Counted from the stretch's first letter, positions 1 through 64,000 are shown. The stretch is DNA of 64,000 nt from Sphagnum compactum (GCA_965153455.1 OZ234494.1:2108001-2172000); one strand, 5' to 3'. Notes: a model not told the origin generated them from the sequence alone. Numbers and translations: made by a program.

Positions 1-399
1 TTTTCTCACCCTTTGTGCTCATGGAGATAGTCTCTAATACCTACTTTGATGCAAACGGGGCCCACATCTTATGTACAACTGAATTTGGAGAAGTTCAATT
101 AGTGTGACCAGATAGGGTTTTGAAAATTTTCATGCAACATGAATGATGGATGAGTAGTGAAAGTTAGTATTTGGGTGCATGACTGGGGAGGTGCTAGAAA
201 ACAGATGCACAGTGCAGCTGACCCTGCATTAATTGTGGGGATTTGGGATGACATGATGCCCCCACGTTCATGGCACAGGTCACTTTGAGGGATAGACTGA
301 CCAGTGACTCCTAGGTTACTTTGGACACTGTGTTGAACTACTGAAGAAACAGTGGAAGACTGTTCTCTGACTCTGGTCCATTAGATAAACACATGCTAG

Positions 400-522
400 A
401 ACAAGGGATGTGTCACACTGTGGCCTTGCCATTTACATTAAAAAGTATCTTAAGGCAAAAGAAGAATTATGGAAACTCAATCATTTCACCGTGCCAAAAT
501 TTAATCTTCAAAAAATCCTCTA
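400..522 (+). repeat. Dispersed repeat family A, truncated copy
   Basis: Shares cacactgtggccttgccat..acatta..agtatcttaaggcaaaagaagaa..atttcacc..gcaaaaat.taatcttcaaaaaatcctct with the copies at 6940-7205 and 50085-50365. Confidence 0.75.
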
Positions 523-1565
523 GAGTCTTTGGGCCTCTTTCAGCACTATTGTAAAGTAAAGAAATTTTATTGAATTTGGGTACGAAATGCTGAAACTCAG
601 CATTTAATGCATAAGGTTCAAGAGTAATTATAGTAAGTTGTAAAGGTGGGAGTAGTGAAATTATGTGTAGCAATTGTGGAGGTGCTAGGAAAAGGGAAAG
701 TCAAGGTGAACTCTGTTTAGCACAAAAATTTCTGAGTTTTCTCCCCTCTGGGGCCCCTCGCCGTTGAATACTAATGTTTCTTTTAGCTGTGTTGTTTTTA
801 ATCTCACCCTGTTTATTACCAAACTCAAGCTTCTAGAGTTGTGTTTTTCTAACTTTAAAGATAAATCTATTGTATGCCCTTAATGATCATACTTTTTTTA
901 CAAATTCATATTAATTAGTTGTAACTGCATGTTTCACGTTTATTTGTGCAATGAACCATTTGGTTATCAGCAAAAACATTATGGAATCCCCTTCCTTAGG
1001 TAAAATTCATATTTTTCACATTGTTTTACATTTACATTATTTAACATGGTCATTTAAAATGATATAAGTGTATTTGTTTTATGCTTACATTATTTTTCAT
1101 GGCCGCATAAAATCGTATGAATGTATTTATTTTTACACTTACATGATTTTACATGACATAAAATAAATTTACACAATTTTGCACTTACATGTTTCATGTT
1201 TAACATTTTCACTTACATTACATTCCCAAACCATTTACACAAACAACATTAATACCAACCTCCTCCCATTTCATGAATAGTACAATATGTGTGCATCATG
1301 AGTCATGCACCTTATAACATCCTTCCTAGTGCATGGCACAACATGTTTGGAATGAAAAACAATAAATATTATGTTGGATTAGGGGAGTAAAATGACTTTT
1401 GACTAGCATTTTTAGTTGGTGAAAAACATTGCATAGCTTTAACACCTAGTATTGATTAACTAAATTGATTGATTGGTCAAAGTGATTTGCTATTAATAGT
1501 CTCACACCTTTCACAATCCCAATTTCTTATGTGTGGCTAAGGCATGGAAATAATAAACATGGGGT

Positions 1566-3396
1566 GGACACTAAACAAGAGCAACGAATTAAATGTAGCA
1601 TTGGTTTTGATGAAGTTGCAAAACAATGCCCAACAAGAAAAATATTTTCAAATTTTTTTAATTGTACTAAGAACTATGATTAACATTTTAAATATCTTTC
1701 TTACACAATATTTTCAAGGAACAAAAATGATCTAGTGGTTAGAATCTCCCTTTTCAACCAAAGGGTTTAGGGTTCAATTTTTTTCATTTATTTTTTCTAT
1801 GAACAAAATGGAAGTAAAAAACATTTAATAATTTATTTAGTTCGATGCCCTAGGAAGAAAGGGACTTTCCTCATAGAGGAGACAAAATGGTAACCCCAAC
1901 TATGCTCCCTTGAGAGAAAAGGAATAACTTTCCAAGAAGAAAGGAACTAAGTTGCCTTAAGGTGAAAATACAATATGGATGATTACATAATCCTATTACA
2001 ATTTGATTATTGGCCATGGAATTTTTAAAAAATGAATAATATACAAAAAGGATTCAATAAAATAATAATTTATATGAAATGATCATATCATATAAATTTT
2101 GAGTTGTCATAACATATTGGACTTTTGAAATGTTATAAAATTACATCACAACCCATATTATATGATTGTGGACTTCACACATTTATTAAAATGCCTAATT
2201 GAGTGATTTTTGGGGACATGGAAACTATTGTGATGCAATTGAAATAAAAGAATTAAAATTTGGAAGATTTTGATGACCATAATTTGAAATATTTAATGAT
2301 ATATGATTTTTCAATCAATTTTTTATTTATTTAAATTGATAATACATTTTTTTAATTTTTCAAATGTAAATTTTGATATAATTACCTACCATTGATAGAG
2401 TCTTTTTTTAAGAAAATTAAAAAAATATCCTTGACATATGATTTGTGTAATATAGTTATCTTGCTTATAGTGTATTTATAATGTTATTTTGACCATTTTT
2501 GGCATTATGATGGATTCCACATATGTTGGAATGTATTACACCTTAATATGTTTTTGCTTCAAGGAACAACTCTTGGGGAGAAAGGGATTAAGTTGCTTTA
2601 GAGAGCAATTTTTGCTAAGGAAAAAAAGATTAAATTACCTCATGGAACAACTTCCTTTAGAGAGAAAGTTTTTGAATATTTGACAAGAAAGTCAAGGGAG
2701 CAATTCTTTTCCAAATTAAACGTTTTTTATACCATTGAAAAACTCTCAAAACATAGATATCTAAAATAATCTTGCACTTTTAATTTGATGTTGTGAGCTA
2801 AAAGTTATGACCAAAAAAAAGTTGAAAGTTAAATTTTCCAAGTCCTCTTTTCATCAAGGAGGAGAGGAGTTCCTTTCTTCAATTAAGTTCCCTTTGCCCC
2901 ATAGGAGAAAGGGATTCAATTGCCCCATGGAGCAACTTCCCTTGGGCAAAAATTTCTTAAATGTTTGACAAGAAAGCTCAAGTGGCAAATGTTATTCAAA
3001 TCAAACATTTTATATACCATTGGAAAGTTTTTCCAACACAGATATCTAAAATGATTTTTTATTTTTGAGGTTATGAACATAAAGTTATCAAAAAATTGGG
3101 GGCAATTTTTCCAACACCCTTTCTCCAATGGGCAATTGAATATTCTTCTCCTTGGGGGACAAGGCTTTCTTCCCGGGGGACAAAGGAGCATTGGAAAATT
3201 TCATCCCTGGCTTTCCTTTTTTCCATAACATTCCATTCATAACCTTAAATTTAAAATGCATTATATTTTTAAATATATAAGTTTCAAGAACTTTCCAGTG
3301 GTATACATAAAGTTTATGTTTATCCCTTGAGTTTTTATCAAACATTGGGGAACTTGTTCTTTGAAGGAAATTGCTCCATGGGGCAACTTAATCCTT

Positions 3397-3430
<34 letters not shown>

Positions 3431-4068
3431 GGGAGAAGGCAATTTGAAAAATTTGATCCTCAACTTTTCTTTTTGTCATAACTTTTTATTTATAACTCAA
3501 ATAAAAAATGCAAGATCATTTTAGATATCTCTGTTTCGAAAAAATTTCAATGTTATAAACAATCTCCAATTTGAGCAAAGTTTACCTTCGTTATTTTCTT
3601 GTCAAAACTTTAGGAAGTTTCTCTTTTGAGCAACTTAATCCCTTTCTACCCAGGAGAAGTTGCTCCCTTGAGCAACTTAATCTCTTTCTCTTTGAAAAGT
3701 TGTTCCCTTCACCTTGGGGGAACATGGTTGGGGCTATCATTTTTTTATTCCCTGAGAAAAATCCCTTTCTCCCCAAAAACATTTAGCTTGAAGAAGTTGC
3801 TTAAAAGATATTTTTTTAATCCATTTTGTTCATGGAAAAGAAATTTGAAAAAAAAATTCAAACCCCGAACCCTTTGGTTGAACAGGAAATTCTAATCACT
3901 AAATCATTTTTTTCCCATTGAGAATATTGTGTAAGAAAGATAACTAAAATGTTAATCATAGTTTGCGTATAGTCGAAAGAATTCAAGAATAATTTTTTTG
4001 TTGGGCATTGTTTTGTAACTATGTTAAGATTAGTATTGCATTTAATTCATTGTTCTTGTTTAATGCTC
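1566..4068. mobile_element. Foldback / Mutator-like non-autonomous element with long terminal inverted repeats
   Basis: About 1570-1850 is a diverged reverse complement of about 3790-4065 (shared caaaacaatgcccaacaa, actatgattaacatttta, tatctttcttacacaatatt, caaccaaagggtt). An internal module occurs direct at about 2680 and 2965 and inverted at about 3200-3340 and 3440-3610. Poly-C run at 3398-3428. Ends are approximate and no TSD was identified. Confidence 0.7.
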
Positions 4069-4169
4069 ATTGTATCTCTTGGACATGATATTTACTCTTA
4101 GAGACTTGGTAGGTATTAGTGCTATTGCTAAAAGTATTCCCATGTTGAATAATTTTGTGTAAGGTAAAG

Positions 4170-4620
4170 CTTAAGGTGGGGGCATTCCCAAAATGCAAAC
4201 CCAAGGGCTTTACCATTGTAAAAAACAAGATGAATATTACCATGAACCTAAACACACATAAATAATACATATCAAGGGGTGGGTTCTTATGTGTTCTCTT
4301 TACGAGTGGGATAGATATCACATTTAATAAGTAAGCATAATATCTCTTGCACTCAATATTTCTCTTCCTTGATGTGCCTTTTCCTTTAAGGAGTAAGTGT
4401 AAAATCCATCTTCTTTTCTAAAAAGGATATTCATATCTATATATAAACAGGTGCCCTCCAAATAAACTAGAAAATATCTCCACATGCTTTACAAATTGGG
4501 AAGATAACAATTTGTAGAGTACATGGCACTCTAATGCTAAGTCTTTGCCCCAAATCATGCATAGGAGGGGGAGGGTTCATTCTTATGCGTACTCCTTAAG
4601 AGATATTTTCCTTTTACCAT
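4170..4620. repeat. Dispersed repeat family B (MITE-like), copy
   Basis: Motifs ctttaaggagta.g, aaggatattcatat, ggtgccctccaaata.actag.aaat and ttcttatgc.tactccttaagag recur at about 19540-19650, 20025-20145, 31000-31340, 31760-31870, 32420-32660 and 34215-34260. Confidence 0.6.
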
Positions 4621-6939
4621 TTTTTCACATGTGAGCACAACAATTATGCCTGAGAATTTTCAAGTACATTGGACAAAAGATCTTTTCATTGTGCTTGCAA
4701 AGGGGGTTAAGCATCCCACCACAATGTTGGTGGTGTTTAATTAACATTAAACAAATTGGAGTAGGTTTTTACTCTTTCCACATGCTTGCACACTTTTTTT
4801 CACTACTAGCATAACTTTGCCCAAATTTTCCTTCTGATAGTACCAAAAAAGCATTTTTTTATTGATAAAAATTCGCCAATTTTTTTAAAATTTTAATCTA
4901 AATGCTAAAGTGAAGTGAGTTTTGAGGTTTTCAATGGTTAGAATTTGAAAATAATAAAAATTAGTGTTTCAATATGCTGCACATTACTGGTGATGGTTTT
5001 GTTTATTGTTTACAAGGGTTTTAAAAGTTATGTAAAGAGCATTTATAACACGTAGATTTTTAATACTAGAGATGTGCACCATTTGATTGTTGTCTTACAT
5101 TAGAGCTAATCTAAGTAAGGACGATTTGTTTTGGGGTCATTATTGAGTTTTTTTTACATGAATATCTAATGTGACATTGTTAAAGTTAATTTTATGTATG
5201 GATCCACATTTATCCACATGATTTTTTTAATAACAAATTAATTTGGGTTGATTTTTTTGTGGATATGGTACCAAAAAATGATTTGATAAAAAAACATCAG
5301 TACGGGTTCTCATTTGTGTGGTAATATATTTGAAAATTATGGTTGGATGTTAAAGGTTATGTCAACTACATAAGCAATAACAAAAAGTTCACAAAAACAT
5401 GTATCATGTTGTTATATGATAGTAACATAAGTTAATGGGTAAAATGGAAGAAAACTTTGAAGCTTTTCAAATGTTTTATGATTCAAAATTTCATTAGATG
5501 GTTTGTTGGAATCAAAGATTATATATTTATAATGAGATGCATGCAAATCAATGAATGACAATATCTAGTGGTTTTCATTGATGTTGATGTGTTCAAAACA
5601 TTTTGTTTATATTGGATGCTTCCACATAATTGAGAATATGAATGTTAATCATATGGTTGGTTTTTGAGATACTACATGTAAATCATTTGCGTAATGATTG
5701 ACATATGTTCATTTGTTGGCCATATTTGGTATTCTTGGAATTTTTTTAAAGAGTAGGATTTTATCTCAATTTTATGGAGGTAATTTCATAAATTTTAGAC
5801 ATAAGATGTGAGAGATATTGAATTTTCATTGAATTTTTCTCATTTGAAATTTGATCAAAATCAATAAAAATTGAAGGTGAATGAAAATTGGATTTCAAAC
5901 TTTACATGCTAAAGATGGTATACATTGCCCCATTCAACATTATTTGGTTTGCTAGAAAACCATCATGTGAGGTTAAACAATTTTGGGTTTTAACTTCATC
6001 CAAGTGTCTTGGAACAAACGAATATTGTTTAATGTTGACTAGTGTGGCTCTTGTGTTGTTGGCCCAAGTGTGATGATTTTCAAGGTTTTAAGTGTGCAAC
6101 TTTCCAAAAAAATCTTTCAAGGCTCTAGAAGACATACCTAAGGTGAAATGTGATGGTATGAAAACAGAAATAGGATGGCCTATGGGAAATTCTGTGTGCA
6201 TTTCCCACATACGATGGGGAGGCCAAACAAAAGGGCCAATATAAGGACGAAACATTGATTGGTTGAAATAACTTATGTCTTATTGGCCAAAGTGTGAAAT
6301 GTGTGTATGTGAAAAAGGCCCCTTATTGAGTTCAAACTATAAAACATGATCAAACTTTATTCCTTGATCCTCTTCTTGTAACTGTTTAATCAAGAACTTA
6401 TGAATAATGTTTGAACTTAACAAAAATCTAAAATAGACAATTTAAAGCAAAGGGTTAAAAGCAACCAAAATTAAGTTGTTTAACAAGTTTATATAAACTC
6501 AAATTTAATTTAACCTATGTCTAAAAGGATCACTGCCAAACAAATTCAACAAACCATTTCCTACCTGAAAAAATCTTTACATGAACCAATTCCAAATGAA
6601 ATTTGTCCGGGCCACATCTCGACATTTGGTTGTAACCAAAAATATTGAAGGAGTTTTGAAGAAAAGGAGCCAGGGAATTTTAGATGATTACTATGTAGGT
6701 TGGTAGGTGAGTGAGTGAGGCACTTGGTGGTTACTAGGTAGGTAGATGCATGTGGATGGTCAGTACATACTTAACCACAATGATTAACATGAGACAAAAA
6801 AATCAGCGAATTTTCGCATGGTGGAAACAATGTTTTTTTGGGAAATTTTCATCTTTTTAGTGAAAAAATGAAAAAAATACCAAAATTTCGAAACCGAAAA
6901 AAAGAAAAAAGAAAACCCCTGACACAAGAACACAACCAA

Positions 6940-7205
6940 CCAAAACAAGGGGTGTGTGTCAGTCACACTGTGGCCTTGCCATGTACATTAAATAGTATCT
7001 TAAGGCAAAAGAAGAAACTCAAATATTTCACCATGCAAAAATATAATCTTCAAAAAATCCTCTAAAAGAAACCAAAATCGTTCAAGCTACTCTATAACTA
7101 ATCTCAAGTTTCAACACAAGCCAAAATACAATCTTTCAAAAATCCTCATATAAAAATAGACCTATTTCCTAGGGGCCAAAAAAATTCTCTTAAGCTAATA
7201 TACTA
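6940..7205 (+). repeat. Dispersed repeat family A copy
   Basis: Near-identical to the reverse complement of 50085-50365 over about 260 bp. Confidence 0.8.
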
Positions 7206-7621
7206 TATAGTGAATCGAAACACAGTATGCTTGCCTTGGGAGGCAAGGCCAAAAAAATGCTTCCTGTCCATAGTCCACACACACCATCCATCCTTGTTGG
7301 TGAGCTGCTGGGTGCTGGTTCACTCTGGTCCAGTTCGGACCCAATTCAAATTTACAAGCTGCCCCCCATATGTGTGGAGTCATGGTTCGATTGGCACCAT
7401 CATGCGAGTGCTGGTGCAATGTGACAGGCGATACCAGTCGGTTTGGCTGCCTAATTTGACAACGTCCAGGAAATTAGCGAAGCCCTGGGTCCTCGATGTG
7501 CGAGTGTTGGAGGAGGGGTGATGGAATGTGGCAGAAGACATGTGAGTTCCTGGTTTCAAAGATATCCAGTGAAATGATGCTCTGAGTCTTTGTTTTCCGC
7601 TGTGCATCACACAGAGGAGGA

Positions 7622-7812
7622 ACACTCTCAGCAGACTCTGGAATCACATTCAGGCCCACATCGTGACAGACCGGTTACAGCGAGTGCTTTGAGTTTTAGG
7701 TTCTGAAACTCTCAGCAGACTCCAGAGTTGATAGGTGCTAATCACATTCCAATCACCAGGCCCACATCGTGACAGGCAGTTACAGTGAGTGCTTTGAGTT
7801 CTAGGTTCTGAC
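7622..7812. repeat. Imperfect local tandem duplication (about 85 bp and 105 bp units)
   Basis: actctcagcagactc...aatcacattc...caggcccacatcgtgacag...gttacag.gagtgctttgagtt.taggttctga occurs twice in tandem. Confidence 0.85.
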
Positions 7813-10174
7813 ACCCATTCTCAAATGATATTTCTGACGTCTTCATTTGCAATTTCAGCAGCATAGTTCCTTTTTCTTCGAGCTTTTCTTTTGGAGGGCA
7901 TTACAGATTCCAATTACCACTGTGTTCAATTTAATATTCCATATTCCTCAAGCACAAATGCCAAAGCAAGCAAATGGTAAGAAACTAGTCAGAACGTTCG
8001 AGCCTTCAAGGGACATAATGCATAAGTAAGAGCATCCCTAACGGTGAGAGCCATTTGTTCCTGTATCAGTGTTTATCACATCCAAGGACTTGGATTAATT
8101 GTCTTCTCCTCCCCACCCATAATCTTCAAAAGTGAACTGCCATAAGATGAAATGGTGTTTAAACGGAACAACCAGGGCCAATCGTTAAAGGCAACTGGTG
8201 AAAAGCAATCATTTTAGCATCCCATGGCTCTTTTAGCCAAGACATAATATGACCCTTTGACAAGTCGAACCTAGACCTTGTTGCGAAAGTGCCATCACAT
8301 GGCGGAGTTTCATCTAGATTTTGGCATATAGGTGACGAAGTTCCATCTAGGTTTTGGCGTATAGTGCCATTATAGCACGATCGTGAGAGATGTTCTAAAA
8401 GTTTGTTTCCATCAGGCCATTGTGATCATAGATTCTACCTTAACAAAATGCACAACTAAAGGTTTATTAGGTTGTTATGATCATAGATTCTGCTTCAAAA
8501 ATATTTTTTTGTTACATTTGTTTCATCTAGTTGTGTTCAAAGTCATCACAATCACCTCAAAGTTTTGTAGGTCAACATTGACCAAAGACAGGTGTGTGAG
8601 CTGTGATCACTATCATCTCAGAGATTTTCGGATCAGTGATTAAATGTAGAGTTGTGTGAGTTGTGAGTCAACGTGTGAATCATTTGAAGTCGACATCTGT
8701 CATCTTTTCGTATGATATCATATGTTATTGTAAATTTCCTACAAAGTTCTCTAGGTATGAAATATTCTCAAACGATTAAAAAAATAATTACTTCTAGATT
8801 TGCAAACTAATTTCCTACATATGAAATATTTTCAACAATTTTAATGACATTTTATAGTTTAATTACATTTTTTAATGGAAAGTGCTTATTATGCAACAAA
8901 AAAACAAAGCCCCATTCCATTTCTATCATCGATTAGAACACATTACATTGTCTGTAAATATGCATATTATGCAACAAGAAACAACGTCCCATTTTTGTGT
9001 CCACTATGATCACATCATATTATATATAATTATGATCAGAGCAATGGCTATGATTTTATCACAACAATCTAATGGCAAGAGAACCTAAGGTGCAAGTATC
9101 TCTACTAGAAGTGGGAACATGGTGACAACTTTTGAAATCCATGAAAGGAAGGAGAGAAAAGTAACTTCAAGGAGTAGTTGTCTTATTCTTTTATATATTG
9201 CTTGGAATGTGAAGGTATGGAATGGTATTTCCATATTCTCCTGCAGTCCATATCCCTTCAAACAGCTAAAGTATTAAAAAAGGAAGTCTAATCCATTATC
9301 TGGAGAAGCTAAATACGTGATAGAAAGATTCAAGTTCTGCCATGTCAGCAGCAGCACATAGGGAAGTTGGTGTGTCAGATGTGAAATCTGCAATGACTGG
9401 TTGCTTTAAAATACCAATTTTTGTAACCGGCCAATCCTATGAGTTCCCATCTGTATGGAACGTGCTACACTAGTGTTAAGAGATAAAGCCCAACATGGCA
9501 CTTACACTATTCACCAGGCATGTTCTGCAGTTTAGAAGGTAGATCAGTCACATTCCCCCTTGCAAATAACACGAAGGACAAAATTTGTGCACTTAAATTC
9601 CACTAGTATTATACTATGTTAAAAGTCCAATTGTTTGGTTGCACCACTTCATGAAAGGCCCATACTATATTATATCACTGCACATAATAATCTCTTTGCT
9701 AATTTCTTAACATCAAAATATCTTCTCATTAGGTATTTGATGAACCAAATTTCTTTTTTGATGTTGCAGAACTGAATGCTTGTTTGGCATGAGAGGCCCT
9801 GAACAGGATTAAGGTATAGATTACGGAACGTGGTGCCATTATTTTCCTTGAATTTTTGCACCAGGTGTGAAAATCAATGGCAAGCATAAGGGGAGGATGA
9901 GGTAGTTTACCAATGAAAACCAAAATAGTAAAGTATCAAAAACATAAGCCTGTTCAATTCGGGCATGAAAGTTAAGTTTGACTCCAGAAAAAAAGGACCA
10001 AAAGATTAATGTTTAGTATCAGAAGTCTACTGTTGATGTCTGTGTTTGTGGCAAGAAAAAATCAAGGTCCCAAATACTCTGGACACAACTTGATCTCAAA
10101 AAATGGCAAGATGGTCCAGTGTTATATATTGCATCTAGCTTTCGGTGCAAAACTAGGGAATCAGTTAGGGGATG

Positions 10175-12593
10175 TCAGGAGCAGCCACCACTGCTCACTG
10201 AAATCTGTCTACCACTAGTACTGGAACAATTCACTGCCCAATTTTCTATAATATTGCCATCTGCATTGAGATCTGGAACACACCCCTTCATAAGCTGTGG
10301 GGCAATCCCCCTCAGGTAGCCGAGGGTTGAACACCCTTGAAGATTGATGGAGAAGACATAGAAAGTGGGAATATCAGACATTGAAAATCCATTGAAACTG
10401 GATCCAGCAGCAGCTGTGTATGCTCCCATGTCAGGGAAAATGATCCAATCCCCAATGGATAAATCAGGGAGTGATGCACCTTGCAAGACAGTGTCTAGTC
10501 CATCACACGTTGGCCCAAAGACTGTGGAGTTATGAGTGGGAAGACTGCCACAATCACCATGGCAATTATTGTTCTTGGACTCATCTGCCAAACAAATAAG
10601 AGGACGATACTTGAGCACAGCGTGATCATAGAGCAGACAATTCATGGAACCATAGATTCCATCATTGATCCAGTACTCCTTCACTTCTCCCCGCACACGC
10701 TTACCAATGACAGTTGTTGCAAGGGTGGAGGGTGTTTCTGCAAAATAGCGTCCCGGTTCTGCAATAATCTTCACACCCATCTCAAGTGGGAAGTATGCAT
10801 CCAATGCATCATTTACTGCTGCAGCTGCATCCAAGAATTTCAGGCTGCCACTACTTCCAGAAGTAAAGCCACCACCAATGTCTAAAATGTGCATTTTGGG
10901 CAGACCCAGTCTTTCAGATATGTTGAATACTTCACGAGCCGCAGCTATAGCATCAGTAAATGAAAAGGCATCTGTTGCTCCACTGCCAATGTGAAATGAG
11001 ACACCTGCAACCAGAGGTCAAGTTGTGCAACTCAGATGAGATTTGTAGGCAGATCAGATTGGCCAAATCAGTGTAATATAATAATTTCTGACATAGCAAC
11101 CTTGCTGTAAATTTCTACCTTCCAGATATAATTGTTTTCCGTGAAGAAATGGTTTGTGTATCTATAAATTTCACAGTCTGCAGCATGCTGTGGGCAGCCT
11201 AGGATTAAGCAAAATATGGTATTTCCTTGAATGGAATGGTATCAGCAAAAAGGTTGAAGCCTCTTGCTGCAAGATTCATAAGATGAATAGAAGCAAATCC
11301 TGTAAGAACAGTTCACTTCTGCTGGAAAAATGTGCTAGAGACAAGCATTCCAAGTTTTGCTGGAGAGGCTGTGCTATGGCTGGCCATGTCGCAGCAGCAC
11401 TGTTTTTCCAACAAGCACAAGAACTGTTCACCACAAGGTCTCTCATGCAAACAGATGGGGGAGGGATGGTTACCTGCAACGGGGACATGGAGGTTGTCAG
11501 CAACGCGCAGAAGGTGTTCCACTTCGTACATGAGAGCCCCATACTTCACTCCCAATGGACAGCGAGCTCCTCTGTCATCGGTTCGGATGCGCAGCAACAG
11601 AACGGCTCCTGGGTGATGCGCTTTCACTTTGTGCACCTGCGAAGGCGGCGGCCAGCAGGAAAACAGAATTGCTCAGGCTGCCTTTGTGTCACTCAGGCTT
11701 CACAAACATCCCGGATTGGTAACATCCTGCTGAGAAAGCAGTTTGGGAAGGGAGGAGAGGAATAGGAGAAGAAGGTACCTCGCTTTCGGAATCGAAGGTG
11801 GTGAGATTCACGCCCACGGAAGCGGCATAGGCGACGTGCGATTGCATTTTGCAGGGATTTGCGAAAACGATGCGGTCGGTTGCGACGCCGAGATCGAGCA
11901 CTTGCGAGATCTCCGCCTTGCTTGCGCAATCAAAGCCCGCACCGAGAGCCGCCAGTGTGGTAAGCAGCGCTCGGTCCGGGCTGCACTTCACGGCGTAGAA
12001 GGGCCGCACTCTTGGCATCGCTTGCACCCATCCTTGAAACAGTCGAACCAGCAACCCCAAGTCTAGCACGTAGAACGCATCCTCCATTCCATGTTTCTGC
12101 AGGTTGCGAAGGAAAAAAACTCTTGAGAGTCTGTCTCATCGCAACAATGGCTCTCAGAATTACACATAGCAGCACAACAACTTCAAGACGAGCTCCGTTA
12201 GCCTGCTGGGACCGACCCGTCTTCCGAAACCCAGAAATCCATCAAGCGAACGGCGGTCGAGATGAGAGAGCTTCGCCAATACTTGCTAGAAGCTTCACTG
12301 ACGACAAGCAAGTGTGTCATCCGACCGATTGATTGAACATAAAGGAAAAGCCAATCCAGGGCAGAAGCGGAAGGAAGCATTTCTTTGAAGTTGAAGAAGA
12401 AGAAGAAGAAGAAGAAGCAGATTTCTGTGTTTGCAGATTTTTTTGATACCTGGATAGTGGAGCGAATGAAGGAATCGATCTCGACATGTGACCCCGACTG
12501 CATCACGTGCATGGAGCCATAGGCATGTCGTGGGTCGGTCACGCTCATGGACTTGTCATCGCGATCACCACCCCATGCCGAGGTCAAGCCCAT
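10175..12593 (-). CDS. ODC: Ornithine decarboxylase (PLP-dependent, fold type III), 4 coding exons: 12593-12450, 12096-11779, 11636-11474, 11004-10175; 484 aa
   Basis: Manual splicing gives a continuous 1455-nt ORF. Introns are GT-AG: 12449-12097 (CAG|GTATCA...TGCAG|AAA, phase 0), 11778-11637 (GAG|GTACCT...GCAG|GTG, phase 0) and 11473-11005 (G|GTAACC...TTGCAG|GT, phase 1). ODC motifs occur in order: [15 protein letters not shown] (PLP lysine), [72 protein letters not shown] (catalytic Cys), [17 protein letters not shown]. Exon 1 and the exact start codon are less certain than exons 2-4. Confidence 0.93.
12393..12417. repeat. (GAA)n microsatellite in ODC intron 1
   Basis: About 8 GAA units visible; this produces the poly-F run in the 12198..12692 ORF. 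Confidence 0.85.
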
Positions 12594-12740
12594 GATGATC
12601 TTCTCTCTTCTGCTGCCTATCGACGTGAAGGAGTCTGTCACGCTACGAATCCCCCCACGCAACCACAGCGATAGTAGAGAGAGAAGAAGCAAAACAAGGA
12701 CGCAAAAGTAGCAGCAGCAAGGCGCAACAAAAAGCCCCTG

Positions 12741-12852
12741 GACGACGAGGTAAAATCACGCGACTCGAGTGGCTGTTGTGCCCACCCGGATAGCGTTTTG
12801 TACACCTTTCAATCCATCGCCGGAACCGAGTCCCCCCAACTCCACCCCCGGC
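12741..12852 (-). promoter_or_regulatory. GC-rich double stem-loop RNA element in the ODC leader
   Basis: Pairings found by eye. Hairpin 1 (12852-12819): GCCGGGG/UUCCGGC plus GAGUU/GACUC. Hairpin 2 (12821-12741): GGCGAUG/CGUCGUC, AGGUG/UACCU, ACGC/GCGU and CGGGUGG/CCACUCG closing a GCACAACAG loop. Confidence 0.5.
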
Positions 12853-12935
12853 AAGAAACCGGTGCGGCTATGAGAAGGGGGATACGAAAAGTCCGCCGCA
12901 ACCGCCAAAACTTTCGCGTAACAACTCCACCGAAT
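12756..12935 (-). promoter_or_regulatory. Candidate non-AUG (AUU) upstream ORF in the ODC 5' leader, 59 codons: IRWSCYAKVLAVAADFSYPPSHSRTGFLPGVELGGLGSGDGLKGVQNAIRVGTTATRVA*
   Basis: Open frame from ATT (12935-12933) to TGA (12758-12756), in the same frame as the ODC AUG. It lies in a GC-rich, AUG-depleted leader. The start codon is inferred by analogy with AUU-initiated uORFs of animal and fungal ODC homologues. Confidence 0.5.
12809..12817 (-). promoter_or_regulatory. Minimal uORF AUG-GAU-UGA (Met-Asp-stop) in the ODC leader
   Basis: Only ATG on the minus strand between 12594 and 13746. Context GCGATGG has G at -3 and G at +4. Confidence 0.7.
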
Positions 12936-13489
12936 ATCAAAGACAGCGGAGAGAAGTCAGTCAGAGAGAGATAGAGAGACAGAGACAGAGAGAGTTGGAG
13001 ACCCTCCGATCCGATGACTTCACCCCCACCAAGTACGCAAACAAAGAAAGGTTTACCTGATCACAACAGCAAAATTCCCAAATGCTACAACAAAGAAAAG
13101 CTCTGATAAGGGACACCCAAAAACAGAAAGATCACGTCAAGAACTGGAGCTTTGCACTACTAGAGTTACAAGTCCCAGAACTGTTGCCAAAAGGCTTGTT
13201 GTTGTCTCGGAGCTCACAAACTGGAATACCAAAACACAGGAGGGTTGTTCCAATAGAGCGAGAGTTGATAGACTATTGAAGGCAGAACCAGAAGAATCAG
13301 AACAAAACTCAAACCCAACAACAACAAACAACAACTAAGAAAGCCTTCTATGAAAAGAACAAGCGCTTGGAAATCGACTACTCGGGCAACGAGATCAGGT
13401 GTTTGGGAGTGGAGACAATATGGAAAAACTACAACCCAACAAAGCACGACCCCTTAGAGACGGGTCGCGAGTTCCGACGAGGTAGGGCG

Positions 13490-13820
13490 CTTCTAAACTG
13501 AGGCCACAACACGAGGGAAGCTCAAGGTTTTAAGAAGGTTTAGCGAGGGAAGGATGACTGGGCACCCGGGGGAATCGGGGGTAAGTGGGGGCGGGGGGGG
13601 AATTTGAGATGGCAGGCAGAAGGGGCGGATCCTGAGTTGTGGACGTAGGACCGGTTAAGGGGGGCGCCCGGCCTGGTACAACTGGTTTGCTCTACGGCGG
13701 GGGTCAGTCAGTCAAGGGGGTGTGAGGTGGGGGCCGTGGGGTGACGCATACAGGAACCGGTAAATTAAACCAGTCGCTTCCCTTCCTATCGCAACCAACC
13801 GCGCCTACCAAGGCCAGAGG
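13490..13820 (-). promoter_or_regulatory. Probable ODC core promoter (GC/CpG-rich)
   Basis: CpG-rich block upstream of a CT/GT-rich leader. TATA-like CTTCTTAAAACC near 13525-13540 on the minus strand, G-tracts at 13568-13600, TGACG motif near 13742. TSS not determined. Confidence 0.5.
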
Positions 13821-16800
13821 GCTAGTCCTTTTTTGTGCTGGCTATATATAGCCAAATAGCTATATTAAAAATTAAAAAGTGCTAAATTCAAGTGCTGTTA
13901 AAGATTTTCAATAGCCATACTTATACCCAAATTTTAAGAAAAATTCGTTAGATTTCTATGCATGGTTCAAGTAGGGGTAGCCACAAAATATATTGAAAGT
14001 GTGTTTGAAAAGAGTTTACTTTTAAATCTAGATTGTAGACAAATATGGCATTAAAAAATCTTCCTGTGGATCATCATCGCCAGTTTTGGCTACATCATAA
14101 AATTGACCCCAAAAAACAATTGGGGGGGGGTGGGGGGAAGTCACGGCGAAGGAAGGAAAGCGGGAGGTGGTGTGTGGGTGATGATGGATGGCGGGCGGCA
14201 AAACTAACACCCTACTGACCACCATTGCCTGGCACATTAGGTAATAACTTTACTTATTTGAGTGCTTTGATGGAGTTGCAACAGATATCCTCAACGACGC
14301 CACGATGCCTTGTCTGCCGACGACGTCGGTTCCTCTGCATTTTCTTTGCACCTCGATCTCTCACGACGCCATGACGCGGTGTCTGCCGACGACAACGACG
14401 ACGACAACGCGGGTTCTGTCTGTCTCTCTCTCTTTCCCCGCCCCTCTCTTGGATCCTTCGTCCCTTTTTTCCAATTTCTTGATGGGCGAGGCGGAGTTCC
14501 AACCCTCAATTGTTGTTTCTCTTTTCTTTGCATCTTCGTTACTCAAAACCGTTGAATCGAGGGCGGGCGAAGTTTAGGGGAAGGCACTCACAACTCAGCC
14601 CTGGTGGGTTCATGAGGAGGCCAAAGGCACTGCTGACAGCAGTGCCTTCCCTTGCATAAAGACTGAGGTCACAATGATTTGACCGGTTCAGATGCATTAG
14701 AACGAATGGTACAGACTCCCTTACAGGAAAATTCCTCGGCTGCAGGGAAATTACATGTAATCTCCAAGGAAATTACTTGGGCTTCACTGGGAACAGGAAA
14801 TTGTACTCGGGGAGGTTCCCAAAGTTCCCTGAATTTCTTGGACCCGACGTTTTTAGGGTAGTTGGTAACTTCTAACTTCCTACTCTTTCAACTGTCCTTA
14901 CATTATTTAAGTTAGTAGGCAACTTCCTATCCCAATTGTCCTTGAGACATCTTCCAAGGGATGGCAACATGATGGTTTCCATCTTGTAGAGGGATGGTTG
15001 GCAACATGATGGCTTTTTTTCTGTGTTTTTGTATTATGGTTAAGACTCTTTTCTTTCATTTGGATTTCATTTTCTTTTCGCCCTTCACGGAGATTGCATG
15101 TGATTACTCTCGTGATTGTATTGGACTAGTGTACCTACATGCTTGAACAGGAAAACAAGAATGATTTAAGACTTAGGTGAGACTTTATATTCATTTTCCT
15201 CACTATGGTTATAAGTTAATTGAAGAAGATGAGGAAATACACTATGTTTTTCTCATTACCATGTTTGGGGAATAAGTATTGAACTCAATCCTGATTCTCC
15301 ATGAGTAGTGACCATCAAATGGTATGTTAATTTCTTTTTCATTCTGAGGTGGACAACAATTTCTAATTGTAACTTATTACATATGTAGATGGTGAACTGA
15401 TTGGTCTTTCTTCAGGTGCATAGACTCCATACAAGAAGGCCTAGAAGGTTTGGTTCAGTTACTGGTGTTATTCTGGTGTATAGAGCATGGCCTTGTACAA
15501 AATGTCGGGGTACACATTGATAACAAGGAACCTATAATGCTGGTACAAGGTAAAGCAATACCGATCTCACCGAGTCACCATTCAGATACTTCTTCCAACG
15601 TCACTAAGTTTATACCAGCCTGGTATCAATCTTGCTCTAGTATGACTTGAGGCAGCATCATAACAGTACTTCCCCACTTTCCTTGTTCAATTTAGTAGCA
15701 TGAACCTCATTTTTTGCACTGAGGTGGAAAAGCATGAGGTGGATGGATGGAAATCCTGCCTCTCGCATCTGCTGAATTTGCAGATTCTCTTATCTCTGAT
15801 GTGTTCTATGAAATAGCAACAACTGTGGACAAACTAATGACAAATTCCAAAAAGACAATTCCAGCTTTTATTCGGATGATCAAACCATTGTTTGTCTGGT
15901 ATAATTATATAACATATGACTCAGGTCCCTGTATCTGGATGTCTGCAAAAATGAAATACCATATGGAAATTGTTATCAGATGTATACTGGAATTTATATA
16001 CTAGTCTGATGTAAGTAGGTCATTGATTATGAATTGATGATGCATTGCTTACCTAGTAGTGTTCATGTGCCTAGTAGTGTTGGGTGGTTGGTTTAGTGTT
16101 ATATCAACTGATATATAATACGAATCCTAATATTGACATGACATATACCAGATCTTTCATTGATGTTTTCTTTTGGAAATGCAGTGTATGATATTTACCC
16201 CAAGAAGAAAGCACAAGGCATCCATGAGGAAGGAGTGTTGGCTACCATTAACATCTGGGCTGATTTTGTTAGTACGATCAGAGAGTACCTTGCCCAATGT
16301 ATTTTTTCAAGCACCATTTGTGGGACATTTTTAAAAAATGGAATGCCTGCGAGAGTGGGTGTTCTGTTTTTTTGACATGCCTTGCATTTTTCCTGTTTTT
16401 CCCATGATACCTGGTAGGTATCATGGGAAATGTTTTTAGTAAAAAAAAAATGGGTGCAGGTCTTTAGTCTTTATGCTTGATAAAGCCCTGAGCTACAGTT
16501 TCCTAGGTGGTTGTTTGATTTTTCAACCCTAAACCCTAGAACCATGGTCATGTATAAGAACGGGATCTTTGAATTTTTTGAGAACCACAGTCAGGAACCC
16601 TAAGAATCACCCCACGGTTTTCAGGGGTATGTTCTTGGTTCTGATAACCACCCAACACTACTAGGCACATAAACCTGTAAAGCAGACCCTTATATTTGAA
16701 CCCCTTAATAGTGATAAAAATTCATTATATATTTTGTGTGCCTGACCGCATTTTCCCAGTCCACGTTTCCTATGTCAATGAGATGAGAAATTGCATTATT

Positions 16801-19453
16801 GACAAATTAATACTCAATATTTCTTTTTGATATATATCCACATCCATGCCTTATTCAACAAATGAATGCATTCATCAACATATACATCTAACAGGTATAT
16901 ATACCAAGTAGTATGAAGCTCCACAGAATACCTCGCTCATATGCAAGCTCTATAAGTGGTAGGTAAGGCCTGCATATGGATGAGGGGTGTTACCAGAATA
17001 AGGTACCCCACCTGAGGTGGCAGCTGAGGGCAGAGCCAAATTCTTGTACCACCGGCCTATATGGGCCTTATCGTGCATAAGGACCACTCAGCATTGCTCA
17101 GCCTTATTGCTGATGTGCAAAGAAAAATGGGCAGGCCATTACAAAAATGGAAGAACATGGCAAGAATCTTAGGAACCCGGCCTGAATTGTAAGATGACCT
17201 CTTCTATCAGGAGGGGATCTTACACATTAAAGTGCCATCCGAATACACTGCGAAATCGAAGCAAGGAAGGTCATTACGAAAGCCCAGTACCATGACCGGT
17301 TGATATGTCGAGTGAATAACAAATAACCATGGTTTGCTCCCCTACACCCTAGAAACAAGAGTTCCCTTCAACCCATTTATTTCTACTGAACGGATCAGAG
17401 TCATCCCATTGCTGTACTGGGAACTTAATTTTACATAGCAGTTGAATCTATAAGTGCATTATAACATTTATGGAGTCGGTTCGCTACAGGTAATAACGTA
17501 TATGGAATACCAAAAGGGGTCATCTTTCCTCAGAGCCCTTGACTTCAAAGCCCCTAGCATGGGATTTTTTGTTCAGAGCATGCGTTTTTCATTCCCTACC
17601 AAAAGGGCCATACTTTTATCATACCCCTTAGAGAATATTTCAGTAGCCCAGCGTAGATTCATTCGCAAGTGGGAAGTATGAGTTTAGACCCTTGTATTTA
17701 GTGGCCATCAGTTTGACCCTTGGAGAGCAACAAAATGTGGTCTTAGATCATCCATGGAGGCCATTGGTCAAAAAGCCAACTTTGTTGCTTTCTGGCAGGT
17801 AGTATATATGCATCCTTTTGAGACTTTGGCTTCTTGAGAATATGTACAAAGTTCAATCACCAGCCTTTCTTGGAATCTGGCTGCCTAGACAATTTAACAC
17901 CCGGCCTTTCTCCAATCAATCTTTTGTTGGAATCCTCTGCCAAGCATTTTGAGCAGCTTCTGTGGGCCTCTGAACCTTCAGCACTTCTGTGGTCACTGGG
18001 GTTCAGATTTATCTTTCAAGCTTTGACTTGCGCCCAAAAGCAGATATAATGTGTATGGTGACATTCACATTCGGTTTAGGTCTAGAAGGCCAGCCTCTCA
18101 TTTGTGACTCAAAACGATACGTGTCGTGTAATAAGCTGCCTCCTAATGGTGCTTGACTCCAGCTTAAATTGAGATTGTAGGTTTGGACAAATGGGTGCCT
18201 TGGTGATCCAAAATCCAGATGAATTTTGAATGATGGGAAAATTAAGAAAATTTATTCCAAAAAAAGGAACATGGCCTGAGATAAGTATCTGGAGGTGCCT
18301 TCTTATCCATCCCTCTTAATAAGAAAAGAGCCCTAAACCCACCAAAGAACTGCCATCCATCAATAGGGTAGGATGTTCAAAGGAAGGGCTATTAATCGAG
18401 GCCAAAAAATAGTGGCAGCCAATTTTAAGAATAGAATTTCCATGCAACCAATGAGAAGTCGTGTCATGGAGTGAAGGGACCTCCCTTTTTTTTCTTGTGG
18501 GTGGGGAAGGGGGGGGGGGGTTCGCTCCTCAAAATTCAAGCATAGATAAACACACTAGGAATAACAAAGAAAAGCATGATGATTTTTCAACCAAGCAGGA
18601 TTAGAGTACTACCAATGTGTAAAAATGATGAGTAAAACAACAATAACAGCAACAAATGAGACTGTGTGCTCTACAAGATACCTAGTAGGAGAAATTCACT
18701 ACATGTAGTGGGTGGTTTCGTGAGGCCTAAAAATAGGTGGTGAGAGGCGGTAGAAATAAATAGGGATGCACCACACCCTTAGGAGACACCATAGGGCCAC
18801 CCTTCTCCATGAGACACACCATAGGAGTCACACCCCCTACTTTAGCATCATGCCTGCATTCTTGCTGGTCCTCATCACCCCTACCCTATTTTTCCTCCCC
18901 ATTTACTCTCCACACCCATCCTTGCATGGCTCTCCGCCAACGTGACCTGGTATGCAGGTGTAACTCACACACCAAACACTTGGGTCAGTTAGGTTTAGTA
19001 GCTACTTTTACATACATTTGCACAGCTGGTAAAACTCTCCCATCTCTCCCATGTTGTATTAGGTTTTTCCTTTAGGGTTCCTCCCTTATAATTTGCCTTA
19101 AAATATCCCCATCCTGATTGAGTAATGAATATCTAAGGCCTCATCTTTCATAACAGCTAGATAGATAAACCCACTATATGACAATAATAAGGGTTATGTA
19201 TGCCATTTAGTCCTTACCTACAAAGCACTGTTACCCAATCATCCAATTGTAAAGGCCTTCTTTCTTTCTTTCTTGATTTTTTTTTTAATTTTTTTTTTGG
19301 GGGGGGCACAAATGATTCTTTCTTTGATTTTTCCTGGATATGAATAGCGATGACTTTGCCTGAAAAATCCAACCCCCAATCCTCGCCTTCCAAAAAGAAA
19401 ACCCTTCAGTTTTCAAGACAGCTAGACTAGCATAGAAAGGTACGATTATCTGT

Positions 19454-19486
19454 TGAATGAATGAATGAATGAATGAATGAATGAAT
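19454..19486. repeat. (GAAT)n microsatellite
   Basis: About 8 tandem GAAT units. Confidence 0.85.
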
Positions 19487-22400
19487 CGAAATCTAAGTGG
19501 AAGAAATCCACTTTGGTCCATTTTAGTGTCATCCTAGGTCTTATATGGGCCTTTACCCATTGTAAAACACCAGGCATAGGAGCATGACAGTTCTTATGCC
19601 TATTCCTTAAGAGTGGGACGGATCTTACACATATAAGTAGGCATATGAGGCCACAGTGAACCAGAAGAATGGATGGTAAGGTGTCAGGAAATGGTTTTCT
19701 CTTGCGTTCCAGTTCCCTACCTAACCAACAGTGGTTAGCTCAGTTGCTTTCTTTTCTACCTACTTACTAACAACCCCCAAGCAGGTTGCTCATAAGTAGG
19801 TAGTAAAAACAGCCCTTACCTATGCATAAAACTTACCTAGTAGTTCGCTATTTTCTTACCTACCTATCTATATATGAGGCCTATTTCCTCCAAAATTGGT
19901 TATCAAGGTGAAACCCAATATGAACTCACTTGAGGTTCATCCACAACTGAGTAATAACAGGCATCCAGTGGCTGGTGCACTGGTAGGTGCCGGTTCACTG
20001 TGGCTGGCAGGCCTATGATTGGCGTAGGGGTTAGATCCCTCCCACTCTTAAGGAGTAGGTATAACATCCCTCCTACAAATAGGAGGGATATTCAAGGATA
20101 TATGGTGTCCTCCAAGTGCACTTTGGAAATTTCTCATAATGCTTTACAAAGTGTGAAAAGACACGCGCAGGATTTTGGCCATACTCACACAAAAAAATCC
20201 TTTGACAATGAACACATCGGGATCATCTGGGGCAGGTTACTTTCTCTTGTGCCTGTCCACTGGAAAAGTTGTAGCATACAATGTGAACTGATTCTTGTTG
20301 CATTTCTCTAGTAAAAAACATAGCTTGTCACACAATTCAAGGGCAACTGAGAAATTGTATGTTGACCAGAATTGCGTAAATCGGGTTGTGTTCCATAGTT
20401 CATCGAACATGATCTGGAGGCCTTGGGCTTTAGTAATGGTGTAACTGTTTTTTCCTTAAATCATGCTCTAAAGACAACTAAAAATAGCCCGGTGAAGCTC
20501 GTGCAGAAAGACTATTATGATGGATATATTAGGTAGAGTATCTCATGGGGTGGATGTCAACAAGGCAGCTTGTCATCTCTAGTGCTAATAGCGTAACTTT
20601 TCCTATTCTTGAACTTCTCTTTTGGGCTGTTGTGTCGTCACATAAACATACTTAGAACAGGGACAGCCTTTCTCTATAGCCTCCCACCATTGTCTTCTTT
20701 TGAGAGGAGAAGCAAACCAACCCAAACCCCCAAAAATAAGAAGGGGTGGGAAGGCGGGGGGAACCCCAGTAAAAAATGGTTTCTCCTTTCATTCCTTCAT
20801 TCTCAATTTTTATTTTATTTTTCATTTTTATTTTTTATAAATTCAGGGGTTAATTTTTTGTTAACATAGTAGGGTTGTGAAGCTAAATTTGGGTAAGCTT
20901 CTTTGTTTATCACTTACATGTGTTACCGACCAGAGTAAATCATTCCCACTTCTGATGGATGCTCAGTTTGGCTAGCTAGCCTTGGGTGAACCAGCACCTA
21001 CTACACTGGTACCAGCAGAGTATGAAGGACATGACCAACCTGGTAAGCAACCTGATCTGTTTAGCAGTTATATAATATTCCTACTGTACAACAGCCTTTG
21101 TTTTTGACTAGGTAAATATCAAAGTAAATAATCAAAAATCAAAAAAAAAAAAAGTGATTTGTGAAAAAACAACAATAGTATTTTGAAAAAAACGTCAGAT
21201 TTCTATATTTGGTTTTTTTAGTGTGGTAGCTATACTTAAAATAAGGAAGGTTGGTTAAAGGGGGATTTTGTACTTCATATCTGGTCTGGTTTTTATAGCC
21301 AGATTTGGGTAAGTCTTCCTAGAGATGATCACCATATTTTTAAACATCTTCTTCCTCTGGATTATCACCAGTTAGGCTACATTAAAAAAAAATTGCTTAA
21401 AAAAATCTTTGATCAGATAACTATAGCCATTTGCCAGTTTTCACTACCTATTCATTCTCAGTAAACTGAGCTGGTTTAGAAATTAGTGTGCAGACTGAAA
21501 TTCATTATATATTTTTAAAAAAGATAAAATTAAGTTTAGATATTATTGTGCGGCTGATACATAGTGACCCACCAAAAAAAAAAAATTATAGAAATTTATT
21601 TAAAATTAAACTATTTATAAATAAATAAATAACTGTTGGGGAGGTGGGGGGACGTACAAGGGACGGCAGTCCCAAATATCACGAAATATCACTGGGAGCC
21701 GCTCACGACCATGTGCGGCTGTACTTGGGTTTCGACATGCTTCTTCGCCTGAGTTGATGATTTGGTGTATATGGGCATGCACTGATCCACGTCATTTTGT
21801 TTCCATCCCAGGAAGGAAATATTCATCTTATGGGAGAGAGGAAAGTCCTAAGAGTAGCTGAAAAGATGAAGAAGAAGATGCTGCTGGAAAGCTATCTGGA
21901 TTGGAGATGTCAGTAAGAGCAAACCTCAGAGTCTCACGCAATACAAAATTCACTATTAGTAGTAATATTTCCTTTTCCTTATTTCGGCGAAAGTTTTGCA
22001 CAAACAAGTATTTTTCTGTCGCAAATTTCCTTTTCTTAAATGAATTTTGCTCTGCCAACTTTTGCCAATTTTTTTGTTTTTTCTTATTACAAAAGGAAAA
22101 CTGTTCATCACAGTTCTGTGACCCAGGGCTCTTTTGGCAATTTTGTGATGTGCTTTCAGTGGCCAGCATCCCAACAATTGTCAACAACTGTGTACTTGCT
22201 ACTACTGTTTTGATGGTCCTGAACAAATGTGTGGCCAATTAAGGCGAAATCTGGTTTGGGATGATCATGCTCTCTACTGTAACTCTGCTGCATCACAAAA
22301 CTGAAAACAAAGCACTGACGAGGAGGAGCACACGATGTGAGGAGTACTGTATCAATAAGTCTTGAAAATCCATCCCCTGTTTCTCAGCAGTGCCTTGCTC

Positions 22401-23067
22401 TGTGAGTTCAGGCGAAAACCATCCGTTGTGCTTCCTCCGTCCCTTCCTCCCACCCTCCAGACTCCCATGTCTTTCTTGGATTATGGGGTGATCAGTATAA
22501 GCGACTGCCTGTCCCCCTCCCCTTCGTGGGCTTGTCTGTGAGCTCAGGCAGACCTACCTACTACCTACCTGCCACCACATCATAATGTTCTTCTGACCAT
22601 GTGACCATATGTTGTTGACAAAAGGATCAGAGAGTTGTGTCATGCCTCCATTTCTATTTCCTTCAAGGGTCACATGCTATTCTGAGGAAAAAACAAGCTC
22701 AGAACAACAAACAAGCAAATTTGCAAATTCCACATTGCCCATTGCAGAGAATATGGGCAAGAGGCACAAATCAACCCTTATATAATCTAACTTATTTTAT
22801 ATAATGTAAATCAGCCGTTATATAGTATAAAATCAATGTTTATACATATGTTGAAATAATAAGGTAATGTACACCTCAACTGTTACACTTTATAATCTAA
22901 TGTGAAATGTAAATCTGCTCTTTTAGCATAATATGGGCAAGATGCACAAATCAACTGTTTGAATGCAAGCTTCAAAGCAAAATCTAATTATTGCCAAAGC
23001 TACAGTACGAGTCTCAAAGTATGAAGGTGAATCAAGTATGTTCAACAATTGCCCATCCAACTACCCA

Positions 23068-23504
23068 TCTATCTATTAAGGAAGGTTGTTTGTTTGTTTT
23101 CTTTGTCAGGTTGAGATCTCCCAAACTACAATGCCCCCACCAGGCTCTTCTTACCATTGTAAAGCCCTCACTGCGTAGAGATGCACCCCAGTGCTTTCAT
23201 AATATTTAGACATATGGTGCAAGAGTTATTGAATATTGAACAATTATGTGTTTGAAAATTCATAAAATCAAAACCAAAAACATTTAGGTAAATTTGGGTG
23301 TGGTATTGGTATTGTTGGAAGGCCCTCAATGAGGAGAATTTTATGGAGTTAATTTCATAATATCTAGACTTGAGGTGTGGGAGATATTGAATTTTTTTGT
23401 TACTTTGTCATTGGAAATTCAACTAGATTACAAAAACTGATAAAGGAACAAGAAATTAGTTGAGTAACAAGTTCACATTTGGTCCAAAGGCACAAGCATC
23501 GTAG
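23068..23504 (+). mobile_element. Non-autonomous Helitron-like element; related partial copy at about 23620-23935
   Basis: Starts A|TCTATCTATTAAG and ends ...CGTAG|T (degenerate CTAG between A and T). Internal sequence (gcaa.agttattgaatatt.aaca, ccctcaatgag) repeats in the adjacent copy. Confidence 0.5.
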
Positions 23505-24829
23505 TCTATCCATTAAGTAATATCCTAAAAAGGAAGATAGTAATTGTCAAAGAAAAATAAAAATATCCTAAAAAGCAAACCAAATTAGTCCGTCCTCTTG
23601 GTTAAGGGTTAAGGACTTAGGTTGTTTGTGTGTTTTGTTTGCCACATTAAGATCAAAATTGCAATGACCCACACCCCACCCCCCCCCCCCCCCCATCATG
23701 CACTTGGTATCTTTGGAAAGCCCTTATTGGATATGGATGCATCAAGGTGATTTCATAATGTTTAGACCTACGATGCAAAAGTTATTGAATATTAAACATT
23801 TTTTTCATTGAGATTTTAATAAAATCAAAATTTTAAAATTAGGGAAATTGGAGTGCATTCATGGCATAGTTAGAAAACCCTCAATGAGTGGGATTTTATG
23901 GATGAGATTTTGTAAGTTTTAGACCTAGGATGCACCCCAAACTAATTAATATGGATCTCACTAACTTAGCATACAAAATAAATTAGCACATTCACCTACA
24001 CAAAATATCCATGCTATTAACTTACTAATCTTTGCAAAGATACATAAGAGCCTTTTGAATGTTCAATACAATAACGTAGAGCAAATTTGACCTCAAAATT
24101 TGTGTGAAATAAGGAGATTCAGTGCTCACAATTGAAATTGAAGCAAACAAGGCTTGGAGAGCATGCGCATTCTACCTGGGGCAATTGTAAGAGCAAATCA
24201 AAATGGTGAAGGGGAGCACAAACAGACATTAAACATGTCATGATGTATTTCATGCAAAACAGGGCTTAGATAAGTGAGAGGTCCATAGATTATATGTAAT
24301 TTTTCCTTGAAGGCAAATTACACACACTATGCAAAGAGAACCTCACACTTGAACTGACAGTCATTTAAGATTAAGGTATTTCCCCATTGAACATCAGGTG
24401 CCACTTCAGATGTCACCTATATTTTCATTTAACATTGATTTTGCATCAAGTGTGAATGCACCATTAGCCATTCAAATAGGCCACTAGCTATATGTAAGTG
24501 CTAAAATCCCCCCTTTGGAATATATCCCCTAATACCAAGTGAAGGACACTCCTAATGGCAAATGGCACCTACGACAACAACCCACCCAAAAAAAGAAAAA
24601 AAACTAATTGCAAAAGCTTTTAAGAGCTATTTAATATATATGACCAGTTAAACATGGAGTATGAGCCAACATAAGGTTACTACCTTTAGGGGTTAACCAT
24701 GATGGCCTAAGGGCTGACGTCACTTCATCACATAATCACATTTGTGAACCCTTTGCTTTATTAGCTTCGCCTAAACAAAGAGACGTTCCTGTTTATGTGG
24801 GTACAAATTTGGCTTGAAATGGAGATTAG

Positions 24830-25750
24830 TTTGTTGGCGACAGGTAGAGACCCATTTACGTTTTATATGAATTGTTTTTAATTTTATATGCACGATGCAT
24901 TCAATTTACATACCCATGTTACAAGGTTCTGTCATTTACCATGATTTTGTTTGAAATTGTCATCAAATGCAAAGCCATTCAACTATAAGCTATTTGTTCT
25001 AAGCATGTCATTTAGATGGGTGTCTTGCCTTTATTGGCTCACATTTTCATTTCATTCCTAGTTGAATTTGCTTCATTTCAATTGATGGTTCTGATTCCTC
25101 GGTACAGTAACATCATTCATTTTGTTGATTTAATTCATGCCCACTATTATATTGGTCAGATGTGATTGAAAACACTCCAAACCTTTCCAATATTGCAAAA
25201 GAGTTTAGGATATTCATCAAATTTTTCTTACTTTGTCTCCCTTTTTTTTATCCTGGTCTTGTCTTCTTCAAACTACTCTTTGCTCTTCAAACATCAACAT
25301 AGCTTTTAAAAGATTTTCCATCATTGGGATTTGCTAATGAAACTAAGTTCAACTACGTTTTGTACTTCTCTTTTGCATCAATATGGAACGAATATGGTAG
25401 ACATTGTTGATAATGCAAAAGATCAAAAAATATTGGGCGATAGGCGAGCTTGTCCCTTAGATGTTGAATCCATTGAATAGTTAGCTTCCAATGTCCAAGG
25501 TGTTTGTCCCAAATGAACTAGGTGATAGAATTGGTTATATTGTTGCCATTACCACCAACTTGTTGTCAATCCCACTTAACATTACCAATTCATAGCAATA
25601 TGTAATGGTATGATCCCATTACTTTAAGTAGCCCTATGCTTGCACCTTTACATTGCTTCATATTTTTTCCATTAAAGAATCATCTTGAAGCTTGGTTTGA
25701 TGGATGTTGGAAAAGGATTTTTTTTAGTATCCCTATGGTGAAAGCATGAT
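24830..25750 (-). pseudogene. Highly decayed DNA-transposase remnant (hAT-like, tentative)
   Basis: Broken minus-strand fragment GVFSITSD...ELN resembles the hAT GVSI.SDGW...LIN catalytic-start motif; many stops. Confidence 0.3.
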
Positions 25751-27759
25751 AAAGTATTAAAAAATGTAGTTATCTCCAAGGTAGTAAAAAAAATGGCCTA
25801 GTTTTTGACATAAGTAGAAGAAAGTAAATTTAAAATAATTTAAAATAATATAATAAAAGCATGGTGCTTTTCTTTGAATTTATAGTGATGTGATTACAAA
25901 ATTTGAAAAACTTTGGCACAATAAAAGTAAATAGCAAGTATGTTTGAAAATGACTGGTCAATTTGACCTACTTTTCCATTAAAAGTTTGATGTATTTTAC
26001 TATAATATTTAAACATTAAAAACTTACAAGTATATTTTTAAGCTACATCATGTTGAAAATGGAAAATATTCAATAATTCATTTACTTTCACCTGCTTGTA
26101 CAAGTTTGGACAACCTAAAAAATAGGAAAAAATACATTTATTTTTAAAAATCTATTTGAATGCATATTATATATGTGATTAATCAACATTAAGGTGATAA
26201 GATTAAAGATTATTTTCATGTTGATCATTAAATAAAAAAACATTTCTACTTTAAGTACATTAAAACTTGTTTATAACTTCTTCTTTTTTGTGACAAGGAA
26301 CAAAAATTGTCTACTTTATCGTGTTTCTAGGCCTTCTAAATATGTAATTTTTGGCATGCAATAATAATGCATGGCATACACCCCCAAACACCTTGCTTCA
26401 AATTCTAACTTCCCACAGCCTTGCAAATTATTGAAGGTAGTGTGACTAAATAGAATGTTGTAAACCAAATATTCCCAAATGTCATCGTCTTTGAATTTTC
26501 ACAACTCTTCAAAGTTTACCAATTTGATCATTGTATTTAAAACTAATGGAGCAAAACCCACAAAAAGACAAGTATGCAACCAATAGATCAAATAATATGT
26601 TCATGATTTTGGAATTAGTATACATTCTATGTTCCTTGAAAATGTGCACATAATCACTCAAAGAATAAGGCTTGAATTTTGCTACCTCTATCGTTGTGTG
26701 GATTGTTATTGGTCACATGTCTTGATTGCAAATGAAATATCAAATGGAAATTTGGTAAAATTCTCACCCTTGCACATCTTCAACTTTTTCCAATGCATAT
26801 TTCTTCACAAAGTATGCATGTATGGTGTTTTGATTAAAATTTATTCAATTTTCCATAATGTTGGTTTTCATTACAACTTTGAATTGAACAACATGTTAGT
26901 TATCATGTTTCCCATTATCACTATTTCATATTGATCCTCCTCCTTAATGTCAATAATTTTCTTCAGCTATTGAATTCTTATGTGTGCATCATCAATTTGT
27001 TAATTGTATTCTTTCACATGATCAAAATGTCATCACAACATTGATGCCTAACCTTCTTCAAGCATATATGCCACTTCAACATCCTAAATGTGATAATATT
27101 TTTCATGTCCTTATATTTTTGAAATAATAATAATGTTTTTCCTTTTGGAGTTCTTGATTTTTTTGTTTAATTTATAATATGAAATACTTCAACTTCTCCA
27201 CCATTATATGGAGTTCTTAATTGCACTCCTTGTGTGAACTCAAGAGGTCCTTATCCTTTTAATTTTTCTCTAAATTAACTTTTTGTTTTGTCCTTAATAA
27301 TGTTTTCAACAATGTAGCCATGTTTTTCATCACATCTTTGAACTTTACATATTCCTCTCCTACATCAACTTCAACTCTTGTGATGCTTGAAGAAATTTCT
27401 CAGTAACTTATTTCCTTTGCTATTTGAAACCATAGATTGTATCATTTAATTACACTTTCTTTTCCTCTTGTTGTTTGAATATTGCAAAAATTCATTAATT
27501 TTCAATATTCACTTTCTTGCTACTTTCAAGTTCAATAGGATCAATATGAGATGTTGAGATCTCCCATTTTGTGACATTTTTAAATATTTTGCAACCTTTC
27601 ATTTGAGGTTGCGACAAAAAAATAAAACAATCATGGAACCATGATAGAATAAAATGCAAATTTGGCTCCAAGTGGATGGGATTTATCCAAAGGCTTCAAA
27701 CAAAGTCCCATAACATCATCAATGAAGGCATTGACATTTCTTTGAAGTGCGGGAAAGTC

Positions 27760-28910
27760 TCACGACCCTAACCTATGTGCACGAACAATTAATATGATCA
27801 ATGACAAAAAATCCTTCCCAAGATGAAGGAAAGCACAATACTTCCTTCTAAATCAGGCCATGAAAATGGTTGAGGTGTGGAGCAAAGGCTTTTATGTAAA
27901 CACATTCCTAGAAAATGTGGGAGTCAAAGGGAGGCGTTCCCATGAGTTCCAAGTTGAACCCCCATTTTGCGAATTAGATTAAGTCCCAAGGTATTTTGAA
28001 TATTTGGATCAAGGTTTTTGTCAATCAAACCTTTTCCAATTGGGCTTTCTTTAGACCATCTAAAAGGTTTCAAACAGTAATACACAAAAATGGGATCACA
28101 TTGTCAAAGCACAAATCTATAACATATGTTATCGTCATTTCAAAAGTTGGGAATCAAATTATCAAAATGATTCCTAACAACTTAAATAGCAATTTGATGG
28201 GTTAAATCAAGTTTGATTGAAGAACTTGATGCAAATTGGGAAAGTGTTTTTCAAAGGATATAGTTGATAGACCTTTAGATGGTTGAATTTGGATGCATTT
28301 TGAAGAAGTCATGAATTTTTTTAGCATTCATGAATCAAATTTTGGAATTTTTAAAAAATAATTCAAGAATCCCACATTTATTCTCATTTCAATGTAGATT
28401 TTATAGGGAATTACAAAGTATATTATAAGGAGGAGAATGATGACTCAATCCAAATCCGTATATTGTGATGAATTATGTGAATCATTGTGGTTTTTGCATG
28501 CATCATTTTGGTTCCAAATGCATTAACCATCCTCCATGTTTAGTTTGACCAATTTGATGTGATCGCAACCCCAATTAGTGTGTGGAAAGCACTATGACTC
28601 CCAAGTTGAACTCCTATTTTGGGAGTTGGAAGTCCCAAGGTGACTTTAATCTTTAGACCAATGTTTGTGGGATTAAGCCTTGCGCAAATTGGTTGAGTTG
28701 TTTGGATCATTGAAAACGTCTCAAAAAATATTACAATAAAATGGGGACTCATTAACACAATAAGGATTTGTGGCATAAGTTAAATGGTCATTTCAAGGGT
28801 CATGAATTAATTTGTCAAAATGATTCCCAACCACTTAAATGACAATTTGAGAGTCAAATCCAATCTAATTGAAAAGTTTGATATGACAAATTGGAAAGTT
28901 ATTGTTAAGA
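27760..28910 (+). mobile_element. Two degraded LTR-related fragments (family related to the solo LTRs below)
   Basis: Motifs tc.c.accc, tcccaagttgaactcc.attttggga.tt and attggaaag resemble those in the solo LTRs at 37281 and 44713. Confidence 0.45.
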
Positions 28911-30999
28911 ACTAAAGGATTAAATTTTTAATTGCTAGTTTTTAGTATCAAGGAGAAAGTATCCTTGGTCGTACCACTAGGAACCACCTTAAGGAATGGT
29001 TAAAGAATAAAAATTGGCCAAATAATATTCTTAAGCAATTTCTTTAAATACATTGACAAGTTGAGCTAAAGATGCAGATAAGTAATTGGTTTTTCAGTAC
29101 GTAAAAAGTCAGAAAATGATAAAGAATGTTTAGTGTGGAGGAGACTCTAATTTGTTTTTTCTAAATTATTTGTTTATTTTCTTTCCATTGCATAGAGAAT
29201 TTTAAACTGTTTGTTAGGACTTATGCAAACCCTACAACAATCGTGTGGACATGTGGTAAAACAATACATTACAATATAAGGTTGACCTTAAGCGCGGACA
29301 TGATCACCAAACAAAGTTTTGGGAGCCAACAAGAAGACCACCGATATTTCAAAAGTAGCTTTAAACAAATAAAACCACACGGTGCTCCAAAGATTTTTTC
29401 CACCTTCAGCTATATATGCATGAACATTGGAGATCCTTGATGGTTGATGAAACTCACATTGAATTGCATCATGGGACTACAAGTAATACACAAATATGTT
29501 CAATAATTTTTAAGCCAGATATACATGGTTGTCTTATCAAATATGAATTGACCAAACAACTAAGCATGTTGCTTTCGGGAAAAGCAGCTGAGCGTAATTT
29601 CAATGGATTCCATGATTGTGCAAAGTCGGCTGAGGTAGGCGATGCATGCGTCTCTAATGAGAAAGTGGACTTTTACTGAAAGTGGCGCAGATAAGCATGT
29701 TGGTTGTTTGCTAAGGCGGCTTACAGCGCTGTCACTGGCTCCATGACTCTACAAAGCGGCTCAGATTCTTACTTCCATGTACGTTGCTTGTCTGAATTTA
29801 TTTTTAGTGTGCTGCACAATGGGGCCCCTGAGCACAACCATTTTTTTCTGCCGATTCATCATTGTTATCCTTAAGTTTACTTTTAAAAACCCTTGCCAAC
29901 ATTAGAATTGGAGTACCCAAGCTATCACCATGACAACTTTTCCATGTGTTTTCTTAAGGGGCCCAAAGCTCCCATGCACTTTCCTACTCAGTCATTGCCA
30001 TATTTCCCTTTCATCCCACACAGGAAGCAACATTTTTGCTGGTTGCACCGACCTCACAATTCCTGTTTGTTTTTTGAAACTTTACTTTTAGCCCACCAAA
30101 CCCTCTCCCCCTCCCTCAAAATGGACCCCACGTCTTTTGGTTTTAAAGCATCAGCCAACTGACAGCACCTTAAACCTCCCTGCACCCTCACACTTAACAT
30201 AACTAGCTACTTTCACAAACATGTATGATGGCAACTCCTCAGTCCTCAAGTAGCCCGCTAAAACATTCAGGCAATCATCAGCTTCCTAGAAGAGCAACTT
30301 GGTCCTCATGAATGGGAAACTCTTCATGCAACCTTTCAAACCGTAGTGAGAACCAAAGACCCTGAAAGGTGATACTTGTGAAAATCCTTACACTTAATAA
30401 TAAACTAGCAAACATCAAATGAACCAAACTTGAAAATTATTTCATGTCATTATACTGAGTAGCATTCTGTGCGTTGTCACAAATTCCATATTCAGCTAAA
30501 GATGAATAATTCGCATGTGAGGATCCAAGAAGGCATCTTTGCATTTTGTGGCATCAGCAAACCCCTGTTATTGTCACTTGGTCCCTTCACACAACGGTTG
30601 TGTTGTTCTTTTACTCTAAAACCTTCATTGCTTCATTCAAGAAAGGGGAGATAGGAGTCAGATGCTGAAATTGTGAATGTTCAGGGGGTTTAAAAGAAGA
30701 GGAGACTTGAGAGGACCTTGTGACGGCCAAACCATAGCAATAGAAAAGACAAAATATATACTTCCTATGAATAAGGTTTAAATATAACCATTGTGGTTCT
30801 CAACAAAATGGTTGACAACATAAACCACCCCCATGTTGAAAGCCTGCCACTAACTTGTATAACAATTGGCAAATAATATGGGAGATGTAGTATTCATCCC
30901 TAGACATGGCAGCTTGTTGTAAGTTCCAATTCCCCAACCCATCAATATATACCATTGTCTAGTTTCAAATAGGTGACTAACTCCATGAACTCGGGGTCT

Positions 31000-32660
31000 C
31001 AAATGGAGGGTAAAGCCCCAGGATAGGGGCATTCCCAAAAGAAGCAGCCTAGGATGAGGTGGAGTCAAGTCCAGCCCTGCATTTTGGGAACGTCCCCCAC
31101 CCATGGGATTTAACCATTGTAAAGCACAAGGCAAATGTTATTTTAAACCTAACCATACATGATCATGAGGTGTAGGAGGACAAGGGTTCTTATGCCTACC
31201 ACTTGAGAGAGGGAGGGATCTTAGTCAACGTAAGATTCATTGTAGACCTTTCCACTCTTTAAGGAGATTCCTCCTCTTTTCTAGGAGTTGATCTTTACAA
31301 ATATAAGGTGACCTCCAAATACATTAGGAAATTTTTTTGGGTGCTGTGGACTTGAGTAAGTAGCTCATAATTGGCCAATTTGCCAGTGGCAGACACCTTT
31401 ATCTGCACAAATACTTGGTCCTTCCCTTCCAAGCACCCGTTAATTTAGCACCTGATCATTGGGTCACATAACTTACTCTTTTGCCCTTCATTTTTCTCAA
31501 GATACTTGCAATTCTCTCCTCAGACCCTACAGGGTCAATGTGCTTGATATTGTTGTAAGAGTTCTTTGAAAACTGATAAACTTTGACCTTCTGAACTGTT
31601 CATTGCCATGAATAATATTCTCAGCAAAGAGTTGAATATTGAATAACTTTGCAAATTGAATTTAAGGTAAATTGGAAAAATATAGAGTATGAGTTGCACA
31701 TTTCCAAGTGAATGGTAACAATATTGCATAAAAACAAACAAAAAGTCTTTAGATGCAAAGCCCTGTGAGAAATTTCCTAGTGTATTTGGAGGGCATTTTA
31801 AACATATGAATATCCTTTCTAGAAAAGAGGAAGGATCTTATGCCTACTCCTTAAGAGGAGAGTAGGAGCAAACTTACCCCTATTTGAAGTAGCATCACAC
31901 CTGGTGTTATCTTGGTGGCAAGTCAATGGCAAAGAAATCATTTAAAACTTTATTTTCACATTTCTTAATAAACACAAATGTGGCATCCTTGATTGGCAAT
32001 TGTTGACAAGTTAGTGATAAATCAATGTTTAGCTAACACCTAAACTTGTTCAAAACATAGATGTTATTGAAAAGTTTGGTGTTAATTTGAAGCACCCCAA
32101 AATGAGCTTGTAACTTGGTGGTGACACAGCGCCACCATTTCCCACCCCTTCAAGCCTTCTCCTTAATTCCTAATGTTCAGCGCCTTCTAACATTGTATCC
32201 TTGACTTACCATTATATAGTTTGTCTGAATGCAACACACGGAATTGGCACTTATAGACAATGTTGTTACCTAACAACAACCCAGGTGTCAATAGATGGAA
32301 TGATCATGTTAGATGAAGGTAAGAAAGGTGATCATAGTTGACCAAGTGGCACTTCAAGAGATGATAACTAGGTGTTACTGAAAATAACAACTGACCACTC
32401 TATAACACTGAGTGTCATGCTACCTTTAAAGATGTAAGATCCCTTCCACTATTAAGGAGTAGGCATGAGAAACCTCCTGATCTTCAGACTCGTGACTTAT
32501 GTATGTTAAGGCTCATGATAATGCTTGCCTTGTGCTTTACAAAACAAAGACCCCAGAACATTCTGAAGATGCAGGCCAAGACTTGGGTACAGCCTTACTC
32601 TTAAGCCCCTTCTTTTGGGGAATGCCCCCACCCTAGGGCTTTAACCTACACTAGATATAA
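31000..32660. repeat. Cluster of family B repeat fragments in both orientations
   Basis: Same motifs as 4170-4620 at about 31000-31340, 31760-31870 and 32420-32660. Confidence 0.55.
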
Positions 32661-33927
32661 TTGTCTCCTACAACATGAGATTTCACTCCAGAATCTATGG
32701 GAGGGTAATCTTACAGTTTTGCAACTTTAAATCACATGTCAAAGTATATACTAGATACCTGTGAACTTACTTTCTATAAGATACTTTCATCGGCTTAGAG
32801 CATCCTCACTGGAGCACTGCACATTGATGTGATGAAGAACAATATTCTTAGAGCATGGTCGGTGTGCAAATCACGTTTTGGATGAAAACAATAAAAACTT
32901 GCCAGGGTGAGGCAGTAAAAAGACTTTGGGTTAGCATTTTTGCTAACACCTGGTCTTGATTGGTGAGATGGATTGACTGGTCCAGGTGGTTTGCTATTAG
33001 TAATCTCATCTCTTTTAGGATGCCATTTTCATGTTTATGGGTGGAGCTTTGGAAGAAGTAAATAAGTAATCTTGGTGAGAAGTCATATTGAAGGCTCAAA
33101 TATTGAGTACGGGTGGAACTGCTCATAGCTTAAGAATTTTGTGGATGGTTAAAATTTGTGGTTCTTTGTCCTTCAACTAAGGGTTGTTGATGTGTTGTTG
33201 ATGTGGCTCTTTTCCGCTGTTCTCGAATGCCATTGTCACTGCGAGTGCTGTCCTCGTAAACAGCATTCTCAAATGGCACCAATGCCTTGTCAGTACTGGC
33301 CCCCTTACCCTACACTTAACGCTTTGAAGTGGGTGGTAAGGAGTAAGTACTCACTGTAGAAAGAAAGCCACATGGGCATGAGTGGTACCTTGCGTCCCAC
33401 CTCTATTTGTACATGGGATGGCACATGGGCGTGGAAGGTGCAATTGCTGCAATTGGAGCCCAAAGCCCAACCGCAAAACCCAAGGGCCGACTGAATGCAA
33501 TCTCTGGAGTCTGACCTGAAACAACGCATTGTAATGTGTGCTTGGTGCTACTGTGCCTGAACACTGCCGGCCCCCTGAGATATTTCAAATGGAACAATTT
33601 CAAAGTTCAAGAGTGTGATTCGCATCTTTTCAGGTGGGGGCATCTACTGATAATTTGAGTAACAAACAAATTTGATGCTCATGCAGTGTGTCCGAGTATC
33701 GACCCAAGTGATTCTTGTTGCGGTTCAAACACCACCAGAAATCTGCTCAATCATCTCCACTTTGGCGTCCGCGCGTGCCCCGTACTCTGTTGAATGTTTC
33801 TCGATGTATGTGTAGGTAACATAAAGCTTCAAAACTGCTGGAATAGTCTCGTGGGAGACATCTGATTCTTTTCATAATAAAGTGGTGGAATAGTATCTAG
33901 CATTTTTAATATAGAGATGCCATCAAG

Positions 33928-34203
33928 CAGTCATTTTTGTGGATGCAAAATTTCGCACAAACACAAAAAAAAATTTAAATACTTCTATCGCATATTCCCT
34001 CTCCTTTGCGAAACTTTTGCCAAATTCTGAAATTTTCAACTCAGATTTTGGTTTGTTGGCATTTTAACACATTTTTTTGCTGTTTAGATAGGTTATAGGA
34101 ACTTTCCATCATTTATTTTACTGCCTGAATCCCTCTTGGGTATGCTCACTACTAACTTTAGTTTCAAAAATTGGGGGAAAAAAAAAAAAAAAAACCCCCG
34201 CTA
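33928..34203. mobile_element. hAT-type MITE with 8-bp TSD
   Basis: CCATCAAG at 33920-33927 and 34204-34211 flanks a 276-bp element with CAG...CTA ends and T-rich/A-rich subtermini. Similar MITE-like pieces at about 13820-14120, 21090-21415, 21955-22320 and 49815-50030. Confidence 0.6.
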
Positions 34204-36295
34204 CCATCAAGCAGTCAGAGAAATTTCCTAGTGTATTTATTTAAGATGGCACCTTATATTTGCCAATAATCCACCTTCCGCCTACAAGAGGCATCTGAGG
34301 TTGAGGCAGCCTCTCACACACCTAGTAGAGTCTAGGAGGTTTAGGTAGGTTCCTCCTGCTGCTACTGCCTCGTGATCTATGTATTTCTAGGCTCATCATG
34401 ATTCATAATGGTTGGTTGCCTCGTGATTTAGGGACATTCTTGAAATGAAGAGGATTCAGCTTATCCTACATCCCTTGTTTCAGGACTGCCCCCACAATGG
34501 GGCCTTACTCTCCACTTAAATGAGAGGATGCAGTTGTTCTCCACTGATGATCTAGTCCCCATTTGTCTTGAGAGTGTAGTGTCTCTTGGATTTGTATTTC
34601 GGATCACAGCTTGGCCAAATGTAAAAATAAGTATATAATAGTGGCGCCAAGGCACCCTCACAAACTATCAAAAACATGGTTTAGTTGGTGCCTGGCCACC
34701 TATCGCAGCTCTTGAGCTCTCTCAAGAGCTGATAGTTGACACACACATGAACCTAGAACAGGGCAGACTGCCTCACGAGATGCAGATCCGACTGAAGTAG
34801 GCTAAAAAAATGCAAACTTTCTGCTTGGCTGTATCAGGCAGAGGCGTGCCTGCCTCCAAAGCTCCCACCTCTCTGCCCTGTCCAGAAAAGAAAGGGCCAT
34901 GCAAACCTAAACCTTTTCATAGAAAAAAGTTTGATCTTTTTTTATGAAGCTCCCTTATAGTCCCTCATCCGCCATAGCCACTTTTTCATTGCAAACTGTG
35001 AGCATTACAAACCTCAAATTTTAACTCGGGCAGGTGGAATGGGCAGGCCAATGAAGCGAGCAATTTCAAATATCAACTTGGGCGAGCAGGCAAAACCATT
35101 CATGTGTGCTCATGTGTGCTTTTCGCTTTTGGCTGCCAACGAAGTTGATGACACAAGCTTAACAGAAGCTGAGGCACAGCACCCATGTGCATGTTGCAAG
35201 TGAGACCTTCATTTTACTCATAACTCTAGATATCACTGTTTATCTCTTATTGGCCATATTTCTTCATAAAACAACTGACGCAATCATCTCGCTCACCTGA
35301 TTGGCTGAGAGGACGTGGGTCAGAACCCCTAATCCGTGACCTTCCAGTCATTTCCTACCTACTAAACTCCAGAACCCCGCCCTCGTGGATGATATCTGAA
35401 AACCCTCTTGCTCTTGGATGATGAATAGGAAATTTCAAAATCAAGCCCCGCCCTCATGGATGATATCTCAAAACAAGGTGCAAACATGACAACTAATTGA
35501 TATGACACTTCATAATAACAAGAGAGTAGACAGGTAGGATGCAAGAATCAACCGGGTGATGAAGGTCATCTCGATGACCACAGCAGTTGTTTATGTCTGA
35601 TAACCGGCTTGAGGCTGCAGGTTCCAAATATAACCTCACTGCTCCTGCGGCTCGGTGATATCCTGTGACCTGTGGCCTCTCACCAGTTACCTAGTCTGTA
35701 AAACTATACTGCTTCTTGGATGAAAACAGCATAACTGCTCTCTTCATGGATGAAAATAACATTCATCATACATCAATTTCTATTATTTCATTAACGACAA
35801 GAATGATTATCAGATACATGAAGAATGACAAAATAAAAACACACACAGAATCTGGAAAAGATGGAATTAATTGATGCTGCAAACTCTGCACTTCATTAGA
35901 AGATACATTGTCTGTCATTTTCTGGAAAAGGAAATTTATTTTTTAAGCTTTGTGTAGAAACAAAAGATTTTGCACAGTTTAGGATTTGGTATACAATTTT
36001 CAACCAGGTAACCTGCGAGAGGTGGCTAGTTATAGTTGAGATGGGGAGTGCCAAGGTATTTCCAGAAACCAATGTGCACAAACCAGTTACCAAGCATAAT
36101 TTGCTCTTCTTAGAATCAAGATGAATGGCCATGCTAAGTCAGAATGACAATCTCTCAATCACTTTTGAATACCAGGAATTTTTAAGGTAACATTAGTCAT
36201 AAACAGTAGCTGGTGTTGGTGGGTTGAAGTTTGAGTTACCTAAGTGGCGATGGGTGTGTTGTTTGTTCCACAAGAATTGGGATGGAATTTGAGTT

Positions 36296-39200
36296 AACCC
36301 TGCAAAACTTTATTAATAAACACACCACAAATCCAGAAATGTACAAGGGAAAAAGAAAAATGAAAAGGATTAATTACAGGACGTGAAGTTAACACAAATT
36401 AGATGTCAAAATCTCTTTGTCTCAACAATCAACTGCTTGTATGAGGTCAGCCATGGTGATGGGGGGTGCATTTTGAAGGGGTGGAAGTCGAGAAGTACCT
36501 AAACCTACCGCTACTGCTCGACCTAAGATGAAAGATCCTTGGATCCTTTGTAATGTAATTGAGATTTTTTTACAAAGAAAAGTAACAAAAACAAAAGGAG
36601 GAGGGCCCTTTGTTCCTTTGAAGTTCCACATGGCATTGGCACAATCATGTAAAAACACATCAACTTGTTTGTCTAAACATCCAAACACCTCAATTGCTAA
36701 AGGGAGGAAATGATCAGTGGGGTGTCGGTTGTGATAGCTCCTTTTTTTGGCTTGAGCTACTTTAGAAGATACAAATCTTCAAGTTGCGCATGATCGATAA
36801 AATAAATATGCTCATGTTGGATCAGCAATGACGACATTGAGTAAGGTCTGAATTCCATCTTTGGTGAACATAATGTCAACTCATCAACAAGAGGAATGGA
36901 ACATGGTTGAAGGAAACTTGTGTAATTGTTTTCATCCCACATGGAAGCCGACATCTTGTGCAACAATAGCAAAAGTGTCGCAAATTGCATCATGGGTGCC
37001 CATGTGCTCATTGTTAAAGGCATGACATAAAAGGTGGACACCTATAACATCGATGGGATGTGTGCACATGCATCAAGGGCTATTTATAATTGAAGGATGT
37101 GAAATCCAAGTCATGTTCAAAGCACTATGGAAAAGGATGGGGAAGATAGTTGAAAGGTTGGGAAGGTTGGTCAAATTATAAGCCAAACGCCTGCCTCAGG
37201 GCTGGAACATGATAAAACTTGAACACAATGGATTTCAAATAACCTGTTGAAGAGCATGTTGGAAAGGGTATGATAATGCATGTCACAACCCCACTTTGGG
37301 CAAAGTGTGAGGAGGCAACTCACACTCCCAAAGTTGGAGACTTGGAGTCCTCCGGGACTCCCGAAAATTTAGAGCTCTATTGCAGGGGTCAAAACACCTC
37401 GCATTGAAGTGTTCTTTATATCAATGGAAAGGTCTTGAAAAGTAGATATCAAAAATGGCCTCGCATGGGCCATTTGAAGATCTGCAACATAAGTTATGAG
37501 CAAAAGAAAGGTCGGGAGTCAAACTGGCAACCACTAAAAGTCGGGAATCGACTTGATCCCGGTGTGTGCAGGTGAAGTGCAACACACCATTGGAAAGATC
37601 TCGAGGAGAGCTACAATTTTGGTTTAGACCTCACTCCAATCGGAGGTCGGAGCTGGGAGATATGAGCTCCCAAAGTCCTGGGAGTCCAAACCGGGACAGT
37701 TTCGGGACTCCTCCTTGGGAGTCCCGGGAAAAAATTTCATTCGGATGTAGCCTCAGCAGAGAGCTGCAGAGAATACTATATGGGGGAAGGTGGTGGCTTC
37801 CCCCGAGTCCGGGCCATGGTGAGTCAAGTGAGTCCAAGGTTGCCCGTGGCTTGTCCTAACACCAAAGTGACTCAGAAAGTGGTCTAACCAACTTGTGTTG
37901 GTTTTGATGCAGATTTGAGTAGGTGAAAAGCTTGTCACTCTTCCTAGTCCATCCCGAGGCTTCAACACGACCCTCTACCCCTTTTAGTGTTGAAAGCCGG
38001 GAGCGTGCCCTGAGTCCCTCCCTTTTCCGCAACTTGAACCAACTTAGTCCAACTTGGGACTAAGCAGGGACTTGGGAGCGCATCAGTGCAAGTGCTCTGA
38101 GATGAAATCTTGAAGTCGAACCATTTGTTGCCCAATGAGTTGTTCAAAAGGAGGAAGACATGTGCGTGTTGGGGACGGTAGGAAATTGCAAATTGCCTTG
38201 AGGTGTTGTTGGAAAGGGAAAATGTTTTTATCAATTCACATTAAGGCTTCAAGAAGGAAAGGACATTGATCGACCATAAACCTAGTAACTATGATGGAAG
38301 CTACAAGGGCCCAATTCCTTAAATAGGTTGTTGGGGCAATGGTGGTTGTTGGTATGAAGCCGATGCTGCCAAAAGTTATGGGGAAAGAGGTTTGTTTACG
38401 GGCTAAAGGTCCTTTTGGGCTATCAAAAGATCCTAAACTCAAAAGGCACTCAAACACCGGAAAAAGGGGAAAATCAAAGGAAGCAAGGGACTCTATGAAA
38501 GTGAAAGATGGAGGTGTGCATTGTAAAAGATATGATGGCTATTGCACGAAACAATAAGTTAGAATTCCAAAGGCTACCTAAACATCGCCCATTTTAAGAA
38601 GAAGATCAACATGTCGAACATCCTCCATTAAAACATTTTTGATGAAAAATGATGTGAAAGATGAAATAACCAATGGAACCCCCAAGACCCTAATTCCTTA
38701 TGATGGGGTGTTAAACAAGGATGGGGTGTCAAAGTTAGGTAACAAACCATAGGGGGACCATGCTGCACATTTCTAGGGTTGGATAGAAAGACCGATCTCG
38801 TGGAGTTCTGTTTGGAAGTGCTCATATGTAGATGATACAATTGAAGGGGGCTTATGATGTGAATGTCATTTGCAATAGATGGAAATAGACAAGAGGGGAA
38901 ATGCATAAATGTAGAACATATAGCTCTAAAATGAACTAAAACAAATAGTGCTCTTCTTTGACGAATCACCTTGACAAGTTCCCATGGCAAATGAAATGAC
39001 CGTGACCTCATTTTCATGATTATGGTGACTATAAAATAGGGGAGACTCAAATGCATAAAATGCACGAACAACAAGGATGAATTGTATTATGTCCCCACAT
39101 GCTGCACAAAGTTCTTAAAATATGACTCATTTAGACACTAAATTGAAGGCATTCACGTAAGCTGAAAAACCACCTAGTGAAGGTGAAGATCCAAAATGCA

Positions 39201-40700
39201 CCTAATACCATGGATCACATTTTCACATTCACCTTTGGTTGCAACTCCAAATTGGTTTGGGAAAAATGTGTTGCAAAAGCATTGTAAATTTGAAAACATA
39301 AAGTGTGACTTATGAGTTGATACAATGTTTCCCCCACGACAATGGGACGAACTCCACCTGAAGGCTTGGTCATGGCTAAGATATGAACCACTCCAAGGAT
39401 ATGTGCAATTTGACGTGGGATGTGACCTTGCACAATATGGGAACAAAGTTGAAAGAATTGTGGGAATCCAATTGCAAAATCTTTCGAATGAAAACAATTT
39501 CAAAGGTGTTCAAAAACTATCCCAAAAAGGTCGTTTGTAAATAAATGCAACATGTGTTGGAATACCAACTTGAAATAGTCAAATGAAAGTTCAAGGTTTT
39601 AGTCTCGTTCAGAGTCTTTTAGGAAAAGTGGGAAGAAGCCATCTGATTGAGGATGTAAATTAAAGAGAGCTGAGGTGGTGTTAGAAGATGTGGATGTAGG
39701 AGATAATGGTGCTAGAGCACGAATTGCTCAAAAGTATTCCTTTGCATGTCCAAGGACTAAACTATGGAGAATGTGTTTATGAACTGGAAGGCCGTGTTGG
39801 GGAGGAGGCATTAAGTTCAAACTTGTCGTTAAAGCTTGGGGCCGTAAAAAAATTCCTCTTACAGGTTTTCCTAGTTGCATGTTAGAAAATGTTTAAGTTG
39901 GATTTGCATTTCCCTATGCCATGTTGCCCCTCCATGAAGGGGTCGAATAAGATGCCATTGGGGTAACAAAAGGAACAAATTCCAAGCAACCACATTATAG
40001 GGGTCTTGTGCTAGTTTATCTAGTGGAAAACAAAATGTCATTTGTACATCACGCCAGAGAGTAATAGGGATGCAATTGTATAATCGAAGACGACAAAAAC
40101 CAAGGTGGAAAGACCTAAGGACATTTAATGTCGAAACCCGAGCCCATGCTAATGCAAGCAAGTTGGGAATAAGGGAAAGTATTGGGCCAGGATGGTCATG
40201 TAAGTTTAAATTATATGGATTGGATGTCTGATAAAAACGTTGGTGATGAATTAACCTTCGAAGAATAAATTAATGCCTACAAGCTGGGCAAGAGGTTATA
40301 GGTGGAGGTTGTAGGCATGTTGGAAAGGTGGGGGTAGGTTGGGGGGTTTGATCATGGACAATTGTAGGGGTTGATAAAATTGAAGGGGAAAAAACGGTCT
40401 TACATGTGCATTATTTAGGGGGATTGGGAAAATGTTGTGTTGGGGCTAATTCCACATTTACACGAAGGGCTAAGGGTTGGTAGGAGGATTTAGTGGGTGG
40501 TGTGTGGGTTGTTAAAATGGTATGGGGGGTTGGTAGGTAGTGCATGGTTTGCATAGGAAAGGTAGTGGAGAATGGGGTTGTGGTGGTGTGTGAAAAAACA
40601 AATGGGTGATGTGAACTACGAGGTTCAATGAGACATGATAAACTAAAGGACATGGGATGTTTTGTGCCCATAAGGAAAGAGGTTAATTAGGAATGTGATT
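36296..40700 (-). mobile_element. Decayed non-LTR retrotransposon of the RLE-encoding CRE-like group, interrupted by a solo LTR
   Basis: Ordered minus-strand fragments: C2H2 finger CPACRH..RRLIHHQ (about 40290); RT motifs LAMTKPSGGVRPIVVGE and QFGVATKGECENVIH (39170-39430); FPSIANDIHI (degenerate xADD, about 38870); G.IGF...IAPTTYL..WA (38236-38457); CCHC-like CAHP..GVHLLC...HDAICD; RLE-like RRVDI..D and FLPLAIEVFGCL (36420-37080). Many stops and frameshifts; 5' end approximate. Confidence 0.8.
37281..38085 (+). mobile_element. Solo LTR (about 805 bp) inserted in the non-LTR element
   Basis: TG...CA ends (TGTCACAACC...GCGCATCA); degenerate 5-bp TSD ATGCA/GTGCA; highly similar to 43004-43821. 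Confidence 0.85.
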
Positions 40701-43003
40701 GCAAATAGACCCCACTTTCTAAAAATTGCCTATTTCAACTCGACAATCCTATACCTACAGAATCAATCACACAAAACTAAGTAGATCAAGAGGAAAAATA
40801 GAAAAAACAGTGATAGACAAACAAATTATATTTCAAAGCACAGCTAAACCCTAACTTTGTTATAACTTTTGACACTATCATCTTTATTTTACTATGTTTG
40901 ACACGACCTATACACTTTTGAAAACTATTGTGCAAAGATTAGGGGCTCAAAAACTTCTAGTTTTTTAATGCTTTGGATTACCCAACTAAAGTAACACCCA
41001 ACTTCAATAATAAAAAAAACACCTTCGACTCAATCCTTTGTTAAAAAAGCGCCCTGTAAAACATACGATTGGTCAATAATTAGCCATTATTTATTCACAC
41101 GTTCACACCTACAACACATTTTTTGAAATCTTTTTCTTCTTTTTCCTTTGCTATTTCTTTAGGACTATGACAAAAACTTTAAAAAACCAAGATTGTGGAA
41201 AAATCATTCACTTTGTGGTAGAAACCCTTTATTGTGCTTAATTTGTAAGTACTAACCAGATTCTTGGTGACAAAAAACTTTATGGGCTTGACAGAAACAT
41301 AAAGGGAAAAAAAACCCCACCACAAAACAAAACTTTAAAAAAAAAAGTTACACAAAACCCACCCTCCCTTGGCCTTTTCACCTTCGTTGTTTGGTTGCAT
41401 GTTGATGTTGGTGTTGTTGTCATCACCATCCTCCTCCTTTATCCCATTAGTGTTTGCTTTCATATGTCATGCCGTGCCCCCAAAATCTAAAAACTAAACT
41501 TACAACCAATCTTATTCTAACCACAACTAGACTTACAACCATTCCACTTCTAATGAAAATTGGAATTGAACATGGGTCCTAGAACCCCCCTTTTTCTTGA
41601 ATGCCCCCACTACAATTTTTTCTCTTTTTTCCATCTTTACCTAACTTATTTTCTCCTCTTTTTATGCGATGCTCATTATTGAGCACAAAAAAACAATGGC
41701 AATACTAGCAACCAAGTTGTCGCCAACACTGCCATTGCCACTCATGCTCTAAGGACCCTGTGAACAACAAACCCCAACAAGTTCAATGGAGTCACTTGTA
41801 AAATATTACTAGAGGGTATTTCTTTTTTAGTTTACGGTCTTCTATTTTATTAGTTTATTAGTGGTATCATGATTGTTATGTTCTTATGACATGTGTTCTC
41901 TTACTTTTATTTGCCTTGTACTTCTTGTGAATGGGTTTTTGTCTCTGCCTATTTATTTCTTACACATGGTTTTTCTTTCTTTTTGACACAAGATTTGAGG
42001 TTGGCAACTATGCTAGTTGAGGTCCCAATCATAAAATGATTGCCAAGTTTTGATGGCAAGTGTTTACAACAAGGGCCCACCGTACATGAAAATCCTCAAA
42101 AAGGGGGAAGTGGTAAATCCGGTTTCTTACTTTGATGATCAAGGGGTAATTTTGTCACATTAAGGAATGCATCATGAATTATATCAATATATAGCGGCAT
42201 AGTATTTCCATTAGTGACTTACAACATGATATTATCACATGACATGGCATATGGGGTCTCTTGTGTGAACATGATAATGCAAATTTTTTTTGGGGTTAAA
42301 TTTGTGTTGTAACCAAAAAGATACATAAAAAATATTTAGCCAATTTTTGAAACAAGTTAAATATGATTTTTTTAATAAAAGAATCTTTCTATATTTTGGT
42401 TGACATGTTTGAACCATGTATAGAAATCTGAAAAGTGGTCTTAAAATTTGATCAAATTATGGCTATTACAAATTTCAAAACCACATTACTTTGTCACTTT
42501 TGTTTTTGGCTATATGTAGCCAAGAAAAAAAGAGTTGGCATTGGTGTTTTTTTTTTGGCAAAAATCCACCAATTTTTTTCCCCAAATATGGCCTTTAAGT
42601 AGGGAATTTTTATTTTAGAAATGTAAATTTGACTAATTTTGGGGAAAAAATGGGAAAAAATGGTTGGCATGATTCAAATTATGGTTTAGGGCGGTGGCTA
42701 GTACTTCTACCTTTCTAAGTTTTTTCTTCTATTATCTTTCTTTCTATTATCTTGTTTTTTTCCACCACTTTCTTTCCCCTTCATTTATTTTCCTCTATGT
42801 CCTTTTCAAATCTACATGTTAACACACAAGGCGCACTGCTACACTAGCCCCCTTTTCTCTCCCCTCTCTTGTCGATGTTTTCACGGCCCAATCAATGTGT
42901 TAAGCGAAAAATGAAAAGCCACCCACATGTCTGATGTCAAATGAAGAGCAAAGAATGTTAGTGTCAGTAAGTTTTAGGGTGTTGAACAATTGGTCAAAAC
43001 CAA

Positions 43004-43821
43004 TGACGCGCTCCCAAGTCCCTAGTTAGTCTCAAGTTGGGCTAACTTATTTCAAGTTGCAGAAAAGGGAGGGACTTGGGGCACGCTCCCAGCCTTCAGC
43101 ACTAAGAGGGGTAGAAGGTCGTGCTGAAGCCTCGGGATGGACTAGGAAGAGTGACAAGCTTTTCACCTACTCAAATCTGTATTAAAACCAACCACGAGTT
43201 GGTTAGACCACTTTCTGAGTCACTTTGGTGCTAGGACAAGCCACGGGCAACCTTGGACTCACTTGACTCACCACGGCCCGGACTCGGGGGAAGCCACCAC
43301 CTTCCCCTAGATAGTATTCTCTGCAGCTCTCCGCCGAGGCTACATCCGAATGGCACTTTTTCCCAAGACTCCCAAGGAGGAGTCCCGAAACTGTCTCGAT
43401 TTACACTCCCGGGACTTTGAGAGCTCATATCTCCCGGCTCATACCTTTGATTGGAGCGAGGTCTAAACCAAAGTTGTAGCTCTCCTCAAGATCGTTCCAA
43501 CGGTGTGTCGCACTTCACCTGCACACACCGGGATCAAGTCGATTCCCGACTTTTAGTGGTCGGGAGTCAAACTGCCAGTTTGACTCTCGGCCCTTCTTTT
43601 GCCCATAACTTAGGCTGCAGATGTCCAAATGGCCCATGCGAGGCCATTTTCGACATCTACACTTCAAGACCTTTCCATTGATATAAAGAACACCTCAATG
43701 CAAGGTGTTTTGACCCTTGCAATCGAGCTCTGAGTTTTCGGGAGTCCCGGAGGACTCCAAGTCCCCAACTTTGGGAGTGTGAGTTGCATCCTCATACTTG
43801 GCTCAAAGTGGGGTTGCGACA
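43004..43821 (-). mobile_element. Solo LTR (818 bp), same family as 37281-38085, opposite orientation
   Basis: TG...CA ends; perfect 5-bp TSD ACCAA at 42999-43003 and 43822-43826. Confidence 0.9.
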
Positions 43822-44712
43822 ACCAAAGCTCGAGCTAGTTGCGTCAATTGGGCATGGAGGAGGTTCAAGGTGTGAAATCAATCAAAGGTTGGGCACGGAA
43901 AGCTTCAAGGTGGGTTAAGTTAATCAAGGCCCAAAAGGTTAGTTAAGTTGTGTCATGGCATTAGCTAGGTTAGGGAACAATTTCCTATGGTCAGGGGTTG
44001 AGTCGTGGAGCATTAAACAAGGGCAACTTGGGGCAACTACTCAAACATTAGGAATGCGCATATTAAACACATGTTTTCCAAAAAAAAATTCTCAAACCCA
44101 ATGGTAAATTCAACCACAAGCATAATTATTTAGCTAACACCTAGTTATCAATAATATGTAAATTTCTGGAAGTGGGATATAATATGTTCTATTCAATGTA
44201 TTTCTAGCATGTTTTGTTGATACATATTTCCTCTCCTTATTGTGCATTTGATTTCATTGGTTTGCACATGTTTCATTTCATTTGCAATTTTTTATGTTTT
44301 TGCGTATGATAATATTAAAGTCTTAGAGAGCCAAGACTTGCAAGATGTTGTTTCACCCAATGTGAAGGTTCGGAAAAAATTTGATTGTAAAAATGGAAAG
44401 ATTTTTTTAATTAATTTTTCGAAAATTCGTCCATTTTTTGGTGATTATGAACAATGAACCATGTATAGGAGTACTCATAAACAAAACCCTAGATTCACAA
44501 TTTCAAAATATAACCCATCTATTAAATCAATAGGAAATATTGCTACATATGTCAATGAAAAATGTTTTAGTTCCTTTTCAAATGTCTTCTATCCATTTGT
44601 AATTGATAGTAGGGTTTAAATACTTAGACTTGATAAGCAGTAGGTTTTAGGTACTAAGACTTGATAAGCATTCCATTTCCCCTGCCACCTTGTTTGTTTT
44701 GGTTTTTTAAAC

Positions 44713-45571
44713 TATCGTAATCTTAACATTGGGTTCGCGACTAAATGTGGGATGCAAGGGCACATGAGGCCAAAAAAATGCGTTCAGGAGTGAAACACAT
44801 TATCACAAGTGGGGGAAAGTGCAAAAGACTAAGCCCAAAAGTGCACTCCCACTTTGGGAGTTGCATTCCTGTCGGAGTCCCAAATGTTCAGAACCTTAGT
44901 TGAAAAGGTAAATGGGGCACCCAAGATATCATTGGAAAGGTCTTGAAATGTAGATGCCTAAGGTGCCCTTGCATTGTCCATTTAAATTTGAAATGCATGA
45001 GTTATGATCAAAATAGCATAATCCCATTAAAGTAGGGGTCAAATCATCTCTAATTGGGGTGTGCAATACATTGTTAAAAAGATTTTTTTAAGGGCTAGAA
45101 GTTATTGCCTTTACATGTTTAAAAAAAACTTGATTTGAGAAAGATATGAGTGTCCCAAGTTTCGGGACAACAAGAGTCCAAGTTTTGAGAACTCCCACTT
45201 GGGAGTCTCAAGAAAAAATGTTGTTTGGATGTAACCCTCGTGGAGAGTCACAAAGTATAGTAAAAGGAGGGAGTGGTGCCTCCTTCCAAGGGTTGTGGGC
45301 CATGTAAAGTTTGTGCTTGAGGTTGTCCCTATTAAATCTGTCACACCATTTGCATTCAACTTACATTAATCGCCTTCTTTCCTTGGTTGTGCAAGTTGAT
45401 TTCATCTTGAACTCTTGCTTGTGAGTTCATTCTAGTCCCATCCCAGAGCTATAGCACACCCTCCTACCTTCGAAATGTTGCGAGCTAAAGAATGTGCCCC
45501 AACTTTTTTTTTTCCGTTGTTTCACTTTCGGACCCACATTTGGGTTTCTTAAAGGATTTGGGGGTGTGTCA
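44713..45571 (+). mobile_element. Solo LTR (859 bp), related older family
   Basis: Perfect 5-bp TSD TAAAC at 44708-44712 and 45572-45576; ends TA(mutated TG)...TGTCA. Shares motifs ggaaaggtcttgaaa, tttcgggac and tctagtcccatccc with the other solo LTRs. Confidence 0.8.
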
Positions 45572-48500
45572 TAAACAAGTTTGGTGTATATAACTTGATT
45601 CTCTGGCAAAAATGGCTTAAATTTAGTTTAGTTTTATTGGTCAATTCTTTGAAACCTGATTGTGCAAATTTAAACCAATTAATCATGGTTGTTGGATTAA
45701 TCATTTTGGTTGTGGAAAATGTGAATTAGTCCTACAATGAGGTTTCATATTAAGAATTAAACCCTTTTTTTTTTGTCCACATTCATCTTCATTTTTTTAC
45801 TTAGTCAAGATTACATTTGGTATGATGATATTAAGATTAAAATCAATTTCACTATAATCATTCTCTTAAACATCTTTCTTTGAATGTTAATCTTTCATAC
45901 ATTCGTTAATTCCAATGTACTTATCATGAAACATGTTTTGACCAAAGTGTAAATTCATTTTCCTTGGTTTACACTTGTTAACATAAACTTTCTTGAAGCA
46001 TTGAACATGTTAAGGAAATTGCATATTGTAAATTGATGTCATGCAAAAAGTGGAGAATCAAGATGTGTGAACGTGTGAACCAACAATTTCCATGTGTTGT
46101 TTATGTCCAATGATAACATTTGATCATGACTGGTCGTACTTGATTCAAAGGGGCATGGGATAAGTTCAAAACTAGTTTGCTCCCTTCTTTTTATATTTTG
46201 TATTGTTGTCATCATGACTTTTCATTTTGTCCCCAATTTTTGTGAAACTAGGACCTAGTAATCCTAGTTTGATGTAGGTGGGTACTACCATATAGATAAT
46301 ATTATTTACATGTGTATTACATAGCTCCCCACACTTTTTCAACTATCATCATGCTTAATTCCATGTTGCTTAAACACGCATCATATTGATTAATGTACTT
46401 CACCGTTTACTTTTTGTTTTGAATTCATTTTTTTCCTTACACTCCATGATAAGAATTTGGAACTTACATTTAGAAACCATATGAGAAATTATAAATCCTT
46501 TTCAAGTACTAACAAACATGGTGTAAATTTATTTCCATGGTTATATTGTTTTATTAGTTTTAGTTTCAATTGCATCATACACTAGTATATTTTATTGAGT
46601 AACTTGCATCTATGTATCAAAATGTGGTGTATTGGAGTGGTTAACTTTAATATATTACAAACATATATTAGCAATGCATTAATGTACAATGCACCCCAAA
46701 CTTTAATTATCTTTAGTTTTTCTTACATGACATATTGTAATATTGTATTAAACACTTTGCATCTATGTATGAAAAGGTTCATTATTAATTTTATCAATGT
46801 ATTGGGTTACATGAATGTATTACTATATTAAATTACAACATGTATCATGTATTGTGAAGGCATTTTCATTTTATTTGTGTGCAACCTTAAAATGTGGATG
46901 TTTTGGGACAATTACAAACTTCTTATGATTCTATGTGCAACCTTATTATTAATATTTTACACAATTTAGCCCATTATCAACAAGATGCAACCCAATGTGA
47001 AAAAGTAAACATGTTGATATTGTATCTTTCATATCAACATGCATTGAAGTCTTTTGAAACTGAGTTGTTTACTTGAAAGATGGAGGTGGCTCTGATGTGC
47101 ATTAAAGTTTCACAAAACACAATACTTCAATGGGAAAATCAAAATGTTCAACAATTTGAAAAAACATCTTGGGATTGGATCCTACTCTAGGTTTTGACAC
47201 ATGTTCTCATCCAATCAACACATCTTGAAAAAAATTGCAGAATTACCTTTGTGCCAGATCATAAGTGAAATTATGTATGTTACATTACTTTAATTAGATA
47301 TTGCATCCCATCACCTACTACTAATCATGTTTATTTGTTTATGTAATTGCAAAGGCATAAATTGTACAAAAAATTTGTTTGGGCTTGAAATTCAAAAAAT
47401 CCCACCACCAATGCTTATGCAATTGTTAAAGTTCTATTTTTTTTTCATTATGGGAGGGGAGGAAGTCTCCTTATATGCCCCTTTGGTGGTTTGAAAGAGG
47501 AGAATATGCAAAAATGGATGTAATGTCCACCCCACACATGTAACTAAATGTCTCACCTTTTATTGTGACTATAATGTGTTAGTGTATCAATGTGTCAATG
47601 TACTTAGGTAGTTAATGTTTTAACGTGTCAACGTTTGAATGTTGTAGCATGTCAATGTTTTAATGTTGCATTGTGTGAATGTTGTAGTGTGTCAATGGTT
47701 TAGTGTTGTAATGTGTTAGTGTGGCAATGTATTGATGTATTAAAGTTGTGTGTCCCGCATGCAAAAAAAATAAAATTGTCGTGGATGCTTTCCAAGGGAA
47801 GGTTAATAAGTTTTTAGGTAGCCCATTACCAATTAGAATATCCATCATCTACATCAATAAATCTAATGTGAATGTGAAAAGAGAAGACATTAAAAATGAA
47901 ATTCAATTGGTTAGTTGCTTGTCAAATGTGTGCCTTAGAGGATGTGGCCTTCTTCAACTTGAATTCTTTCTATGTTTTATGACAGATTAAAGGTAATGAT
48001 AGATGGGAGGAATGCAAATACAATGCCTTTTATTAGCTCTTACATTGTTATGAAGTGTTGGACATCCAATGGGTCCCCTTAACTATTGGTGAGTCTTTTT
48101 CAATGTGCATATGTAAATAGAATTCTTTGATACATTACATTTATGGTCTTCAAAAATACTAACAACGGTTTGTGATTTTATAGATTGCCTTGCTATGTTG
48201 CATAATAAAATACTTGGAACTATTGAAGAAATGCAATCTAGGGTGGATATTGATAATTGAAGACAAGAAAGTACGACATAATGCATTTGAAAAAGTTGTT
48301 GGGCTTCAAATTCCAATGCCTTTGGATGTTGTACTATGGTTGTTCACTTAAGCCCAAACCCACGCATCTTTAAGCATGGGAAATTTGGCAAATGTAACAT
48401 GACAGTAATGTTTTAGATTTTGGACTGGAGATAACCATAGTGTTTGACTCCTAGAAGTATTTAGATTGGGAGCAAGCAATAAGGATTGTTGTTTTTAAAT

Positions 48501-48989
48501 GACCATAAGTTTAACTTGTATGTTTCTATAAATCTTCATGGTATTAGAGAAGGGATGTTGCTAACCATTGATAATTGCATGTGTGAATTCATCTTCGTAG
48601 TGATTGATCAATAATTCATTAGTCCAATTCATTTTCTTGTCTATGTAACATAGTTCTAGAATTGGGTAAGTAGTTGTTTATTGTGAGCAAAACTCCAAAT
48701 AGTATATTAGTCTATGAACCTATCAAAATAAGTTCAAATTGTTGATGACAATGGATATGGTCTTTCCAAATTCTAGCAAGTTTGTTGGGTCAATCAATTA
48801 ACATAATTAAAATATTTGTGTCATGAATGAACTTAAGAAAGAGAGTTTGCAACAAGGTGGCCCCAAGACTAGGGATGTCACTCCTAAACTTTTCATTTCT
48901 TTGCATTTTTCTTACGACACCATTGGCTATAATCAATCATTCATTTGATGTAGTTAATCAATCATCCAATGTAATCAATCACCCATCCA

Positions 48990-49440
48990 ATGTGAGGTTG
49001 TGCACCACAAGCTAGGCCATCTGAACTACAAAGACTTGAGCTTTCTATTTGAAAATGAGATGACAATGGGGATACTAATGAACTTACCTATCATTGAGGA
49101 TGTGTGTTGTGGCTACCAACTTAAGAAGCAAACTGAGAAACATTTCCCTAATAGCCGAAACCCAAGTAACAAGATTGAATGAGTTGGTACATTTTAATGT
49201 ATGCAACCCCTTTCTAGTCATGTTATTGGTTAAATCCATATTATTTGATGACCTTGGAAGATGATAAATCACAAAACTATGGGTCGTTTTTTAACAAAGA
49301 AAAGTGAAAGGATAAATTTTTTTATCATGAAATAATATGAATGGTACCTAGGGTTTAGGGTTTTTATCATGTAAGCAAAAGTTGAAAATCAAACTTGAAA
49401 ATTGTTTTGAATTTGATGGACCAAGAGGGAATATTTGTGA
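48990..49440 (+). pseudogene. Ty1/Copia pol fragment (GAG-pre-integrase and start of integrase core)
   Basis: HHKLGHLN...VCCGYQLKKQTEKHFP (cf. WH.RLGH..C..C..GKQ.R.F), followed after frameshifts by LNELVHFNVCNPF and TLEDDKS...FLTKKSE-like text. Confidence 0.7.
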
Positions 49441-50084
49441 ATTAGTTTGTACACATTTTTTTTGTTATTATTGTTATCATTATTATTTCTAATTTTACCC
49501 AAATTTTATTACTATTATTCCAGTACTAAAATAATAACATTAATTACAGTAACATTAATTATCTAATTTATAATTCCATAGTATTCATAAATTTTAATTG
49601 TCATTTGGAATTATTATTTAAAATTTTCACAGTAATTTTATTGTAATTAGACTAATTGGTTTAATTACTGTAATTAGAAAGTTGATGACATTATTTTAAT
49701 TACAAGAATTTAATTACTTTAATTAATGGATAATTATTATTAAGGTAACTTTGCTGAAGAGACTTCTGCTACCAAAGAGACTCTCGGCCCTGCCTGCCCT
49801 CCTCCCCCCAGTATCAGTGTTTTTTTCAGGAATTATTAACCGTGGCCAAAGTTGGGATCATCCATAGGAAGATGTAGCAAGAGGATGATAAACCCTAAGC
49901 AAATTTAGCCAAATCTGACTATAAACCAGAAATAAAGTAAAAATCTTTAATCGTACTTCTGTAAATGTTTTTACATGATGAAAACCAAATTATACAATTC
50001 TGGTGATTTTTGCACCCTAGGTTGTATTTTTTTTGTCATGTGCCCAGTTTTTGGCGATATTGTGTTTAGATTTATTATAGAGTA

Positions 50085-50365
50085 TAGTAGCTTAAGGGAT
50101 TTTGGCCCCTAGGTAATAACAGGTCTATTTCTATATGAGAATTTTTGAAAGATGGTATTTTGGCTTGTGTTGAAACTTGAGATTAGTTATAATAGAGTTA
50201 TAATATCTTGGAGGATTTTGGTTTCTTCCAGAGGATTTTTTTGAAGATTATATTTTTGCATGGTGAAATATTTGAGTTTCGATAATTCTTCTTCTTTTGC
50301 CTTAAGATACTTTTTCATGTAAATGGCAAGGCCACACTGTGACACACCCCTTGTTTTATTGGTGT
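50085..50365 (-). repeat. Dispersed repeat family A copy
   Basis: Reverse complement of 6940-7205. The spurious ORFs on both copies share LKYFTMQKYNLQK. Confidence 0.8.
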
Positions 50366-51167
50366 GTACAACTTTGATAGTACACAATCTCCCAATCTCA
50401 GGTTGTGTGTTGTGTTATGTGGACCTAGACCACTTTCAGAACCAGACTGGTTTGGGTCTTTTCTTGAACTAGAACATGAGAATTGGAGACTTAAGAGTTT
50501 GAAGAATCCTACTTGGAGCATCTCCACCCCACACCTGCAAACACCCCTTTTCATTAAATCTTGCTGCGCTCCTGTATTGATGTCCATTTTGCAGTGGTCA
50601 TTTTAGCCCCGTTAAAATCTGTTTTCTACTATGGATTTGGACAATGACTATGACTATTACTCGTCCAGATGTAAAGACATAAATGGTCTTTGAGTGTTTG
50701 AAGGGACTTTTATGACGTTTGTGGGTGGGCACAGTGATCATTAAACACCATTCTATTTTAACATAAAGGAGTTAGTTGTTTACAGTTTTGGGGTGGAGAT
50801 GCTCTTAGAACTCATCCAGAAGTTTGATCCAAATTTCAAAAATTAGTCAGAATTAGAACCAGAGGTTCTGTCCAATTACAAAAAGCATCAAAACTGAAAC
50901 AGATGGTTCTTTTCCAAGCACAGAACTGGACAACATTATTAGCGGTATGCATTCCCAAAGACTAGTAACCATGTGTGCAATTTGATTTCCAAATTTTCAT
51001 AAAACCGGAACTAAAAGGTTCTTCACAAAATCAAAGAACAGCCCAACACTGGTTGGGACTTAATGGGGACCCAGTAGAATGTTGCAGTTACCTAAAGCCT
51101 TTTCTGTTTGGAACCTGTCTGACCAATTGCACATACGAGAGAATATGGAGTGTACCGTCCAAAGTTT

Positions 51168-51496
51168 TCAAAGTGCCAAAGGGCCCTCCTCTTTTTGTCT
51201 TTGTTACTTTTGTTTGTCAAAAAATTTCAATTACATTGCAAAAGATGCAACCATCCTCCATCTTAAGTCAGGTGGTAGCAGTAGGCATAGCTGCTTCCCA
51301 ACTTCCACCTTTTCATAACGCACCCCCGCCCCCATCACCACAGCCAACCTATTACCAGCAGTTGATTGTTGAGAGATTTTGACATCTAGTTTGTGTGAAC
51401 TTGACGTCCTTTAAATTCTCCCCCTTTTTTCTTTGTAATACTATTGCACATTTTTTGAATCAGCGATGTGTTTACAAATAAAGTTTTGGAGGGTTA
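51168..51496 (+). mobile_element. 5'-truncated 3' fragment of the CRE-like non-LTR element
   Basis: KGPPLFVFVTFVCQKISITLQKMQ..ILS..VAVG...LPP matches ORF 36422..36688. The 3' UTR (ttgacatcta.tttgtgt.aactt.acgtcct...ataaagttttg.agggtt) matches 36296-36420. Confidence 0.85.
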
Positions 51497-52189
51497 TTGC
51501 TGGGCATGTTGCAATTTTTTGATTTTTTCACATTCCAAGAATCTTTACATGAAGGCCATCCTATAATTAATTCAGCATTGGCTCAATTGGCATTTGCATA
51601 TGATTAATCCATGAAGAAAGTGTGAAATGAACAATTGGTACCTTGAATATTTGGGAGGGGCAGGTTCACCTGTCCTGGTTTTGGATATCCTTTGTGCAAT
51701 AATATATCCATCATAATTTCCTTGAGCGTTTCACACAGATTACAACTGCATGTCGACATAACACACACACTCACACACACAAAAAATATAGATACAACTG
51801 CATGCAAAGGAATCCAGTACAATCAAACACAAAATCCATGTCCAGATATCTGCCCTGTAGTTACTAACTTTTTAGGGTTTCTTGTTCAAATCTGGGTTGT
51901 CTGGCACCTGGGTTAGTCTGGACAAGGTACTGCATGCACCTCAAAAATTTCCAAGTTTTGAGTGCATTTACACAAGAACCTGATGCGGTCACACATTTAT
52001 AAATACCCACGGAATAACCAATGGCATCATGCTTATATGGCACTGATGCGGCACTAACACGGTGTTGATAGGACGCTCAAGAATGCATTGGGAACACATG
52101 TTCTCGCATGGGAACCCATGCCCTGAAAAAAAGAAGTACAATGTTTTGAAAGTGTTCATGTTCAATATTTTGCCCCCAAAATTTGCATC

Positions 52190-52740
52190 GTTTTAGAAAA
52201 AACCTATGTTGACATAGGTTTTGGAAAGAAAAAGAAAAAAAGGTGCAATTTGTTCAATATTTTTCTCAAATCATAAGTAATGTTACAAAAACATCATGTT
52301 GGCATAGGTATTTTTGAAATGACATAGGTTTTGAAAGAAAAAGAAGTTCTGTATTTTCTATTTTCTTTCTCTACCTTTTTCCCAAAACCTACATCATTTC
52401 CAAAAAAACCCACATCAACAAAGGTATTTTTGAAAATGATGTAGGTTTTGGGAAAATAAATAAATAAAGTTCATTTTTTAAAAAAAATTCCAACCAAACC
52501 TATGTCATTTCAAAAAAAACTTACGTCGACATATGTGTCTTTTAAAATGACATAGGTTTAAAAAAATAAAAAATAAACTATTAATTTTTTTCAGTTTTTC
52601 TTTGTTTTGTCCCCAAAACCTAGGTTTTTTTTGAGAAATTGAATTATTTTTTTGATTTTTCAGTTTTTATTTTCCAAAACCTACCTCAATATAGGTTTTT
52701 AAAAAAAAGTGATGTAGGTTTTGAAAGAAAAAATTAAAAT
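52190..52740. repeat. Array of inverted AAAACCTATGTC / GACATAGGTTTT-type motifs (foldback/MITE subterminal-like), followed by a degraded LTR fragment at about 52755-53100
   Basis: aaaaccta(t/c) and (c/t)ataggttt alternate repeatedly, giving multiple palindromes. Confidence 0.6.
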
Positions 52741-53626
52741 TTCTTGTTAATTATTGTTATGACCTTAGTCTTGGCTCTTGACATGGGAAGGGAATCATGA
52801 CAAGGGAAGTGGGCCAAGAAAGTGTCCCATGATTCAAGCACATCCATGCAAGTTTGAGGGTGCAAGAGAGTGAGTCTCAACATTCCCAAGTGGTTTGAAA
52901 GTCCAAAGGAGTTGGAAAAACAAGAATTACATGACCAAAGGAATGGTCAAGAATCAAATTGATAGTTTAACTCCTAATCACTAAGATGTATGATATCAAA
53001 ATCATATCACTTTTGATTGAAACATGTGATATGTTGTTGGAAAGTTTTTTTCAAGGGCTATAACTTTTCTTGTGAGCTCCCAAATTAGAATCCAAATGGA
53101 AGAATGTTAGGTTATGGTTAGTAAACTAAAATAAATTTGGCCCCAAGCCCATTTTGGTCAATGTTAATAAATTGAAAGCCTACTAGGTTTTTGATGATGC
53201 AACCAAAGGGATTGGTTACAAAGTTTAGAAGGGGGGATAAAGGTATAGTAATGCTTGAAGAAGAAGAAAACTAGGAGGTCATTTTTGGAGAGGAAGAGGA
53301 AATTGACTAGGAAACGACAGTGGAAGAAACCTTAAGGATAATAGTTTTTAGAGAAAACCAAATAATAATGGTGGAGGATGGTACATTTGTTTTTTTTTTT
53401 TTAAGGTAGGATTATTGAATTGAAGTGACAATAATTATTGCCTCACCTAACAAGGATGAAAATGACAAGGAATTTCAAGGGATATAGAGAATTTGGGAAA
53501 GTTCAAAGTAATTGGAAATTTACTTGGATGGTAACGATAGCTTCTTCCCACCTACACCCAGATGTTTCATGATGGAGGTAGTACCCATAATAGGGGCAAT
53601 GATTAAGTCAATTGGATGAAGGTTGG

Positions 53627-54264
53627 TGGTAAAAGTGAAATTTAATCCCTGCAAAATTATTTCACACTATTGTAACAACAGATTTGCATTACAATATGCA
53701 CACATTCACAATTTTTGCTTTAATTCTAACCACATTTGACTATGCAATTCATTAAAACACCATATTCATGATTATTTCATATAACAAAAATATGCAATTC
53801 AGAATACAATGTAGAAAAATCCCGAGACAAAATTACAATTCAATACATTACATTTTTTATACTCCATAAAATTCACACAACAATATGGACATGGAAATCG
53901 CTGCAGAAGTCTGAACTTCTATCAGTTTTACTATTAAAAAAAAACTCCATTCGAATTATAGCAAAATTCCATGTTCTATGGAAATGAAATCAAACAGCAA
54001 AATAAAATATGTGGTTTATCCAAAAACAAAATCTATGGTTTTCTACTACCAAGTACCTACAATTCTCCTTCTTCAAAACTGTGTCTCCCAAAAAAAATCC
54101 TCCTCCTCTTCCCTAGATCTTCGCTCTTTGGGCAATCCCAAGTCACATCATCATGATTCAAAACCAATAAGAATTAAAAATTCAAAACTACAATGTTCCA
54201 TGAACAATCCCTATATTAAATGCCTTGTTCATCCAAATCATGTAATCATCATACACCCTTAACA
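53627..54264 (-). repeat. 3' LTR (638 bp)
   Basis: Direct repeat of 61505-62146. Confidence 0.88.
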
Positions 54265-55949
54265 TTACCCCTCTGTAATTTGGATTCCGACCCCAAAATC
54301 CTTGGAACATGACAAAATGAAATAAAAGTATTTTGTAACACTCTAAACATATGTTTCCTCTACGATAGTATCTACAATTTCAACTTGTACAACAACTAGT
54401 GGTTCTGTACCCACTTTGGGTTTGTAGTTCAGACTTATATCTCTGTCTTTGAAATTCTGACCTCCTCCTCCACTAACTTAGTATGTGGTTCTATTTCCAA
54501 GGGCTACATTTTAGATACCTCTTCTTTTATTGCTGGAATAATCTCCACTTGTCCTTGTTCCTAAGTTATCTACAGTTCTTTTCTTCTTGATCCCTTCTTT
54601 TGAGGTCCTATGGTTCCTTGATTTGCACTTCCTCCTCCTGAGCTATTCCATTGGGCCTTGCTTCAATCTCCTCATCTTGGCCCGATACCTCTGTACTTGT
54701 TGGATTGCCACAGATAAAATCTGGAATTGTTTTTTGATAAGCTTCCAACTTGTACTTCATAATTCTTTCATCAGCTCTATGTTGAGCCAAAAAATTTTCC
54801 AACTCCTTTGTAAAATATTCCTCTGCAACCTCCCACCATTATTTATATTTTGCCTCAGAATCCTTCATCTTGTTCATATGGTATAATATTGCAACATTTG
54901 TCCATAATCCTTTAGACTTTTCTTTAACACTAGCTGGGTCTACACTCTTCCTTTGTTCATGTGCCATTTTTAACTATGCTTACAGGTGTTGTAGATTCTG
55001 CTGATACTCTTTCTTTTCTTCCAGCAACTTCTATTTCTCTGCTTCTACTGTCTTTCTTCTAAGCTCTTTAGATTCATTAATTCCAAATGTATCAGAACAT
55101 TCTCCTTTTCCTTCTATTTTTTAGTCAATGTTTTCACGTGACTACTTAAAGCTTCTTATTATTGCTTATGAAGAAACAATGCTTTTGTCCACTTCCTCTT
55201 TATGAATTCCTAGATTTTAGACTTCTACTTTAAATCCTACATGTTTTCATCCTATGACTTCAGGCGTGTTGTGCTACCCTTGAGCTTTTCATTTTCATCC
55301 TATAGTTTCTTAATGAGCCCTTTAATTTTCTACTCAACCTTTGCCGTGTTCTTCCTCCAAATTTCCACATTATGCTTATACCCCTTTTGGAAGTCCCTTT
55401 CCTTATCCAATTCCTTTTGTAGTATTGCCTTCTCCTTCTCCCCCATGGCCAATATGTTCTTTAAATTGCTCACCTCTAGATTCAAATTGCCCATATTCAC
55501 ACTTACAATTGTCATAGTTTGAAATAATTTAGTTGTTTTTTGTGTTTGCATTACTTTTGCAGCTACCTCCACAAATTTGGTGTACTTGTCTGTGTCGTAG
55601 GATTTTTAGATCCTTCTATAAATGATCCCATCTCCTACACCAATCTACTCCCCAACTCAAATTCAAGTGGAAATCCTTCTACAAATCCTGATCTACTACC
55701 TGGTACCTATATTTCTAATGGTCTGAGTATTGCAAAAGAAGGTTATGTTTCCACTCTCTTTGTCTATAATCTAGTAGCATGTAGACCTTCCTGTGTCTAC
55801 TATTGTTGTTGTTGCAAATGATGTTGTAAATGCTGGAAATGTTGTGGACTTGTAGTGGTCTCCATCCAATCTTCATATACATTGTCATCAAAATGTAGAT
55901 GTTTTTCACCCTTTGGAAACCTTGTGTCATGTTCCTTCTTAACTTCTTA

Positions 55950-56160
55950 GCTCTACTCCCTTAGCTATCTTTCATGTGGAGATGTCATCTATGGTACCTC
56001 TTGCCTCTGCTCCCTAAGTTGTCTTTCTTGTGGAGATGTCATTTATGGTACCTCCTGCCTCTGTTCCTTGAGTTGTCTTTCCTGTGGAGATGTCATCTAT
56101 GGTATGTCCTGCCTCTACTCCTTGAGCTGTCTTTCTTGTGGAGATGTCATCTATGGTACT
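55950..56160. repeat. 54-bp (18-codon) tandem repeat, about 4 units, in the retroelement's extra ORF region
   Basis: tggagatgtca recurs at 55977, 56031, 56085 and 56139 (period 54). Confidence 0.9.
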
Positions 56161-57434
56161 TATGTAGTTTGTGTGGTTGCCTGTACAATTGTTGGCACTT
56201 CCCATACCATTGTTGGCACTATAGATGGTTCCATTTTGCCCCTCATCATTTTTTGTGCCCTTACATTTGTGCTCTCATGTTCCCTCTTCACTCCTAAGCT
56301 TAAGGCACTTTCTTCAACTCTATTTTCTTTTTAAAAACACTTCTTGGAGAATTTGCGACAACTTTCTTTCTATTTTCCAGTGTTGTCTGCATCTCCTCCC
56401 TAGTTCTTTTAACCTTGGTTGATGGTTTATCTAGATTTTCCTTTTGATGCACAAATAAATACCTACAGATTTTTGCCAATATCAAGGCAGACTAATAGGT
56501 ATCTTTCTTATTTCCCTTATTGTCCTTGACATACTTATACCATCGATCTAGCTCATTACATAGACTATTGAACATAATTTGTGCCCAACCTACCTTCTGC
56601 CCCTTTTTTGCTCTCATCAATGTTATGACAGTCTTATTGTTAAAATATTGTACCTTCTCCCTTTGATAAATGACAGATATAATGGCAAGATATTTGACAA
56701 AGTATGGCAGACCCAAACTCTTTGTATTCCACTGATTTGCAAAATAATTTACAAGTGCAAGTCTACAATTCTACAATGCCTCAACCATTAGTGACAACCA
56801 ATTGTTTACTAATGACATACACCTTATCCTTATGCCCAAAGTAAATATCTACGCCTTTAATAAAAAAAATTGTTCATAAATTCCAACATGACATTGGGCA
56901 TTGGTGCTTTCCAATCCATCAAAAACAAAGGAACAAGCCCGCCTTTAAAAGCCCAGTCTTCTTCCTCAGTAATGTCCTTCCAATTCTCCATCCATTCAAC
57001 ATGCTTATCATAATTTTGTTTTGTCTGTGTCCACATGAATCATTGAGGATCTGGAATTTTAATACCTTTCTCCAAAAGTGTAGCTTTGTCCAGGATTGCA
57101 CATTTTCTCTTTGTTACAACTTCCGACTCACGCCTTTCGATTTCCATCGCCCTTTGTTGTGCTTCCACCATCGCTTGCAACTCTATGGATTGCTATACTT
57201 CCATCTGCACTTTTGTAAATAACTGTAATTTCGCCTCAACAACATTTTCCTCCCCTGTGTCCTTCTGCATTATCTGTTCTTCCACGAAGTGCTACTCCAC
57301 AACTTCATTTTCCTCAGATTCTTCAATGAACACTGGATCTACTGATGTAGCTCTTGGTCCTGTCTCTTCTCTTACACACCAACTTCTTCTGCTTCTACGT
57401 AAAAACTCAATTGCAAATGTTCCAGTTCTATATA

Positions 57435-59754
57435 CACTACATGAAAATGCATCATAGTTCACTCTGGGTTTCACTATATTTTGAGTGAATTTGGATAATT
57501 TTTAATATGGTGAAACTTATCAACCCCCTAGTGAATGGGGAGTAGTTGTTACGGACAGTGAATTGGTTCATTAGTACCTAGTGAAATATAAATTTACCAA
57601 GCCATTTCACTTGCTAGTTAATTAACTAGGCAACATGGAAATCAATTAAATTTAAGATATTTAATATTTAATATTATTGATAACTTCATGATTTTCATCC
57701 TATTAATTATTGGCACGTGTCATTACTTATGTTAGGTTAAAAACCTAGCCTACGTACATAGGCCATGTAATTAATTTAAGTAGGCACCTATTATACGGAA
57801 AAATATAGAAAAATATTCGATCAACTTACCATTGTTGACCACAAACATACCATTTGTGAAATTTGAACCCTTGACCTTTATGATGACAACAAACACCTCT
57901 ACCATCAAGCCACCATACTTGTTGTGATAATGTGTTACATTGCATTTTATTTACCCAATACTTCATTTTAAACATTACAAAAACATAAACTTTGAAAATT
58001 CATATCTTATTGAGATTTTGTCCAAATGAAATGATTAAAGTTTAATTTTAAAGTTTTTTCAATAATGCACATAATTACATTTATTTCCTTTTGAAAGTGT
58101 AAAATCATTTGAACAATTTTTTTGAATATCACTATTCAATAACATTTCAATGACCATTTTTAAAAAAAAGAAAATGTTTAATAAATGGATAATTTCTTTG
58201 TTAATATAATAATGCTACCTATGTTAGGTTATTTTCAGTTATTTTAAAGCTATTTTTCATTGTTTTAAGTTATTTCACCCTACAGTATTTACGACTATTT
58301 ATGGCTATTATCAGTTATTTTTGGCTATTTTTAGCTATTTCACCTTAAGTTACTTTAGGTTATTTCAAGTTATTTTAAACTATTTTATGATACTTTGGGT
58401 TATTTCACTTTATGTTATTATTGATTATTCTAGGCTATATTACCATAGGCTATTTATGGCTATTATATTGGTGGTTATTATTAATTATTCTATTGGTGGC
58501 TATTGGTGGTTATATATTTTATTGGTGGCTATTGTTGGTTATTTTATTAGTGGATATCGGTGGTTATTTTATTAGTGGTTATTAATGATTATTCTATTAA
58601 TAATTATTGATAGTTATTCTAGTGGTGGTTATTAATGGCTATTTTATTGGTGGCTATAGTGGTTATTCTATTATTGTCTACTGGTGGTTATTCTATTAAT
58701 GGTTATTGGTGGTTATTCTATTAATGGCTATTGGTGGTTATTCTATTAATGGCTATTGGTGGTTATTCTATTAATGGCTATTGGTGGTTATTCTATTAAT
58801 GGCTATTGGTGGTTATTCTATTAATGGCTATTGGTGGTTATTCTATTAATGGCTATTGGTGGTTATTCTATTAATGGCTATTGGTGGTTATTCTATTAAT
58901 GGCTATTAATATTTATTTTATTAATGGCTATTAGTAGTTATTTTATTGGTAGTTATTGGTGGAACTATTTTATTAATGGCTATTAGTGGCTATTGGTGGT
59001 TATTCTATTAGTGGTTATTGTTGGCTATTATTGTTTATTCTATTGTAGGCCATTGGTGGCTATCTTATTGGTGGATATTAATGGTTATTCTATTGATGGC
59101 CATTAATGGTTATTTTATTATAATCTATTGTTGAATATTCTAAGCAATATTATCATAAGCTATTGGTAGTTATTTTATCATAAGTTATTTTAAATTTTTT
59201 TCATAAACTATTATTGAATATTCTAGGTTATTTTACCTTAGGTCATTATATTATATTTTAGATTATTTTAAATTTTTTAAAATAACTTATAGTCACATAA
59301 AATACAATGACCTTGAATAACTTAAAGTATAACTTGAATATATTAACTTAAAGTAAAAAGTTTATAATAAACTAATATACCTTAAAGGGGAATAATGTAT
59401 AATAATTTAGGGTACAATAATTTATAATAGCCTATAATAACTTATAATAACTTAGGATATAAGTTAGAATAACTAAGGTAACCTAAAATAATATAGGGTA
59501 TATCATAACTAATATAGGGTATTTAAAACAACAACATAAAAATAATCCTATTTATCACAATAAATTATAATAGTGAATTATGTCAACTAATAGTGAAACA
59601 TTATGTTTACATAGTGATATTCTAGTGAAATAACTTTAACCAAGGTGAAATCATTTAACCAATGTGAAATCATTAAAGTGTAGTGAACTTATTTCACTTT
59701 CAAGGTCCCATAGTGATTTAGGTTAATGAACTTCACCCCATTTTTATAATAGTG
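57435..59754. mobile_element. Non-autonomous CACTA (En/Spm) element nested in the LTR retrotransposon
   Basis: 5' end CACTACATGAAAATG...AGTTCACT; the 3' end reverse-complements to CACTATTATAAAAATG...AGTTCATT. 3-bp TSD ATA on both sides; repeated AGTGAA/TTCACT subterminal motifs. Confidence 0.8.
58686..58907. repeat. 25-bp minisatellite (GGTTATTCTATTAATGGCTATTGGT) x about 9, with degenerate flanks about 58290-59200
   Basis: Units start at 58686, 58711, 58736 ... 58886 with no spacers. Confidence 0.92.
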
Positions 59755-61504
59755 ATATATTTTGAATTATTGTTTATGCAAATTGCATCTTCTCATTGTA
59801 TGTTTTTCCTTCTGCACATTCGGAAGATGATGATGAATGCAACAACAACCTTATAGCTAATGGTTGAATATTCAACATGCCTTCACACTTTGCTCTTCTC
59901 ATGATCAATTCCTCTTCTACTTCTGTTCACAACAATTTCGCTTCCTCCTCCTGCCTTCGTCTATGCTCACTTCTCTGCGCTTCCTTTTCTTTTGTTATTC
60001 TCTATAATTTTTCAATCGCACTTTCTACATTCATGCTGCTATGAATTCCAAAACTTCGAAAACGTGCACAACTTCTAATAACAAACGCAAACTGCTTTTA
60101 ATGGTTACCCTTTTTTTTCATCCTTTAACTTCATGTCCATCACATTCAATTTTTTACTTGCTCGTCGTCTTTTAATTAACGTGTGATCCTCGAAATTAAT
60201 ACAGCCCATGATTACAAGTTTGTGTTCCTTGTACAACCATGTGGAAGCACTTCGTGTCATCATTATGAATGAACACTGCAGATTTCATCTTCTTACAGAT
60301 TATTCCACATCCCTAATTTCCTTACATTAGCTAACTAATTTCACCTCGTTTGCCTTGTACACTTTTTGTTAATTGTGCCATTTATTAGCTGATTGTGCTA
60401 ACAAATCTGATGATTGTGTGAATACCCTTTATGATTGGGCAAATACTTATGCTAATTTAATTGATACCCTTGATAGATTATCTTCAGATCTTTACATCCC
60501 AAATCTTCACTTTTGTAAGTATTATTCACGAACTTGTCAGTCATTTGTAAATTGAAAACCAATATTGTGTTGACTGTAGAATCTTCCATCTGTTCTCCAT
60601 CTTTAGTACTATGCATCTATGGTTTTTATGTTTCATAGTCTTCATCTTCCTCCTCCATATCAGAATTCTCTGCCTGAACTCCACCTACATTCTATTCCCA
60701 ATATACTGGCATCTACTGTTCTTGTTTCTGAACTTCAGATTCCATGAACTTATAAGGTTTTAGCTTATTCACATTAACCAACATAGGGTTAGTTTCAAAC
60801 TTTTCAATGGTCACCAATAACACAGTGTTATTTGGCAACACATACTATACTTTGTATGGTCCAAATCATTTCCTAATAAACTTCCCTAAGTGTGACTTAT
60901 TGCCCTTTGGAAACCACATAACTTAATTACTAAAACTAAACTATTTTTTTAGATTCTTTTGTTGACTCCATAATGCTCTATTCCATTATCGAAGTTTTGT
61001 AGTTTTTGCTGTAATTGTGCCTTTTCTGAAGACCCCCAATCCATACTTCATGTTGTACCACCTTTGGTGGTAGAAATGACCTATGCCATGCAGGTCTTTC
61101 CTCTGTTATTAGAACTTGTCTGTCCAACATCAAATTTGGACATGGGGTTTCTATAAGCTTGGCATACTCTTTTCCATTTTCAAGATTGTATTTTATTTGT
61201 TTTCCAATGATTTGATGATTTGCCTCCAAGTTCAATTATCGTTGTAAACTCCGGTTCACCATTTGATTCATTTTGTTTCATAATTCTTCATCTTTAGAGT
61301 CTGTAGATCGCTTTGCAATCTTTATCTTAGAATCAATCGCTTAGACTTCTAATACTTTTTAACATACCCCTATTATTTATGAATTGAGAACAAAACCATT
61401 TGTTTGAATACTCTCCTCTATAGTATAACAACAAAAATTGTAAAAAACCTTCTTGTTATATCAAAAAAAAATAGAAAAAAATTCCCCACAAGATGGTCAC
61501 CAAA

Positions 61505-62146
61505 TGGTAGAAATGAAATTTAATCCGTGCATAATTATTTCACACTACTATAACAACATATTTGCATTACAATATGACCACATTCGCAAATTTTGCCCTA
61601 ATTTTAACCACACTTGATTTTGCAGTTCATTAAAACACCAAATTCATGGTCATTTCATATAACCAAAATCTGTAGTTCAAAATACAATGTAGAAAAATCC
61701 CAAGACAAAATTACAATTCAATACATCACATTTTTTATATTCTAAAAAATTTACACAACAATATGGACATGGAAATTGTTGCAAAAGTATGTACCTTTCG
61801 GTTTTATTGTAAAAAATAATAATCCATTCATATTACAACAAAATTCCATGTTATGTGGAAATGAAACCAAATAGCAAAATAAAATATTTGATTTATCCAA
61901 AAACAAAATCTATGGTTTTCTATTACCAAATACCTACAACTCTCCTTACTTCCTCAAAACCATGTGTCCCAAAAACAAATCCTCCTCCTCTTCCCTAGAT
62001 CTTCCCTCTTTGGGTAGTCCCAAGTCACATCATCATGATTCAAAACCAACAAGAATTCAAAATTCAAAACTACAATGCTCCATGAGCAGTCCCTGTCCTA
62101 AATGACCCATTCATCCAAATCATGTAATCATCCTACCCCCTTAACA
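61505..62146 (-). repeat. 5' LTR (642 bp)
   Basis: Direct repeat of 53627-54264, followed on the minus strand by a PBS-like TGG. Confidence 0.88.
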
Positions 62147-64000
62147 ATTGGAAGTTTGGCCTATATCATCCATGGGATAAATGAAAGAAAATGAAAAAAG
62201 TTAAGGAAGGCACTACACCATAACTACTAGTAGGACATGCATAGTAAGAATAACTTCTTTGGATGATGCCTGCAACAAAGTGGAAAGTAAATAGGAAGAA
62301 GGCAGAACATCAAAAAAAAGGAGAAAAAAGAATGAATGTATGGAAATAGACCAAAAGATAGATAGAAGGTTAGTAAACATAAATAGAGTGGATGCAGCCA
62401 TAGCCTTGGAGATTGTGAGAGGACTACGACATGTTTCGGCCATGAAACAAATGAACAAAATGAAGAATTGGTTAGTGGAGGAAGATGAGGCATGGGCCAG
62501 GAAGTGAAAAACTTATGTGAATATGTTGGGGGAATACATTGGGGGTAGATTAAAGTGGACTTCGTGGTGGATTTTTTGCATGGCCTGCTAATGAAATATG
62601 CTAATGAAAGATGCTAGATGGGTGGTAGCCATGAGGGGCAAGGAAGTTTACATCAACAAGGAGTGACGATGGAAACCATGAAGCTTCCCCACATTGTAAG
62701 AAACATGTCATTCCTAGATGTCACAATTATTGTCCGTTAAAAAATTAGGCACATGGTGTCACTACTAGCAAAATTTGTCACAAGTGGGTCAACCATGCAC
62801 CAAATGTTGGGACAATATTCACTTTGTGTTGTGCATTGTTGCAAGTTATTCAACTCAAGAATGATTAATCTTATTGTTCCTTTACTATGGTGTTATTTCT
62901 TCAAATGGCAGAAGAGGGAGGCATCATCAATTGGGCTGGGTTGGTTATGTTGGGTTTGCAATAGGATATGTGTAAATGGCTAGAGGGAGCTTAGCCTAAG
63001 GAGTTGGAAATTGCCCAAGTCATGGATGTATTGTTGAGGTGGTGGTTTCCAATGGAGAATGAAGCATTTAGAGGGGAAGGGGACAACATCAAGGAACCAC
63101 AAACTAGCACAAGGGGGGGTTCACTCCTTCACCAAATGTTATAAGCATGAGGAGGGACATGGTACTAGAGCAACTACCATTTCCCCCCAAACACAATGAC
63201 CACATGTGGAATAGTTGACGAAAAAGAAGGCAAGGAAGGAAGGTAAAAAGGTAGCCAACTTTCAACCTAAAACTAGATGATGTTGGTTTACAAGGAAGGG
63301 CAAACGATACTTCCATCTTTTTAAGGGAAAAAGTTCTAGAAAAATGTGAACCTTACGATCCCTACATTACTACAAAATGTGGGTGTAGTTCACTAGTCCT
63401 TTTTCACTAGGCTAATGAATTCATTGCATCCCCATTAGGTCCAGTTCATTACGACTAATGAATTCACTCAAAATCTTGTGAAATCATTTGATGTACAGAG
63501 TCACCTTTAATCCAAGTGAAATCACTTGACATACAAAGACATCTTTAATCCATTGGCCAACATAAGAAACAGTAGTTCCCAACTACTTACCATCACCTTC
63601 CCCCTTTCTGAATCCTTCAATTACTTTTAGGGGGAGATGGATCTAGTTTAAATTGAGGTGGTACTTTTGGACCCCTATGATTACCTTTAAAACCAAGACA
63701 TGGAGAAAGCAACACAAGTAAGGGGGTAATGCTAGCCACTATTGCCCTTCCCTAAACAATAATGGAAGTATGATTTCCATCAAAGCCACCTATCATGCAT
63801 TTTAGACTATTTTAGAAAAGGTGGTAATGGCGAAGATGGTATTCCCAACCCCCACTATCGTCCCCCAAGGAATAGGTGGCCCTTTTAATACAAAAGGCAC
63901 CTCATCAAAGGAGACCAGGGCCTGGGTAATAGAGATGGCCAACTTGCAAGCTACCTTCAACCAAAAATGGGTAATTTTGGGCATGGTGATAGGGTAGATG

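Follow-up and report, generated by a model that had tools for sequence, protein, structure and literature searches.

A conserved two-codon uORF cassette as a candidate translational gate in the leader of a Sphagnum ornithine decarboxylase gene

What is the role of the GC-rich sequence that surrounds the only upstream AUG (uAUG) in the leader of a Sphagnum ornithine decarboxylase (ODC) mRNA? The question is raised by a 64,000-nucleotide stretch of Sphagnum compactum DNA (GCA_965153455.1 OZ234494.1:2108001-2172000), hereafter the window, with positions counted from its first letter. At 12741-12852, on the minus strand, a first-pass annotation described a GC-rich double stem-loop whose two hairpins partly compete, which would bury the uAUG, span the stop of a uORF and thereby act as a ligand- or ribosome-responsive switch resembling a polyamine riboswitch. 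The choice of this spot as a candidate for translational control was well founded, since it coincides with a block that is conserved across four ODC lineages. The competing double stem-loop itself has not withstood comparison: its stability is that of shuffled sequence, it matches no Rfam family, and many of its pairs are lost in relatives.

The gene on the minus strand of the window was identified as ODC by a protein search with exon 2 (11779-12096), which is 98% identical to a Sphagnum magellanicum protein containing PF02784 and PF00278 and 60-70% identical to the ODCs of many land plants. Exon 1 (12450-12593) begins with the main ATG at 12593, comprises 48 codons (MGLTSAWGG...) and is separated from exon 2 by intron 1 (12097-12449, 49 spliced reads); intron 2 follows at 11637-11778 (37 spliced reads). 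The transcript evidence consists of stranded polyA RNA reads from the public run X24, 561 of which were placed, nearly all in the orientation expected for minus-strand RNA. Coverage is unbroken from 12450 to ~13487 and drops to a depth of 0.17 in 13488-13558, and the only two splice joints observed both lie in the coding part. Because coverage continues to ~13487 without a break or a joint, the leader is taken to be ~890 nt long and to retain 12741-12852 in the mature mRNA; we place it at 12594-13480 (~887 nt, without intron), its 5′ end at ~13480 being estimated from coverage alone. A 5′ splice site at AAG|GUG was considered and rejected, as no joint of this kind occurs among the 561 reads. 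Read depth increases ~1.8-fold 3′ of ~12780, from 42 in the more 5′ part through 52 to ~80 in 12707-12777, a step that may be due to GC-rich coverage bias or to extra transcription starts 3′ of the uAUG. A (CTT)n microsatellite is present in intron 1 (12380-12426) and a CT-rich tract in the leader (12953-13002); read placement passed over both as repeats. At 13269-13270, also in the leader, all six orthologous loci described below contain ~50-62 extra bases, none of which forms an ATG, and X24 reads and an X21 contig likewise have additional sequence there; this therefore points to a deletion in the window or an insertion in the relatives.

The claim of a single uAUG proved correct: the 907 nt that precede the main ATG contain one ATG, at 12817. 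This ATG opens the two-codon uORF AUG-GAU-UGA (MD*; 12809-12817, minus strand), has a G at both -3 and +4, precedes the main AUG by 224 nt and does not share the frame of the main ORF. By its size and its place in the mature 5′ UTR, the uORF falls among tiny uORFs, in which ≤10 codons separate the AUG from an in-frame stop. By eye, its sequence, AUGGNUUGA, resembles the start of the main ORF, AUGGGCUUGA (12584-12593, MGL...), minus one base; this may be chance, or may hint at the origin of the uORF.

As a description of the window sequence, the double hairpin is accurate. The letters and stems of both hairpins are as annotated, hairpin 1 (12819-12852, minus strand) reading GCCGGGG-GUG-GAGUU-GGGGG-GACUC-GG-UUCCGGC from 12852 to 12819, and the two do share the GGC at 12821-12819. 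The minimum free energy (MFE) structure calculated with ViennaRNA for the 112 nt approximates the double hairpin, at -41.5 kcal/mol; folded alone, hairpin 1 reaches -16.1 kcal/mol and hairpin 2 (12741-12821, minus strand) -28.5 kcal/mol. The inner part of hairpin 2, from AGGUG to UACCU (12807-12749), forms 18 pairs at -20.1 kcal/mol and begins 11 nt downstream of the A of the uAUG. The 112-nt stretch lies in the GC-richest region of the leader (0.58-0.60), which also has the most negative folding energies (-41 to -45 kcal/mol per 112 nt); GC is 0.49 over the whole leader and ~0.6 only in the 180 nt around the uAUG. The predicted stability is nevertheless unexceptional by the shuffling standard that had been set for it: dinucleotide shuffles fold at -37.4 ± 3.2 kcal/mol (z -1.29), 22 of 200 folding as well as the window, and the best z of all 112-nt windows slid along the leader, found here, is -1.4. 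A 407-nt leader segment does surpass its shuffles (z -2.94, with 0 of 100 as stable). In this fold and in a 312-nt fold of the window, hairpin 1 gives way to pairing of its G-runs with a C-rich tract further upstream, and the inner stems of hairpin 2 persist. An Rfam search of 12000-13600 on both strands at E up to 10 returned no family and nothing on 12741-12852, the best match being snoZ178 with E 0.58 and 19.2 bits against a gathering score of 100. Lastly, the GCG-UGA said to place the uORF stop within hairpin 2 is indeed present (12756-12758), but this stop belongs to a 66-codon frame that has no AUG.

For comparison, 80 loci were collected from one metagenome scan with exon 2, of which 14 are moss-type and the remaining 66 are angiosperm, gymnosperm, algal and further ODCs. 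The moss-type loci fall into four lineages that have in common the position of the exon 1/intron 1 boundary and the MGL start. Lineage A (L001-L006, exon 2 identity 98-100%) contains the orthologues, with three distinct leader sequences that are colinear with that of the window except for indels; lineage B (L007-L010, 89-90%) is a paralogue; lineages C (L011 and L012, 81%) and D (L013 and L014, 76-77%) are metagenome contigs. That A and B are true paralogues in one organism follows from X18 and X21, single-organism runs in each of which contigs of both types occur. Among the ODC-related proteins, six of 800-876 aa (P0041, P0079, P0088, P0093, P0102 and P0116) have PF01536 fused before PF02784 and PF00278, one such fusion being named from the fern Adiantum capillus-veneris; judging from their domains, these would be fusions of two polyamine-pathway enzymes.

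The uAUG and the ~50 nt after it form the sole leader block that is conserved across the four lineages, the leader outside it being unalignable between them. The conserved core (12765-12829, minus strand), captured in a sequence-only model, R1, reads UCC..G.G-AUGGNUUGAAAG-(0-2)-GUG...ACG..U(G/A)UCC..GG.., so that a UCC ~10 nt upstream is followed by AUGGNUUGAAAG, a GUG and a UGUCC box, which lies +23 to +26 nt downstream in all four lineages and is UAUCC in the window itself. AAG stands directly 3′ of AUG-GNU-UGA. The conservation is at the nucleotide level, with small indels, and extends from ~15 nt upstream to ~45 nt downstream of the uORF. The motif ATGGNTTGAAAG has a single copy in each of 13 moss-type loci, always 5′ of ODC and on the strand of the gene; the fourteenth moss-type locus and the 66 other loci lack it, and the 64-kb window contains it once. 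The matches of R1 in 324,086 bases (E 9e-19 to 9e-11) are confined to the window and these 13 loci. By a rough analytic estimate, such an 11-base motif would be expected by chance in a 900-nt leader at ~2e-4 per lineage. In Salicaceae-type angiosperm ODC loci (L015-L023 and L042), a TATA box lies near -85 and the leader is short and lacks the cassette, which is therefore lineage-restricted.

Within the uORF, variation is confined to the middle base of codon 2: the sequence is AUG-GAU-UGA in A and D, AUG-GCU-UGA in B, where it is opened by the uAUG nearest the main ORF, and AUG-GGU-UGA in C. The AUG, the UGA and the G at -3 and +4 are invariant across lineages, and the distance to the main AUG is 224 nt in A, 187 in B, 255 in C and 311 in D. 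Across the four lineages, no frame of the cassette encodes a conserved peptide. Readthrough of the stop, a +1 shift at GNU-UGA and an overlapping frame started at UUG were also inspected by eye in the four lineages and rejected, the products being of very unlike length and sharing no peptide. A search for exact 7-mers shared by the four leaders left TTGAAAG as the only meaningful one, which the variable base makes uninformative. L013, the moss-type locus that lacks ATGGNTTGAAAG, contains 7 uAUGs in its last 380 nt; a look-alike noticed by eye, GAUUGAAGGUG..UGUC at ~-200 to -160 beside a different two-codon uORF (AUG-AGC-UAG), was not counted, as R1 is silent on it at E up to 10. The window has A at 12791 and C at 12822, which it shares only with X24 (0 of ~50 reads differ); the six metagenome orthologues and the X18, X21 and X1 contigs all have G at both positions, and G at 12791 restores the UGUCC box as in lineages B, C and D. 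In lineage C, L012 contains dense G-tracts (GGGCGGGG..GGGGCGGGCGGGGGGGGGAGGGAGGGG) at ~-105 to -65 before the main ATG, a candidate RNA G-quadruplex.

The leader of the window is transcribed, contains this conserved cassette and is depleted of AUGs. Expected numbers of ATG were obtained from dinucleotide shuffles of each leader (n = 1000). For the 887 nt of the window, 7.5 ± 2.3 ATGs are expected and one is found, a count of ≤1 being reached in 2 of 1000 shuffles. The orthologous leaders of L001, L002 and L004 (933, 916 and 939 nt) also contain one ATG each against 7.3-7.8 expected (1, 1 and 0 of 1000 shuffles with as few or fewer), as do those of lineage C (L012, 930 nt, 6.7 expected, 4 of 1000) and lineage D (L014, 489 nt, 4.0 expected, 48 of 1000). 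Depletion is absent from lineage B, where the 900-nt leader of L007 has 11 ATGs against 11.9 expected, with further uAUGs at -301, -320 and -418.

The hairpins behave differently from the cassette in these relatives. In every one of the six orthologous loci, and in the X18, X21 and X1 contigs, G replaces C12822, an uncompensated change that abolishes the G12849-C12822 pair; a further hairpin 1 change, at 12821, is present in L002 and L003, and the contigs of X18 and X1 have, among the differences listed, at least the additional changes at 12818 and 12823, there being 92 more differences. Because 12822 is G there and not C, hairpin 1 is weaker in the orthologues (-11.8 kcal/mol in L001 and L004, -10.8 kcal/mol in L002). 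Counted on alignment A1, its 13 pairs are kept to the extent of 11-12 in the orthologues, 7-8 in B (mostly by C-to-U wobble), 5 in D and 0 in C, where homologous sequence is absent. The 23 pairs of hairpin 2 are all kept in the orthologues, a result that is uninformative because the sequences are nearly identical there, and 11, 15 and 12 of them are kept in B, C and D, respectively; no homology between lineages reaches the 3′ arms (12741-12762). The structural conservation that a switch was expected to display did not emerge either: the RNAalifold consensus over all lineages reaches only -4.16 kcal/mol, in a comparison of just four lineages that has little power, and in a shuffle control 82.9% of cells were paired as opposed to 79.2%, figures dominated by the four orthologue rows and by a structure derived from the window.

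Individual elements vary in the same way. The central stem CGGGUGG/CCACUCG (12788-12782 with 12772-12766) is kept at 8/8 in lineage D with three two-sided changes, where A-D identity is almost nil, at 6/8 in B with two uncompensated mismatches, and at 4/8 in C. A local hairpin after UGUCC has an energy of -18.4 kcal/mol in D (34 of 500 shuffles as good) and -11.4 kcal/mol in A (not significant), and is weak in B (-4.8 kcal/mol) and C (-8.9 kcal/mol). The G of the uAUG and the next G are predicted to be paired with a probability ≥0.9 in 7 of 8 folded sequences, their partners differing from lineage to lineage, and the 80 nt after the uAUG fold at -18.5 to -27.2 kcal/mol in the 8 sequences with z from -1.47 to +1.44, the level of shuffles. 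Two smaller structures were rejected: the mini-stems UCC/GGA and GGAU/GUCC around the AUG are each broken in at least one lineage, and a hairpin GCUGUCC..GG(A)ACAGC at +23 to +25, with -4.2 to -7.5 kcal/mol in L001, L004, B and C, -1.4 kcal/mol in the window and no counterpart in D, is indistinguishable from sequence conservation because both of its arms are invariant.

These data make it improbable that two competing GC-rich hairpins form a polyamine riboswitch-like device, responsive to a ligand or to ribosomes, that hides or exposes the uAUG. Such a switch would fit the MFE of the 112 nt in the GC-richest, lowest-energy part of the leader, the z of the 407-nt segment, the predicted pairing of the uAUG G and its neighbour in most sequences, and the two-sided changes in the central stem of lineage D. 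It is at odds with the shuffle-level z of -1.29, the lack of an Rfam match, the feeble consensus, the uncompensated change at 12822 in all six orthologues, the absence of a hairpin 1 counterpart in C, the lineage-dependent partners of the uAUG, the shuffle-level energy of the 80 nt downstream and the weak stem after UGUCC in B and C. A less demanding structural explanation is that any moderately stable hairpin just downstream, whatever its exact pairs, slows scanning so that the uAUG is used, with helicase levels tuning the bypass. Effective hairpins of this uAUG-ds type have 12-20 bp and -19.9 to -34.1 kcal/mol among those described in PMC10499604, a range into which the inner hairpin 2 of the window falls with its 18 interrupted base pairs, -20 kcal/mol and start 11 nt after the A, and the 80 nt after the uAUG fold at -18.5 to -27.2 kcal/mol in 8/8 sequences. 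The downstream energies, however, equal those of shuffled sequence and so give no sign of selection, and the pairs of the moss hairpin are not conserved between lineages; the context of the uAUG is already strong, with no need of help, and the conserved primary sequence (UGAAAG, UGUCC) would be left unexplained. We regard this explanation as unlikely, although less so than the switch.

Explanations that dispense with structure have to account for where the conservation lies. If the block were a protein-binding or a DNA-level (transcriptional) element, with AUG-GNU-UGA incidental, one would expect what is seen, namely nucleotide-level conservation with small indels that runs ~15 nt up and ~45 nt down and specifies no peptide; yet an incidental AUG would then be the lone survivor in the AUG-purged leaders of A, C and D, and the invariant positions include exactly the start, the stop and both context positions. 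To us this seems no likelier than the scanning-hairpin explanation. Residual ancestry in slowly diverging duplicates, with no function at all, is a still poorer prospect and one to which we give little credence. Its appeal comes from the small number of lineages, four, and from the A-B homology island (12763-12935, minus strand; local score 69 vs 25.6 ± 3.5 shuffled), which contains hairpin 1 and most of hairpin 2 and is non-coding, as its gap lengths are not multiples of three. With intron 1 as a neutral yardstick, the last 95 nt of the intron also align between A and B (49 vs 18 shuffled), and hence the wider island proves little. The core shared by four lineages does count: intron 1 scores at shuffle level when A or B is compared with C or D, B and C leaders align over the core only (score 44 vs 24.7 ± 2.0 shuffled), C and D share this core while their introns and remaining leader do not rise above shuffles, and AUG depletion recurs independently. 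Least probable of all, to the point of being nearly negligible, is a uCC-like coding uORF that uses AUU or UUG in place of AUG as its start. The 66-codon frame without AUG (12756-12956, minus strand, ending in GCG-UGA) does offer an in-frame AUU with G at -3 and two adjacent prolines, but it is not conserved. In L001-L003 it has 41 codons, a new in-frame stop separating the AUU from the rest, and in L004-L006 a 1-nt insertion shifts it, giving in L004 a frame of 79 codons with a different C-terminus; indels relative to paralogue B are not in threes, the prolines lie ~40 codons before the stop, far from the C-terminus, and frames started at UUG range from 4 to 33 codons across the four lineages. 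We rejected the uCC-like frame on these grounds.

Based on these comparisons of sequence, our best reading, which we hold with moderate confidence, is that the leader contains a translational gate built on a conserved two-codon uORF cassette and not on the double hairpin. As part of the same claim, the functional unit would be the cassette: AUG-GNU-UGA in strong context, AAG, GUG and the UGUCC box at a fixed distance. We infer that the uORF is translated and that it gates or represses ODC. A 40S subunit scanning the leader would meet no other AUG, and most would initiate at the AUG at 12817. One peptide bond would be made at the uORF and termination would follow immediately, so that ODC synthesis would be set by the speed of termination and by reinitiation within the 187-311 nt that follow. 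This termination or reinitiation step may be set or modulated by the conserved bases that surround the stop and lie downstream of it, possibly with the help of local GC-rich pairing downstream (~-20 kcal/mol in the window), and the polyamine level is a plausible modulator. Because conservation exceeds the uORF, the target of selection may instead be an RNA or DNA motif within which the uORF happens to lie. Several observations weigh against the best reading, namely the limitation of cassette conservation to four independent lineages, the lack of AUG depletion in lineage B, the lack of the motif in L013, the depth rise 3′ of ~12780 and the absence of the cassette from Salicaceae-type loci. Responsiveness of the leader to polyamines is a guess by analogy. 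More specifically, the cassette might be a termination-stall and reinitiation gate that senses polyamines or the activity of hypusinated eIF5A, the ODC-keeping bryophytes having independently evolved uORF feedback; we put this forward as speculation that is rather unlikely to hold.

Short and long upstream frames offer several precedents for such a gate. The original uCC paper reportedly dates from 2008, and a paper on a tomato ODC uORF is said to have appeared in 2001. In PMC10896292, tiny uORFs of 2-10 codons are described as being translated and repressing the main ORF in Arabidopsis, and PMC11915504 describes the AUGUAA of NIP5;1 as an AUG-stop uORF at which the ribosome stalls in response to a small molecule. 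The moss cassette resembles such plant tiny or minimum uORFs in being extremely short and located in a 5′ leader; unlike that of NIP5;1, it has two codons rather than one, a conserved 3′ flank and an ODC gene downstream, and its translation is inferred. uORF control is presented as the rule for polyamine-pathway mRNAs in PMC2811004. [quoted passage not shown] The moss AUG-GNU-UGA of four lineages is comparable, being a two-codon uORF in the leader of a polyamine-synthesis mRNA, but the window leader has no second ATG in 907 nt and no conserved peptide.

The likeness to animal and fungal ODC-family leaders is more distant. Section 6 of PMC2811004 characterizes the uCC as having 22-100 codons, a mostly non-AUG start and a conserved peptide with PP near its end, and within that section it is named only in animals and three fungal groups, with plants unmentioned. 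As with the uCC, an upstream frame in the leader of an ODC-family mRNA is the presumed sensor; unlike it, the long frame of the window is not conserved as coding sequence, its AUU is cut off in relatives, and its PP is ~40 codons before the stop. According to the same section, the mammalian ODC leader is a long, translation-repressing 5′ UTR with a short standard uORF; it shares with the moss leader its length and its short uORF, but the two have no sequence relation and the moss leader has a GC content of only 0.49 overall. A likeness to a GC-rich hairpin in angiosperm arginine decarboxylase (ADC) leaders had also been suggested, and a literature search for such a hairpin found no paper.

ODC is missing from the model moss and from Arabidopsis, as stated in the introduction of bioRxiv 10.1101/2022.09.03.506421, which is why bryophyte ODC leaders have gone unstudied; our literature search for a Sphagnum or bryophyte ODC uORF found no paper. 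The case also teaches that an attractive GC-rich hairpin can wrongly explain a spot that is truly conserved.

Plants are not known to have antizyme. If true, a polyamine-sensing gate in the moss leader would functionally parallel the uCC of animals and fungi, the mammalian MAGDIS and the uORF pair of plant SAMDC in a lineage without antizyme. Feedback on ODC in plants is poorly known, and a nine-base uORF with conserved flanks, whose AUG stands alone in its leader, provides a compact and easily mutated handle on it; in Sphagnum, a keystone peatland genus, the cassette could be used to probe how putrescine synthesis is controlled at translation.
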